This document shows, piece by piece, positions 1-64,000 of a stretch of DNA of 64,000 nucleotides. A program made the translations under genes and the position numbers. Location of the stretch: sequence record MN563784.1; one strand, given 5' to 3'. Under the pieces are notes generated by a model. The model saw only the letters and a program-made list of their open reading frames with translations, was not told the origin of the DNA and made no database searches. Every line of letters starts with the position of its first letter. The stretch's first letter is position 1.

Positions 1-3956
<3,956 letters not shown>

Positions 3957-3968
3957 TTATAACTCTCT

Positions 3969-4309
3969 GCAAACCCATATAGGAAGAGAAAAATGCCATT
4001 ACCTGTAATCGCCGGAGCAGTAAGTTCTGCTCTGATGACTGTTGCTGCTGATCAAGGTGTACGTGGTCTAATGCAGACTGTCCTACAAGCCACTAAAAAT
4101 GGTGTAGAGATTTTTCTTTGTCTTATATCTAAAATTCCGATCGTTCCTTTTTTTTTAACCCCCCGCAAACCCATATAGGAAGAGAAAAATGCCATTACCT
4201 GTAATCGCCGGAGCAGTAAGTTCTGCTCTGATGACTGTTGCTGCTGATCAAGGTGTACGTGGTCTAATGCAGACTGTCCTACAAGCCACTAAAAATGGTG
4301 TAGAGATTT
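3969..4309 (+). repeat. Perfect 145-bp direct repeat (3969-4113 = 4165-4309), period 196 bp; probable assembly artefact
   Basis: Identical copies seen directly; the 51-nt spacer is an error-ridden copy of 3918-3968. Confidence 0.9.
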
Positions 4310-5352
4310 CTTCTCTAACCGATCTAGCACGTCCAACTCGTGTTGAACCATTGGTCATCGTAGACCAAACCTTAGTTGATCAACCTTACATGAAAGACGT
4401 TATGAAATTTGTTTCATCGTCTTTTACTGGTTATTATCTACAAGCTGTTAATATGCTTCTAGGTGTGGATAAGATTGATACTTTAAAAGTATTCGATACT
4501 ATTAATCCTAACCGTACAGGTGTAACTCGCACTAGTGTATTCTCTGCCGAAGAGTATTCTGATGGTCTTCCTTCATTAGAGTCTTTTGAGAAGCCTGTGC
4601 ATTTACCAAATATCGTCGCTGAACACTCACATGAGCGTTGGGTAGCTTCAATGGAAGCAAATGACGAAAGTACAAGTGCACAAAGTATTTCTAGTGGCGA
4701 TACACAAAAGATTTATGAAGTTGAAAACCTTGCCGTTGGTAAGCTGGTTAACGTTGATGTTAAATCAGGAAAGCAGAAAGCTAAAATTCCTGTTATGATC
4801 CGTTTAATTCCAGCCGCTGTTAGTCCTCAGATTATTGCGCACATCTTTAGTGCTGGTGGACGAGATACTTGGCTACATCGTCTATTTCTAGTGAAAACTG
4901 GTCAAATTAAATTCTGGCGTGACTTTGTTCTAGGTCAGGATATGATCGATGAACATTATCGCATTCTAATGAATGATAAGTCAGGTGTTTATAAACAAAT
5001 CACCGATCGTCGCCGTAACAACTGGAAACAATCTGTTCGCAGTGGCACGGTTTCATTAGCAGATGCATCAAATATCGCGATTGTATCAACGTCAACTCTT
5101 AAAGCTGCTTCTAATTCTCTTTATGGTCGTATCGATGATTTCGCCACTCGGCAAAAGATCTTTGACAATAGCTATCTAATGATGCTTGTTGTTATCGATG
5201 ATCGTTATGAGCGAGTAACTATTTATCATCGTGGGGTTGATCTATCTACATCTCACCGACTTGATGAAATTAAAATGGCTGAAAAGAATAAAGGTCCGGA
5301 TATCACTGAGATCTTTAAAATGATGAATAAAACCATGTCTACCAATATTTAA
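4189..5352 (+). CDS. Internal head protein (gp89 position)
   Basis: 387 aa; SLE/SME prohead-protease-type motifs (PSLES, ASMEA); synteny. Confidence 0.75.
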   Translation: MPLPVIAGAVSSALMTVAADQGVRGLMQTVLQATKNGVEISSLTDLARPTRVEPLVIVDQTLVDQPYMKDVMKFVSSSFTGYYLQAVNMLLGVDKIDTLKVFDTINPNRTGVTRTSVFSAEEYSDGLPSLESFEKPVHLPNIVAEHSHERWVASMEANDESTSAQSISSGDTQKIYEVENLAVGKLVNVDVKSGKQKAKIPVMIRLIPAAVSPQIIAHIFSAGGRDTWLHRLFLVKTGQIKFWRDFVLGQDMIDEHYRILMNDKSGVYKQITDRRRNNWKQSVRSGTVSLADASNIAIVSTSTLKAASNSLYGRIDDFATRQKIFDNSYLMMLVVIDDRYERVTIYHRGVDLSTSHRLDEIKMAEKNKGPDITEIFKMMNKTMSTNI

Positions 5353-5359
5353 GGACTGA

Positions 5360-6292
5360 GTGATGAGAATTATTGATTATGTACGTGAACTCGCACCAGT
5401 TACTGAACGTCGTGAACTATTAAATCAAATCCGTTCATTACGTGAAGAATATGATGCAACTCTCGCACCAATTATTGACGATGTAGGTGAAGTATTTGGT
5501 AATATGCAACTTAAATCAGATTTAGGTATGCGACTATCTACTGAACTACGGCGAGCGATTAGTTTTAATACCGAACCAATTACACTAGTACTGGATACTC
5601 TTTCAAATATTCGTGGTAGCTTTGATATGATCGAAAGCGAAATCCGACGTTTATTTGCTATTCAGTTTACTAACTCTAATCTAACCTTTGACCGTGCAAA
5701 TATGCTACGTTTTGTTGATGGTCTTAGTTTCTATATTCGTTATGGCCGTAAACTACTGCTAAATCTAATTGCACAAGAAGCAATGAAATTAGGTAAGGCT
5801 ACAGAATTAAAATCATCTCGTGCTGAGAAAGAATGGCTATACACCAATATGGCACAATTCATTACTCTGTATCCAGCAATGAGTCTTAAGACTAATGAAC
5901 TGAAACAACGCTTAAGCCGTGCATCTAGTGCTGAAGTCAATGAAGGTACTTATGATGTAGCTGTGAGTGCTCTCTCTATAGCTCAACGTGATCCACTTAA
6001 CATGGATGGCTTCTCACCTCGTCAGAACCCGTTCGTGCTATTTGGCAAGTTCTTAGCTGAGTATCAGGTTGAACGTTTTAAAGAAGCTGAGCAAGAATTC
6101 CTTGCACTTCAACTACGTTTACAAGAAATGCGGGAAATGCAAAGTAATGGTAAAGTGGATGCACGCCTACAGAAGCTTATTAAAGAGTATGAAATTCGTA
6201 TCTCTGATTATAACTATCGCCTAGGTATGATCCAAGATCGCGCATCTGAGTTCTTTGCTAACCATCGTGATCTACTATCTCTTGGTCACTAA
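5360..6292 (+). CDS. Internal head protein (gp90 position)
   Basis: 310 aa, helical/coiled-coil C-terminus, RBS AAGGA; synteny. Confidence 0.72.
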   Translation: MMRIIDYVRELAPVTERRELLNQIRSLREEYDATLAPIIDDVGEVFGNMQLKSDLGMRLSTELRRAISFNTEPITLVLDTLSNIRGSFDMIESEIRRLFAIQFTNSNLTFDRANMLRFVDGLSFYIRYGRKLLLNLIAQEAMKLGKATELKSSRAEKEWLYTNMAQFITLYPAMSLKTNELKQRLSRASSAEVNEGTYDVAVSALSIAQRDPLNMDGFSPRQNPFVLFGKFLAEYQVERFKEAEQEFLALQLRLQEMREMQSNGKVDARLQKLIKEYEIRISDYNYRLGMIQDRASEFFANHRDLLSLGH

Positions 6293-6837
6293 TGGAGGGC
6301 ATTGATATGCCAGCAACTAATGCTGTACGCCCATTTGGTCGTAATTACTCAGGTGGTCAACAACAGGCCATTTCACGGTTCACTGCTCGTCCCGGTGATC
6401 CTCAAGTTGAAGAACTATATCTTATCTTTACCAACTTTCCTGCACAAACTGCATATTGGGAATTCCATAAGAAAGTTCTAGCTTGTGCTATTCGTCTTTT
6501 TAGCGGAAACTATAATTGGTTTATTCTACAGGACAATAATAGTAATATTGATAGTTATAATTATCAATTCCTATTAGATACTGTTCGATACATTGCTACG
6601 GGTCATCGACGTATTTCAATTACCCAATGGCCAATGTTACTAGCTACTGAACCAGATGCTGGTGCACAACTCATTGAACCGCGCGCTGAAATTGCTACTC
6701 TCTTTAATGAGTTAAAATTAGATCTAGATACTGTTTCAATGATCCAGAATTGGGTTAAACACAAAAACGGTATGAATGATCTAATGTATACCCTACATCT
6801 ACTATTTGGATCTGTAGAAGTAATAGATAAGGACTGA
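6292..6837 (+). CDS. Head structural protein (gp91 position)
   Basis: 181 aa, TAATG stop-start coupling; synteny. Confidence 0.65.
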   Translation: MEGIDMPATNAVRPFGRNYSGGQQQAISRFTARPGDPQVEELYLIFTNFPAQTAYWEFHKKVLACAIRLFSGNYNWFILQDNNSNIDSYNYQFLLDTVRYIATGHRRISITQWPMLLATEPDAGAQLIEPRAEIATLFNELKLDLDTVSMIQNWVKHKNGMNDLMYTLHLLFGSVEVIDKD

Positions 6838-6846
6838 GGACTATCT

Positions 6847-8169
6847 ATGACTAATAATTCACTTAGTCATTCGGTCTTACTTGAATCAATCGACGGGGAC
6901 AGCCCCGTCGATATGATCGCTACATGCGATGGATATCTAAAAGAATTATTGCCATCAATTGAAGATATTCAAAGTAGATTAGAATGCACTGAAAAAGACA
7001 TTTTAGTTAAAACCTATACCGATGGCTTATTTCAAAAATATGCAGATAACCAAGATGTTGTTAGTGAACACATTCTAAAAACTGAGAATGTGTCATTAGA
7101 AGACCTATCTAAGACAGCACGAAATACCTGGGATGAAATGAAAAAATCCCAAGCAAAGCATCGAGATGAGTTAAAAGAGTATGCACGTGTTATTACACAA
7201 GGTAATCAACGTACTCTTGAACGAATAAACATGCTTTTAGAAAGAGCTGAAAATATTAAGCATGAGCCATTTAAGCAAGAATTAAAATTTAAAAATACTA
7301 AACGATTTAGTATTGATGGTAAATTCGAACCGACTACAGTTGATCCGATACTCATGCAAGTTAACAACTTGATAGCTTTCTATGATAAATCCCTACTCTT
7401 GTATATCCAATCTGTAGCGGATATCCTTAGGAAATTATCATTTGATGAAAAATGGACTGATAGAGCTGCACAAGACTTTAGTAAGTTTAATGTTAAGAAC
7501 TGGATGAAGGGTGCAGTACCTATTAAGAAAGATGATAGATTTAGAGTAAGTTCTACAGTTTATCGTAGTATGCCAGTTCAAGGTAATAAGACTTTATTTG
7601 GCGCAGGGCCAACTGAAACACAGACTGAAGAGATCAGGGATTGGGATTTTTTAGTAAATACTGTCCGTGATTTTGCCTTTAAGTTTTATACTATTCCTAC
7701 TATGAAGGATGCACCTGAAGGTAACAATACCTTTAAGGTTAATGATACGAGTTCAATTGGAAGACGGTTAGTATTATTAAGCGAAATGGCTAAACGTATA
7801 GATGCTAGAAAAGATTATGCAACTAAACTAGATTTTGAATTTGGTAGGTTAATGCAGTTAGCCGAGACTAATCGTCAACAAGCTGGTAGGATTCGGGCAC
7901 AACAATCTAATATGCGAAATCGTCAAGCAAAAGTTCAAGATCCGGATGCACCTGATGGCATCCCTGCTATCTCAAATATCATTAATTCAATTACATTAAT
8001 GATCAATAATGTAAGTCGCGTTGTAACAGATTTTAGTAATGCTCTTGCTGGTTTAGTCAGAGTAATGGGTCGACTAGTATTCGTGACCGAGTTAGAATTA
8101 AAAGCTTACCAGCGTCCAATTCAAAGACCTACGCAAGAACAAGTAAATAATCCCTCCCAGGTAAGGTAA
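6847..8169 (+). CDS. Head protein with cleavable propeptide (gp92 position)
   Basis: 440 aa, VSLED motif; synteny. Confidence 0.68.
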   Translation: MTNNSLSHSVLLESIDGDSPVDMIATCDGYLKELLPSIEDIQSRLECTEKDILVKTYTDGLFQKYADNQDVVSEHILKTENVSLEDLSKTARNTWDEMKKSQAKHRDELKEYARVITQGNQRTLERINMLLERAENIKHEPFKQELKFKNTKRFSIDGKFEPTTVDPILMQVNNLIAFYDKSLLLYIQSVADILRKLSFDEKWTDRAAQDFSKFNVKNWMKGAVPIKKDDRFRVSSTVYRSMPVQGNKTLFGAGPTETQTEEIRDWDFLVNTVRDFAFKFYTIPTMKDAPEGNNTFKVNDTSSIGRRLVLLSEMAKRIDARKDYATKLDFEFGRLMQLAETNRQQAGRIRAQQSNMRNRQAKVQDPDAPDGIPAISNIINSITLMINNVSRVVTDFSNALAGLVRVMGRLVFVTELELKAYQRPIQRPTQEQVNNPSQVR

Positions 8170-8174
8170 TTAAC

Positions 8175-9482
8175 ATGTCTCTACTTAAAATGCTAGACAA
8201 ACTATCACTTGAATCAATTGAAGATCAAGGCACTACGATTCATGGTGATGTTGAATTAGTCGTTGAAAATGAAACTTCTGCTGATGTATCATCCGTTTTA
8301 GCAGAAGTAGATCAGATTGAGAATAATCCCGTAGAAGAAGTTCTTGATGCAGATGATGCTGTTCAACCCACTGCATTAGATACTGAAGTGACTATTGTTC
8401 AAGCTGAAGATGAATTAGGCCTAATTGAAGATGCTAAAGAAGCACTTGAAAAGTTCCAAGGTCTTTTACTTCAAGCTGGTGAAGATGGTATCTCTCGTCA
8501 AGCAGCTGCCTTCATGCATGTTGGCATGGAATCAATTGATCGTATCCTAGGTATTGAAAAATCTGGACTCACTGCCGCGCTTGAGAATTACGATGCTTCT
8601 CCACGCAGCGCTATTCAGAAAGCAGCAGTTATCTCTCTTGAGGATCTCAAAGAGAAACTAAAAGAAGCAGGTAAGAAAGCTTTAGAGATTATCAAGAAGA
8701 TTGTTGCAATGATAAAGCAGAAGATTAAAGATTTTAATCCTAAGCTGATTGCACTCGATATGCGTATTACTAAAACTATTGATGCTATTAAATCACTCAA
8801 AGCCGGTGATCTAAAGAAAGAAGAAATTAAGTTCACTCCTTCTGAGTATATGGTATCTAGTAGTGGCTTTATTGCAAATAATCCGAAGACTATTGCAGAC
8901 TTCATGACTGTATTCTCAACTCAGTATGTATCTGCTCTTAGGAAATATGGCGAACTTGGAGTACGTTATCTCAAAGGTGACAAGTCTATTGATATTGATC
9001 AAGTCACCAGTGATTTACAAGCTAAGATGGCTGAAGATATTAATAAAGCCGTTGAGAAAGCTCCTGGTAATGTTAAGTTAGAAGTTACTTCTTCTAAGTC
9101 GGGTGTGAATAAGTGGGAAGTTGTTGAGGGTGATGGGGAAACGGATCTACATGAAGTTGAAGTTGATGTCCGTGCACCGAGTAAAATCTTAGCACATCTT
9201 AATATTCTTAAAGGTCTTGTTATTAAACTACAGGACTTTAATAAGATTGATTACAAGATTGCTGAGAATCTTGAAAAGGCCCTAGCTGATTGGAATCCTG
9301 ACGAAGCAGGCATGTCAAAAGAAACAGCGCGTGATGCACTGAATATTGGTGGCATTGACAATAGTGCACTAGTTAACTATATTGCTAAATGTATCGCTGC
9401 GCAATATACATTTATTGTTAAATATGAACTAGCTGCATATGGCAAAGAAACTTCTAAAGCATCTGAGAATGATGAGAAGTAA
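8175..9482 (+). CDS. phiKZ internal head protein family paralog (gp93 position)
   Basis: LSLES/AALEN/ISLED motifs; block AGEDGISRQAAAFMH shared with the next two genes. Confidence 0.8.
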   Translation: MSLLKMLDKLSLESIEDQGTTIHGDVELVVENETSADVSSVLAEVDQIENNPVEEVLDADDAVQPTALDTEVTIVQAEDELGLIEDAKEALEKFQGLLLQAGEDGISRQAAAFMHVGMESIDRILGIEKSGLTAALENYDASPRSAIQKAAVISLEDLKEKLKEAGKKALEIIKKIVAMIKQKIKDFNPKLIALDMRITKTIDAIKSLKAGDLKKEEIKFTPSEYMVSSSGFIANNPKTIADFMTVFSTQYVSALRKYGELGVRYLKGDKSIDIDQVTSDLQAKMAEDINKAVEKAPGNVKLEVTSSKSGVNKWEVVEGDGETDLHEVEVDVRAPSKILAHLNILKGLVIKLQDFNKIDYKIAENLEKALADWNPDEAGMSKETARDALNIGGIDNSALVNYIAKCIAAQYTFIVKYELAAYGKETSKASENDEK

Positions 9483-9492
9483 CAAACATAAT

Positions 9493-9519
9493 GAGGAACC
9501 CTTCGGGGTTCCTCTTATG
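9493..9519 (+). terminator. Intrinsic terminator
   Basis: GAGGAACCC-TTCG-GGGTTCCTC then TTATG. Confidence 0.85.
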
Positions 9520-9551
9520 CTATGTAATTAAGTATTCTTGAGGAATTGTAA

Positions 9552-11069
9552 ATGAACTTAAATAAGTTACTTGATAGTTTAGAAGGTTATGGTGTTGTCG
9601 AAGTAAAAGAAAAAGTCGCGAAAGCCAAACTAAAGCACGCTGCTACAGACGACAAGCAAATATCTAAAGAACCAGAAGAAGCTGCCAAATTAATTGATGA
9701 ATTACCAAATGATGTAAAAGCAACTAATAATGGGTTAGATGTTGAAGAAGCACATAAACCTAATATCCATTGGAAATCAGATCGTGGTTTAGTTACTGAA
9801 GTTGATTCATTTGGTAAAACATACGTCGCATCAGAAGAATATCCAGCATCACCCCATGATACCCGAGAAAGTCCTGATAATAGACCTACACCAGTGGATG
9901 GTAAAGATTTAGATAGTGATGATGATCATTTAAATATCTTTGCGTATGATGCACCTCCATCTCAAAACATGACATATCAGCTAAATCAATTACTGCATGC
10001 GCGTACTAGTTTAGAATGTTTTATAGATTTATTAAATACCGCTGGTGATAGAGGTATTACTAAACAATCAGCTGCTTTTATGCACGTTACATTAGAATCA
10101 ATTGATAAGCTTATCGGCTTTGAAAAGATTAGTATTGAAGATTTTAATGCAACCCCTAGCAGCGCTATGCGTTTTGTAAATATTTCTCAAGAAGAAATAA
10201 AAGAACGTATTGAAAGTATAGGTAAAAAGATACTTGCTTTAATAGTCCATGTTATTGAACAAGCTAAAGTAGCGGCACAGCGTGTACTAACTGGAATCAA
10301 ATCAGTTGAAGATAAAACTGATGAGTTAATTGAAAAAGCGAAAAGTTTAATCAATAAGCCAACTGTATCAAATGAAAGGGTAACACCTGATTTTGATATG
10401 TCAATTAAAATTGACAATCCTAAAATGTTATTCATTGGTGATGAATTTGTTTTAGACGATTTAACTAATGAAACAAAAGTTAGTCAATTTCTAGCTAAAG
10501 AATGGCCAAATATAGCTAGATCAAACATTGATAAAGTAGTTAAATTAATTAAAGACTACGACTTAGAAGATAATGAACTAGATAAGTTTAAAGAGGCTTT
10601 TGAATTTATTGGTGAAGCTAATCAGTTAGATAAAGTAAAAGATACTTCTCTACCTGGTAATAGTAAACTTATATTCCAGAAAGATAAATATGCTCCACGA
10701 CTTGGTGAAGATAAACATGGTGATGGTCCAGATACAATCACGATCGAGCCAAGGCCGCCTGTTGAAGTGCGTAAAACATTAGAAGTTAATAAAGAAGCTA
10801 TTCGTCGTTTAGGTGATCTATTTAAAGCTGAAAAAGATGTCCTTGAACAACTGAAGAAGGTTGCACAGGGCATTGAGGACATGGAGCTACGTAGGTCTAA
10901 AGCTATTTGGAAAGGTGCTCGTGATGATGCAAAGGAGATTATATCTTTAGTTAATGGCTTTATTACCGATATGTCACCAGAATACGCAACACTAATTAGT
11001 TACCTATTACGTATTGCAAAGCAACGAAATGCTGTTTGTAATATGGAATTAGAAAGATATGGCCAATAA
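9552..11069 (+). CDS. phiKZ internal head protein family paralog (gp94 position)
   Basis: AGDRGITKQSAAFMH block; DSLEG/TSLEC motifs. Confidence 0.78.
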   Translation: MNLNKLLDSLEGYGVVEVKEKVAKAKLKHAATDDKQISKEPEEAAKLIDELPNDVKATNNGLDVEEAHKPNIHWKSDRGLVTEVDSFGKTYVASEEYPASPHDTRESPDNRPTPVDGKDLDSDDDHLNIFAYDAPPSQNMTYQLNQLLHARTSLECFIDLLNTAGDRGITKQSAAFMHVTLESIDKLIGFEKISIEDFNATPSSAMRFVNISQEEIKERIESIGKKILALIVHVIEQAKVAAQRVLTGIKSVEDKTDELIEKAKSLINKPTVSNERVTPDFDMSIKIDNPKMLFIGDEFVLDDLTNETKVSQFLAKEWPNIARSNIDKVVKLIKDYDLEDNELDKFKEAFEFIGEANQLDKVKDTSLPGNSKLIFQKDKYAPRLGEDKHGDGPDTITIEPRPPVEVRKTLEVNKEAIRRLGDLFKAEKDVLEQLKKVAQGIEDMELRRSKAIWKGARDDAKEIISLVNGFITDMSPEYATLISYLLRIAKQRNAVCNMELERYGQ

Positions 11070-11156
11070 ATATATCTAAGTGTTCATTTTTATCTAAGTA
11101 CCTAATTCTATGGTTTATTGTTAAACGCGCGCAAAGAAATTCCTTGAGGAAATAAC

Positions 11157-12800
11157 ATGACATTTAAACTCAATGAGTATCTAGATAGTCTAGAAGACTA
11201 TACTGAGGTACCTATTCCTGAAACAGCAGTTGATAAAGTAGCAGCCATGACTAGTGGCGATTGTATTTCTGAAGACGCTGTACCTGAAAATACTATTCAA
11301 GATGTGACTGACAATAATGTTGGTGTAACACCAACTGCACCAGTGGATGCAGATACCACTATTGTTAATACTCCTAATAATGGCGTTATTGTTGAGACTC
11401 CAGCTGCTACTCTAGTTGAACAACCAGCTGTACCAGTTACCGTAGTTGAAACAGATGTAGTAACAGAAGTACCCCCTATTCCTGAACAACCTAATATTGC
11501 TGTTGAAACAGTTATTCCAGCAGGTGCCGAAGGAGAGGAACCACAAGGTGGTGAAACAGTAACTCAGCAAATCGCTGATCAGGCTGCCAAAGATAGTTCT
11601 ATTCCACTAGCGCATAATGGCGTGGTGCCACAGATCGCTGTTGCAGTGGATATGGATAAACCTACTGATTTCATGGACATTGGTAATGCACAAGTAGTTA
11701 CTACAGCAGTGCAAGATATTAATCAAGGTCTAAATACCGCATATGCCCTAGAGTCGATTAAAGCTCTTGTTCGACAAGCTGGTATTAATGGTATCAGTCA
11801 AAGTACAGCTGCATTTATTCATTCTGCACTCTTACCACATCGTCATGTACTTGGTGATAATACTTTAACTAGCTCATTAGAAAACTATACGACTGGTGGT
11901 AAAAGTCATTTATATCCAGTTAAGATTTCAACTGAGGATATTAAAGAGTTAAGTCGTAAGGCGCTTGCTTATATCAAGAAAGCTATTGCTAAACTACGTG
12001 AAATTATTAGCCACGTATGGGATAGTCTTAAGAATAGTGTACCGCGTGTGAGTGTAAAAGTTGATGAACTCATTTTAGCTATCCAAAATGCTAAGTTTGA
12101 AAATATACCCAGTGAATTAACGGTTCCTGTTAAAAATGGTGGACCCGTATTTGCTAATGGTAAATTCATTCAGCCTTCAGCTAACGTTGGATATGGCCCT
12201 ATCGTTAAATGGATGGCATCTGTATATGCAAAAGACTATGCTACCTACCTAACGAATATTGGTACTGTGCTTAAAGCTTGGGATCCAGAGCGTAATGATG
12301 CTAGTGAACTAGTTGAGAAGATGGACAAACTTCAAGATGGACCTCTCAAACACTACGCTAGTACATCTAACACTTTACCGGGTAATAAGCTTGTAACTAC
12401 GACTGCTACTCAAGTATATCTAACGGATGATGAGACAGCCGCAGAACCTGGCACTGAAGTGACTTTAAAGAACTTTGATAAGAGTCAAGCTAAGAAAGAA
12501 GCGGTAGCTCTACGTAATCTGGTTGATGATGCAGCTGATGTTATCACTGGCGGTCGGAATATTGTTAAAGCCATTAAGCAACTTGAAGATGATGTTGATC
12601 AACTTTCACGGAAACTAGAGAGTGATAAAATCGACGATGTTTCTAAAGAACAGATCGAAGAAGTATCACGTAAGGTAGCATCTATTATTACAGATAGTGC
12701 ACCTAAACATGACTCCATTATTCGTGAAGCAATGCGTTACGCAAATACTGCAACTGGACTTTATAATAGTGTAATTAACACTAAATTCCAAGCAGAATAA
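11157..12800 (+). CDS. phiKZ internal head protein family paralog (gp95 position)
   Basis: AGINGISQSTAAFIH block; DSLED/SSLEN/ISTED motifs; Pro/Val/Thr/Glu-rich propeptide. Confidence 0.8.
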   Translation: MTFKLNEYLDSLEDYTEVPIPETAVDKVAAMTSGDCISEDAVPENTIQDVTDNNVGVTPTAPVDADTTIVNTPNNGVIVETPAATLVEQPAVPVTVVETDVVTEVPPIPEQPNIAVETVIPAGAEGEEPQGGETVTQQIADQAAKDSSIPLAHNGVVPQIAVAVDMDKPTDFMDIGNAQVVTTAVQDINQGLNTAYALESIKALVRQAGINGISQSTAAFIHSALLPHRHVLGDNTLTSSLENYTTGGKSHLYPVKISTEDIKELSRKALAYIKKAIAKLREIISHVWDSLKNSVPRVSVKVDELILAIQNAKFENIPSELTVPVKNGGPVFANGKFIQPSANVGYGPIVKWMASVYAKDYATYLTNIGTVLKAWDPERNDASELVEKMDKLQDGPLKHYASTSNTLPGNKLVTTTATQVYLTDDETAAEPGTEVTLKNFDKSQAKKEAVALRNLVDDAADVITGGRNIVKAIKQLEDDVDQLSRKLESDKIDDVSKEQIEEVSRKVASIITDSAPKHDSIIREAMRYANTATGLYNSVINTKFQAE

Positions 12801-12819
12801 TGATAAGTGACGACATATC

Positions 12820-12849
12820 GACGGGGCTCGGAAGAGTCCCGTCTTATGT
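12820..12849 (+). terminator. Intrinsic terminator
   Basis: GACGGGGCTC-GGAA-GAGTCCCGTC then TTATGT. Confidence 0.8.
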
Positions 12850-12861
12850 TAGGAGTTAGCA

Positions 12862-13977
12862 ATGGAATTAATTGATATTTATAAAGATACTCCAGATGAA
12901 ATGATTATTGATCTTGATGAACCTAAAAGACTTGCAGATTTATTATCAGGCGATGAAGCGTTAGCTAGGCGAGTGATGGATCTATTAGGCGGTATGGAAG
13001 ATTATAATCAGATCCAAGGGGTTATCAAAGAATTAGAGGATGTTGTATCTACTGAAGATATTAGTGATACTATTAAACATGTTATTGATCGAGTTATAAA
13101 ACTATTTGTTACCACTATTGAGAAACTGATGGATAGTGGAGTAGTGCTAGCAGCTACTGCTGAATATGTTGCAATTCGAGCAGAAAACTTACGAGTTAAC
13201 AGTCGTGCTAGAACTCGTAAAAATAAGAATCCTACATTTCTAATTACAACTCGTATTCAGAACTTAAGTGTTAGATATAAACCTATTACCAATAGTGCTA
13301 ATTTGTTATCTCACTTACGCGTATTGGAGACAGTAGTTGATGGGTATATCAATGGATTAGACAATGTGATTCTAAGGCCAGCTAATATCATACCTTCGTA
13401 TATGAATCCAAATGCTAGTCCAGATGCTTTAGCAGAACTACTATTAAATAGTGCCCCAACTAAAATAACCACACCATCTGTTTATCGCGATCAAGGTAAT
13501 CGATTTGTATCATTGCATTTGCTAGGTAATCATCAAATTGTAATTAACTATAATCCCGATAAGAATGCAAGTGCTTATGATCAGTGTAGGGATATTTCTT
13601 CACGGTTAGTTCCATCTGAAGAAACCCCTAGACCACTACCAGTCGAAATAGAATTTGAACATTTCAACCATCAAGTTACTGAAAGTATTATTGATCGAGT
13701 TGTTAAGGTAGTTGATAAGATCAATCGTGCAAATGCTGCATCAATGCGTACTCGTCGAAATGAACGGTTAAGGACTCTTAAAGGTGCATTAATCAGGTTT
13801 AGAGATGAACTAACACGTGCTCGTAATGAAGGGCGACCTGATAGAGAAATACAAGAACTTGTTTCATTGGTAGAAACATATGTTGATTGGTTGGCTATTC
13901 CTTATCACGACCTATTTAAATTAACATGTCGTAATTTGACTGCCATACTCAATGTATGCGATGAAAATCTAAAGTAA
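12862..13977 (+). CDS. Head protein (gp96 position)
   Basis: 371 aa, GGMED/VSTED motifs, RBS AGGAG. Confidence 0.68.
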   Translation: MELIDIYKDTPDEMIIDLDEPKRLADLLSGDEALARRVMDLLGGMEDYNQIQGVIKELEDVVSTEDISDTIKHVIDRVIKLFVTTIEKLMDSGVVLAATAEYVAIRAENLRVNSRARTRKNKNPTFLITTRIQNLSVRYKPITNSANLLSHLRVLETVVDGYINGLDNVILRPANIIPSYMNPNASPDALAELLLNSAPTKITTPSVYRDQGNRFVSLHLLGNHQIVINYNPDKNASAYDQCRDISSRLVPSEETPRPLPVEIEFEHFNHQVTESIIDRVVKVVDKINRANAASMRTRRNERLRTLKGALIRFRDELTRARNEGRPDREIQELVSLVETYVDWLAIPYHDLFKLTCRNLTAILNVCDENLK

Positions 13978-14076
13978 GATTCCAGCGCAATATTTTGAAT
14001 GTTAACGTTCGTCGCTTGGAGTTATGACTAAGACGAATAGCATAACTCATAAACTCTGTACAGAAGGTATATTAAC

Positions 14077-16527
14077 ATGATGGTAAATATTCACAAATAT
14101 GTAGCCAGCCTTGAGAACCAAGATGGTACGGCTGTGGAACAGGATGTATCCAAAGTCGAGACATCTGTTAAAGATGATCATGAACTAGTTCAAGATTTAA
14201 AGAAAGATAATGATGCATCTGCAACTATTGAGAATGAAACTGTTAAAACAGATACTGATATTATCTCTGCTGAAGAACATGAAGAAACAGCACATGCTGC
14301 TGATAAGTCAGCAGTAATTGTTGAAGAAGTTGTACCAGAAGAAACTGTTGTTGAGGAAAGTATTCCTGAACCGCTAGCTACCACTAGTGTCGAAGAAGGC
14401 GAAGAAGCAGTTAAAGTTGCTGAAGCTGAAATCGCTGAAGAAATCGGTACAATTTCTGAAGGCGGTAAAGAGGTTTTAGATTCAACCACTGAAATTATTG
14501 AAGCTGCACAAGATGCGGCTGATGATACTGAACTAGTACCTGTTGCAGAAGCACCTGGTGAAACAGCAGTGGAATTAACCCCCACTGAAGAAACCCCACT
14601 TGGTGACGAAACTCCACCGCCTGCACCACTATCTGAGGAACTTCCAGCTGGTGATGAACCTGTTTCATCAACCATGGATACACTACCAGATGAAGTGTTA
14701 GATGCTGGTGAAGTTGTAAGTGAAGCAGTCCCTGGTATTGATGACGATGTAACTCCTGAAGAAGCCGGTGCTGAGCAAACAACTGCTGATGAAAGTTCCA
14801 ATGATGAACCTGAGACAGAGATCACTGAAACAGAAGAAGTCGAAATTACTGAACCAGCTGTAGCTGATGCTGAAACAGAAGTTGTTGAAACCGTAGAAGA
14901 TACGCCGGATACAACTGATAGTGAAGTAGCTGAAGTAGTAGAGGCGGAATCTGAAAGTGTTCCTGCTGAAGCTGAACCAGATGAAATCGTAGCAGTTGAT
15001 GAAGAAGTAGCTGTAACTGATCCAATTGTAGAAGAAGCTGCCGAAACAGCAGAAGTAGCTGAAGAAGGCTTAAGCGAATTGGAAGAAGTTCGGGATGAAG
15101 CTGAAGAAGAATTAACTAATGATGACAGTGATTCTACTGATGTATTAATCAATGAAGCTGAAACTGAAGAAACAGTTGCTGAAACCGAAACGGCATCTAC
15201 TATTTCCGAACCAACAATTGAAGAAGGTGCTGTTGAAGACGACAGTGAAACAATTGTTGCAGAAACAGATGATGACGTTTCAGAAGATGACATCGAAGAA
15301 AAGTTAGCTGAAGGTGAAATTGACATCCCGGATGTTGACGTAGAAGTAACTGAAGATGATGTTGAAGAAGCTGACGAGACTGCTGATGAGGCAGTTGAAG
15401 AAGCCGATAAGCTTGAAGATGACATTGAAGATGGTAAGAAAACCATTGGTCAATTACTTGAAGAGCAGGCATCAAATGAATCCATGCTTGAGATTCTACA
15501 TTATGGCCTAGAACATAAGCAATATAGTCCTCAGTTCATCGTACATGCTAATAGCTGTTTAGAACGCCTGCATAACGCCTTTGATGTCTATTCACCTGGT
15601 GTTCCAGCAATGGAAGATTATGGTTATGGTAATCTAGAAGATTACTATAAGGCGATGGTTACTTCGCTAGAATCATTTAATAGCACTATTGGTAAGTTTG
15701 TTCGAAATATTATCGACAACATTGCTGAAGGTGCAAATGCATCCATCCATGTTAAAGCTAACCAAAAAGAACTAGCCGCAGCTAATACTAAAGCTGACCA
15801 ACTTCTAGTTAAGCTTAAAGATACTGATAATTTTGAAAATAAAGAAATCAAAATTAATGGTATTCTAAAAGGTGATGATAATCTAGTACGCGGTGTTGCT
15901 GGAGAAGTTCGTCGTATTAGCGATATTATTAACAAATGCTTCAAAATCGATGGTGAATACATCGAACGTTTAGTTGGTCACCTATCAACTGCTATTGAAG
16001 CTGATAGTGAAGAAGCTATTGATAAGGCTCTAGAAGAAGCAACTAAATTAGAAGTACCTGTTAAGAAATATCCTGAGAGTTCATTTATCAGTGGAAAACT
16101 AGAAGGTAGTTTTACCTTCGAGAAGTCTGGCCGTGATGTAACTGGTCGCACTAGTAAAGATATTGAACGATTAGCTGCTATTGCACTTCCAACTGGTGAA
16201 TGGGGTGCTACCGGTACTACTACTGCTAAAGTTAGCCGTAAGGACGTTACTGAACTAATGAAACTTTCTAAAGTTCTAATTGGTCTTGGTAATGCCTCTC
16301 TAAAAGTTAGCGGTAACCGCGGTGTACGTCGTCTTGACCAAGCTAACCGTGATATCTCTAAAGTGGCTAGCATGGATAGTAAAGCCGGTAAAAAGAAAGT
16401 CCGGCAACTAGCTAGTGCAGTATGGGAAGTTGTTGGCCAATCGGCTGAAAACCACACCGTTCTAGTTGATTACATTGTAGCTCTTACCAATGCAATTAAC
16501 ACTGCTGTGAATCGTGCCATTAAGTAA
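14077..16527 (+). CDS. Internal head protein with very long acidic propeptide (gp97 position)
   Basis: 816 aa; about 450-aa E/D/T/A/V-rich N-terminal region; ASLEN/PAMED/TSLES motifs. Confidence 0.78.
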   Translation: MMVNIHKYVASLENQDGTAVEQDVSKVETSVKDDHELVQDLKKDNDASATIENETVKTDTDIISAEEHEETAHAADKSAVIVEEVVPEETVVEESIPEPLATTSVEEGEEAVKVAEAEIAEEIGTISEGGKEVLDSTTEIIEAAQDAADDTELVPVAEAPGETAVELTPTEETPLGDETPPPAPLSEELPAGDEPVSSTMDTLPDEVLDAGEVVSEAVPGIDDDVTPEEAGAEQTTADESSNDEPETEITETEEVEITEPAVADAETEVVETVEDTPDTTDSEVAEVVEAESESVPAEAEPDEIVAVDEEVAVTDPIVEEAAETAEVAEEGLSELEEVRDEAEEELTNDDSDSTDVLINEAETEETVAETETASTISEPTIEEGAVEDDSETIVAETDDDVSEDDIEEKLAEGEIDIPDVDVEVTEDDVEEADETADEAVEEADKLEDDIEDGKKTIGQLLEEQASNESMLEILHYGLEHKQYSPQFIVHANSCLERLHNAFDVYSPGVPAMEDYGYGNLEDYYKAMVTSLESFNSTIGKFVRNIIDNIAEGANASIHVKANQKELAAANTKADQLLVKLKDTDNFENKEIKINGILKGDDNLVRGVAGEVRRISDIINKCFKIDGEYIERLVGHLSTAIEADSEEAIDKALEEATKLEVPVKKYPESSFISGKLEGSFTFEKSGRDVTGRTSKDIERLAAIALPTGEWGATGTTTAKVSRKDVTELMKLSKVLIGLGNASLKVSGNRGVRRLDQANRDISKVASMDSKAGKKKVRQLASAVWEVVGQSAENHTVLVDYIVALTNAINTAVNRAIK

Positions 16528-16537
16528 CAAACATAAC

Positions 16538-16564
16538 GGGGAGCCTTCATGGCTCCCTTTTATG
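16538..16564 (+). terminator. Intrinsic terminator
   Basis: GGGAGCC-TTCAT-GGCTCCC then TTTTATG. Confidence 0.8.
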
Positions 16565-16592
16565 CTGTTAGACCATGATCTTATGATCTTAA

Positions 16593-19648
<3,056 letters not shown>

Positions 19649-19652
19649 TACC

Positions 19653-21633
<1,981 letters not shown>

Positions 21634-21642
21634 AGGTGTATT

Positions 21643-22065
21643 ATGGAACAACTATTTATACGAGTTGATGTGAGGTGGTCACAACAATTCTTTTCTGAAT
21701 TAAAACAATACTTTAATTATACCGCAAAAGATGAAGATGATCTTAACTACTTGATCATTCTTTATATTAAAGAACGACATAATTTCTTTTGGACATGTGT
21801 TCCAGATAGATACAATGATGTAATGTGTAGTTTCTATAAATCAATTTGTGGTTATCCAATAAATCCTAATATCATTGCAAATAGATTTGATCAACTCTAT
21901 CGTGAGATTATGAATAGCTTATTACAAATAAAAGGTATTATCAAAGATATAGTTGCTGTTAAAACAAAAGAAGGGGATATCGAGGGATTCATTATACATT
22001 CTGAATCACTACCTAGGTCCTATCCAAGACCTACTAATTGGAAAGGTGTATTTGAAAGATCTTAA
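21643..22065 (+). CDS. Hypothetical protein
   Basis: Start moved to ATG 21643 (RBS AGGTG); the track's GTG lies inside the terminator hairpin. Confidence 0.6.
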   Translation: MEQLFIRVDVRWSQQFFSELKQYFNYTAKDEDDLNYLIILYIKERHNFFWTCVPDRYNDVMCSFYKSICGYPINPNIIANRFDQLYREIMNSLLQIKGIIKDIVAVKTKEGDIEGFIIHSESLPRSYPRPTNWKGVFERS

Positions 22066-22077
22066 ACAGTATATTAC
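22062..22077 (+). promoter_or_regulatory. phiKZ-type early (virion RNAP) promoter
   Basis: TTAAACAG-TATATTAC matches the phiKZ early consensus TATATTAC with an upstream TTTAA-like element; near-identical copy at 23250. Confidence 0.75.
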
Positions 22078-22104
22078 ACATATGAACTAATGTGGAGTAT
22101 ATAC

Positions 22105-22230
22105 ATGGAAAACATCCCTTTAAATAAACCTAAACAACCGGTAGTACCTGAAACATGGATAAAACTTCATCATGTGGTCGTGTTATTCATTCTCTCACTA
22201 ATAGGAACTTTAATCTTCAATGGTATTTAG
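22105..22230 (+). CDS. 41-aa membrane peptide (not in ORF track)
   Basis: MENIPLNKPKQPVVPETWIKLHHVVVLFILSLIGTLIFNGI; RBS GGAG; first ORF after the early promoter. Confidence 0.6.
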   Translation: MENIPLNKPKQPVVPETWIKLHHVVVLFILSLIGTLIFNGI

Positions 22231-22238
22231 GAGGACAT

Positions 22239-22631
22239 ATGTCATTTATAATTGCTATATGTCTAGCAGTAATGGTAATAGGTATTTTTACTATTGGATC
22301 TAAAGTTAGAGCTTTATGGTATCTTATAAATGGTAAAACTTTAAATGAGCATAAGAAATGGCGCGCAGACTTCAATGAAGTAATTCAATGGCTTCATGAA
22401 GGTGCTTTCTTTACTAAATCAGGTTTATTTAAAGATCAAGCTATCTCGATTAGATTGTGTGAGCTATCGCGCAGTAAGAAATTATTCCCAATGCTACGGC
22501 GTTCTAAGTTCGAAGTTATAACTGCTAAGGTATTTAGGGAAATAACTGGTGAGCCTTCAGAGTATAATTATTACTTGAAATTTAATAAGGCTTATATTGG
22601 CTTCTACAACGCTAATCCAGAAATCCAATAA
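22239..22631 (+). CDS. Hypothetical protein with N-terminal membrane anchor
   Basis: Start moved to ATG 22239 (RBS AGGAGG); MSFIIAICLAVMVIGIFTIG hydrophobic helix. Confidence 0.7.
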   Translation: MSFIIAICLAVMVIGIFTIGSKVRALWYLINGKTLNEHKKWRADFNEVIQWLHEGAFFTKSGLFKDQAISIRLCELSRSKKLFPMLRRSKFEVITAKVFREITGEPSEYNYYLKFNKAYIGFYNANPEIQ

Positions 22632-22711
22632 GCCTGGAAATGCACCCAATCTAATGAGAAGGTCTATGTTTTGATCTTCTCATTAGTACTCTTGTAGAAG
22701 GAGCCATTATC

Positions 22712-23200
22712 ATGGCTGAATTTATTATAGGTAAAGATATATTCAATGTACCTGGTGATCTTTATCTAATCACTGTTAATGTTGTTGGCGTCATGGGCGC
22801 TGGTTTAGCCAAATCGTTTAAAGAAAAGTATCCTGAACTTTTTGAAAGATACAAACACGATTGCAAAAAGAGAATTATTACTATTGGTAATCCGGTTATT
22901 TACAAAGCATCCGATGGTAAACGTTTCATGATGTTTCCTACTAAGGATAACTGGCGGAACCCATCTCAAATTAGTTTCATTGAACGTGGTCTAGAGTGGA
23001 TGATGGAGAACGTATCGGATTCTGCGGAAAATGAAGAAGACTGTATTCATCCAGATTGGAAAATTATCATACCACCTCTAGGGTGTGCTAATGGTGGATT
23101 AGATTTCTCTGATGTTAGAACTATCATTGAAGATTGGTCTAATCACATGCCTAACCAGATTGTGGTTGTTTATCCACCGTGGATAGATTCATCGGTTTAA
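22712..23200 (+). CDS. Macrodomain (Appr-1-p / DarG-Poa1-like ADP-ribose hydrolase; gp104 position)
   Basis: VNVVGVMGAGLAKSFK, MFPTKDNWR and IPPLGCANGGLDF macrodomain motifs. Confidence 0.88.
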   Translation: MAEFIIGKDIFNVPGDLYLITVNVVGVMGAGLAKSFKEKYPELFERYKHDCKKRIITIGNPVIYKASDGKRFMMFPTKDNWRNPSQISFIERGLEWMMENVSDSAENEEDCIHPDWKIIIPPLGCANGGLDFSDVRTIIEDWSNHMPNQIVVVYPPWIDSSV

Positions 23201-23205
23201 CATTG

Positions 23206-23232
23206 GCCTTCCCTCAGGGGAAGGCTTTATGT
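23206..23232 (+). terminator. Intrinsic terminator
   Basis: GCCTTCCC-TCAG-GGGAAGGC then TTTATGT. Confidence 0.8.
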
Positions 23233-23249
23233 CGTATATTCAAACCATT

Positions 23250-23265
23250 TTAAACAGTATATTAC
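23250..23265 (+). promoter_or_regulatory. phiKZ-type early promoter
   Basis: TTTTAAACAG-TATATTAC. Confidence 0.8.
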
Positions 23266-23323
23266 ATTTGTGACAATACTGTAAACATTATCATACAACT
23301 TAATGTAAATAGGTGGAAATAAA

Positions 23324-23770
23324 ATGGCAAAGACTAAAAAGCAGAAAGTGCAAGAGGCGATTACTCGTAAATTGATCAAGTTCTATAGTGATACATTTCC
23401 GGAGTTGATGAAAGCTATTGAAAACTGTGATAGCAGTGGCGAAGAGCATAACCTCCACAATGTATTTGATAATTATAAGAAAACCATTAAAATGGCAGAA
23501 GAAGCCAAGGTTGACCTTAGTCTTTATGGAGTAAATTTAATTGACAAGGATACATACACGAGTCTTTTGTGGTTTATCGAAGGTTGCTATGTATGGGACA
23601 TGATTAAAAAACTTAACAAAGCAAAATATGACAATGTTCCTGAACTGGCCAGAATTACACAATGGGATGAACTGGATGACGCAAAGAAACTTCAATTCAA
23701 TAAAAGTCGAGATTACATCATCAAACGACTGAAAGAAGTAACGACTTGTGAACATTTCAGAAACTATTAA
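23324..23770 (+). CDS. Hypothetical early protein
   Basis: 148 aa, RBS AGGTGG. Confidence 0.7.
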   Translation: MAKTKKQKVQEAITRKLIKFYSDTFPELMKAIENCDSSGEEHNLHNVFDNYKKTIKMAEEAKVDLSLYGVNLIDKDTYTSLLWFIEGCYVWDMIKKLNKAKYDNVPELARITQWDELDDAKKLQFNKSRDYIIKRLKEVTTCEHFRNY

Positions 23771-23804
23771 ATAGTTTTAATATTAGTAAATAGGAATATT
23801 TATT

Positions 23805-24143
23805 ATGAAATTCAATACGATTGCAAAAGGTGTATCTTTTCTTCTGGCCACTGCATCACTGGCTGGAACTGGGTATGTTATCTACAAGAAGGCTAAAGAG
23901 ACTAAAGCCAACTTTGACAAACTCATGGGTTTCAGGGATCAGTTTAAAAGTATTTCAAAAGAGTATGGTGAATCAGATGAGTTCATGATGTTCGTCAATG
24001 CTGCAATGACTGAGACAATGGATAGTGCTGTTGCTGAGAGCAATATTGAAAAACATCGACTGGATGTAATTCGTAATAAGCTGTCGATCATTTATGGCGA
24101 TGACTATACGAATCAAGTATTCGATACAGTTCGTAAGATGTAA
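23805..24143 (+). CDS. Small protein with N-terminal membrane anchor
   Basis: GVSFLLATASLAGTGYVIY followed by KKAK. Confidence 0.7.
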   Translation: MKFNTIAKGVSFLLATASLAGTGYVIYKKAKETKANFDKLMGFRDQFKSISKEYGESDEFMMFVNAAMTETMDSAVAESNIEKHRLDVIRNKLSIIYGDDYTNQVFDTVRKM

Positions 24144-24251
24144 AAATGGATAGGGCCTCACTGAGGCCCCATTCAAATATAATTACGATAATAAAATTAT
24201 ATTTGAATGAGTTTGTTAAACCTTCAATTAATCGTAAAAAGGAAAATACAA

Positions 24252-24413
24252 ATGAATATTGATAAAGTTAAACTTCAAAAACTTATCGCGGATGTGCCCG
24301 AGGCACCTAAACATAAGAAGATTAAAAACGTCATCACCAAATATGCGGAGATAGCACTAGGAGTATATGTTGGTATTATAATAGCTAAACGTGTTCTAAA
24401 TATCAAGTTTTAA
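24252..24413 (+). CDS. 53-aa protein with C-terminal hydrophobic helix
   Basis: Start moved to ATG 24252 (RBS AAGGA); IALGVYVGIIIA. Confidence 0.6.
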   Translation: MNIDKVKLQKLIADVPEAPKHKKIKNVITKYAEIALGVYVGIIIAKRVLNIKF

Positions 24414-24458
24414 TATAATCAAAATAAATCTACATTCATTAACTAATAGGATATTATC

Positions 24459-24776
24459 ATGCTTTCCATTATCGGTAATGTTGTAAAAACTGGTCTCATG
24501 CTGGCTGGTACCATCTATGTGTTCGAAGTCAGTGTGACTGTTTATAATGAGATTAAATTAGAAAAGAATATCCGTGAAAAAGTAAAGGACTATTCCGATT
24601 ATATCAAATCTAATTCAGATAATACCACCGTGGAAGTAATGACGGACTTTATTGAAGTAGAGCTTATATACGTTATTAATGATGGATTGGATATGTTTAA
24701 CACCATCAGTGATAAACATCGAATTAAATCAAAAATCCGTAACTGGATTAAGGATGCAATTAACAATGAACTCTAA
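24459..24776 (+). CDS. Small protein with N-terminal hydrophobic segment
   Basis: 105 aa, RBS AGGA. Confidence 0.65.
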   Translation: MLSIIGNVVKTGLMLAGTIYVFEVSVTVYNEIKLEKNIREKVKDYSDYIKSNSDNTTVEVMTDFIEVELIYVINDGLDMFNTISDKHRIKSKIRNWIKDAINNEL

Positions 24777-25206
24777 GCTATCTCTTACATTAGGGATGGT
24801 AAGTGGAGCCGTACTCGGTAAGCTTGCTTGGGATTCTAGAGAAAAACTCTATGAATTCTATTATGGACGAATTATTATCCATAAACTGAAAGCTTATCAA
24901 AAGACCATGGATGTCGATAAACTACCGTTCCATCCAGCAACAGCAATGGCCCATTATCTTAAGGCTAGCATTAATGCATCCAAGGAGACACTTGTGTCAC
25001 TGGATCTTCTTGAGAGCATTAATGAAGTAGGGCTTAAATATATTGAATCAGTGCGATGCCGTTATGATACTGCATGGCAAATGAGTCTGCACAGGAGGCT
25101 TGTCAAACGGCAGAAAGAGATTGAAGAAGAGAATCGTCGTATCGAAGAAGAAGAACGACGTAATCGGAAACAACTTGATCTGTTCGATGATGTGTCAGAT
25201 GTGTAA
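24766..25206 (+). CDS. Small protein with N-terminal hydrophobic segment and C-terminal coiled coil
   Basis: Start moved to ATG 24766; LSLTLGMVSGAVLG; EIEEENRRIEEEERR. Confidence 0.62.
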   Translation: MNSKLSLTLGMVSGAVLGKLAWDSREKLYEFYYGRIIIHKLKAYQKTMDVDKLPFHPATAMAHYLKASINASKETLVSLDLLESINEVGLKYIESVRCRYDTAWQMSLHRRLVKRQKEIEEENRRIEEEERRNRKQLDLFDDVSDV

Positions 25207-25214
25207 CTGATAAT

Positions 25215-25241
25215 GGGAGTCTTCGGACTCCCTTTTATTTT
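25215..25241 (+). terminator. Intrinsic terminator
   Basis: GGGAGTC-TTCG-GACTCCC then TTTTATTTT. Confidence 0.85.
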
Positions 25242-25293
25242 CTACATCGTATTATTTTTTAATCACTTCAATAAACGTAAATAGGTATACAAA

Positions 25294-25650
25294 ATGAATA
25301 TTGATAAAGTATCACTCTGTCTTGGTATTTTTGTTGGTTCAGTTACAATGTGTGCAGTTGGTAAAATCTATCATAAAACTGTTATTGATGTAAAAATCAA
25401 TAAGTTGCGTAATGCTGCTTCAGTGTCTAATGAAATTCTTACAATGCTTTCTAAGCGTGCCTCTGTTATTCGCGCTGAGGTTATGCCAACCGCAGAAGAC
25501 TTTATCGATTGTGAAGGTAAAGTACACAACAAACTCACTGAAGAGTTACAGGACATCGTCGCTGGTTTTAAAGTAGCGCCTGAACACGGGGCTAGTGTTA
25601 ATACACGTATTAATGATTGGTTCCTACAAACGTTCCCAACTGTTTACTAA
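25294..25650 (+). CDS. Small protein with N-terminal membrane anchor
   Basis: VSLCLGIFVGSVTMCAVG; starts MNIDKV like the 24252 ORF. Confidence 0.68.
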   Translation: MNIDKVSLCLGIFVGSVTMCAVGKIYHKTVIDVKINKLRNAASVSNEILTMLSKRASVIRAEVMPTAEDFIDCEGKVHNKLTEELQDIVAGFKVAPEHGASVNTRINDWFLQTFPTVY

Positions 25651-25660
25651 TAGGTGATAT

Positions 25661-26083
25661 ATGTCAAAAGTAGTATTTCCTAATGGTCTACTAATAGCGC
25701 TCATGCAAAACTTCGATCACACTCTCGAATGTTTTGATCATGATGTTAGTGTTTTTAAAAAGGCACTCAGTGACCTAGATAATAAAATTAAAGGTGGTAT
25801 TAAGTCACTTGATAATGATTACTCTAATGCTAAAATTGTATTAGAACGCATTCTTGAAGAACTTTTTAAAAGAGGATTACATATCCCTGGGCCTTCTGGA
25901 AAAGCATTTGTCATTGAAAAAGTTCACATTGTAGATAGCACAGGTGTGGCTAAGGCATACCGTGTCAGTTACAATGATGAAAAAGCTATGCCTGAATATG
26001 TATCAGCCGATAATGTATGGGGTGCACTAATTTCATATCAAAAACGTAGTCGTAGTGCAAATCCATTCAAACCAACTGCGTGA
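25661..26083 (+). CDS. Hypothetical protein
   Basis: 140 aa, RBS AGGTG. Confidence 0.68.
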   Translation: MSKVVFPNGLLIALMQNFDHTLECFDHDVSVFKKALSDLDNKIKGGIKSLDNDYSNAKIVLERILEELFKRGLHIPGPSGKAFVIEKVHIVDSTGVAKAYRVSYNDEKAMPEYVSADNVWGALISYQKRSRSANPFKPTA

Positions 26084-26154
26084 AAAGGATCTGATGGTTA
26101 AAGCCATAATCCATTATCGTATTACATAATACCTGCAAAAGAAGGAATAAGTCA

Positions 26155-26406
26155 ATGAGCGAATCTAAAGAAGTTATCAACATGGTGGAATGTTTTATCA
26201 GTGAATCTTACATGGAGCCAGGTGTTGACCACAATCGTCGGATTTTGATGCGTGAATACGGGATCAACCCTAACAGCGGTATACCACTTCGGGGGAACTG
26301 GGTTCTGCGTAACATGCTCACTGGGGAATTTATCGACAATGATAAATACCTCAACGATATTGTTGAACGTAATTCCATCCAATTCGAACGCAATACCTTC
26401 GTCTAG
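26155..26406 (+). CDS. Hypothetical protein (paralog of 27400-27675)
   Basis: REYGINP...RGNWVLR...TGEFID motif; RBS AAGGA. Confidence 0.7.
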   Translation: MSESKEVINMVECFISESYMEPGVDHNRRILMREYGINPNSGIPLRGNWVLRNMLTGEFIDNDKYLNDIVERNSIQFERNTFV

Positions 26407-26441
26407 CTATAATTAATCCAAATCTGAAAATAGGTCAAACC

Positions 26442-26813
26442 ATGAACGAACACATTCAAAAGAAAATCAACCAGGGTACTGGCAGACTGGCTATGTGCAA
26501 CTTCGACAAAATGAACTATGTTCAGGGTCGTGAGTACTATGCCATCTCAGATAGTGGTTTACTTGAACAAATCGTTGCTCTATGCGCAGTTCAGTGGCCT
26601 CAGGAAATGGCCAACTACCTGCATGATGAAAGCGCTCTGTTCTGGGCTCTTTTCGACCGTGGTATCGTAGCTGATGGTAAACCTCGCGCCGACCGTAAAG
26701 ACTTCATCTACGAACGCCTTGGTTTCATCCACAAGAAGAAGTTCAAAAAATACGGCTTGTCTATTCTACAGCGTGCGCGCACCCGCTCGATGGCTAGTTT
26801 TGAGAAAGCTTAA
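26442..26813 (+). CDS. Hypothetical basic protein
   Basis: 123 aa, K/R-rich C-terminus. Confidence 0.68.
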   Translation: MNEHIQKKINQGTGRLAMCNFDKMNYVQGREYYAISDSGLLEQIVALCAVQWPQEMANYLHDESALFWALFDRGIVADGKPRADRKDFIYERLGFIHKKKFKKYGLSILQRARTRSMASFEKA

Positions 26814-26860
26814 GAGACTTGCTGAGCTATGCTGCAACACCAATACGAGGATCGTTAATT

Positions 26861-27358
26861 ATGAACCGCATGATTCCTGCAAATGAGCGTGACAGTGAAC
26901 TCAGTCTCTATGGCTATTTGACCTCTGTTGTAACTGGTGGGGTTGCTTGGGATTATAACCCTATCGTTCTGCTGGAGAAGATGTGTAATCGTGATGATGA
27001 GGCCATCTGCATGGGTGAACCCAATTACGATCAATTACGTTTGATCGGTGCAAGGGGTATGTTCGAACAGATCTCTGAAAACATCCTGTCTCGCAATGAA
27101 CAAATCATGGATGGTGTTCGTGATTTCTTCAAAGATGGTCTCCAGTTGAAAACCAATGTAGATGACATGTTGGTGAGACTGAATTATCAAACTGTGCATA
27201 ACGGGACTGATATGGATGAGGTGATCATGGTAAACTTGTTCAAAAAAATTGATGGTGATTATGTGGTTGCTCATAAGTGCACATATGACCCTCAAGATTG
27301 GAAACATGCGTTATATTACTTCACCAATGCCTCCATGATCAGTCAAAAACAAAAATAA
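26861..27358 (+). CDS. Hypothetical protein
   Basis: Start moved to ATG 26861 (RBS GAGG). Confidence 0.65.
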   Translation: MNRMIPANERDSELSLYGYLTSVVTGGVAWDYNPIVLLEKMCNRDDEAICMGEPNYDQLRLIGARGMFEQISENILSRNEQIMDGVRDFFKDGLQLKTNVDDMLVRLNYQTVHNGTDMDEVIMVNLFKKIDGDYVVAHKCTYDPQDWKHALYYFTNASMISQKQK

Positions 27359-27399
27359 ATATCATGCATATCCCTTCAGGTAATTTTAGAGAGGTTATT

Positions 27400-27675
27400 A
27401 TGAGCAATAAAGATGTATCAATGATCCCAGTTTATGAAAATCACTTTGTCACTACTGGTGCTACTCCACGACATGAAGCAATTGTGGTATGTCGTGAATA
27501 TGGTATTAATCCATTAGATGATGCACCATTTCGGGGTTCATGGGTGATGCGCTACCGAGAGACTGGCAAATTCATTGATTGTTCCAGGGATATTGATGAT
27601 TTAGCTAAGAAATATAATCTGACCATTCATAAACCAACCATTGAATTATACACCAGCACGTATATTGGTCAATAG
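27400..27675 (+). CDS. Hypothetical protein (paralog of 26155-26406)
   Basis: Start moved to ATG 27400 (RBS GAGGT); REYGINP...RGSWVMR...TGKFID. Confidence 0.7.
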   Translation: MSNKDVSMIPVYENHFVTTGATPRHEAIVVCREYGINPLDDAPFRGSWVMRYRETGKFIDCSRDIDDLAKKYNLTIHKPTIELYTSTYIGQ

Positions 27676-27681
27676 AAAAAA

Positions 27682-27705
27682 AAACCACCCTATATAGGGT
27701 GGTTT
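27682..27705. terminator. Bidirectional terminator-like palindrome
   Basis: AAACCACCCTA-TA-TAGGGTGGTTT preceded by an A-run. Confidence 0.7.
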
Positions 27706-27721
27706 ATAAAAGAGGTGAAAT

Positions 27722-27985
27722 ATGCATAAACTTAATCCTGGTTGTTATCCATTAACTATAAATCCTAATGGTAAGTTTCTGAATAAAGACGATTTACGGA
27801 ATCTTCCCAATGGGATTTATGTAACTTCTCCGTTACATGGTCCTAGGGTATATAGCCATGATCGACGCGTTATGGTTGATGGTGATTATTGTTATCTAAT
27901 CACTGCACCGAACATAAAATTCAAGGTAAGTGATTTCTTTAAATATAATGTAGTTTATTATCCGAGCATTTACCTCAAGAGGTAA
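27722..27985 (+). CDS. Hypothetical protein (paralog of 28341-28568)
   Basis: NLPNGIYVTSPLHGP...HDRRV motif; RBS GAGGTG. Confidence 0.68.
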   Translation: MHKLNPGCYPLTINPNGKFLNKDDLRNLPNGIYVTSPLHGPRVYSHDRRVMVDGDYCYLITAPNIKFKVSDFFKYNVVYYPSIYLKR

Positions 27986-27992
27986 TAAATAA

Positions 27993-28277
27993 ATGGCAAA
28001 CGAATGCACTCCCGGTGTCTGGGATACACTAGTTGACTCGACAAAAGAAACTGAAAACCTACGTATCCGTTCCCAACTCATGCGGGCTCTCACCCGTACT
28101 ATAAAGGGCTGGGATCTTCCGCAAAAAGACGCTGCTGCTCGCCTACATGTTACGCAACCGAGATTGAATGATCTTCTCAAAGGCAAGATTGACAAGTTCT
28201 CTCTGGACGCCCTGGTAAACCTACTGGACGCGGCTGATCTGACTCTTGAGATATCAGTGATCCCACGTGCAGTATAA
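27993..28277 (+). CDS. XRE-family HTH protein, HigA-like antitoxin/regulator (no toxin gene alongside)
   Basis: VWDTL...ENLRIRSQLMRAL...LPQKDAAARLHVTQPRLNDLLKGKIDKFSLDALVNL matches the proteobacterial HTH_37/HigA-type pattern; 140/285 nt (about 49%) GC by hand count. Confidence 0.85.
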   Translation: MANECTPGVWDTLVDSTKETENLRIRSQLMRALTRTIKGWDLPQKDAAARLHVTQPRLNDLLKGKIDKFSLDALVNLLDAADLTLEISVIPRAV

Positions 28278-28340
28278 ACCATGGGGACGCAGCTTGATAC
28301 GGCCACCGGGTGGTTTCATGACAGCAAGGAAATAAAGAAA

Positions 28341-28568
28341 ATGACAACTGATAAAAAGTTTAGTATTAAAGAACTCGGATGGGAAAAAGCCACTAATCTA
28401 CCCGATGGTGAATACTACACTATTCCTAAACATGGACCACAAAACTGGCGGTATGATCGCAAGATTATCAAAACCAAGAACAGTGTAAAACTGGTAAATG
28501 AACCAGATTATAGCTGGTCAGCCCCATTCTTTTTCGAGGCAAATAACTTGTTAATCGAAGAACCATGA
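28341..28568 (+). CDS. Hypothetical protein (paralog of 27722-27985)
   Basis: Start moved to ATG 28341 (RBS AAGGA); NLPDGEYYTIPKHGP...YDRKI. Confidence 0.65.
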   Translation: MTTDKKFSIKELGWEKATNLPDGEYYTIPKHGPQNWRYDRKIIKTKNSVKLVNEPDYSWSAPFFFEANNLLIEEP

Positions 28569-28726
28569 CTATGAAACGATCACCAGGTTATTTTAAAAGA
28601 GTAGTAAAAGAACTAACTGAGCGAGAGAACATTATACATCAGAAAGTTCTTAAATACATCAATGATAATCCGAATATTTCTTATAAAGAAGCACGTCAGA
28701 TAGTAACTAAGGAGATTATAAAGTGA
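28565..28726 (+). CDS. 53-aa basic protein (not in ORF track)
   Basis: MTMKRSPGYFKRVVKELTERENIIHQKVLKYINDNPNISYKEARQIVTKEIIK; 4-nt start/stop overlaps with both neighbours. Confidence 0.6.
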   Translation: MTMKRSPGYFKRVVKELTERENIIHQKVLKYINDNPNISYKEARQIVTKEIIK

Positions 28727-28935
28727 CTATTTCAATTCCTGCATCAGTTCGTGGTGAGTTTGGAATTTATTACAAAAACAATAAGAATCTTCGCCTGGGT
28801 CAGGCATGGCATAATTACATGCGTCTTGAAAATATCCAAAATGAAATGGATAAAGAATGGGCTGATAAACTCTGGAATGCTTCTGATAAAGAAGCAGCTG
28901 ACATGGTTGATGAAGCCACTAATTGGACTATGTAA
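28723..28935 (+). CDS. Hypothetical protein
   Basis: 70 aa, GTG start with RBS TAAGGAG; LRLGQAW motif. Confidence 0.65.
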   Translation: MTISIPASVRGEFGIYYKNNKNLRLGQAWHNYMRLENIQNEMDKEWADKLWNASDKEAADMVDEATNWTM

Positions 28936-28974
28936 CTAAACAATATTCAATATAGTAAATAAGGAGAAATACAA

Positions 28975-29118
28975 ATGACCAATGAAGAAATTATCGCAGA
29001 TGAAAGTAAATGGGCCGATGACAGTGAGGCGGTCGGCTGTGAACCAGTTGATCTGTTTATTGATTTTTACTGGGTAGAGCCCGCTCATCATACCCAAGAA
29101 GGAAAAGAGGATAATTAA
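28975..29118 (+). CDS. 47-aa strongly acidic protein (not in ORF track)
   Basis: MTNEEIIADESKWADDSEAVGCEPVDLFIDFYWVEPAHHTQEGKEDN; RBS TAAGGAG. Confidence 0.65.
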   Translation: MTNEEIIADESKWADDSEAVGCEPVDLFIDFYWVEPAHHTQEGKEDN

Positions 29119-29119
29119 C

Positions 29120-29395
29120 ATGGGTGAATATACACAGAATGGTATTCGTTATTTTCGTCCGGATGATACCGAAGATACCTTTTATGTCTTGGGTGATTGT
29201 TATGTGGCCAATACTATCGCCGATATTATCAAGATGGCAACTAAGAAATGGGGTGATGGTATTACTCTTGATATGATTAATATCAGTACTGAATATATCC
29301 ATACAAGTTGTCTAGGGTATGATGAGTACGACCCTAGCGATTATAGTAATTATCTATGCATCTCTCGTATTAGGGAACCATCGCTGGTTAAATAA
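29120..29395 (+). CDS. Hypothetical protein
   Basis: 91 aa, RBS GAGGA. Confidence 0.68.
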   Translation: MGEYTQNGIRYFRPDDTEDTFYVLGDCYVANTIADIIKMATKKWGDGITLDMINISTEYIHTSCLGYDEYDPSDYSNYLCISRIREPSLVK

Positions 29396-29408
29396 ATCAA
29401 CGACATAA

Positions 29409-29436
29409 GCCCTCTCCTTCGGGAGAGGGCATTTAT
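29409..29436 (+). terminator. Intrinsic terminator
   Basis: GCCCTCTCC-TTCG-GGAGAGGGC then ATTTATT. Confidence 0.75.
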
Positions 29437-29560
29437 TCAGTTAAACATTTAAGAATAAAAGAATTAGCCCTACTGCTGCAACAGTAGGGCTATATGCCGT
29501 TGAGTAAAAAATACTCAACATTTTCGCCCAAATGGGCTTGGATTAACAAGAGGAACCATC

Positions 29561-29866
29561 ATGTTAATTCCAGTTACCGCTAACAATGTTAGCCCTGACC
29601 TGCACAGAATGCAGGATGTGGGTTTCTTTTTCAAGAGACCCGATGGATCAACCCATAGCATGTCAGTTGCGAAAATACACGCTGATAATGTTATCCAATG
29701 TCGAGATCGTAAAGGTCACTTCATTGGTTATTGGGCTGGTCCTACGATAGGATACGTCAACAACGCAAGTTTAGCCGTATCCATCAACCCCTTCGACAAT
29801 TTCATAGTAACGGACACTGACATGGATCAGAAGAAGTTCTATGTAACCGAAAGGAGAAGCCTATGA
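29561..29866 (+). CDS. Hypothetical protein
   Basis: 101 aa, RBS GAGGA. Confidence 0.68.
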   Translation: MLIPVTANNVSPDLHRMQDVGFFFKRPDGSTHSMSVAKIHADNVIQCRDRKGHFIGYWAGPTIGYVNNASLAVSINPFDNFIVTDTDMDQKKFYVTERRSL

Positions 29867-29874
29867 TAAACAAC

Positions 29875-30500
29875 CCCTCTCCTTCAGGAGAGGGACTTAT
29901 CTGAATTCTTTTTTTGTTTAAGTGAGAGCCGCCCGCTAAAGCGGCTCCCAAGTGGAGTTAAGTCTCCCGCTAAAGAGACACTCCAGTATACATGGGGTAG
30001 CGACTCCTCATGTAGATATCCTAATTAATCTCTTTAGCTAGTAATCAATACCAGTTATCACTCGTTGATAATTGATTTGTTTATTAACTAATTTGACTTA
30101 ATCAGAATAATCAATACATATTGTTAATAACCTAGTATATTATTACCAGTATCATTGAGTAATACTGGTAATCAAATATTACTCATGAATATTACCTAAT
30201 GTGGAACTGATGAATCGGATCGCCCCGTAGGGGCTTTTATTTCATAATAAACTATACCGAAGGTATATCCTTATTCTAATAATAAACAATATTAGCATTA
30301 TTCTAATAGCGTTAGCTAATACATACTGTCTCCCTAAAAGGAGACACAGTGTAGATTATATTTTTTTTAATTAAAAAATAATAAGTCTAGAGATAGACTT
30401 TCTTTATGCCTTTAATACCTTCTAATTTGCTCTATAATCGATTTTATTCATTATCTACTAGCATATTAGCCATACGACATAAAAGCCCTCCTATGAGGGC
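29875..30500. other. ORF-free, AT-rich block packed with inverted repeats between convergent transcription units
   Basis: At least 10 hairpins read directly, two with an identical CCGCTAAA loop; terminators at both ends. Confidence 0.75.
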
Positions 30501-30509
30501 TTAAATGCT

Positions 30510-30746
30510 TTATTTTTCATTAGTCGGATATAGGAGTACAATAGACTCTGCGCATACTTTAATAACTTGGATATTTTCACTGTCATTATTTTTTGATTGT
30601 TTATTTTTAACGCAGTATTCAAATTGTTGGGATTTGAGTTTATATACGTTATTGTTCTCTTCTCCCAGTATTCCTCCAAATACCAATCCTAGGATAAATA
30701 TTAATAAACCACCAATAAAGATAATATAAACATTACCATAGTACAT
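30510..30746 (-). CDS. Small membrane protein
   Basis: YIIFIGGLLIFILGLVFGGIL transmembrane helix. Confidence 0.65.
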   Translation of the reverse strand: MYYGNVYIIFIGGLLIFILGLVFGGILGEENNNVYKLKSQQFEYCVKNKQSKNNDSENIQVIKVCAESIVLLYPTNEK

Positions 30747-30747
30747 A

Positions 30748-31116
30748 TTACATTAACTCCTTTACATCATCTGGAATAGATTCACACCGATCTAAATCCC
30801 AGTAGATGTGTGTATAGTGATCTTGGTTTACGATACTGATAAAATCCCCATTAGGATCGGGTAATGGTTTACGGATAATATCAACGTAAATAGTGTAATA
30901 TAAATAAAGATCACTGATGAGTTCATCAATGTTTAAATTATTACCCTCTGCATATTTCCCATATTTAAAATAATGGGCTTCTTCTGCTACAGCATAACGG
31001 ATTTTATCGTAATTTTGTGATGCGGCATATACACGTGCAAATAGAGGGCGATTAAACTTTCTACATTCACTAATATTTTTTCTTAAAGTATTTACTAAAT
31101 TATCAATTGCACTCAT
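30748..31116 (-). CDS. Hypothetical protein
   Basis: 122 aa. Confidence 0.65.
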   Translation of the reverse strand: MSAIDNLVNTLRKNISECRKFNRPLFARVYAASQNYDKIRYAVAEEAHYFKYGKYAEGNNLNIDELISDLYLYYTIYVDIIRKPLPDPNGDFISIVNQDHYTHIYWDLDRCESIPDDVKELM

Positions 31117-31141
31117 TTAGATTACCTATTAAAATTATAGT

Positions 31142-31161
31142 GCTCTCCCCGAAGGGAGAGC
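31142..31161 (-). terminator. Terminator-like hairpin after the helicase gene
   Basis: Minus strand GCTCTCCC-TTCG-GGGAGAGC, preceded by AACATAAA. Confidence 0.7.
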
Positions 31162-31170
31162 TTTATGTTG

Positions 31171-32718
31171 TTAATATCCCCAGTCATCTCCACCAGTTGC
31201 TTGCATGTTACTAAGACTTGGTACGAAATCCATGTAATTGTTTTCTTCTTTATCGATATCCCATCTAATACCACCAATACGGTCTGGATCAAACGGCATA
31301 ACAAAATAGTGATGCTTACTATCACTTACAACGTTACGGTGTTTACCACGTTGTACAGTTAGATAATACTTACCACTTACTTTAACAATGTGGAAGAAGA
31401 ATTCCAGATCAGGTTCTTGCCCAAGTCGACGACAACCATCATAGTAACCTTTGTTAGCAACTTGTTTAACAAAGTCTTCTGGTGGGATATTATCCCTGAT
31501 TAGTTCTAGTGCCTGAGAACTTAACTGGTGTGGACTAAAGAATGTAATACCACGTGGCGCAGTATAATTACGCATTCGCCTAAATAGGAGACGAACGTCA
31601 TCACCTGCTACACTGGTTACTAATCCAGTTTTAGGCAACATGTTTAGATAATCTACGCAGAGATATTGTAGTTCATAACCACGTGCTTGATATGTATCTA
31701 GATAGTTAACTAAACCAGCAATCGTAAATTCAGTCGGGTCAAAACGGTACATTACTGGCTCGAAACCATTTTCACGAAGACGAGCTGATACATATTCAGC
31801 TGCTTCAGCTTTACTAATGGAACTACGATCTACCTTGATACCTGTTTCATTTTCGTAAATATACTCATAAATGAAAATAAGGTTATCCGGAATCTCATTC
31901 TCAAGAGTAATAAACATTACTAATGGTTTCTTATTGATATCACGCATGTATGGTTTATTAAATAGACATACATGACAAAATAGACTCATAGAAACGCCAG
32001 ATTTATATTGGTGTTGTAGGCCACCACCAATAATGAATTCACCACGTTTTAATGCACCTAGATCACCAAGCATACGGTTAAAGCCTTTCCATCCAGTTCG
32101 GAAAGCACCATTTGGTGAAAGAATGGTTTTAGCTTCTTCGAAGAATCCTTCAATAGAATCTAAATTACCAAAATCAAGTGCACCCATTTCAGCTGGGTGT
32201 TTCTCTTCAGCACGGGCGCGAATATATGGGTCAGCTCTGGTTGCCATTTCATTAATGATTGCCGGAATATCAGCAGAGCCTCTATTGAAAAGAATTTTTG
32301 ATGAACATTCTTTTACAATAGCTTTTACCTTTTCATCAGCTAAGTAGCTATTTAGATCACGACGATATGATGTTACACGCATAGCTAATGCCATGCCATT
32401 TGGAAATTCTTCTTCTACCGCATTTTTAACAGCATCGTATAGATAACTTTCTTCACGACAACATACTTGTAGTGATTGTAATACCTGTTGGGTAGCTGGG
32501 AAATATGTTTTCTGTTTCTTATTTAGATCCACTAGTAGATTACGAAGATCTAAAAATGTTTGTCGACCATGATCTACATCTAATGTACCACCCTTATCAT
32601 TTAGAGTATCAAGAATCTCAGTAACCAATTCATTGGATGGTTCCACTGGAGAATCTTCTCGATTTTCTAAACATAATAGAGTGATACATGAAACGAGTAA
32701 TTGTTTTGGACTTGACAT
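31171..32718 (-). CDS. dnaB: DnaB-like replicative helicase (gp118 position)
   Basis: Degenerate Walker A GGGLQHQYKS, Walker B LCVDYLNML, FFSPHQLS and LGQEPDL SF4 helicase motifs. Confidence 0.88.
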   Translation of the reverse strand: MSSPKQLLVSCITLLCLENREDSPVEPSNELVTEILDTLNDKGGTLDVDHGRQTFLDLRNLLVDLNKKQKTYFPATQQVLQSLQVCCREESYLYDAVKNAVEEEFPNGMALAMRVTSYRRDLNSYLADEKVKAIVKECSSKILFNRGSADIPAIINEMATRADPYIRARAEEKHPAEMGALDFGNLDSIEGFFEEAKTILSPNGAFRTGWKGFNRMLGDLGALKRGEFIIGGGLQHQYKSGVSMSLFCHVCLFNKPYMRDINKKPLVMFITLENEIPDNLIFIYEYIYENETGIKVDRSSISKAEAAEYVSARLRENGFEPVMYRFDPTEFTIAGLVNYLDTYQARGYELQYLCVDYLNMLPKTGLVTSVAGDDVRLLFRRMRNYTAPRGITFFSPHQLSSQALELIRDNIPPEDFVKQVANKGYYDGCRRLGQEPDLEFFFHIVKVSGKYYLTVQRGKHRNVVSDSKHHYFVMPFDPDRIGGIRWDIDKEENNYMDFVPSLSNMQATGGDDWGY

Positions 32719-32778
32719 TTTTATAGATTTCCAATTGTGAAATTAAGAGATGTACAGTGTATCATTTAGATAGCTAGT

Positions 32779-32847
32779 AATTTTAGTGAATGTATTTGCT
32801 ATATTGCTATGTAGACAGTTCCCAAAAGCCTAAAGTTACAATATAGG
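32779..32847 (+). promoter_or_regulatory. Late (nvRNAP) promoter upstream of the gp119-MCP operon, P119L-like; TATG at 32808-32811
   Basis: TATG matches the phiKZ late consensus; the surrounding sequence TTGCTATATTGCTATGTAGACAG matches my recollection of the P119L promoter. Confidence 0.7.
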
Positions 32848-32857
32848 TACTTTCACA

Positions 32858-33391
32858 ATGACCCAAGTTCTGGTTATGCCAAAAGCTGTTTTTGAATCAT
32901 ATAAAACAGCAGGTGTACAATTTAACAAATTGTTAGACACCAACTATATAGTTTCCGAAACCTCCGTAAATGATCTTGCGGAGATACATCAGGCTTTAAC
33001 TGCTTTCCCCTTTCTATTACCAGAAAAACTAGATATTAAGTTAGCAGTAAGCCCGATAATCAAAGTTGCTGAGTTAGGTGAAATAGACGGTCCTGAACAA
33101 TTTAAGATGAAGGATTTACACAATCGTTTAGAGAGCCGCCTAGCGACTAATGAACTTAGGGATGCAGGTAACCGTAATTTAGTGTACGATTATTACCTAT
33201 ATCCTGTAGATGAGAATCTGTGGGTTGCGGTGCAGCAGAGTGCGCACATTGCAAGTAGCGATCCTAGACGTGTCTCAATTCAACTTAACCATACTTTCTT
33301 TGATAGTATGATAAATGAAATGTTGAACACCCGCCCACGTGAATCCGTGGCGTCAACACAAATTTTTACCTATTATTTGGAGAGCTGCTAG
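32858..33391 (+). CDS. Head structural protein (gp119 position)
   Basis: 177 aa directly upstream of the major capsid gene. Confidence 0.7.
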   Translation: MTQVLVMPKAVFESYKTAGVQFNKLLDTNYIVSETSVNDLAEIHQALTAFPFLLPEKLDIKLAVSPIIKVAELGEIDGPEQFKMKDLHNRLESRLATNELRDAGNRNLVYDYYLYPVDENLWVAVQQSAHIASSDPRRVSIQLNHTFFDSMINEMLNTRPRESVASTQIFTYYLESC

Positions 33392-33463
33392 GTTGATTCC
33401 GGAAAAGATGCTTAGTAGACCCAAATTTTTAAACCAAAAACTCATCCTACGTAGGAATAAAAA

Positions 33464-35707
33464 ATGAGCGTACATGCCCTAAGAGAACTGTTTAAACACA
33501 AAGGCGAAAAGAATTACGAAGTCTTCTCAATGGAAGATTTCATTGGCCGCCTAGAAAGTGAAATTGGTCTAAATGACAGCGTTGTTAGTCAAGGTCGTTC
33601 CCTTATTAGCAGCATTTCACATGAAAACTTCGGTACCGTGCAAGCTACCGACATTCAAGATGCCGCTGCAATTTATAACAAAATGCAAATGCTCGTTAAC
33701 GACTATGGTTTCGAACGAGTAAGTTCCAGTGATCCTCAAGTACGTGCTCGTGAAGAACGTGTCCGTGAGAACCAAATCACTGCTGCTACCATGGCTGCTA
33801 TCGCCTGTGCTGATGAAACTAAATATATCCGTGCACTACGTGGTATTACCAAAGCTAAAGCTTCTAATGAAGATCATGTTAAGGTTGTACAGCATCAGTT
33901 CAATGGCCCTGCTGGTGGCATTCAAGTATTCGAAAATGGTGTTGGCCTAGAGAACTATAACGAGAAGTCACAGCGTGATTTCCGTGTTGTAACTATTGGT
34001 TATAACCTAGCTGCTAGCCGTCAGGATGAATTCGCTGAGCGTATCTATCCGACCACCGTTATCAACCCGATTGAAGGTGGTGTTGTTCAGGTTCTTCCTT
34101 ACATCGCTGTAATGAAAGACGTTTACCACGAAGTATCCGGCGTTAAGATGGATAACGAAGAAGTGAACATGGTAGAAGCCTATCGTGATCCTTCCATCCT
34201 CGACGACGAAAGCATTGCACTAATTCCTGCCCTAGATCCGGCTGGTTCCAATGCTGACTTCTTCGTAGACCCGGCTCTTGTTCCTCCGTACACCATCAAG
34301 AACGAGCAGAACCTAACTATCACTACTGCTCCGCTAAAAGCGAACGTACGTCTTGATCTAATGGGTAACTCCAATGCTAACCTACTCATTCAGCGTGGCA
34401 TGCTTGAAGTTTCTGACACCATTGATCCGGCTGGTCGTCTAAAGAACCTATTCGTTCTACTCGGCGGTAAAGTTGTTAAGTTCAAGGTTGACCGTCTACC
34501 TCGCGCTGTGTTCCAGCCCGATCTAGTTGGTGATACCCGGAACGCAGTTATCCGTTTCGATAGCGATGACCTTGTTGTTAGTGGCGATACCACTTTCATC
34601 GACGGTTCAGCTGATGGCGTTATTAACGACCTTAAGACTGCTAAACTAAGCCTACGTCTAAGCGTTGGTTTTGGTGGTACTATCAGCCTATCCAAAGGCG
34701 ATTCTAAGTTTGGTGCTACCGACACTTACGTCGATAAAGTTCTAAACGAAGATGGCCAGGTAATGGATAATGCTGACCCGGCTGTTAAAGCTATTCTAGA
34801 TCAGCTAACTGACCTAGCTGTTATCGGTTTCGAACTAGATACTCGCTTCACCAACACTAACCGTCGTCAGCGTGGTCACCTACTACAGACCCGTGCACTA
34901 CAGTTCCGTCATCCGATCCCGATGCACGCTCCTGTAACTCTACCGATGGACACCATGACCGATGAAGGTCCGGGTGAGGTTGTTAAAGCTCTAACTGTTA
35001 ACACCAACATCCGTAACAGCAACAACGCTGTTAAGCGCATGCTTAACTACCTTGCTCAACTACGTGAAGTTGTACACAATGGTTACAACCGTCCGAAGTT
35101 TGGTATCATCGAAGGTGCACTATCCGCTGTAATGCGTCCGACCTATCGTTACAAAGAACTAGATCTTGAGAAAGTCATCGACACCATCAAGTCTAAAGAT
35201 CGTTGGGACGACGTTTGCGCTGCGATCCTAAACTGTGTTAAAGCTGAGCTATTCCCGGCTCACCGTGATTCCAACATTGAAGCTGCCTTCCGTGTTATCT
35301 CCGGTAACCAGGATGAAACTCCGATGTATCTCTTCTGCTCCGACAAAGAGATTGCTAACTATCTAATGACTAAAGGTGACGACCGTACTCTAGGTGCTTA
35401 TCTCAAGTACGATATCGTTTCCACCAACAACCAGCTATTTGATGGTAAGCTAGTTGTAATTCCGACCCGCGCAGTACAACAAGAAAACGACATCCTCTCC
35501 TGGGGCCAGTTCTTCTACGTATCTACTGTTATCGCTGACCTACCGATCACTCGTGGTGGTCACCAGGTTACTCGCGAAATCGCGGCCATTCCGTTCAACC
35601 TACACGTCAACAACATTCCGTTCGCGCTAGAGTTCAAGATCACTGGCTTCCAGAAAGTCATGGGCGAAACTCAGTTCAACGGTAAGCTTGCTGATCTTAA
35701 GCCGTGA
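33464..35707 (+). CDS. gp120: Major capsid protein precursor
   Basis: 747 aa; propeptide with FSMED/ISHEN/VGLEN cleavage-type motifs; strongly biased codon usage; position. Confidence 0.93.
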   Translation: MSVHALRELFKHKGEKNYEVFSMEDFIGRLESEIGLNDSVVSQGRSLISSISHENFGTVQATDIQDAAAIYNKMQMLVNDYGFERVSSSDPQVRAREERVRENQITAATMAAIACADETKYIRALRGITKAKASNEDHVKVVQHQFNGPAGGIQVFENGVGLENYNEKSQRDFRVVTIGYNLAASRQDEFAERIYPTTVINPIEGGVVQVLPYIAVMKDVYHEVSGVKMDNEEVNMVEAYRDPSILDDESIALIPALDPAGSNADFFVDPALVPPYTIKNEQNLTITTAPLKANVRLDLMGNSNANLLIQRGMLEVSDTIDPAGRLKNLFVLLGGKVVKFKVDRLPRAVFQPDLVGDTRNAVIRFDSDDLVVSGDTTFIDGSADGVINDLKTAKLSLRLSVGFGGTISLSKGDSKFGATDTYVDKVLNEDGQVMDNADPAVKAILDQLTDLAVIGFELDTRFTNTNRRQRGHLLQTRALQFRHPIPMHAPVTLPMDTMTDEGPGEVVKALTVNTNIRNSNNAVKRMLNYLAQLREVVHNGYNRPKFGIIEGALSAVMRPTYRYKELDLEKVIDTIKSKDRWDDVCAAILNCVKAELFPAHRDSNIEAAFRVISGNQDETPMYLFCSDKEIANYLMTKGDDRTLGAYLKYDIVSTNNQLFDGKLVVIPTRAVQQENDILSWGQFFYVSTVIADLPITRGGHQVTREIAAIPFNLHVNNIPFALEFKITGFQKVMGETQFNGKLADLKP

Positions 35708-35788
35708 GCTGGAAAGGGTTACCGTTATCTAGAAAATGGGACTATCCGTTATTTGGAAGACGGTAATGCCCGGAAGTTAGAAGAGTAA
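35708..35788 (+). CDS. Putative stop-codon-readthrough C-terminal extension of the major capsid protein (AGKGYRYLENGTIRYLEDGNARKLEE)
   Basis: In frame with the UGA at 35705-35707; motif shared with the C-terminus of 60883-61416; ~23-bp hairpin 35716-35771; terminator only after TAA 35786-35788. Confidence 0.65.
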   Translation, partial: AGKGYRYLENGTIRYLEDGNARKLEE

Positions 35789-35797
35789 CAGACATAG

Positions 35798-35826
35798 GCC
35801 CTCCCTTCGGGGAGGGCTTTATGTTG
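35798..35826 (+). terminator. Intrinsic terminator of the capsid operon
   Basis: GCCCTCCC-TTCG-GGGAGGGC then TTTATGTTG. Confidence 0.88.
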
Positions 35827-35843
35827 TATTACATTAAAAAAAG

Positions 35844-35860
35844 TTTAAGATCTATATTAC
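35844..35860 (+). promoter_or_regulatory. phiKZ-type early promoter for the operon containing the nvRNAP subunit
   Basis: TTTAAGATC-TATATTAC. Confidence 0.78.
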
Positions 35861-35903
35861 AGTAATGATCATGATCTTCTAATTTAAAAATAGGTTAATC
35901 CAA

Positions 35904-36356
35904 ATGAACGTTCAATTATTTCCAGAAGTCATCGAAAGATGGCAAGATGCCCTAAGGGTATCTCTTATAGAAAAAAATACCATGGTAGATAATAAGATGT
36001 CTACCGTAGATGATGATAAATACATTAATACTTTCTTTGAAGAATTCCATCCTGTTCAGGATGCCTTTATGCCCAAAGGGCTAGAGGACTTTATTACTGA
36101 TTATGCCAAGAAAAACATTGAGGAGATCCTTCAAGAAAAACAGTTTAAGCGGGCCACCGAAAAGTTATATTGTTCGAGTGACCCGCATAAATGGCAGAAA
36201 TCAAGTAATAAGGAAAAGAGTGAATCCTTTAAGGGAAGGTCCGTACATCAAACTAAAAAGAGGCTCCCCAACATTGTAGATTTGGAGGCCGTTGTGATTA
36301 AGGTAGATTTCAATGGTAACACTAAAAATTGCGGGGCTTACTCAAGTATCAGTTAA
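35904..36356 (+). CDS. Hypothetical protein (gp121 position)
   Basis: 150 aa, RBS AGGT. Confidence 0.62.
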   Translation: MNVQLFPEVIERWQDALRVSLIEKNTMVDNKMSTVDDDKYINTFFEEFHPVQDAFMPKGLEDFITDYAKKNIEEILQEKQFKRATEKLYCSSDPHKWQKSSNKEKSESFKGRSVHQTKKRLPNIVDLEAVVIKVDFNGNTKNCGAYSSIS

Positions 36357-37395
36357 GCCTACTATCGATCACCCGTATGATAAGAAATCGGGAACTGCAT
36401 ACACTAAGGGTGATCCATACGCTAATTGGAATCTCCCTGTCTCACGTTTTGTTGAGTATCGGAATGAATCATTTCATCGTATTACTGTAGTCGATTCATC
36501 TGGTCACGCTATCAATATTGGGACATCCCGTAAGTATGTAATGTCTAATAGACTAGTAGTTAAGGTCATTTACCGATGGAGTGGTGATGATAGTTTTAAC
36601 TATGAAGTTATGGCTAAATCTATTCCAGGTTTTACACCTGAGGAAATGTTAGAATATATTCAGTCATTTAGTCGACAGACATTCGATCAGTTTAATAACC
36701 AGCTATCTGAGATTACTATTTGGTATTCAATTGACTTATCAAAACTAGTAGATCAGTATCATGGTGGTTGGATTCAGAGTTTAGGTATCCAAGTATTTAA
36801 AACTGAGTATAGTCAGTATTTTGAATTTTATCCAAATAGAAATATTAGTCCTCCTGGTTACAGCGGACTTAGTCCAGAAGAAGAAGCACTTTCTAATCAA
36901 GTATGGAATGAAACATATTCTTTAACGTATAATACTGACATCAATAAACCAGATAAATTGTTTTATGTAATGGCTGGCAGAATTATGGCCATTGAGTCAA
37001 TCTACAATCCATCATTAGATCCTGGTCTTATTGTTAATATCCGTGGTAAGCATGGATGTATTAGTCATAATGGCGAAAAGAGATATGTAATACCTCCTGA
37101 ACAGTTCCATGAAAATGGTTTCTTTAGAACACATGAAGAAGCTGCTGCAATGGTTGGAATTAAAGATAAGAAAGTTATTGAACGTCTTAAGACTGCACTC
37201 TTAACAGCGGCTGATATTAAGGAAAGGGAAGCCCAGGAAAAAGCAGCTGGTACGTTTGATAAAGAATTCAAACCAAAAGATGTTGTATTGATTCATGGTC
37301 TAAAATGGGGTGATCTAAACTCCATTGCCTCTGATCTAGTATCATCCATTAAAATTGTAGGTTCACTGATGGATTTAATTTTGCCAAAAGTTTAG
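36313..37395 (+). CDS. Conserved hypothetical protein (gp122 position)
   Basis: 360 aa; synteny. Confidence 0.68.
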   Translation: MVTLKIAGLTQVSVKPTIDHPYDKKSGTAYTKGDPYANWNLPVSRFVEYRNESFHRITVVDSSGHAINIGTSRKYVMSNRLVVKVIYRWSGDDSFNYEVMAKSIPGFTPEEMLEYIQSFSRQTFDQFNNQLSEITIWYSIDLSKLVDQYHGGWIQSLGIQVFKTEYSQYFEFYPNRNISPPGYSGLSPEEEALSNQVWNETYSLTYNTDINKPDKLFYVMAGRIMAIESIYNPSLDPGLIVNIRGKHGCISHNGEKRYVIPPEQFHENGFFRTHEEAAAMVGIKDKKVIERLKTALLTAADIKEREAQEKAAGTFDKEFKPKDVVLIHGLKWGDLNSIASDLVSSIKIVGSLMDLILPKV

Positions 37396-37404
37396 GAGTT
37401 TATA

Positions 37405-39036
37405 ATGCCGGATCCATTTCTAATTGAAAAGATTCGTGAAAATACGCCTTGCATGAATCCAACACTAGCAAATGGTATCACAGTCGAACACACCATGACT
37501 CGTGATCCAAATACTGGTGTTAATATGACCAGGCGTTATATTGATTCTTTATTTGATATCAGTTCAGTTCTATTTCCCGATGGCTTCAAATATGAAGGCA
37601 ATCGTGCATGTACACCGCTTAAGCATTTTGAAGAGATTACTCGGGAATATAATGCTAAGCGTATTGCCAATATTGCTCCAACTGACATGTACATGATTGA
37701 CCTAATGTTTAGTTATAAAGGGGAAATGCTTTATCCTCGTCCAATGTTGTTACCAGCTTTTAAGAGAGGCAATATGGTAACTATCAATGGTGCGAAATAT
37801 ATCGGTTCACCAGTATTAACTGATGTTGGGTTCTCTGTACTTAATGATAGCATCTTCATCCCGTTTCGTCGTACTAAGCTAACCTTTAAACAAACTGACC
37901 ACCATTACATGTGCAATGGTCAGCGTAAAATCATGTATGTGATCTGGTCACAGATTCACAATGAAATGGCTAAGCGTACTAAACGAGATCTGGATAATCG
38001 ACCACATATTGAGTCATGTTTAGCTCATTATTTCTTCTGTCAGTTTGGAGTAACTCAAACTTTCAAACAATGGGCTAATGTAGATGTTAAGTGTGGACTG
38101 CTGTCTGATTTTCCTGAAGAAGAATATCCACGTGAAAAGTGGAATATTTATTCCAGTGCAACATTAAAAGGCAAACATCCCACCGGTGAAATGGTTCTTG
38201 TTATACCTCGTCATCAAGAATCTATTTTTGCCACACGACTTATCGCTGGTTTCTGGTATGTGGTCGATGCATTTCCAATGCGGTTTACTCGACCTGAATA
38301 TGTAGATAGTACCAACTTATGGCGTGTTATCCTAGGTCACATGGTGTTTGGTGATTTTGAGCACCAAGGTAAAGTAGAGGAAAACATTGATTCACACCTA
38401 CACAGTTTCTGTAATTCACTAGACGAAATGACTATTGAAGAACTTAAAACAGTTGGTGTCAATGTAAGTACTATTTGGGAACTTCTTTACGAGATCATGA
38501 CTAGTTTGGCTCATCATCTTTATGCTACTGATATTGATGAAACTAGTATGTATGGTAAAAGGTTAACAGTACTGCATTACTTGATGTCAGAGTTTAACTA
38601 TGCTGTAAGTATGTTTGGTTATATGTTCCAGTCTAGGCGTGATCGTGAATGGACTGTACAAGAGCTAAACGAAGGTTTAAAACGTTCTTTTAAACTACAG
38701 ACAGCTATTAAACGATTAACAGTGGACCATGGTGAACTCGATACAATGAGTAATCCAAACTCCAGTATGTTGATTAAAGGGACATCTATCCTAGTTACAC
38801 AGGATCGCGCTAAAACAGCTAAGGCTCATAATAAGTCTCTAATCAATGACTCATCTAGGATTATTCACGCATCTATTGCTGAGGTAGGTCAATATAAAAA
38901 CCAACCTAAGAACAACCCGGATGGTCGAGGTAGGCTTAATATGTATACCAAAGTGGGTCCAACTGGACTAGTTGAACGTCGTGAAGAAGTGCGTGAAATA
39001 ATTGACAACGCTCAATTAATGTTCCGTGCAAAATAA
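37405..39036 (+). CDS. gp123: Non-virion RNA polymerase subunit, N-terminal part of split beta
   Basis: 543 aa starting MPDPFLIEKIRENTPCMNP; LPAFKRGNMVTINGAKY resembles RNAP beta region; position. Confidence 0.82.
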   Translation: MPDPFLIEKIRENTPCMNPTLANGITVEHTMTRDPNTGVNMTRRYIDSLFDISSVLFPDGFKYEGNRACTPLKHFEEITREYNAKRIANIAPTDMYMIDLMFSYKGEMLYPRPMLLPAFKRGNMVTINGAKYIGSPVLTDVGFSVLNDSIFIPFRRTKLTFKQTDHHYMCNGQRKIMYVIWSQIHNEMAKRTKRDLDNRPHIESCLAHYFFCQFGVTQTFKQWANVDVKCGLLSDFPEEEYPREKWNIYSSATLKGKHPTGEMVLVIPRHQESIFATRLIAGFWYVVDAFPMRFTRPEYVDSTNLWRVILGHMVFGDFEHQGKVEENIDSHLHSFCNSLDEMTIEELKTVGVNVSTIWELLYEIMTSLAHHLYATDIDETSMYGKRLTVLHYLMSEFNYAVSMFGYMFQSRRDREWTVQELNEGLKRSFKLQTAIKRLTVDHGELDTMSNPNSSMLIKGTSILVTQDRAKTAKAHNKSLINDSSRIIHASIAEVGQYKNQPKNNPDGRGRLNMYTKVGPTGLVERREEVREIIDNAQLMFRAK

Positions 39037-39071
39037 ATTAAATCTTTAACTACTTAATAGGTATTATTCAC

Positions 39072-41237
39072 ATGAACTATGCACAGTACAATCTACCTGT
39101 CGATTTTGAGAGTGTAGATACCAGTACTTTCGATCCTAACCTACCTAATGGGAATTATCTGTTTAGCCTACCGCTACAGTTATCACCACATCAACAACAT
39201 CCTCAACTACAACCATATTTCAATGGTGTAATTGGGCTGTTCCGGCTGAATGCTCAAAATGCTGCTACTACCACCCAGCTTCATGCATTTGCGTATAATC
39301 TGCTATCTAGTAATGGTTTTCAGAATAACTATTATCAGCAGTGGGCTCAGAAAGTTATTGACTTTCTAGAGTTTCTATTTATTCATCGTCAAATGGTGAA
39401 TAACCCACAGCAGGCAATGCAGCAAGCTGCATCTCTAGTATGGTCTGGTTTTGTTGGTAAATGTGCTCAAACCTTCCCGCAGCTACAAAGTCTAGTTCAA
39501 CATCTAATGCCGAATATCCAACAGGCACTTGGTGTAATCGGGCAGATTGAATCAGATATCCAAAAGATGCGTATGGGTGGTAACACCATGATGCAGGGTG
39601 GATATCAACAACCTGGTGTACAGCCTGGAAGTTTCCCTGGGATGGGTGCAGCAATGGGTCGTCCTGGCATGAGTTCACAACTACCTCCAATTAACGCAGG
39701 TATCCAACAGACCTATGGTCAACCGGCTACCATGGCTAATCCGCAGCTGAACATTCCAGGGGCATATACACCAACAACTAATCATGACACTGGTCCATCA
39801 ATTGCAAATGCTGCATATGACGTACCTGGTTCTTCTCCTTTCCTGGAAAACAAACCAGTCATGCAACCTAAAGACTCTTGGGGTGCCACTGTTGAAGTAT
39901 CTCCAAATAGTAGTTATGATACAATCCCTGGTGGAGGTGATGTAATGATTCTACCTGAACTACAACAAAATGCAAATACTGTAACTAATGATAATACGGA
40001 TCTACCCATCCCTCAAGATGTGAAAGAACTCGTATTCGATCCGAACTATTATGTACCCAATGGATTTGTAATTAATAAAGATCGTCCGATGGATGTTATC
40101 TATAATCCAGGTGGCATTGAAATCCGACCTGCTCATCTAGTTGCAGATAAACCTGATTGGGTACGTACTGCTAGTTCAGCTAATCCATACAGCATCCTAA
40201 TGGATCCGGCAGTATATTGTCGCTTCCTTGCTAAATGGCCTGATAACACTGTACATGAAGTATATCGTAAGTGGGAGAATCACATGGAAATGGATTATCT
40301 AAAGCATGAGCTTCAAGATGATCTCCGTCGTCAAGCACATCGTGGTGGTGGTGCGCGTACTGCAACCAGTTATAAGCTATCTACCATTATGGGTGATGCC
40401 AAACCGGTTAAAGAAGTAGCCGAAGAGTTTTCACCAAATGATGCTGGGTTAACTGATAATCGTGAACATGATCCAGTTATCCTAGAAGGTTATATTGCTT
40501 GTGCAAATAATCTTGAAGCAGAAGCTGGTGCACTCAATGCAGTTCGTGAAGCACTTGAGCTAAGCGAAGATGATGTAGTTCCAGCACATGAGTATCGCGC
40601 AGCATCATCCCATCCATTTGATGCTTCAACTGAAGTCATGTATGAGATCGAGGATATTCGAAAAGAACCCGATCCGCATCTAATTGCAAAGCGCCTTAAG
40701 CAACTAATGCTAGATGGTAAGCTGGCTCAACGCTACTATCGGTTCCTAGTTGAAAGGCTCACCAGTGCAGTTAATGAGTTCCTGGCTGATTCAATGAGTC
40801 AGAAGGTAACCATTGATGACTTCTGTGAAGATATCGGTGACCTTATCGCATATCTGATCGGTAAGAAGGGTAAGTCAGTAGCTGATAAATTTACCGCTAG
40901 TATTCCGTTTATTGTTGGACGGAGTATGTGTGTTAATATTGATCCAGAAGAAGGTAATTCTATTCTAGATCTATCAGTGCGTTTCCAAACTGGCTGGCGC
41001 CTTGAGGAACTATCCTGCCTAAATATTTATACCGAGAAAGCAGTGCTTATCAGTAAACTTACTGAACCTAAGATTACTCAAGTAATCATGGGAATGGCAA
41101 AGCGTCTAAATAGCTCTAAAGATTCAGATGATGCACGTACCCACAAAATGTACATTATCACTGCTGATGGATCTTATCTACAAGTTATTCGTGGCGCTCT
41201 TGTTGATAATGCTGTTCTACTTAAGCTTATCAAATAA
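39072..41237 (+). CDS. Conserved hypothetical protein with Q/M/G/P-rich low-complexity segment (gp124 position)
   Basis: 721 aa; MRMGGNTMMQGGYQQPGVQPGSFPGMGAAMGRPGM segment. Confidence 0.7.
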   Translation: MNYAQYNLPVDFESVDTSTFDPNLPNGNYLFSLPLQLSPHQQHPQLQPYFNGVIGLFRLNAQNAATTTQLHAFAYNLLSSNGFQNNYYQQWAQKVIDFLEFLFIHRQMVNNPQQAMQQAASLVWSGFVGKCAQTFPQLQSLVQHLMPNIQQALGVIGQIESDIQKMRMGGNTMMQGGYQQPGVQPGSFPGMGAAMGRPGMSSQLPPINAGIQQTYGQPATMANPQLNIPGAYTPTTNHDTGPSIANAAYDVPGSSPFLENKPVMQPKDSWGATVEVSPNSSYDTIPGGGDVMILPELQQNANTVTNDNTDLPIPQDVKELVFDPNYYVPNGFVINKDRPMDVIYNPGGIEIRPAHLVADKPDWVRTASSANPYSILMDPAVYCRFLAKWPDNTVHEVYRKWENHMEMDYLKHELQDDLRRQAHRGGGARTATSYKLSTIMGDAKPVKEVAEEFSPNDAGLTDNREHDPVILEGYIACANNLEAEAGALNAVREALELSEDDVVPAHEYRAASSHPFDASTEVMYEIEDIRKEPDPHLIAKRLKQLMLDGKLAQRYYRFLVERLTSAVNEFLADSMSQKVTIDDFCEDIGDLIAYLIGKKGKSVADKFTASIPFIVGRSMCVNIDPEEGNSILDLSVRFQTGWRLEELSCLNIYTEKAVLISKLTEPKITQVIMGMAKRLNSSKDSDDARTHKMYIITADGSYLQVIRGALVDNAVLLKLIK

Positions 41238-41245
41238 GCATGAAA

Positions 41246-41272
41246 GCCCCTCTTCGGAGGGGCTTATTTATG
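41246..41272 (+). terminator. Intrinsic terminator
   Basis: GCCCCTC-TTCG-GAGGGGC then TTATTTATG. Confidence 0.82.
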
Positions 41273-41317
41273 AGTAATGTATAGTTTAATCAAATATTGT
41301 AAAAAAGGAGTAATACA

Positions 41318-41950
41318 ATGCTAGCTAAAATGAATAAATTCTTTAAAGAATTACTAAACAAAAATACGGTGAATATGGCAGGACTATTCGATGATGTGGT
41401 ATTGATGAATAGTTATAGTAACTATAAACCAGATTTTAATGACACTGTAGAAGTAAATACAAAATGTGATCTACCGGCAAATGGTAAAGTTCTAGTTCTA
41501 TATGTCGTTCAAGATACAATGGATATGTATATTTGGGATGGCCAACAATATCTTTCTTATAATCCATATTCCACTGAGCAATTAGCACCAATGATTGATG
41601 ACCCATCAGCATTTATTCCATCAACCAAAGCTAATACTTCTCTAAAAGTAACTTATGGTATCTGGGCGCTTAAGAAAGATCTAGAAACTATCCAGAAGTA
41701 TTCAATTGGAATGCACACTCTTCTTGATAAACATTCACTAGCACGAGTTAATGATAAGAATCCTATTAATAAGGTATTCTTCGAAACATGTCATAAAGCC
41801 CTATATACTGCACTTCGTGAATCATACAAAAACAATATGGTTAAACCACAAATCGCAGATGCAGTTACCAAGGAAGGATGTTGGTTTGGGCGAGATCATC
41901 GATCTAATAAACTGTCATTTAAATGCGGTGAATTTAAGGTTGAATGGTAA
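41318..41950 (+). CDS. Hypothetical protein (gp125 position)
   Basis: 210 aa, RBS AAGGAG. Confidence 0.68.
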   Translation: MLAKMNKFFKELLNKNTVNMAGLFDDVVLMNSYSNYKPDFNDTVEVNTKCDLPANGKVLVLYVVQDTMDMYIWDGQQYLSYNPYSTEQLAPMIDDPSAFIPSTKANTSLKVTYGIWALKKDLETIQKYSIGMHTLLDKHSLARVNDKNPINKVFFETCHKALYTALRESYKNNMVKPQIADAVTKEGCWFGRDHRSNKLSFKCGEFKVEW

Positions 41951-41970
41951 TAATTAAGTAATGGCATAAA

Positions 41971-41992
41971 CCCCTCTCCGCATGGAGAGGGG
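41971..41992. terminator. Bidirectional terminator between convergent genes
   Basis: CCCCTCTCC-GCAT-GGAGAGGGG flanked by CATAA and TATG. Confidence 0.8.
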
Positions 41993-42014
41993 CTATGTCT
42001 TTATTTTTTTTTAT

Positions 42015-42458
42015 TTAACTACTTTCAAATTCAAGAGTTACTGGTATTGTTGGTATCCACGACAAGTTATTAAAGTATGGATGTATCGTAACCGTATTCC
42101 CAGTAATAGGTTGCGGTTGTATCTCATCTATAATAAATGGAATACCGTAAACATCTCTTAATTTTTCAGCTACTTCTAAATTATCAGTATAGTCAGTTGG
42201 TTTACCCGGTACTTTTATACCAAGACAGTACTCTGGTAAAGAGCGTCTATTAAAGTAAATAACTGTCTCACCTTTAAAATAAAGTGAACTGGTCTTCGCT
42301 CTCATTGTTGTTTTGGCATTTGTACCAGTTGCTAAGAATGTATCAGTCCCTATAAATTCAACATCATCAACAGTTAAATCCCTAGGCTTACCATTATTAT
42401 CTTTAGGTTTATTAGCCACATTCCAAGCAGCTACTAATTCAGCTCTTGTATCAGCCAT
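42015..42458 (-). CDS. Virion structural protein (gp126 position)
   Basis: 147 aa; YFNRRSL motif resembling the YxRLDF module. Confidence 0.62.
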   Translation of the reverse strand: MADTRAELVAAWNVANKPKDNNGKPRDLTVDDVEFIGTDTFLATGTNAKTTMRAKTSSLYFKGETVIYFNRRSLPEYCLGIKVPGKPTDYTDNLEVAEKLRDVYGIPFIIDEIQPQPITGNTVTIHPYFNNLSWIPTIPVTLEFESS

Positions 42459-42466
42459 TACACACC

Positions 42467-43342
<876 letters not shown>

Positions 43343-43349
43343 TCGCTCC

Positions 43350-45530
<2,181 letters not shown>

Positions 45531-45550
45531 TTACTCACTTTAAAATTTAG

Positions 45551-48241
<2,691 letters not shown>

Positions 48242-48261
48242 TAATTTCTAAACAACATAAT

Positions 48262-48282
48262 GCCCTCCCATTACGGGAGGGC
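48262..48282. terminator. Bidirectional terminator
   Basis: GCCCTCCC-ATTAC-GGGAGGGC flanked by ACATAA and TTATG. Confidence 0.82.
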
Positions 48283-48290
48283 TTATGACG

Positions 48291-49574
<1,284 letters not shown>

Positions 49575-49671
49575 CTATTAGTCTCCATGGAATGATTGGA
49601 CAATCCTATGTGAATTTCACATCATTACGCTAACAAATTGCGCAATAGCGTTTTATTAAAGGAGGGCAACC

Positions 49672-51987
49672 ATGGCCCACGGTGAAACTGGGTTATATCC
49701 ATTCGACCCCAATGGAACAAATCCCCAGAACTTTATTAAAGGTGAGCGCCAAACTCTCCAGGTACCAGATGGTGATGATTATTATTTCATTATACCATTT
49801 GCTGCACCTTTCTTTGTAGATTCATTACGACTATTTAACCCACTGACCAATCAGACTTATGTAGAAGGTGTTGATTACCTTATTGGGCATTGGTTTATTG
49901 AAGCTATGGAATCGATAGGTAGACCTATCGCTGGATCTATACGTATCATGAAGCGTTCGATAAACGCTATGATTGGTATGGATTATCGTACAATAGGTGG
50001 GCAATGGGGATTTAGTAATCAGCAGATCCTGGCTGAGCTTGCACGCAAACAGTATAACCCCTTGATTCGGTCATGGGGTGCAATTGGTCCATTACCTGCT
50101 TCTTTCCCACCTTTAGAACACAATCAACCTATTGATTCATTAGTAGGTAGTAAAGAGATTCTTGAAGGTATCGAAGGGATTATAGAAGCTATCCGTGCTG
50201 CGGCTGCCGGTACAACTGACCAACATATTCGTGATTATAATAACCCACACAGGGTAACTAAAGCACAAGTTGGCTTGTCACTAGTTCCAAACTACGCAAT
50301 GGCAAGTGATCAACAGCATTTAGATGCTAATCGTAATGATCTATTTACGAACCCACGTGGTACATTAGCATTAGTTAATAAGTTTGCCGTAAATCCGCTT
50401 AATGCCCACATAGCGGCTAGGGGTAACGTACACGGTCTAACAGCAGCTGATATTAATTTAGGTAATGTTCCTAACTACCCAGCTGCAACACCAACTACTG
50501 CGGTAGACGTAACTAATGATTCGGTATTATTAACACCTTATACTGCATCTATTCTCTATAGTCAGATTGGTGATGCTTCTAGAATTAATGAACTAGAAGA
50601 GAAACTTAATCAACATATTAGTAATGAAAATAACCCACACGTTGTAACTGCCGACCAGGTTAATGCATATACTAAAACACAAGTTGATCAACTACTGGCA
50701 GGACTAGGTGGTGGTGATGCTTCTACCTTTGGTGGATTAACACCTGAGCAATGGAAAGATGAATTCCCATCATTCGGTGATATTGAAAGGATGGCAGCCG
50801 GCTATAACGCTAACTGGGATGATGTACAATTAAAGATAGATACATTACCAGTTATTGTGGATGATACTAGTGAATATGACCGAATGGAATTAATTCAAGG
50901 TGTCACGGCAGGTTTCCATGCTTATGCTGGATTTAATAGTTGGTGGGATTGTACAATTGTCAGAGATGACTGTGTAGTTCATCCTAAATCGCCAGCTAAC
51001 CCTTATGCTGTTATACCAGAGCGTTTAGGATATGCTCAGGAATCCTGGGTATCTCACCGATATGGTCAGTATTGGGTAGAGAATGGTGTAGCCAAGTCAG
51101 CATGTATCGATGAAACTAAAGTCGATGAGATGATACCAATTCCAGTAGAATGGACTGCACCTATAGATGGAAATATTCCTTCAAGTATCTGGGCGAATAA
51201 AACATCTCTGTATATGTTAACAGGTAAGTTCATCTTTAGTTCAACAGGTGAATCAGCAATCTTTGAGCACCAAGATCTTTATCGTTGTGTTAAAGGTGGT
51301 ACATCTGAACTATTAGTACCTGCTGCTAATAAACCATGGGCTATATTTACCAATACTGAAGACACCTATCCTGGTGAAATGACAGTTGTTGTAAACATAG
51401 GTCCAGCTAGCAGTGCTGACTATGTATATACAGCTTATGGTATCCCAAGCTTCATTAGTGCTTTTAATGATTTTGTTAACAACACAATTAAACCATTGAA
51501 TCATGTTATTGATTCAATGTCAATTGGTTGCACCCACATCATCATGCATTCAATAGATCCATTAGTTGCTCCTGAAGATTATACATCTGAATCTAGTAAA
51601 GTACATGTCATGGAAATCATCCGCAATGGTAATGATACATCCTTTATGGTTATCTCGCCATTATGGTTTGATGGACGTGGTAACGATGTAACTGCTAATG
51701 TAAATAGTAACCCAATTGGTGGTGTATCAGGATTGTACACACATTACACAGTGATGTATGGTGATGGCCAAATCGCTTTCTTCGGAAATAACGATAATGG
51801 ACAATGTGACGTAGATGACCATGCTGGACCATATATTCAATTGGCAGCAGGGCATAATTTCACTGTGACAGTAAATACTTTGAATCAAGTCATGTTCTGG
51901 GGAGATTCACCTGATAACTCCTTATTATGGAATGGCAGGGGTACACGTGTGAAACATATTGAACCAACTCCACCCACTGGTCCATAA
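49672..51987 (+). CDS. Tail fibre/baseplate protein (gp131 position)
   Basis: 771 aa; YPFDPNG start; H..NPH.VT..QVGL..V.NY repeats; RCC1/propeller-like C-terminus. Confidence 0.8.
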   Translation: MAHGETGLYPFDPNGTNPQNFIKGERQTLQVPDGDDYYFIIPFAAPFFVDSLRLFNPLTNQTYVEGVDYLIGHWFIEAMESIGRPIAGSIRIMKRSINAMIGMDYRTIGGQWGFSNQQILAELARKQYNPLIRSWGAIGPLPASFPPLEHNQPIDSLVGSKEILEGIEGIIEAIRAAAAGTTDQHIRDYNNPHRVTKAQVGLSLVPNYAMASDQQHLDANRNDLFTNPRGTLALVNKFAVNPLNAHIAARGNVHGLTAADINLGNVPNYPAATPTTAVDVTNDSVLLTPYTASILYSQIGDASRINELEEKLNQHISNENNPHVVTADQVNAYTKTQVDQLLAGLGGGDASTFGGLTPEQWKDEFPSFGDIERMAAGYNANWDDVQLKIDTLPVIVDDTSEYDRMELIQGVTAGFHAYAGFNSWWDCTIVRDDCVVHPKSPANPYAVIPERLGYAQESWVSHRYGQYWVENGVAKSACIDETKVDEMIPIPVEWTAPIDGNIPSSIWANKTSLYMLTGKFIFSSTGESAIFEHQDLYRCVKGGTSELLVPAANKPWAIFTNTEDTYPGEMTVVVNIGPASSADYVYTAYGIPSFISAFNDFVNNTIKPLNHVIDSMSIGCTHIIMHSIDPLVAPEDYTSESSKVHVMEIIRNGNDTSFMVISPLWFDGRGNDVTANVNSNPIGGVSGLYTHYTVMYGDGQIAFFGNNDNGQCDVDDHAGPYIQLAAGHNFTVTVNTLNQVMFWGDSPDNSLLWNGRGTRVKHIEPTPPTGP

Positions 51988-51999
51988 GAGGATTTAAAA

Positions 52000-52332
52000 A
52001 TGGCAGAAGTTACACGTCAAGAGATGGATGCTCAAATAAATGCTTCTATTAGTAATCAAGGCTTATTTACTAAGGCAGTCCTTAATAAATTCATAGCCGT
52101 TATTAATAGGATCAATGGGCATATTGCAGCTAGAGGTAACCCACATAATCTGCAACCATCGGATATTGGTCTTGGTAATGTGGCTAACTATCGTCCAGCT
52201 ACTAAGAAGCGTGCACAAGAAGGTTTCAATAACACTACGTACATGACTCCTAAACGGACAGATGATTATAATCGAGTGCACATATACGGTCCACTTGCGA
52301 AATTATTTAATGACGCAGCAGACCGTCTATAA
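52000..52332 (+). CDS. Short gp131-family paralog (gp132 position)
   Basis: HIAARGNPHNLQPSDIGLGNVANY repeat. Confidence 0.72.
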   Translation: MAEVTRQEMDAQINASISNQGLFTKAVLNKFIAVINRINGHIAARGNPHNLQPSDIGLGNVANYRPATKKRAQEGFNNTTYMTPKRTDDYNRVHIYGPLAKLFNDAADRL

Positions 52333-52349
52333 ACATCTGACCCGGCATA

Positions 52350-52380
52350 AGAGACACAGCCAAAAGCTGTGTCTCTTTTT
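52350..52380 (+). terminator. Intrinsic terminator
   Basis: AGAGACACAGC-CAAAA-GCTGTGTCTCT then TTTT. Confidence 0.8.
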
Positions 52381-52406
52381 GCTGTTTCAGTTAAAAGGTA
52401 TTTCTT

Positions 52407-53795
52407 ATGTATAATCCTATTTTACAATTACCATTTGATCCATTAGGTACAAATCCAGATTGTTTCATTGGTAGCGAGCCTCATACTCTAGTTCAGTATC
52501 AGGGATTCGACTATAGAATCATCAAGTTATATCATGGTGGATTCTATACAAAAGGGTTAGAAGTTTATGATGGTAAATATAATCGTTTAGTTAAAGATAT
52601 TGATTATATTGTTACTTATTATCACAAAGATGCTAGTGCGTATGTCGGTCAAGAAATATGTTCAGCAATTGTTTTCTTAAAAACACCTAGTACACCAATA
52701 GTGTATACTTCAGCTCACATGGTAGGCGGTGATCTAGCGTTTAGTTTCACAGTTATCGACGATTATATTAACTGGTGGAAAACAAATGGTAAGCCAAAGC
52801 CAAAAGATCTCGACTACACTGGTAACGAACCATATTGGAAAGACGGTGAGTTAGTTGGCGAACGATGGCATCTTGATACGTATCAGCCTTATAATAACGA
52901 GATGGAGTGGATAACACAGGCACTCATGGCTGGTGATACAAGCGGTGAAGATGAATACCGTAGTAAAGTTAAAGAGATTTATGATGAGTTCTTAAAGAAA
53001 TTTAATGATCGCCTAGAAAAACATATTCAAGATAAAGCTAATCCACACAAGATTACCCCAACTAATGTTGAACTAGGTTTAGTTAATAACTTTCCATTGG
53101 CTACTCCAGCCATTGCTCAACTAGGTCAATCTAATGCACATTATCTAACACCGCAGTTAGCATATGGCGTATTAGATGAAATAGCTATAAAACCACTTAA
53201 TGCCCACATAGCTCGCCGTGATAATCCACATAAAGTCAAAAATACGCATGTACAGTCGTATTTGAAAAGTGATTTTGATTCACGAATTACTGGTAAATAT
53301 TTAAAGACTGATACAGTAGCTAATACTAATATGGTTTATTATAAACCTAAAGGGCAACCAACTGCTACTTTAATGGGTTATAGCGATCTTATTTGGTGGA
53401 TGCGTAAGAACTTTGACACAGACGTGAACTTTACAGCTGGCGATGGCCAGAGTAATGTCATCAATATAAATCGGATTGGTTCCGGGGCAATGGGACAATG
53501 GAAAGCACCACTCCGTGGGAATGGTATTTTTACACACTTTGATCAATTAGCCACAGAGTATTCATATCCGGTTAAGTTAAAGTTTTATGCACTAGGATTA
53601 CAACCATCCGTGCAAGCAGCATTAGATTTCTGTAGAACTAACTTCACTAATCCAGATGCATGGCCTATTGGATCTACTGTATTCTTCACTATTAAAGAAC
53701 AGAAAATCCAGGCAGCTGGTAACGGATTGATTTTCGTTGATTATACTCCTAACTACGTGTGTTTCCGTTCACAAGGTGGCTGGGTAATTCCATAA
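52407..53795 (+). CDS. gp131-family tail fibre paralog (gp133 position)
   Basis: LPFDPLG start; NPH repeats. Confidence 0.75.
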   Translation: MYNPILQLPFDPLGTNPDCFIGSEPHTLVQYQGFDYRIIKLYHGGFYTKGLEVYDGKYNRLVKDIDYIVTYYHKDASAYVGQEICSAIVFLKTPSTPIVYTSAHMVGGDLAFSFTVIDDYINWWKTNGKPKPKDLDYTGNEPYWKDGELVGERWHLDTYQPYNNEMEWITQALMAGDTSGEDEYRSKVKEIYDEFLKKFNDRLEKHIQDKANPHKITPTNVELGLVNNFPLATPAIAQLGQSNAHYLTPQLAYGVLDEIAIKPLNAHIARRDNPHKVKNTHVQSYLKSDFDSRITGKYLKTDTVANTNMVYYKPKGQPTATLMGYSDLIWWMRKNFDTDVNFTAGDGQSNVININRIGSGAMGQWKAPLRGNGIFTHFDQLATEYSYPVKLKFYALGLQPSVQAALDFCRTNFTNPDAWPIGSTVFFTIKEQKIQAAGNGLIFVDYTPNYVCFRSQGGWVIP

Positions 53796-53806
53796 GGATA
53801 GTTTAG

Positions 53807-55180
53807 ATGAATCCATTACTTTTACCTCTTCCATTTGATGAAACTGGAGAGAGTTATAGTAACCGAACAAAGGGTGAATACCATTCACTAGCAAAACAGA
53901 AAGGATTCCCCTATCGCATCATCGTGATGGATAAGGGTTACTTTTATACTAAAGGAATGGTTATCAGAGATGGTAGGCAAAATGAGTTAAATCCAGAGAT
54001 GGATTATCAGTGCACTGGTATTAATCCGGAGGTAATCGAGAAGACTGGACTTGAAGCTTGTTCAGTAATTGTCATTACAAAACAAGATGTCCACGAGGAT
54101 ATTTACATTGATGCTCAGATGTGCGGTGGTATATACTGTAACCTTGCGCCTTCCATTTCTGAGCATGCTAATGCTCTTTTAAATAATACCCGTAAACCAC
54201 ATTGGTCTAATATCCTAGATATTCCTGACCAATTCAAACCTAATGGACACATGCATGCCTATTGGGAACTTTATGGTTTTACACCTAGAGTTGTTAAGTT
54301 AAAAGAAATAACTGACTTATTAAAGAAAAGTTCATCTGACTCATATGACTCCATTTTAGATGAGTTTAAATATCAGTTAAGTCTAATAGAAGCTGATCTG
54401 AGTACAATTGAAGCACGGCTTACTACACACATCAGTGATACCACCACTAACCCACACCAAACACGTAAAGGGCAAGTGGCATTAGGTAATGTTTATAACG
54501 CTGGTATTGCAACTGAAACACAAGCCAAACAACCAAATGGCGCTATCATGAATGTCTATGCTACGCCATGGTCAATGAAGTTATCTGTTGATACCAATTA
54601 TACAGTACAGTATTTAGCCCACGTTAACGATGTTACCACTAACCCACACAGAGTAACAGCTGAACAATTAAATACATATACTGTTACCCAAGCTAATATT
54701 TTACTAAATCAAAAATTAGATAAAGGTAAAACAGCTAATACATCTAAACTATTATTTGGTCAAGATGTTTATAGCATGGGTGAAACGGTACGTGCTAAAA
54801 TGCCTTTAAGCGTATTGACGACTGGTCGGCTAGCACCTGGTCGGATCGGTAACTCAGCGACTTGGCCAGGTCGTGATTGGACATTAATGCCTAATGGCCA
54901 ATGGACACACTTTGGATTTATATTCAATCGTTTCCAGAAAACAGGAACGATGGTTCACTGGAACAATACTAACTTCAAGTCTATCCAAGAAGCAATTGCT
55001 TTCCATAACACATACTTCTCAGATCCTGAACAATGGTGGCCTGGTTCACTAGCTATCTGCCATTACGAGCAAGAATTCGTTATTGGGCATGGTAATGGTA
55101 CAACAGCTACTTCCTATAGGAATACTTTATTCTTACGTAAAGTGGGATCAACGTGGACCAATATAGGGGAACCGGCATAA
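53807..55180 (+). CDS. gp131-family tail fibre paralog (gp134 position)
   Basis: LPFDETG start; NPH repeats. Confidence 0.75.
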   Translation: MNPLLLPLPFDETGESYSNRTKGEYHSLAKQKGFPYRIIVMDKGYFYTKGMVIRDGRQNELNPEMDYQCTGINPEVIEKTGLEACSVIVITKQDVHEDIYIDAQMCGGIYCNLAPSISEHANALLNNTRKPHWSNILDIPDQFKPNGHMHAYWELYGFTPRVVKLKEITDLLKKSSSDSYDSILDEFKYQLSLIEADLSTIEARLTTHISDTTTNPHQTRKGQVALGNVYNAGIATETQAKQPNGAIMNVYATPWSMKLSVDTNYTVQYLAHVNDVTTNPHRVTAEQLNTYTVTQANILLNQKLDKGKTANTSKLLFGQDVYSMGETVRAKMPLSVLTTGRLAPGRIGNSATWPGRDWTLMPNGQWTHFGFIFNRFQKTGTMVHWNNTNFKSIQEAIAFHNTYFSDPEQWWPGSLAICHYEQEFVIGHGNGTTATSYRNTLFLRKVGSTWTNIGEPA

Positions 55181-56571
55181 TGATTACTTTTTTACCATTA
55201 GATCTAAAAGCTAAATTAGCTTCTAATTACATTGTAGATGAGGAACACACACTCATTCAAGTCGCTAATAAAACGCACCGTGTACTGATATGTACACATG
55301 GTGGTTTCTATACAAAGGACTTTAATCTACGTGATAAGAAGACTGGTTTATCTTTAAATAAAGATCAATATAAAACAACCTACCTTTATTCACAGTTATC
55401 TGAAATGACTGGTTTAGAAGTAATGGGTATTGTTGTAGTAACTGATCCTAAAGTTAGTCCTAATGTCCAAGTTACATATAGAGCAGTTGGTGGTTTCTTT
55501 AGTATTTCAGCATTAGAACTTAAAGCTGTTTTTGATAAACTTGAATTAGATGAATTAAGTTTCACTTGGGATGATATTATTGGTAAACCCGATGCATATC
55601 CGCCTGCACCCCATGGTCATGAATATTGGCAGATTTATGGCACCGATACAATGGTAACCGAATTAAACCGAATAGCACACGCTTATCGGGTCGGTAGAAG
55701 TGCTATGGATAATGCTGCTGATGATTATTATAAAGCTTATCTCAGTGATGCAAAAACTGCTGTGGACGATTATAGAGATCGAGTTACAGCACACTTAACT
55801 GATTATAATAATCCGCATGCCGATGATCGATTCAAGTTAATTCCACCGCTTGATAAGATATCTAACTGGGGTTTTGCTACCGAAGCTGAGTCAGTTAATA
55901 GAAATGTAAATAATAAATACATGCCAATTGGTGGTATTTATCGTATTCTTAATATCGATACATTAGCTAAACTTGCAGCGCATATTAAAAACTTTAATAA
56001 CCCGCATGTTGTTACAGCTGAACAAGTTGGATCATATACCAAACCAGTAATGGATTCTAAAATAGCTCCATTGTTAGGTATCAATGAACAAGCAGCTAAC
56101 GCAACTACTATTGGTGCTACTACCAATAGTCAGGGTTATCCAGTTGCTGGAACAGGTAAGGTATATCAGAATTTCTGGAATGATGTTCGAAAAGATATTC
56201 CAGCTGAAGAAGTAACTAGCGGTGTATTTAAATGGGGTGCATTAGGTAAAGGTAATGCATCAATATTAAATGACCCTGAAAGATATTATCTAGCAAGCGA
56301 TGGTACTTGGCAAGACTGGGTTGAAGCTTTTAAAGAGTGGAACAAAGATAAGATTAAAGCCATTACCTTAGGTCAGGTAAATAGTGAAGCAGAAGCATTA
56401 AACACGTTAAATACGATGTTTACAGATAATACCAAATATCCTGAAGGCACTTACGCTGTTGTAGGTGTTAGAACTAATACCCCCTTTGAAGCCTATTATT
56501 ACCAGCAATATGTAGCAGTTAGAAATAATGGTACATGGCGTTGGATGATTCGAGCTGGAGCACTTGTATAA
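55180..56571 (+). CDS. gp131-family tail fibre paralog (gp135 position)
   Basis: Start moved to ATG 55180 (TAATG coupling); LPLDL start; NPH repeats. Confidence 0.75.
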   Translation: MITFLPLDLKAKLASNYIVDEEHTLIQVANKTHRVLICTHGGFYTKDFNLRDKKTGLSLNKDQYKTTYLYSQLSEMTGLEVMGIVVVTDPKVSPNVQVTYRAVGGFFSISALELKAVFDKLELDELSFTWDDIIGKPDAYPPAPHGHEYWQIYGTDTMVTELNRIAHAYRVGRSAMDNAADDYYKAYLSDAKTAVDDYRDRVTAHLTDYNNPHADDRFKLIPPLDKISNWGFATEAESVNRNVNNKYMPIGGIYRILNIDTLAKLAAHIKNFNNPHVVTAEQVGSYTKPVMDSKIAPLLGINEQAANATTIGATTNSQGYPVAGTGKVYQNFWNDVRKDIPAEEVTSGVFKWGALGKGNASILNDPERYYLASDGTWQDWVEAFKEWNKDKIKAITLGQVNSEAEALNTLNTMFTDNTKYPEGTYAVVGVRTNTPFEAYYYQQYVAVRNNGTWRWMIRAGALV

Positions 56572-57173
56572 TGAATAATCCGTTATCACTCCAAGAACTA
56601 TCTTTAGCTACTGCGCCTACTGAAGATAAAGTAAAAGTACTATTAATGTTTAACCGTACTTCTGAGGTATTCCTACAAAGCGTAGGCTATCTACCTTTAG
56701 ATGCATTCGATGCTAAGTCACGTGAGCACACCATTTTTGTTGAAGCCGAAATGGGTACTTATGATGTAGTCGTAAGTAATACACCTGGTAAACAACCTAC
56801 ACTTTCCGATTGGAAGATTGTTCCTAAAGAAGAAGCGCCACAAGTGATTACTGAAGATCACTTAAATAGTAAAGTGGCCTACAAAATTACTGAACGCTAT
56901 CCAGTGACTGAGCAAATTAATATCCTTGCACGTGCAATTAAACAGCTAGCTGAAAAATATGGTCAAGAGTTAGATGAACTAGAAGAAATGCTTGATTATA
57001 TTGATCTTGTTAAACGAACTAATCGCGCGCATAAGGAGGCCCTAATTGAGAGCCCAGACGTTATCTATAAATCCAGGGAAGATCTCGACGCTGAGAAAGC
57101 ACATCGATATGCAGGTGGCCTGCATGAGCTTATCGGCCCACGAAAGATCGACCAAGGACGTGTTTTCAGCTGA
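56571..57173 (+). CDS. Possible tail fibre assembly chaperone (gp136 position)
   Basis: Start moved to ATG 56571 (TAATG coupling); KITERYPVTEQINIL resembles fibre-assembly proteins (inference). Confidence 0.55.
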   Translation: MNNPLSLQELSLATAPTEDKVKVLLMFNRTSEVFLQSVGYLPLDAFDAKSREHTIFVEAEMGTYDVVVSNTPGKQPTLSDWKIVPKEEAPQVITEDHLNSKVAYKITERYPVTEQINILARAIKQLAEKYGQELDELEEMLDYIDLVKRTNRAHKEALIESPDVIYKSREDLDAEKAHRYAGGLHELIGPRKIDQGRVFS

Positions 57174-57606
57174 ATTTGCAGCTGACCTTGTATCTTATCT
57201 GGATACACTGGGAGATTCCTGGTGGTTTAATCGGAAAAAAATTAATAGTATCCCAACCAAAGGTATCACTGAATGTGATTATTGGTTTTTAGGTCATAAC
57301 CAAATGCCAGTGGAATTACGGGAATTACTATTTCATATTGCACCTAAGGTAGAAGGTGCTTGGTTAGGCGAAGTTCTAATCAACCGATATGAAATTGGTA
57401 CAGGTATGCCTGAACACATCGACCAAGCTGTTTATCGTTACAACATGGTTATTGCATTAAATGACAATGGCGATGGTATAACGATCAATGGTGAGTTTTA
57501 TCAGGATGTACCAGGTAGGGCTACTATTTTTCCAATCCGTTCAGAGCCACATGAAGTCCCTCCAGTTAAAAATAAAAGATACGTCCTTATATATCTCTAC
57601 GAGTAG
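57124..57606 (+). CDS. 2OG-Fe(II) oxygenase superfamily protein (gp137 position)
   Basis: INRYEIGTGMPEHID...HEVPPVKNKRY gives HxD...H...R; start at 57109 or 57124. Confidence 0.75.
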   Translation: MSLSAHERSTKDVFSAEFAADLVSYLDTLGDSWWFNRKKINSIPTKGITECDYWFLGHNQMPVELRELLFHIAPKVEGAWLGEVLINRYEIGTGMPEHIDQAVYRYNMVIALNDNGDGITINGEFYQDVPGRATIFPIRSEPHEVPPVKNKRYVLIYLYE

Positions 57607-57614
57607 GGTACAAC

Positions 57615-58103
57615 ATGGCAATTAAACTTAAGACTCTATCTAAGGCAGAACTAAAAACATTAACAAAGCTTAAAGGCGAAGTTTCATTTAGAGACTCATA
57701 TGGCCACCGTATGCGAGTTGGCACTAATGGCCTTAAAGCATGTAGTGTTTATAATACTTCAAAATGGTTTAATTGGACTGCTAAACAGCGTAAAGAAATT
57801 AAACCAATTTTAGGCGAAGAACTATTTAACAAAGCACTACAAGTATGGTTTTTAGATTTCCCCAAAATAGATGGATTTCTAGATGAGATGAATTATTGGG
57901 TAGATAAACCCGAGTCCGGTACTATTCTTGCTTGGAATATTGGACCTGATGCTAAGTTCATTTTAGATGGTGAGGAACTATTAATTGGAAAAGGTGAAGG
58001 ATTAGTATTCCATCTATCCCAATTACATGAAGTAAAACGTTCCCATAATGGACAATCATGGATCTGTGTAATGGTACGTGGTGCTCCTGAAAAATTTGCT
58101 TAA
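57615..58103 (+). CDS. Cupin/2OG-Fe(II)-like protein with degenerate metal motif (gp138 position)
   Basis: QVWFLDFP..GFLDEM...GLVFHLSQLHEVK; distal His kept, HxD lost. Confidence 0.55.
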   Translation: MAIKLKTLSKAELKTLTKLKGEVSFRDSYGHRMRVGTNGLKACSVYNTSKWFNWTAKQRKEIKPILGEELFNKALQVWFLDFPKIDGFLDEMNYWVDKPESGTILAWNIGPDAKFILDGEELLIGKGEGLVFHLSQLHEVKRSHNGQSWICVMVRGAPEKFA

Positions 58104-58112
58104 CAGCATAAA

Positions 58113-58132
58113 TCCCCTCCACATGGAGGGGA
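58113..58132 (+). terminator. Terminator-like hairpin
   Basis: TCCCCTCC-ACAT-GGAGGGGA, weak U-tract. Confidence 0.55.
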
Positions 58133-58168
58133 ACTCTTACAAATTTACTCAATAGTACAGTGTACTAA

Positions 58169-59095
<927 letters not shown>

Positions 59096-59097
59096 AT

Positions 59098-59661
59098 ATG
59101 CTTAAGCTTCCAGCGAGTGATGAGCCATTTCGGGTACTAGCATTAGACCCTGGTTCACAAAACCTCGGCATAGCTATTCTGGAAGATAAGTTGGATGGAA
59201 GTAATAAGGTGGTACGTAATGCATTTACCTGCCACCTTAAAGATACAAATCCGGCATATGCTGCCATCTCCGAGGTTCATGGTAGTAGATTTACTAGAAT
59301 GCAGCAAATGAGTGATGTGGTACTAAATATACTACATACTGAAAAACCACATGCAGTTATTGTAGAGTCTAACTATCTTGGTAAGTTTGCCCAAAGCTTC
59401 GCTGTACTTGTAGAATGTGTGACCTATGTACATAGAGCATTATACGAGTATGATAGATTTATACCTTTATACATGATTGATCCTACTACAGTTAAAATCA
59501 ATGCGGGTATGAAAAAAGTAAAGGGTACTACTAAAGATGATGTTAAAGAAGCAATGCGTTCTCGTACTGACATCACATGGAACATCGATATAGATAGTCT
59601 AGATGACCACTCTATGGATGCTTGTGCGATAGCTTACTACTACCTTACTAGGATTGTTTAA
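59098..59661 (+). CDS. ruvC: RuvC-like Holliday junction resolvase
   Basis: VLALDPGSQNLGIAIL, AVIVES and DDHSMDACAIA catalytic acidic motifs. Confidence 0.85.
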   Translation: MLKLPASDEPFRVLALDPGSQNLGIAILEDKLDGSNKVVRNAFTCHLKDTNPAYAAISEVHGSRFTRMQQMSDVVLNILHTEKPHAVIVESNYLGKFAQSFAVLVECVTYVHRALYEYDRFIPLYMIDPTTVKINAGMKKVKGTTKDDVKEAMRSRTDITWNIDIDSLDDHSMDACAIAYYYLTRIV

Positions 59662-59676
59662 CAATTCGAGGTAACA

Positions 59677-60183
59677 ATGTTCCTATTAGCAGGTATACGA
59701 AAAATAATTGGTAGCGTGCCATTGCATATATGGTTACTATTAGTTATTCTGATAGGTGCCTTAATTGGTATCATATATTACAAAAATAGTTATGAGACGG
59801 AACTTGTTCGCTCTACAGATTTAATTGGAAAAATTAAATCTTATGAAGCGGCAGAAAAGGTTAGGATTGAATCAGATCGTATCTCCGATAAAATTCAAGC
59901 TGAACTAATTACTAAAAAGAAAGAGATACAAAAAGAGCAGGCGCAATCACGCACTGAGGTGATTGATGAGTACATTAGTTTATCAGGTCGTGGATATACT
60001 CCACCTGTATGGCCTGAGGTTAAAGCTAAAACAACTAATGGGGAAAGCACCACTACTGAGATTAAACATGAAACTGACACAAAAAAAGATAACATTAATA
60101 AGTCTATTAATGCTATTGCTAAACGGATGTACGAGCACTACTGTGCCGCCTCCCGTGAAAATACCAGTTGCAATCCCAAGTAG
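59677..60183 (+). CDS. Inner-membrane spanin (Rz-like)
   Basis: N-terminal TM WLLLVILIGALIGIIYY, coiled coil, C-terminal Cys; overlapped by a lipoprotein gene. Confidence 0.75.
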   Translation: MFLLAGIRKIIGSVPLHIWLLLVILIGALIGIIYYKNSYETELVRSTDLIGKIKSYEAAEKVRIESDRISDKIQAELITKKKEIQKEQAQSRTEVIDEYISLSGRGYTPPVWPEVKAKTTNGESTTTEIKHETDTKKDNINKSINAIAKRMYEHYCAASRENTSCNPK

Positions 60184-60430
60184 TTTACTTCTCCCTTGCG
60201 ATGTGGAAGCCCCACCTACAGCTAATGAGATCATCAATGCATTAGATAGATATAAAGCTGTTGGGGTTACTGATGAGAATGAAGCACGTTTCTTACTTAT
60301 GACCGAACATTGGCTTTTACAAACTGATGCACTTGGACTATGTAATATCCAAGTAGACAAATTGCGTGAATGGAACGAACGTCAACGTAATTTGGAGAAT
60401 AGTCATGACCCTAGAGGACGTTCTGATTGA
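60068..60430 (+). CDS. Outer-membrane lipoprotein spanin (Rz1-like)
   Basis: Start moved to ATG 60068: MKLTQKKITLISLLMLLLNG-C lipobox, Pro-rich linker, overlaps the i-spanin 3' end in another frame. Confidence 0.8.
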   Translation: MKLTQKKITLISLLMLLLNGCTSTTVPPPVKIPVAIPSSLLLPCDVEAPPTANEIINALDRYKAVGVTDENEARFLLMTEHWLLQTDALGLCNIQVDKLREWNERQRNLENSHDPRGRSD

Positions 60431-60800
60431 GATCGATGGTAATCCTTTATCTTCTTCTAAAGACTATGGAAAGAAGATACGTACCTATTTGAATAGTGTA
60501 TTGGAAAAGGAACAACGTATAAATCTAAGTATAACTGGTGAGGAAGTACTTAGTCTAATTTATGCTATTACCGATTCAGATCTTCAATATAAAATTCTCA
60601 GCCGGGAAATTGCTGAAGTGAAGGCTAAAGATTCTTACCGTAATGCGGTATTGGTATTAGCTGGTGGCGTTACTCTTATTGGGGCATCAGTATCTACTAT
60701 GGTAGTTTTATCTGGTGCACCTATGTCAGAAGAAAGTGCCAATGTGTTAAAGACTATTGTGCAAGGTACCTTTGAATTAATAAAGATGCTTATGCAATAA
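60405..60800 (+). CDS. Membrane protein, holin candidate (gp142 position)
   Basis: Start moved to ATG 60405; TM AVLVLAGGVTLIGASVSTMVVL; lies between spanins and endolysin. Confidence 0.45.
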   Translation: MTLEDVLIEIDGNPLSSSKDYGKKIRTYLNSVLEKEQRINLSITGEEVLSLIYAITDSDLQYKILSREIAEVKAKDSYRNAVLVLAGGVTLIGASVSTMVVLSGAPMSEESANVLKTIVQGTFELIKMLMQ

Positions 60801-60811
60801 AAACTATAATA

Positions 60812-60838
60812 GCCTTCCTCTTCAAGAGGAAGGCTTTA
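60812..60838 (+). terminator. Intrinsic terminator
   Basis: GCCTTCCTCT-TCA-AGAGGAAGGC then TTTAT. Confidence 0.78.
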
Positions 60839-60882
60839 TAATGCTATGTGGATTAAACATTTTACCACTATAGAGGTTTGAC

Positions 60883-61416
60883 ATGCAGGATATCTTTCCG
60901 TATGACATGGCATCGAGGAATGCGCTAGTAAAACTTGCGCGGGATGATTTAAAAATAAACTTCAAACCAGAAACAGTTACATTTGAAGATATGTTTTTTA
61001 GTCCAACCACGATTGAGCCTGGACGTACATTTATTGAAATGATCGACATTACTACTGACATTAAGTACATGTTAACTTACCGTCGGTTAGATTTTGCTGA
61101 TCCACGAGCTATTGGTGAAGGATCTATCCTTAAGATAGTTGGTACTTTAACACCTAAAGCGATTGCTGAAGAAATTAACCGTTCACGAGGTTGGAAGCTT
61201 GGACCAGATGATATTTCATTCGATACAACACCAATCAATGCAACTACGGATATTGTTCCATACACGATAGTAGCTATGTCGAGTAGTTATGCTTACTATG
61301 GTGAATGTAATATACTAATTCAACGTATTGATGATACGTCAGATACTATCCGACTATTAGAGAATGGTGCAGCACGTTATCTAGAAAATGGTCAAATCCG
61401 TTATCTAGAAAGTTAA
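60883..61416 (+). CDS. Virion protein with YRRLDF module and C-terminal triple R(L/Y)LE(NG) repeat (gp143 position)
   Basis: Ends TIRLLENGAARYLENGQIRYLES. Confidence 0.7.
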   Translation: MQDIFPYDMASRNALVKLARDDLKINFKPETVTFEDMFFSPTTIEPGRTFIEMIDITTDIKYMLTYRRLDFADPRAIGEGSILKIVGTLTPKAIAEEINRSRGWKLGPDDISFDTTPINATTDIVPYTIVAMSSSYAYYGECNILIQRIDDTSDTIRLLENGAARYLENGQIRYLES

Positions 61417-61438
61417 GTAATACCCTCAATGAACCTAA

Positions 61439-62260
<822 letters not shown>

Positions 62261-62343
62261 GATGTAGCAATAGAATGGAGTCTATGGTATCATGTGAAAC
62301 TTCCCCTCATGATAAACCACATCTTGTGTCAATGTAACTTTTT

Positions 62344-62371
62344 GAGAGTCCTTCGGGACTCTCTTATGTTG
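62344..62371 (+). terminator. Intrinsic terminator
   Basis: GAGAGTCC-TTCG-GGACTCTC then TTATGTTG. Confidence 0.82.
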
Positions 62372-62465
62372 TTAAAATATTACTCATTAGCAATAGTACA
62401 TTACTGTATGAGTCTTCTTCGAAAGACTAACATGTTAGTGTTTCTTATACAGCAAGGAAATAAAA

Positions 62466-63740
62466 ATGGCAAATGCTACAGACAAAGGCAAGATCAGTCA
62501 ACTGCCGGATCTAGCTACTCTTAACGATAGCGAGTATATTGAATTAATTCATACCGATGCAGCTGGTCAAGTCGATAACTATAAGTTTCTGCTGTCAAAA
62601 CTACAGACTGGGGCACCCGGTCTTAGTGCGTACGAGATTGCCGTTAAAAATGGTTTCCAGGGAACTGAAACCGAATGGCTTGATTCGCTTAAAGGTAAAT
62701 CTTCTTATCAAATCGCAGTCGATCTAGGCTTCGTTGGTACTGAAGAAGAGTTTATAGCATCCCTTAAAGGTGATGCTGGTAAGAGTGCATATGAAGTAGC
62801 TGTGGAAAATGGTTTCCAAGGTACTGAACAGGAATGGTTAACATCACTGCATGCAACCATGACTGCTGAACTACTCCAGACACTCTTAAATCAACAAGGC
62901 TATACAGTTAAAGATGTACTGCGTGTAACTGGTAAGAATGGTGGATTATCATCCAACGCTGCTTTCCATAACTTTGCTTTCCTGTTTGATAAGCGCCTAA
63001 ATCAAGATGACTTAACCGCTGGTGATAAAGTACCACAGCGTATGATGGAACAAGGCCGTATGGAAGCAGAAGGTTATTCTTATCTAAAGAACGCCTCTGC
63101 ACCCACTACGCAAGGTGCATTACCCGAATTACCTGAGTCTGAAATTCGTATTTACGACAATGGTGAATTCCAGATTGGTAGTTTAACTGATTACATTGCA
63201 TTCAAGAATGACGGCAATATCCGTATTGTTGAAGGCGCTGATGAATCAACTGTTGATCTTAAGAACCTTCCTAAAAATGAAGGTATTAGTGGCGGTGTAT
63301 TCGTCAAAGATGTACAAGCAACTGACCCCAGTCAGAACGTAGGTAGTATTGTGCGTACCCCCGATGGGCACAGCGTACAGTCATGCCTATCAACTACTAG
63401 TAATGTTCGAGTTATCGTTGATGCAATAACTGGACATTCTAGTTATGTACCTAGTGTTAAAATCAATAACATAGATGCAGTTGTAACTCCTGGCGTTAAT
63501 CCACCTATGTGGATTGCTACTGCCGATATTGATCTTGGTGCACCCACTACTGAAGGTTATGCTGATATTGTTGTAGAACACGCCGATGGGGCTAAATTCA
63601 CTACTAAGGTATTAGCCGATACTCCCGCTAATATTACTAGTGCTGTATTTACTGGCGGGTATTCGGTTGGGCGAACCAAAAATAAAAAAAAAGAGCATGT
63701 TTGGAATAAAATAATTAATGTGGAAAAAAAAAAAATATAA
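62466..63740 (+). CDS. Fibre-like virion protein (gp145 position); C-terminus beyond about 63660 unreliable
   Basis: KISQLPDLATL N-terminal module; three SAYEIAVKNGFQGTETEWLDSLKG-type repeats; ends in homopolymer-rich degraded sequence. Confidence 0.7.
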   Translation: MANATDKGKISQLPDLATLNDSEYIELIHTDAAGQVDNYKFLLSKLQTGAPGLSAYEIAVKNGFQGTETEWLDSLKGKSSYQIAVDLGFVGTEEEFIASLKGDAGKSAYEVAVENGFQGTEQEWLTSLHATMTAELLQTLLNQQGYTVKDVLRVTGKNGGLSSNAAFHNFAFLFDKRLNQDDLTAGDKVPQRMMEQGRMEAEGYSYLKNASAPTTQGALPELPESEIRIYDNGEFQIGSLTDYIAFKNDGNIRIVEGADESTVDLKNLPKNEGISGGVFVKDVQATDPSQNVGSIVRTPDGHSVQSCLSTTSNVRVIVDAITGHSSYVPSVKINNIDAVVTPGVNPPMWIATADIDLGAPTTEGYADIVVEHADGAKFTTKVLADTPANITSAVFTGGYSVGRTKNKKKEHVWNKIINVEKKKI

Positions 63741-63754
63741 AAAAACCATCACAC

Positions 63755-63816
63755 TTACACTTCACGACGCTCTTCCCATCATCATTTACACTTCACGACG
63801 CTCTTCCCATCATCAT
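63755..63816 (+). repeat. Perfect 2 x 31-bp tandem repeat resembling Illumina adapter; probable junction artefact
   Basis: TTACACTTCACGACGCTCTTCCCATCATCAT twice; CACGACGCTCTTCC is an exact 14-mer of the TruSeq adapter. Confidence 0.8.
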
Positions 63817-64000
63817 AACCCACCTTTAGTTTACTGCAATATAGTCTAAACTTAAGAATATCCTCTACTAAGTTAGACCATAGAGTATACCTATTTCGTG
63901 ATGCATTTACTTCTTCAATCTTAGCATTTATATTTTGGCGAAGAACTTTGTAATGCTGATACGCATTAGTCGCATGTTTAGAGAATAAGATAATAATATC
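63782..64000 (-). CDS. 3' fragment of an unrelated ORF entering from the right edge
   Basis: Open frame DIIILFSKHATNAYQHYKVLRQNINAKIEEVNASRNRYTLWSNLVEDILKFRLYCSKLKVGY...; the end may be artefactual. Confidence 0.45.
   Translation of the reverse strand, partial: DIIILFSKHATNAYQHYKVLRQNINAKIEEVNASRNRYTLWSNLVEDILKFRLYCSKLKVGYDDGKSVVKCK

What the first reader, a model, noticed from the sequence alone, without database searches (positions are those of the whole stretch)
35702..35826. Candidate programmed UGA readthrough of the major capsid gene that appends an RYLE(N/D)G-repeat tag
Seen: (1) after the capsid stop (CCG-TGA, 35705-35707) the same frame continues for 26 sense codons, AGKGYRYLENGTIRYLEDGNARKLEE, to TAA 35786-35788. 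(2) This peptide carries the same repeat as the C-terminus of the gp143-position protein 25 kb away (RLLENGAARYLENGQIRYLES). (3) The terminator and its ACATA leader come right after the second stop, whereas most other terminators here sit within about 10-30 nt of the gene's stop. (4) There is no in-frame start codon or RBS, so only readthrough can express the peptide. Established: leaky UGA readthrough makes Qbeta A1 from the coat gene, and recoding-extended capsid isoforms exist (T7 10B by frameshift). Inference: a minority of capsid subunits carry a docking tag for a fibre or decoration protein. I know of no description of this for phiKZ gp120.
Basis: partly seen in the sequence, partly recalled or inferred. 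Interest (0 to 1): 0.92.

Follow-up and report, generated by a model that had tools for sequence, protein, structure and literature searches.

The report
Hidden readthrough tail on phiKZ capsid
The major capsid gene of the giant Pseudomonas phage phiKZ and of two dozen relatives always ends in the leaky stop codon TGA, followed in frame by a short conserved protein-coding tail, so a minority of capsid subunits very probably carry an extra tag that nobody has described.

Summary
The window is phage phiKZ. In detail: gp120 (33464-35704) ends in TGA (35705-35707). Twenty-six sense codons follow in frame (35708-35785), then TAA, then the terminator 8 nt later.

In phiKZ alone this is not unusual: 24% of gene-like ORFs here have at least 26 open codons after their stop. 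Comparison with relatives decides it.
- In 24 distinct relatives (phiKZ, PhiPA3, PA1C, 201phi2-1, Phabio, Psa21, Noxifer, Viktualia, metagenomic contigs) the capsid stop is always TGA. It is followed by 24-30 in-frame codons carrying R-x-x-E-x-G units spaced eight residues apart.
- Invariant Arg, Glu and Gly use 2-5 synonymous codons. pN/pS is 0.53 in frame against 0.9-1.1 out of frame (p = 2e-6).
- All 18 relatives without the tail end in TAA, including about three independent losses.
- None of 120 capsid cluster representatives has the tail fused in frame.

The tail is therefore coding and reachable only by decoding UGA. No protein evidence exists yet.

The same tail ends every member of the gp143 family. 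gp143 is a published holin regulator.

No description was found in the searchable literature. It is a new variant of coat-protein readthrough.

The parts
33464..35704 (+). Major capsid protein gp120, sense codons (747 aa)
   Evidence: ORF list. RefSeq annotates it as PHIKZ120, major head protein. It matches phrog_3231 with E 3e-263. The published structure models residues 164-747, and the C-terminal arm 728-747 lies at the capsomer centre (PMC11297242).
35705..35707 (+). TGA stop of the capsid gene, the proposed leaky (recoded) codon; preceded by CCG (Pro) and followed by G
   Evidence: The stop is TGA in 24 of 24 distinct tail-bearing relatives. Meanwhile the preceding codon takes 9 forms (Pro 10, Ala 10, Gly 3, Val 1), and the next base is A in 15, G in 8 and C in 1. 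The second stop is free to vary: TAA 15, TGA 6, TAG 3. All 18 relatives without the tail end in TAA.
35708..35785 (+). In-frame post-stop extension of 26 codons: a 5-residue linker, two 8-residue R-x-x-E-[DN]-G-x-x units (35723-35746 and 35747-35770) and a final R-x-L-E unit (35771-35782)
   Evidence: Translation. The extension is conserved as a 24-30-codon open frame in 24 relatives. Invariant Arg, Glu and Gly columns are encoded by 2-5 synonymous codons. pN/pS is 0.52 in frame against 0.91 and 1.07 in the shifted frames. Across 10 independent pairs, 98 of 254 differences are synonymous where 25% is expected, p 2e-6. The other five frames mostly contain stops.
35786..35788 (+). TAA, the second stop, which ends the extended product
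   Evidence: In eight near-identical phiKZ-type genomes the codon before it is itself a stop. That shortens the tail by one non-conserved residue and leaves the motif whole.
35716..35771 (+). Predicted RNA hairpin inside the extension, starting 8 nt after the UGA; possible readthrough stimulator (inferred)
   Evidence: MFE is -28 to -30 kcal/mol with z -3.0 to -4.7. In the 12-sequence subgroup the stem 35716-35718 and 35720-35726 pairs with 35759-35765 and 35769-35771. There 91.7% of cells pair, against 86% in shuffles and 38-58% in slid controls, and 4 pairs show compensatory changes. The extension RNA folds better than gp143 tail RNA that encodes the same repeats (mean z -1.8 against -0.4, p 0.006). 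A second subgroup folds differently.
35792..35826 (+). Intrinsic terminator: CATA, a 10-bp GC-rich stem-loop (35796-35819), then a T-rich tail
   Evidence: It is the top terminator-like hit in the scan. The same arrangement follows the second stop in all relatives. The motif type is published for phiKZ and 201phi2-1 (PMC11512511).
60883..61416 (+). gp143, whose last 21 residues (61351-61413) form the same kind of 8-residue-unit tail
   Evidence: gp143 matches phrog_2935 with E 3e-46, and the capsid extension weakly matches the tail end of that profile (positions 157-179, E 0.08). All 46 full-length homologues end in the same tail architecture. In the AF2 model (pLDDT 92.6) the tail scores 76-85 and shows beta bridges spaced eight residues apart. 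The best fold match is phiKZ gp127 (9xqd), E 4e-7. gp143 is published as a regulator of the holin gp142 (PMC12894885).

Best explanation
The 78 nt after the capsid gene's TGA are protein-coding. They are expressed only when a ribosome finishing gp120 decodes UGA as a sense codon instead of terminating. That adds about 27 residues before the TAA, so each infection makes mostly the 747-aa capsid protein plus a minority isoform with a short C-terminal tail.

Shown here:
- The tail is under purifying selection in the capsid's frame.
- TGA is invariant wherever the tail exists, and the stop is TAA wherever the tail has been lost.
- No conserved start codon precedes the tail.
- phiKZ's seven annotated tRNA genes, all re-found by ARAGORN, include no suppressor, Trp or Sec tRNA.
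- No lineage among those sampled has fused the tail with a sense codon.

Inferred:
- Decoding is by a near-cognate host tRNA, with Trp the usual reader of UGA in bacteria.
- Efficiency is of the order of a few percent. That would mean tens of copies among the 1620 capsid subunits per particle.
- A Pro, Ala or Gly last residue, a purine after the stop and a hairpin starting 8 nt downstream help to set the level.
- The gp120 C-terminal arm sits at the centre of each capsomer. It forms a six-helix bundle in hexamers and contacts the outer protein gp244 in pentons. The tail should therefore emerge at capsomer centres, probably on the outside, and only as a minority species, because six tails could not share that site.
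- The tail is a small three-strand beta unit that serves as a binding tag. The lysis regulator gp143 carries the same module, so the two probably share a partner or bind each other.
For: The anatomy is.
- Relatives: 24 of 24 distinct relatives have TGA plus a 24-30-codon in-frame tail.
- Codon use: invariant Arg, Glu and Gly columns use several synonymous codons. Gly uses all four, and Arg uses both CGN and AGR.
- Selection: pN/pS is 0.52-0.63 in frame against 0.91 and 1.07 out of frame. The excess of synonymous changes in 10 independent pairs gives p 2e-6.
- Stop and tail go together: 24 relatives have TGA with the tail and 18 have TAA without it (Fisher 3e-12, not corrected for phylogeny). 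The tree implies about three independent losses, each with TAA.
- The second stop varies freely.
- None of 120 representative capsid proteins carries the motif fused in frame.
- The terminator follows the second stop, not the first.
- ARAGORN finds only Thr, Asn (two), Asp, Met, Pro and Leu tRNAs in phiKZ.
- The tail is a genuine translated module in the gp143 family.
- The position of the C-terminal arm comes from PMC11297242.
- There is support for a hairpin.
Against: - There is no direct evidence that the extended protein exists. No peptide from the tail appears in the searchable literature.
- Two cryo-EM papers model gp120 to residue 747 and mention no extra C-terminal density or readthrough. 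A minority species would be averaged out by icosahedral reconstruction, so this is weak evidence against.
- Selection on the tail is moderate (pN/pS about 0.5), and the tail evolves much faster than the capsid core.
- The tail has been lost about three times, so it is dispensable in some lineages.
- The base after the stop is A or G, which is not the weakest known termination context in E. coli (from my own knowledge).
- The RNA structure is not the same in the two subgroups and could partly be a by-product of the repeat's codons.
Confidence: 0.85

Rival explanations
1. The conserved element is an RNA element in the 3' untranslated region, for example a stabilising or terminator-associated hairpin. 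It is never translated, and the open frame is incidental.
For: The region folds stably (z -3 to -4.7 in phiKZ, negative in all 20 relatives). One stem has some compensatory changes. The region lies directly before the terminator.
Against: - An RNA-only element does not explain a frame kept open in 24 lineages while the other frames are closed.
- It does not explain invariant amino acids encoded by many synonymous codons, or frame-specific pN/pS.
- It does not explain the invariant TGA against TAA in tail-less relatives.
- It does not explain the match to a translated tail in the gp143 family.
- The predicted structure differs between subgroups.
- No Rfam family matches.
Confidence: 0.05
2. The UGA is decoded as selenocysteine through the host SelB pathway, with the downstream hairpin acting as a bacterial SECIS element.
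For: There is a UGA followed by a hairpin that starts 8 nt downstream, with an apical loop about 35 nt from the UGA in phiKZ. Pseudomonas has the selenocysteine machinery (from my own knowledge).
Against: - The apical hairpin differs in sequence, loop and position among relatives, and between the two subgroups. A SelB-binding element should be conserved.
- No Rfam match was found. I do not know whether Rfam holds a suitable bacterial SECIS model.
- No selenoprotein is known among capsid proteins of tailed phages (from my own knowledge).
Confidence: 0.03
3. The tail is made as a separate micro-protein, by reinitiation or a non-canonical start after termination at TGA, and is not an extension of gp120.
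For: A purine-rich, Shine-Dalgarno-like stretch follows the TGA in most relatives. phiKZ has an in-frame TTG at tail codon 16. In L028 an ATG lies two codons after the TGA.
Against: - No in-frame ATG, GTG or TTG is conserved, and the first tail codon takes 11 forms.
- The purine-rich stretch has no start codon at a usable distance in most relatives.
- An independent ORF would not require the upstream stop to be TGA, nor require it to be in frame in 24 of 24 cases.
Confidence: 0.03
4. The tail is a decaying remnant of a once longer capsid C-terminus or of a copied gp143 tail, and the open frame is chance.
For: In phiKZ alone a 26-codon open stretch is unremarkable (24% of genes). The DNA is 30 of 36 identical to the gp143 tail.
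Against: - The tail is kept in 24 lineages whose tail DNA has diverged to near saturation at synonymous sites (pS 0.5-0.6), yet the motif is retained.
- The closest other species has a capsid C-terminal 200 residues 90% identical to phiKZ's. Its tail sequence is very different, but the motif skeleton is the same.
- Where the tail really has decayed, one deletion has removed most of it and the stop is TAA (L076).
- Similarity between a genome's own capsid tail and its own gp143 tail is not elevated.
Confidence: 0.02
5. TGA is generally suppressed or reassigned late in infection, by a phage tRNA or a code change, so the capsid case is not specific.
For: Stop-codon recoding is known in other phage groups (from my own knowledge; PMC9523058 appeared).
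Against: - phiKZ's seven tRNAs have the anticodons UGU, GUU (two), GUC, CAU, UGG and UAA. None reads UGA.
- Nine of 58 gene-like ORFs in the window end in TGA, including structural genes, and no long ORF is interrupted by TGA.
- Seven of the nine TGA-ending ORFs have another stop within 0-5 codons.
Confidence: 0.02

Closest known systems
Q-beta (Allolevivirus) A1 readthrough protein
   Same: The coat gene ends in a leaky UGA. Occasional decoding of it gives a minor C-terminally extended coat subunit that is built into the virion. The ratio is set by translation and not by a second gene. (From my own knowledge.)
   Different: Q-beta is a small ssRNA phage with an unrelated coat fold. Its extension is a folded domain of about 200 residues that is needed for infection. 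Here the carrier is the capsid protein of a 280-kb dsDNA phage, the tail is only 24-30 residues of 8-residue repeats, it is lost in some lineages, and the product has not been demonstrated. The tail matched no Pfam family.
Capsid isoforms made by frameshifting in dsDNA phages (T7 10A/10B; Listeria phages PSA and A118)
   Same: A minority of major capsid subunits carries an extra C-terminal segment made by translational recoding at the end of the gene. (From my own knowledge.)
   Different: Those cases change reading frame at a slippery site before the stop. Here the tail is in the zero frame directly after the stop, so the event is stop-codon readthrough.
Ig-like domains appended to phage structural proteins by recoding (Fraser et al. 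2006)
   Same: One relative, L028, has TGA followed in frame by 203 codons that begin with a Big_2 Ig-like domain (E 4e-9). This suggests the capsid stop in this family is used more than once to append a module.
   Different: The phiKZ tail is not an Ig domain. In L028 an ATG two codons after the TGA leaves separate initiation possible.
C-terminal tail of the gp143 family (phrog_2935; holin regulator, PMC12894885)
   Same: The architecture is the same: two R-x-x-E-x-G-x-x units and a final R-x-L-E at the extreme C-terminus. There is a weak profile match to the tail positions.
   Different: In gp143 the tail is part of the ordinary ORF and follows a globular domain with a gp127-like fold. It has its own conserved ending and is also present in phages whose capsid lacks the tail. 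No role for the tail itself has been published.
Readthrough stimulated by a downstream structure after a spacer of about 8 nt, as known in eukaryotic viruses and retroelements
   Same: A stable stem begins 8 nt after the UGA in the phiKZ subgroup, with some covariation.
   Different: As far as I know, such stimulators have not been established for bacterial stop-codon readthrough. The structure here is only predicted and differs between subgroups.

Membership tests
Programmed stop-codon readthrough of a coat gene (Q-beta A1 type, by mechanism) | The coat gene ends in a leaky stop codon that is conserved as that codon among relatives | tested here: met
   The stop is TGA in 24 of 24 tail-bearing relatives, although the flanking codons vary. 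Window-wide stop usage is TAA 43, TGA 9, TAG 6.
Programmed stop-codon readthrough of a coat gene (Q-beta A1 type, by mechanism) | A downstream in-frame ORF without its own start, under purifying selection in that frame | tested here: met
   Searches show the open frame and the selection. No start codon is conserved.
Programmed stop-codon readthrough of a coat gene (Q-beta A1 type, by mechanism) | The extended protein is detected, with a defined ratio to the short form | not testable with these tools
   No proteomic or ribosome-profiling data were accessible. The tail peptides have no occurrence in the paper library.
Programmed stop-codon readthrough of a coat gene (Q-beta A1 type, by mechanism) | Homology of the extension to the A1 readthrough domain (membership by descent) | tested here: not met
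   The tail peptides match no Pfam family. The carrier belongs to the PhiKZ_MCP family PF25620. This is an analogy of mechanism only.
Frameshift-extended capsid isoforms (T7 10B type) | The extension is encoded in the -1 or +1 frame and reached at a slippery site | tested here: not met
   The extension is in the zero frame directly after the stop. The shifted frames contain stops and show no coding signal.
Bacterial selenocysteine recoding | A conserved SECIS hairpin at a fixed distance after the UGA | tested here: inconclusive
   A hairpin is present, but its apical part is not conserved across relatives. There is no Rfam hit.
Stop-codon reassignment or phage-encoded suppressor tRNA | A tRNA that reads UGA, and in-frame TGAs inside many genes | tested here: not met
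   The seven phiKZ tRNAs include none that reads UGA. ARAGORN itself covered only the window and 230-280 kb, about 41% of the genome. The RefSeq tRNA tags t01-t07 all lie in that part. ORFs in the window are intact under the standard code.
gp143-type tail module (phrog_2935 C-terminus) | At least two R-x-x-E-x-G-x-x units followed by R-x-L-E at the extreme C-terminus | tested here: met
   The pattern is present in the capsid tail. Arg, Glu and Gly columns are occupied in 19-20 of 20 sequences. The profile match is weak (E 0.08).

The most novel reading that the evidence does not exclude
The readthrough tail of the capsid protein and the identical-type tail of the holin regulator gp143 may be two ends of one circuit. 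Either gp143 docks onto capsids through the shared tail, or both tails compete for one receptor. Either way, the amount or assembly state of capsids would feed into the timing of holin triggering and lysis. This would be a translationally metered link between morphogenesis and lysis in nucleus-forming jumbo phages.
Probability: 0.12. Interest if true: 0.95.

Novelty: new variant of a known kind. Interest (0 to 1): 0.8.

Why it matters
phiKZ is the model nucleus-forming jumbo phage. Its capsid has been solved to near-atomic resolution and its genes have been mapped by transposon mutagenesis, yet this coding segment is unannotated in the records I inspected.

If confirmed, it would be the first conserved stop-codon readthrough I know of in the major capsid gene of a tailed dsDNA phage. 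It would add a hidden, sub-stoichiometric component at capsomer centres, which symmetry-averaged cryo-EM cannot see.

It would also give a natural system for studying how bacteria set a UGA readthrough level. The system comes with its own comparison set: 24 natural variants of the signal and about three natural losses.

The shared tail with a lysis regulator makes a link between capsid production and lysis timing directly testable.

It is a caution for annotation as well: conserved coding sequence can sit behind the stop of a very well-studied gene.

Tried and rejected
- Significance in phiKZ alone: rejected as evidence. Twenty-four percent of ORFs have an equally long open stretch after their stop.
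- Recent duplication or gene conversion between gp143 and the capsid tail in phiKZ: rejected. Own-genome similarity is not special.
- Known RNA family: none in Rfam. All hits are far below threshold and driven by the terminator.
- Pfam match for the tail: none.
- Solved structure for gp143: only weak sequence hits (9gb2 gp66, E 3e-3; 9xqd gp127, E 0.06). The fold search confirmed only gp127.
- Sense-codon fusions among 120 capsid cluster representatives: none found.
- Literature: three searches for capsid readthrough in phiKZ or jumbo phages, one for the tail peptides, and reading of both phiKZ structure papers found nothing on this. The hit in PMC3091744 concerns the tail-chaperone frameshift.
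- Further copies of the motif: none in the 114 kb of phiKZ scanned by pattern, and only two places per phiKZ genome by tblastn.
- My first guess at the position of the Noxifer capsid was wrong. It was found later through its protein.
- Goslar's 28-codon post-TGA frame has no relatives to compare with.
- The tail could not be folded on gp120, because the tools take no protein read through a stop and the tail alone is under 30 residues.

Slip to report. None was put into a tool call or used as evidence.
Full report
**Identity and anatomy**

The window is Pseudomonas phage phiKZ (window position + 84804 = NC_004629 position). The ORF 33464..35707 is PHIKZ120, the 747-aa major head protein. It ends CCG-TGA. 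The same frame then runs for 26 sense codons (35708-35785) to TAA at 35786-35788. A strong intrinsic terminator (stem 35796-35819) starts 8 nt after the TAA, which is 89 nt after the TGA. Other strong terminators in 26-46 kb start 10-21 nt after their gene's stop.

**Is it more than chance?**

Not in phiKZ alone. Of 58 gene-like ORFs in the window, 24% have at least 26 open codons after their stop, and 9 end in TGA. The case rests on relatives. I collected capsid loci from GenBank phages, IMG/VR, metagenomes and a gene-position index.

- In 24 distinct sequences the capsid stop is TGA and is followed in frame by 24-30 sense codons, then a second stop, then the terminator. These sequences include phiKZ, a second species whose capsid C-terminal 200 residues are 90% identical to phiKZ's, PhiPA3, PA1C, 201phi2-1, Phabio, Psa21, Noxifer, Viktualia and 15 uncultured contigs.
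- The first stop never varies. The codon before it takes 9 forms, the codon after it takes 11, and the second stop is TAA in 15, TGA in 6 and TAG in 3.

**The tail is protein-coding**

- In a 20-sequence alignment, three Arg, two Glu and two Gly columns are occupied in 19-20 of 20 sequences. Each is encoded by 2-5 synonymous codons: Gly by all four, Arg by both CGN and AGR.
- pN/pS is 0.52 in the capsid frame, against 0.91 and 1.07 when the same bases are read in the other two frames.
- In ten phylogenetically independent pairs, 98 of 254 differences are synonymous where 25% is expected (binomial p 2e-6; pN/pS 0.53).
- The other five frames mostly contain stops.
- Constraint is moderate. The tail changes much faster than the capsid core, but the motif skeleton persists even where almost every other residue differs.

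**Stop codon and tail go together**

- Eighteen distinct relatives lack the tail, and all end in TAA. A neighbour-joining tree of the capsid proteins places three of these groups inside or beside tail-bearing clades, which implies about three independent losses.
- One of them, L076, sits next to two tail-bearing contigs. It has one deletion of about 59 nt that removes most of the tail, and its stop is TAA.
- Conversely, none of 120 cluster representatives of the capsid family has the motif fused to the ORF, so no sampled lineage has replaced TGA with a sense codon. Selection seems to keep the tail rare rather than constant.
- Within phiKZ-type genomes the only variant seen is a stop at the last, non-conserved tail codon. 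It leaves the motif intact.

**How it is expressed**

- No in-frame start is conserved.
- phiKZ's seven tRNAs are Thr, Asn (two), Asp, Met, Pro and Leu. None reads UGA.
- TGA ends other genes normally.

The only economical route is occasional decoding of the capsid UGA by a host tRNA. Near-cognate Trp is the usual case in bacteria, which I state from my own knowledge. Possible tuning elements, all inferred, are these:

- The last residue is Pro or Ala in 20 of 24 and Gly in 3.
- The next base is a purine in 23 of 24.
- An RNA hairpin lies inside the tail.

In phiKZ the hairpin has -28 to -30 kcal/mol and z -3 to -4.7. In the 12-sequence phiKZ/PhiPA3/201phi2-1 subgroup, a stem that starts 8 nt after the UGA pairs in 91.7% of cells, against 86% in shuffles and 38-58% in slid controls. 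It has four compensatory pairs. The tail RNA also folds better than gp143 tail RNA that encodes the same repeats (p 0.006). The other subgroup folds differently, so I treat the structure as suggestive. No Rfam family matches.

**What the tail is**

After a short linker come two units of R-x-x-E-[DN]-G-x-x and a final R-x-L-E. The same architecture ends gp143 (60883..61416) and all 46 full-length homologues found, down to about 31-37% identity. This includes phages whose capsid has no tail.

- AlphaFold2 models gp143 at pLDDT 92.6. The tail scores 76-85 and shows beta bridges spaced eight residues apart, which I read as a small three-strand beta unit.
- The globular part matches the fold of phiKZ gp127, a protein of the outer baseplate region (9xqd, E 4e-7).
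- gp143 is published as a cytoplasmic regulator of the holin gp142 and is non-essential by transposon sequencing (PMC12894885; 10.1101/2025.11.23.690004).
- Its 201phi2-1 homologue was recorded as a virion protein by mass spectrometry.

**Where the tail would sit**

The capsid structure paper models gp120 to its last residue. The C-terminal arm (728-747) forms a six-helix bundle around a 9-A pore at the centre of each hexamer. In pentons it contacts the outer protein gp244 (PMC11297242). A tail would therefore emerge at capsomer centres, probably outside. Six tails could hardly share that site, which fits the absence of constitutive fusions. With 1620 subunits, a readthrough of a few percent would give tens of tails per particle. 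That figure is an inference.

**Function**

Function is unknown. I favour a binding tag that shares a partner with gp143 or binds gp143 itself.

**Novelty**

Neither phiKZ structure paper, nor the lysis and transposon papers, nor full-text searches mention capsid readthrough or the tail peptides. Mechanistically it resembles Q-beta A1, and it differs from the frameshift isoforms of T7 and the Listeria phages.

**Limits**

- There is no protein-level evidence.
- The Fisher test ignores phylogeny.
- ARAGORN covered only part of the phiKZ genome, although all annotated tRNAs lie in that part.

I also report a slip.

Noticed in passing
L028:3754-4368 (IMG/VR contig 3300043122_000192): This capsid gene lies in the otherwise TAA-ending subclade. 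It ends in TGA and is followed in frame by 203 codons that begin with a Pfam Big_2 Ig-like domain (E 4e-9). An ATG lies two codons after the TGA, so readthrough and separate initiation cannot be told apart.
   Followed up: partly
L067:986-1075 (Escherichia phage Goslar, NC_048170.1): The Goslar capsid gene also ends in TGA, with 28 open in-frame codons of unrelated sequence and then TGA. No relatives were available for comparison (only Goslar itself matched), so this may be chance.
   Followed up: partly
L076 (metagenome contig RCUK01000188.1): This looks like a natural loss. It is a close relative of two tail-bearing contigs, has one deletion of about 59 nt that removes most of the tail, and ends in TAA. 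The remaining 3' end of the tail region is still recognisable before the terminator.
   Followed up: yes
window, all TGA-ending ORFs (e.g. 19653..20234, 25661..26083, 42467..43339, 45560..48241, 56535..57173): Seven of the nine TGA-ending gene-like ORFs have another in-frame stop within 0-5 codons, against a median of 7.5 for all ORFs. This is possible buffering of UGA leakiness, but the numbers are too small to test.
   Followed up: no
window 6292..6837 and 6847..8169; window 36313..37395 and 37405..39036: Two adjacent gene pairs are in the same frame and separated only by a stop plus 3 codons: TGA in the first pair and TAG in the second (gp122/gp123). Readthrough would fuse each pair. One third of neighbouring genes are in frame by chance.
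   Followed up: no
window 60883..61416 and 42467..43339: gp143 shares the N-terminal half of the DUF7941 (PF25613) fold with gp127, a protein of the outer baseplate region. The second half of that fold is replaced by the repeat tail. This sits oddly beside its published role as a cytoplasmic holin regulator.
   Followed up: partly
window 35792-35826 and the equivalent sites in L003-L092: The terminators after the capsid tail share flanks (CATA before the stem, TTTATG after it) that extend the stem with A-U pairs. The stems themselves vary by compensatory changes (7 of 12 predicted pairs).
   Followed up: partly
L011:2978-3076 (Pseudomonas phage Viktualia, PV037725.1): The deposited annotation has a 32-aa hypothetical CDS that covers the tail region in a different frame from the capsid. 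It is probably a spurious call caused by the unannotated coding signal.
   Followed up: no
P0094-P0096, P0098 (JGI names): Several metagenomic capsid homologues carry the source name 'virulence-associated protein VapD'. This looks like a mis-annotation of a PhiKZ_MCP family protein.
   Followed up: no
L071 (201phi2-1, EU197055.1 157800-160600): The GenBank notes list the homologues of the spanin, holin (gp142), gp143 and endolysin (gp144) genes as detected in virions by mass spectrometry. The lysis cassette products therefore co-purify with particles in that phage.
   Followed up: no

Follow-up and report, generated by a model that had tools for sequence, protein, structure and literature searches.

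The hairpin that follows the major capsid protein gene's UGA stop codon, in a 64,000-nucleotide stretch of sequence record MN563784.1 (hereafter the window), is best explained as one part of a conserved programmed read-through cassette located at the 3′ end of this gene, wherein the helix most likely tunes the frequency of read-through. We assign this interpretation a probability of roughly 45%. According to this model, the majority of ribosomes would stop at the UGA codon at positions 35705-35707, and a small fraction would decode it, by default with the near-cognate Trp-tRNA, to add 26 residues to the protein. The added residues would form a triple RxxE[D/N]G tag with a design identical to that of the C-terminal tail of the virion protein gp143, and of the ~1,600 capsid subunits a minority would carry this tag, placed at the center of a capsomer. 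The hairpin would largely be an RNA ‘shadow’ of the tag, because the sequence that codes for each repeat is a near-palindrome. Selected extra pairs would then strengthen the capsid copy, namely a clamp of GGG with CCC and a helix of CCGN with NCGG, which start 8 nucleotides past the stop. With UGA in the A site, the ribosome would meet the intact helix where the mRNA enters, and the most likely function of the helix would be to tune read-through, probably upward. The inserted amino acid, the effect of the helix on the read-through rate, and the binding partner of the tag are components of this model that we infer.

A selected in-frame extension beyond the capsid gene stop

The gene that spans positions 33464-35707 on the plus strand carries 747 codons and ends with TGA. 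Its DNA sequence is a 100% match to PHIKZ120 of phage phiKZ and to many Phikzvirus genomes, and its product, a major capsid (head) protein of the phiKZ gp120 type, matches the Pfam family PhiKZ_MCP with an E value of 5e-228. In phiKZ, which serves as the model for nucleus-forming jumbo phages, the capsid structure is resolved through residue 747, the last one annotated, and a catalogue of the virion proteome is available. The UGA codon, which we propose to be leaky, is preceded by a proline codon (CCG) and followed by G. In frame with the capsid gene, an extension of 26 codons plus TAA occupies positions 35708-35788 of the plus strand, and encodes a putative tag comprising xGKG followed by three 8-residue repeats that conform to RxxE[D/N]Gxx.

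TAA is the most common ORF terminus in the window (42 of 56 ORFs), and TGA ends only eight (14%). Among the related jumbo phages compared, an extension is present in 27 lineages (the Pseudomonas clade, Goslar, FLC9 and L082), all of which end the capsid gene with TGA, and is lacking in 14, all of which end it with TAA. The association of TGA with an extension and of TAA with its absence holds for 41 of 42 lineages. Lineages lacking the extension have had the whole segment deleted, and no UTR hairpin is left behind. For example, a close relative of Noxifer (L092) has lost the extension and uses TAA as its capsid stop, and the capsid gene of SPN3US ends with TAA-TAA and likewise has no extension.

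The frame past UGA remains open for 18 to 30 or more codons across the 27 related lineages, and in an alignment of 23 lineages it is likewise open, with indels that are multiples of three. Residues R8, E11, G13 and G22 of the extension are invariant, R17 and E20 are present in 13 of 14 lineages, and the conserved motif residues are specified by two to five different synonymous codons per position. Frame, motif residues and stop codon (UGA) alike are retained at a divergence where synonymous sites have been scrambled, and these alignments show the extension to be under selection at the protein level. The triplets that follow UGA among the lineages are GCU, ACU, GAU/GAC, AAU, AGG, AAG, AGU and CUG. 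Codon usage in the extension (log2 ratio of -0.51 per codon) differs from that of the body of the capsid gene (+0.70), which fits with rare translation of this segment.

Because UGA co-occurs with a selected in-frame extension, and UAA is found where the extension is absent, the UGA at 35705-35707 is very likely a programmed leaky stop. We infer from the same comparisons that read-through occurs, and together with the shared tail peptides described below they strongly support programmed read-through that yields a tagged capsid subunit. Frameshifting need not be invoked as the source of the extension, as evident by the fact that the conserved frame is frame 0. A search for a suppressor tRNA gene in the 64-kb window yielded none.

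The tag is shared with the tail of a virion protein

Four extension peptides yielded no match to Pfam, and a search of PHROGs produced only a weak match (E = 0.08) to the C-terminus of a family of 180-residue virion proteins. This weak match led to gp143, a virion protein of 177 amino acids whose gene is located at positions 60883-61416 on the plus strand and whose DUF7941 fold is indicated by a weak Pfam match (E = 1.3e-3). The last ~23 residues of this protein (encoded by 61345-61413) carry the same three RxxE[D/N]G repeats with no stop to read through, and BLASTP aligns the extension with residues 157-176 of 177 (E = 2e-7), which shows the tag to be homologous to the gp143 tail at the level of protein sequence. 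The three-repeat design is common to 22 aligned gp143 homologues (the window copy plus 21 further loci), although it is imperfect in the most divergent of these. The tag is absent from gp119 and gp121. An AF2 model of the gp143-type protein (pLDDT 86), constructed with an input alignment of IMG/VR loci, matches a single chain in 9xqd, a structure of the phiKZ outer baseplate (E = 3e-7).

A parallel arrangement is present in the E. coli phage Goslar, whose extension is unrelated in sequence. This peptide matches the tail of gp23 (E = 4e-6; residues 158-176 of 180), which is the Goslar counterpart of gp143. In the Burkholderia phage FLC9, the capsid gene has TGA plus 18 codons with a DGF motif at the end, and no partner protein with a DGF tail was found within 50 kb downstream of the 3′ end of its capsid gene. 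DUF7941 virion proteins of the Chimalliviridae include gp143, gp126 and gp127 of phiKZ and gp22 and gp23 of Goslar. It is the small one, encoded beside the endolysin, that shares its C-terminal tail with the capsid extension, both in phiKZ-like phages and, with another sequence, in Goslar. The capsid protein differs from these proteins by having no DUF7941 domain, and only the tail peptide is held in common. Such tails in Goslar are predicted to dock head-to-tail on the following protomer's N-terminal domain, and the fibers are placed at the baseplate in that work, wherein the capsid gene is not mentioned (10.64898/2026.04.21.720040, PMC13742148).

A stable hairpin whose pairing is mostly encoded by the tag

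The preliminary description of this region proposed an extended hairpin 8 nucleotides beyond the capsid UGA, and this structure is reproduced by RNAfold. Positions 35716-35771 of the plus strand form a single hairpin of 22 to 23 base pairs with two mismatches and one 2-nucleotide bulge. The predicted fold has 22 pairs in segments of 11, 6 and 5 that are separated by single mismatches, with the bulge on the 3′ side, and it agrees with the pairing scheme drawn earlier save for a U·G versus U-A register at the bulge and a loop of six rather than four nucleotides. G35716 is the ninth base past TGA (35705-35707), which creates an 8-nucleotide spacer. The minimum free energy of -24.7 kcal/mol compares with a mean of -11.1 ± 2.5 for 200 dinucleotide shuffles (z = -5.39), none of which is as stable, and thus the hairpin is beyond chance for random sequence. 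Only 17 of 9,135 overlapping 56-nucleotide windows on the plus strand (0.19%) are equally stable, representing approximately seven loci that include the adjacent terminator, and the best window within the capsid gene reaches -19.0. The hairpin is retained when a 141-nucleotide context is folded, alongside a separate, strong terminator hairpin.

This intrinsic terminator (35796-35819, plus strand) has a GC-rich stem of 10 base pairs and a U-rich tail, and begins 8 nucleotides past the second stop. All relatives have a comparable hairpin, with CUUUAUG after it. The hairpin at 35716-35771 was itself considered as a terminator and rejected: it is not called by a terminator scan, and the sequence that comes next is GGAAGUUAGAAG. 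Its 5′ basal arm (35716-35726) consists of GGG plus UUACCGUU and pairs with 35759-35771, which is composed of GACGGUAA, the 2-nucleotide bulge and CCC. As judged by RNAalifold and covariation, these two arms are the sole part of the structure that is conserved in relatives. The inner 11 to 12 base pairs and loop (35728-35757), which include a UCUAGA-type palindrome and AAUGG/CCGUU pairing, are lineage-specific and, as evident from comparison with gp143, are intrinsic to the coding of the repeats.

It had been argued that direct peptide repeats cannot generate this inverted pairing, and that the hairpin therefore provides independent evidence of selection at the RNA level. The first argument does not hold. 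The coding unit of the repeat, C-CGU-UAU-CUA-GAA-GAC-GG, is nearly its own reverse complement, and consequently two tandem units pair together. Moreover, the same inner hairpin is formed by the native coding sequence for the gp143 tail (approximately 61380-61410), which has no read-through stop. Strict permutation of the phiKZ codons preserves -21.9 of -28.3 kcal/mol (~77%). We conclude that the hairpin results mostly from the way in which the tag peptide is encoded. A more general lesson for such analyses is that a hairpin formed by tandem repeats does not constitute independent evidence of RNA-level selection unless codon-preserving controls and paralogous copies are included.

These observations give weight to an alternative in which read-through is real but is set only by UGA and its immediate context (a Pro, Ala or Gly codon before, A or G after), such that the hairpin arises inevitably when tandem RxLE[D/N]G repeats are encoded and plays no part in recoding. 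For phage Qbeta, UGA read-through of approximately 1 in 15 is given without a structural element (PMC8067240). We consider this explanation to be a serious possibility, albeit one that falls short of probable, and its strength depends in part on the null model that is applied. With strict codon permutation, the native phiKZ fold is better than its controls (p = 0.02), p is below 0.05 in six of 14 lineages with a Fisher combination of 6e-5, and the native fold is no better than permuted versions in four of 14. When codons are redrawn according to genome usage, the phiKZ value is p = 0.0013. In contrast, when capsid-gene usage is employed, phiKZ yields p = 0.11 and no lineage is significant. This last null is the most favorable to the by-product explanation, but it is too generous because the extension does not use capsid-gene codons. 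The codon-shuffle comparison suggested in the preliminary description therefore gives a divided result, favoring the native fold under two nulls and not under the third.

The paralogous tails serve as a second control that argues against a pure by-product. When homologous 22-codon cores are compared, capsid extensions average -19.3 kcal/mol and gp143 tails -15.3 kcal/mol, with the extension folding more stably than the tail for 16 of the 19 lineages (Wilcoxon p = 0.001). The mean permutation z is likewise -1.10 for the extensions versus -0.12 for the tails. These data show that the capsid copy has excess stability relative to its gp143 paralogue. Structure past the stop is also present with other extension types, as evident by z values of -1.9 for Goslar, -3.9 for FLC9 and -2.6 for L082, whereas the Goslar gp23 tail control gives 0.0. 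Thus, although the repeats create most of the pairing, a residual RNA-level signal remains.

Conservation of the stem gives a similarly mixed result. The RNAalifold consensus contains only nine pairs (GGG/CCC and NCC-GNN/NNC-GGN; -6.7 kcal/mol), the inner 12 base pairs are missing from it, and its covariation term of +0.31 provides no net support, which is the outcome expected if the hairpin is a by-product. The apical stem-loop is absent altogether in 201phi2-1-type lineages. Contrary to that expectation, third positions in the stem base are conserved across amino acid changes, with codon 4 ending in G in 14 of 14 lineages and codon 7 ending in C in 13 of 14. Codon 24 of the extension is xCC in 13 of 14. 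The GGG at +9 to +11 keeps its distance from the stop in 13 of 14 lineages aligned first (the exception is Noxifer), and when the alignment is enlarged to 23 sequences a few more of them do not retain GGG. Basal pairing occurs in 80% of cases in relatives compared to 31-55% for slid controls, and the corresponding values for the full 23-pair structure are 66.7% and 38-49%.

Counts of basal pairs and their covariation also exceed those of shuffled alignments, with the observed values being reached by 0 to 2 of 500 for the basal helices and by 0 to 3 of 500 for the structure overall. Cells changed on both sides of a pair number 15, compared to 6.6 ± 1.8 in shuffles with 0 of 500 reaching 15, a difference that must be read in light of the clade structure of the covariation, which reduces it to few independent events, and of the fact that related sequences can beat shuffles without any structure. 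Two-sided changes affect three to four pairs, and the basal pairs are conserved mostly via invariant bases. Overall, the covariation is modest.

Other readings, known recoding systems and significance

The hairpin might instead be a 3′-UTR-type element, since the segment goes untranslated whenever a ribosome terminates at UGA (~95+% of them), and would serve in stability or processing of the very abundant capsid mRNA or in terminator insulation rather than decoding. Its location, flanked by the main stop on one side and by the strong and conserved terminator on the other, is consistent with such a role, as is the fact that few local structures in the window are as stable, where the one such locus that was examined (35771-35840) proved to be the adjacent terminator. 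However, structure at the 3′ end is already supplied by the terminator hairpin, neither the fixed 8-nucleotide distance nor the coupling of the segment to UGA instead of UAA is explained, and lineages that delete the extension keep no UTR hairpin. We therefore view this function as improbable.

Even less probable is the absence of any read-through, in which case the extension would be a relic, a tract acquired from gp143 by gene conversion, or a micro-ORF with its own initiation, and the hairpin would be incidental. Open frames of at least 26 codons past a stop are not unusual, occurring for 14 of the 56 ORFs in the window. One ORF with a TGA end (6292-6837) has 443 in-frame codons beyond it, and was set aside as the next gene sharing the same frame. 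A read-through form of the phiKZ capsid protein is unmentioned in the structural, proteomic and genetic papers searched, and this literature contained no mass spectrometry or Ribo-seq result for read-through or for a gp120 extension in phiKZ-like phages. Furthermore, the Ig-like ORF of L082 has an in-frame ATG two codons past TGA and could be a separate gene. Opposing this explanation, the aligned lineages contain no conserved in-frame ATG, GTG or TTG in the extension, which rules out independent initiation, and the retention of frame, motif residues and UGA amid scrambled synonymous sites, the near-perfect association of stop codon with extension, and the recurrence of the arrangement in Goslar with a different tag are not expected of a relic. 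Finally, selenocysteine insertion via SelB, which the preliminary description offered as an alternative, is extremely improbable even though Pseudomonas hosts carry the Sec machinery and the hairpin, like a bacterial SECIS, lies soon after UGA within the coding continuation and has G at the first loop position, since an Rfam search of 35600-35900 (E up to 10) gave solely sub-threshold matches driven by the terminator, the apical stem-loop needed by SelB is unconserved, and the loop resides ~34-39 nucleotides from UGA when E. coli-type SECIS spacing is far shorter.

Returning to the read-through cassette, a close analog is found in an RNA phage. Qbeta produces its C-terminally extended minor coat protein A1 by read-through and incorporates it into the capsid (PMC8067240). 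As with A1 of this single-stranded RNA coliphage, a conserved UGA ends the coat gene, and in the present case the in-frame downstream ORF is under purifying selection at the protein level. The systems differ in that the present one belongs to a 280-kb double-stranded DNA jumbo phage whose capsid protein has the HK97 fold, the extension comprises no more than 26 to 30 residues that duplicate a tail found on a second virion protein, and a stable hairpin follows the stop. Frameshift-extended capsids, such as those of T7/T3 gene 10B, Lactobacillus phage A2 and Listeria phages A118, A500 and PSA, similarly extend a fixed minority of subunits by recoding where the capsid gene ends. The T3 and A2 extensions are Ig-like domains (PMC5009743), and a Big_2 Ig-like domain is found at the same position past the capsid gene in two of our lineages (L082 and L091). 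In contrast to these examples, the proposed mechanism would be read-through of an in-frame stop in frame 0, with no -1 or +1 shift and no slippery site.

Structures approximately 8 nucleotides past the stop are a common feature of eukaryotic-virus read-through signals, and some type II signals also extend coat proteins (PMC3542737). The arrangement described here resembles type II signals (alphaviruses, tobraviruses and coltiviruses) and the MuLV pseudoknot in having UGA, an 8-nucleotide spacer and an extended imperfect stem-loop. It differs from type II signals in that the CGG or CUA triplet after UGA is not found, the ribosome is bacterial and the release factor is RF2, and the base of the stem alone is conserved with most of the stem forced by the encoded repeat. 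A stimulatory role for the hairpin is plausible, and the hairpin is likewise a plausible candidate for setting the ratio of tagged to untagged capsid protein, as was originally suggested. In bacteria, stimulation of near-cognate read-through by a hairpin downstream of the stop has, to our knowledge, no precedent.

A broader and more speculative proposal, which we judge unlikely as a whole, is that nucleus-forming jumbo phages of the Chimalliviridae use conserved UGA read-through of the capsid gene to show the docking tail of a DUF7941 fiber or lysis-regulator protein (gp143 in phiKZ, gp23 in Goslar) at a few capsomer centers, thereby tying that protein or its partner to the capsid, and that the stem-loop is the first case in bacteria of a stimulator like the extended 3′ stem-loops of eukaryotic RNA viruses. 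If the read-through form of the capsid protein is real, the virions of phiKZ, PhiPA3, 201phi2-1, Goslar and their relatives would contain a component that is missing from their annotation. It would also provide an attachment point for the abundant and unlocated DUF7941 proteins, or link capsid production to the gp143 lysis regulator. Such a tag would constitute a natural site for C-terminal display on the capsid of a jumbo phage, and the cassette would offer a tractable bacterial system for assessing how a downstream helix affects the competition between RF2 and a near-cognate tRNA.

The capsid gene and its in-frame continuation

The window belongs to a phiKZ-type Pseudomonas jumbo phage. Its gene for the major head protein gp120 (33464..35707) encodes 747 residues (Pfam PhiKZ_MCP, E=5e-228) and ends with a TGA at 35705-35707, within a region (35400-35900) that is 100% identical to phiKZ and to many other Phikzvirus genomes. 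Beyond this stop, the same frame remains open for 26 codons (35708-35785) until a TAA at 35786-35788. An open frame alone is not unusual, as evident by the fact that 14 of the 56 ORFs in the window are followed by at least 26 open codons past their stop. Every Pseudomonas relative in which the segment occurs has a TGA followed by 26 to 30 sense codons, namely PhiPA3, PS119XW/PA1C, Phabio, 201phi2-1, Viktualia, Psa21, RVTF4, Noxifer and some 15 uncultivated IMG/VR genomes. The encoded peptide starts with xGKG (or xxPG) and continues with three 8-residue repeats of the form RxxE[D/N]Gxx. Codon alignment reveals that R8, E11, G13 and G22 are invariant and that R17 and E20 are kept in 13 of 14 sequences, while each conserved position uses 2 to 5 different synonymous codons (Arg at R8 and R17 together is encoded by CGU, CGC, CGA, CGG, AGG and AGA). 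Indels in these codon alignments are multiples of three. Invariant residues with varied synonymous codons and indels of three are the hallmark of selection acting on a translated peptide, and no conserved in-frame start codon is present within the extension in the codon alignment.

No extension is present in ten IMG/VR relatives or in the phages Ea35-70, RTH11, RSL2 and SPN3US, and the capsid stop is TAA in all 14; in an uncultivated genome close to Noxifer (L092), the segment has simply been lost. By lineage, the extension occurs with TGA in 27 cases and with TAA in one (the uncultivated genome L091), and its absence is accompanied by TAA in 14 cases and by TGA in none. Among the ORFs of the window, TAA terminates 42 of 56 and TGA 8 of 56. 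Small 'hypothetical proteins' are annotated over the extension region in Viktualia (L009:984-1082, in a frame that differs from that of the extension), HPP-Temi and vB_PA32_GUMS, and annotation pipelines register an open frame after the capsid stop without tying it to the capsid gene. Elsewhere in the window, ORF 6292-6837 ends with TGA and the next gene (6847-8169) begins 9 nt on in the same frame, which is probably a coincidence but formally makes this pair another candidate for a read-through fusion.

Expressed as the log2 ratio of capsid to genome codon usage, the mean per codon is -0.51 both for the extension and for the tail of the virion protein gp143, and +0.70 where the capsid gene ends. 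Such non-capsid usage is how a rarely translated continuation would be expected to look. The G+C content of the extension (0.45) resembles that of the capsid gene, and that of the window is 0.38. Its GGA, GGG, UUG, UUA and CGG codons each make up at most 3% of their codon family in the capsid gene, and its GCC 12%; of these, GGG, UUG and GCC occupy stem positions of the hairpin described below, and the first C of CGG closes the CCC arm.

The phiKZ capsid structure (PMC11297242) includes a model of the C-terminal arm (728-747) through its last residue; the arm builds a six-helix bundle in the middle of each hexamer, and in pentons it extends to the outer decoration protein gp244. Any extension would therefore come out at the centres of capsomers and would most likely project to the outside.

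A tag in common with small virion proteins

In a six-frame motif scan of the 64 kb, only two places carry the double repeat: the stretch that follows the capsid UGA and the C-terminus of ORF 60883..61416. The latter encodes gp143, an annotated virion structural protein that adjoins the endolysin gp144 and carries the tag natively (tail, 61345-61413). BLASTP matches the extension to gp143 residues 157-176 of 177 (E=2e-7), a 17-nt stretch (CGTTATCTAGAAAATGG) is identical between the two coding regions, and tblastn locates exactly two such places, the capsid extension and the gp143 tail, per phiKZ-like genome. The window's gp143 is 100% identical to that of PA7/KTN4-type phages and 98.9% identical to that of NC_004629, the window being distinct from that reference genome. 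The three-repeat design is common to 22 aligned gp143 homologues (from 21 further loci plus the window), with R157, E160, R165, R173 and E176 invariant, G162, E168 and G170 nearly so, and imperfect repeats in the most divergent lineages. A Goslar virion study (10.64898/2026.04.21.720040, also PMC13742148) reports gp143 as a DUF7941 protein, and another paper reports it as a gp142 holin regulator (PMC12894885); its Pfam match to DUF7941 is weak (E=1.3e-3). An AF2 model (pLDDT 86; tail ~70, with a beta-bridge every 8 residues) yields one significant PDB match, to a chain of the phiKZ outer-baseplate structure 9xqd (E=3e-7).

The comparison that decides the matter is with the distant E. coli chimallivirus Goslar. 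Its capsid gene also ends with TGA, followed by 28 in-frame codons (L012:1086-1172) whose sequence is unrelated to the phiKZ-type extension. This extension matches residues 158-176 of 180 in the C-terminal tail of Goslar gp23 (L033:2863-3405; E=4e-6), with the heptapeptide DNVADGF in common. Gp23 is a small DUF7941 protein beside the Goslar endolysin, reported at ~2,140 copies per virion. The relation between capsid extension and the tail of a small DUF7941 protein thus holds in two deeply separated clades and, with different tags in each, is a co-variation of the whole module.

Other tag types were also encountered. Burkholderia phage FLC9 carries a capsid TGA followed by 18 codons with a DGF motif, for which no partner protein was found in the 50 kb downstream of the capsid gene. 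A Big_2 Ig-like domain occupies the extension position in two uncultivated genomes, L082 (1125-1577, E=1.8e-9) and L091 (1140-1427, E=4.7e-7). In L082 the capsid stop is TGA, yet an in-frame ATG lies two codons further. In L091, the sole exception to the association of UGA with an extension, the stop is TAA, there is no obvious start codon, and the domain is followed by an RxTEDG-type tag. Recoding that adds Ig-like domains to capsid proteins is known in phages (PMC5009743). In Salmonella phage SPN3US (L038:32728-35446), the capsid gene ends with TAA-TAA and has no extension; gp184 and the DUF7941-like gp183, two virion proteins adjacent to each other, both bear an xxDGFR-type C-terminal motif resembling the Goslar and FLC9 tags. 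These resemblances suggest that modular C-terminal tags form a family.

The hairpin and the codons that compose it

The preliminary description placed a hairpin 8 nt after the capsid TGA, and folding confirms it. Nucleotides 35716-35771 form a single imperfect hairpin of 22 pairs (-24.7 kcal/mol), compared with -11.1 +/- 2.5 for dinucleotide shuffles (z -5.4; 0 of 200 as stable). It is retained in a larger context beside a separate, adjacent terminator hairpin (35796-35819). Only 0.19% of 9,135 same-length windows on the same strand are equally stable, clustering at about seven loci that include this terminator, and the best window within the capsid gene reaches only -19.0. Six other structures on the + strand are at least as stable (41952-42007, 29464-29519, 52333-52388, 6882-6937, 19692-19747 and 12804-12859) and are presumed to be intrinsic terminators between genes. 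CTTTATG at the 3' edge of the terminator (35818-35826) and TCTATATTAC about 30 nt past it (35851-35860) are kept in almost all relatives though their flanks diverged, and possibly constitute a phage promoter for the gp121-gp123 genes.

The further claim that the hairpin is independent of the peptide repeats does not hold. The coding unit C-CGU-UAU-CUA-GAA-GAC-GG is close to a palindrome (CCGU..UCUAGA..ACGG), and therefore two tandem units pair with each other. The Arg codon of the first repeat pairs with the Asp-Gly codons of the second, the Leu-Glu codons of the two repeats pair among themselves, and the Asn-Gly codons are matched by the Arg codon that comes next. The same inner hairpin arises in the gp143 tail coding region, where nothing is read through. 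When synonymous codons are permuted among positions, -21.9 +/- 2.8 of the native -28.3 kcal/mol (84-nt segment) is kept. RNAalifold on 14 lineages retains 9 pairs only (GGG/CCC plus NCC-GNN/NNC-GGN; -6.7 kcal/mol, covariation term +0.31), and the inner 12 bp are not conserved, though they are the source of much of the folding energy in phiKZ. The main rival explanation treats the hairpin as a passive by-product, with stop context alone setting the read-through rate, as in Qbeta (PMC8067240).

Against codon permutation, the native sequence is more stable in phiKZ (p=0.020); of 14 lineages, six reach p<0.05 and four show no excess. The Fisher combination of these values is 6e-5, uncorrected for relatedness. 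Recoding with genome codon usage, the usage that the extension actually follows, yields -14.7 +/- 3.8 (p=0.0013), and recoding with capsid-gene usage gives p=0.11-0.12. The homologous 22-codon core serves as a natural control, folding at -19.3 kcal/mol in capsid extensions versus -15.3 in gp143 tails. In 16 of 19 lineages the extension has the greater stability (Wilcoxon p=0.001), and the mean permutation z is -1.10 versus -0.12 (p=0.004). The gp143 tails fit the null and the capsid extensions do not.

Third codon positions in the basal helices (35716-35726 with 35759-35771) are kept across amino-acid replacements, while other third positions vary freely. The third base of codon 4 (AAG, GAG, CCG or GCG) is always G, and codon 7 has the form xxC in 13 of 14 sequences; codon 21 is either GAC or AGC, and codon 24 is GCC, UCC, CCC or ACC. 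In an alignment of 23 sequences, pairing over the 9 basal pairs reaches 80%, versus 31-55% with the partner slid. Changes on both sides occur in 15 cells versus 6.6 +/- 1.8 in shuffles (0 of 500 reach 15), representing few independent events because they follow three clades. Structure past the stop is likewise seen in the unrelated extensions (Goslar z -1.9; FLC9 z -3.9, with a 15-bp stem; L082 z -2.6), and the Goslar gp23 tail control gives z 0.0. We conclude that a moderate RNA-level signal exists beyond the demands of the peptide, and selection on the basal helix itself seems to us somewhat better than an even bet.

Possible control of read-through

Slow RF2 action is favored when the P-site codon is for Pro, Gly or Ala and when A or G follows the stop. 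Most ribosomes would terminate at the UGA, while a few per cent would decode it as Trp and continue into the tag. When the UGA occupies the A site, the base of the helix, at +9, would be located at the mRNA entrance. Known recoding stimulators have this geometry, in that their structures typically start around 8 nt 3' of the stop (PMC3542737). We assign a probability of about 40-45% to the reading that the basal helix tunes read-through. A role for the hairpin in mRNA stability or processing is less likely, and Sec insertion at the UGA is unlikely because the hairpin has no family match and its apical part is not conserved.

Relatives of the DUF7941 tag-bearing protein have been proposed to polymerise via docking of the tail onto the next protomer. 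By analogy, we infer a function for the tag, the simplest idea being that tagged capsomers would present the same docking peptide to the same partner.

Extension of coat proteins by read-through or frameshift is of a known kind (Qbeta A1; T7/T3 10B; A2, A118 and PSA; plant-virus CP-RT). Within an incomplete coverage of the literature, we found no published description of jumbo-phage capsid read-through, of a tail-mimicking extension or of this stem-loop. If true, stop read-through in the capsid gene of a dsDNA jumbo phage would be new, as would an extension that mimics the tail of another virion protein and a bacterial case of a stem-loop 8 nt downstream of a stop codon.
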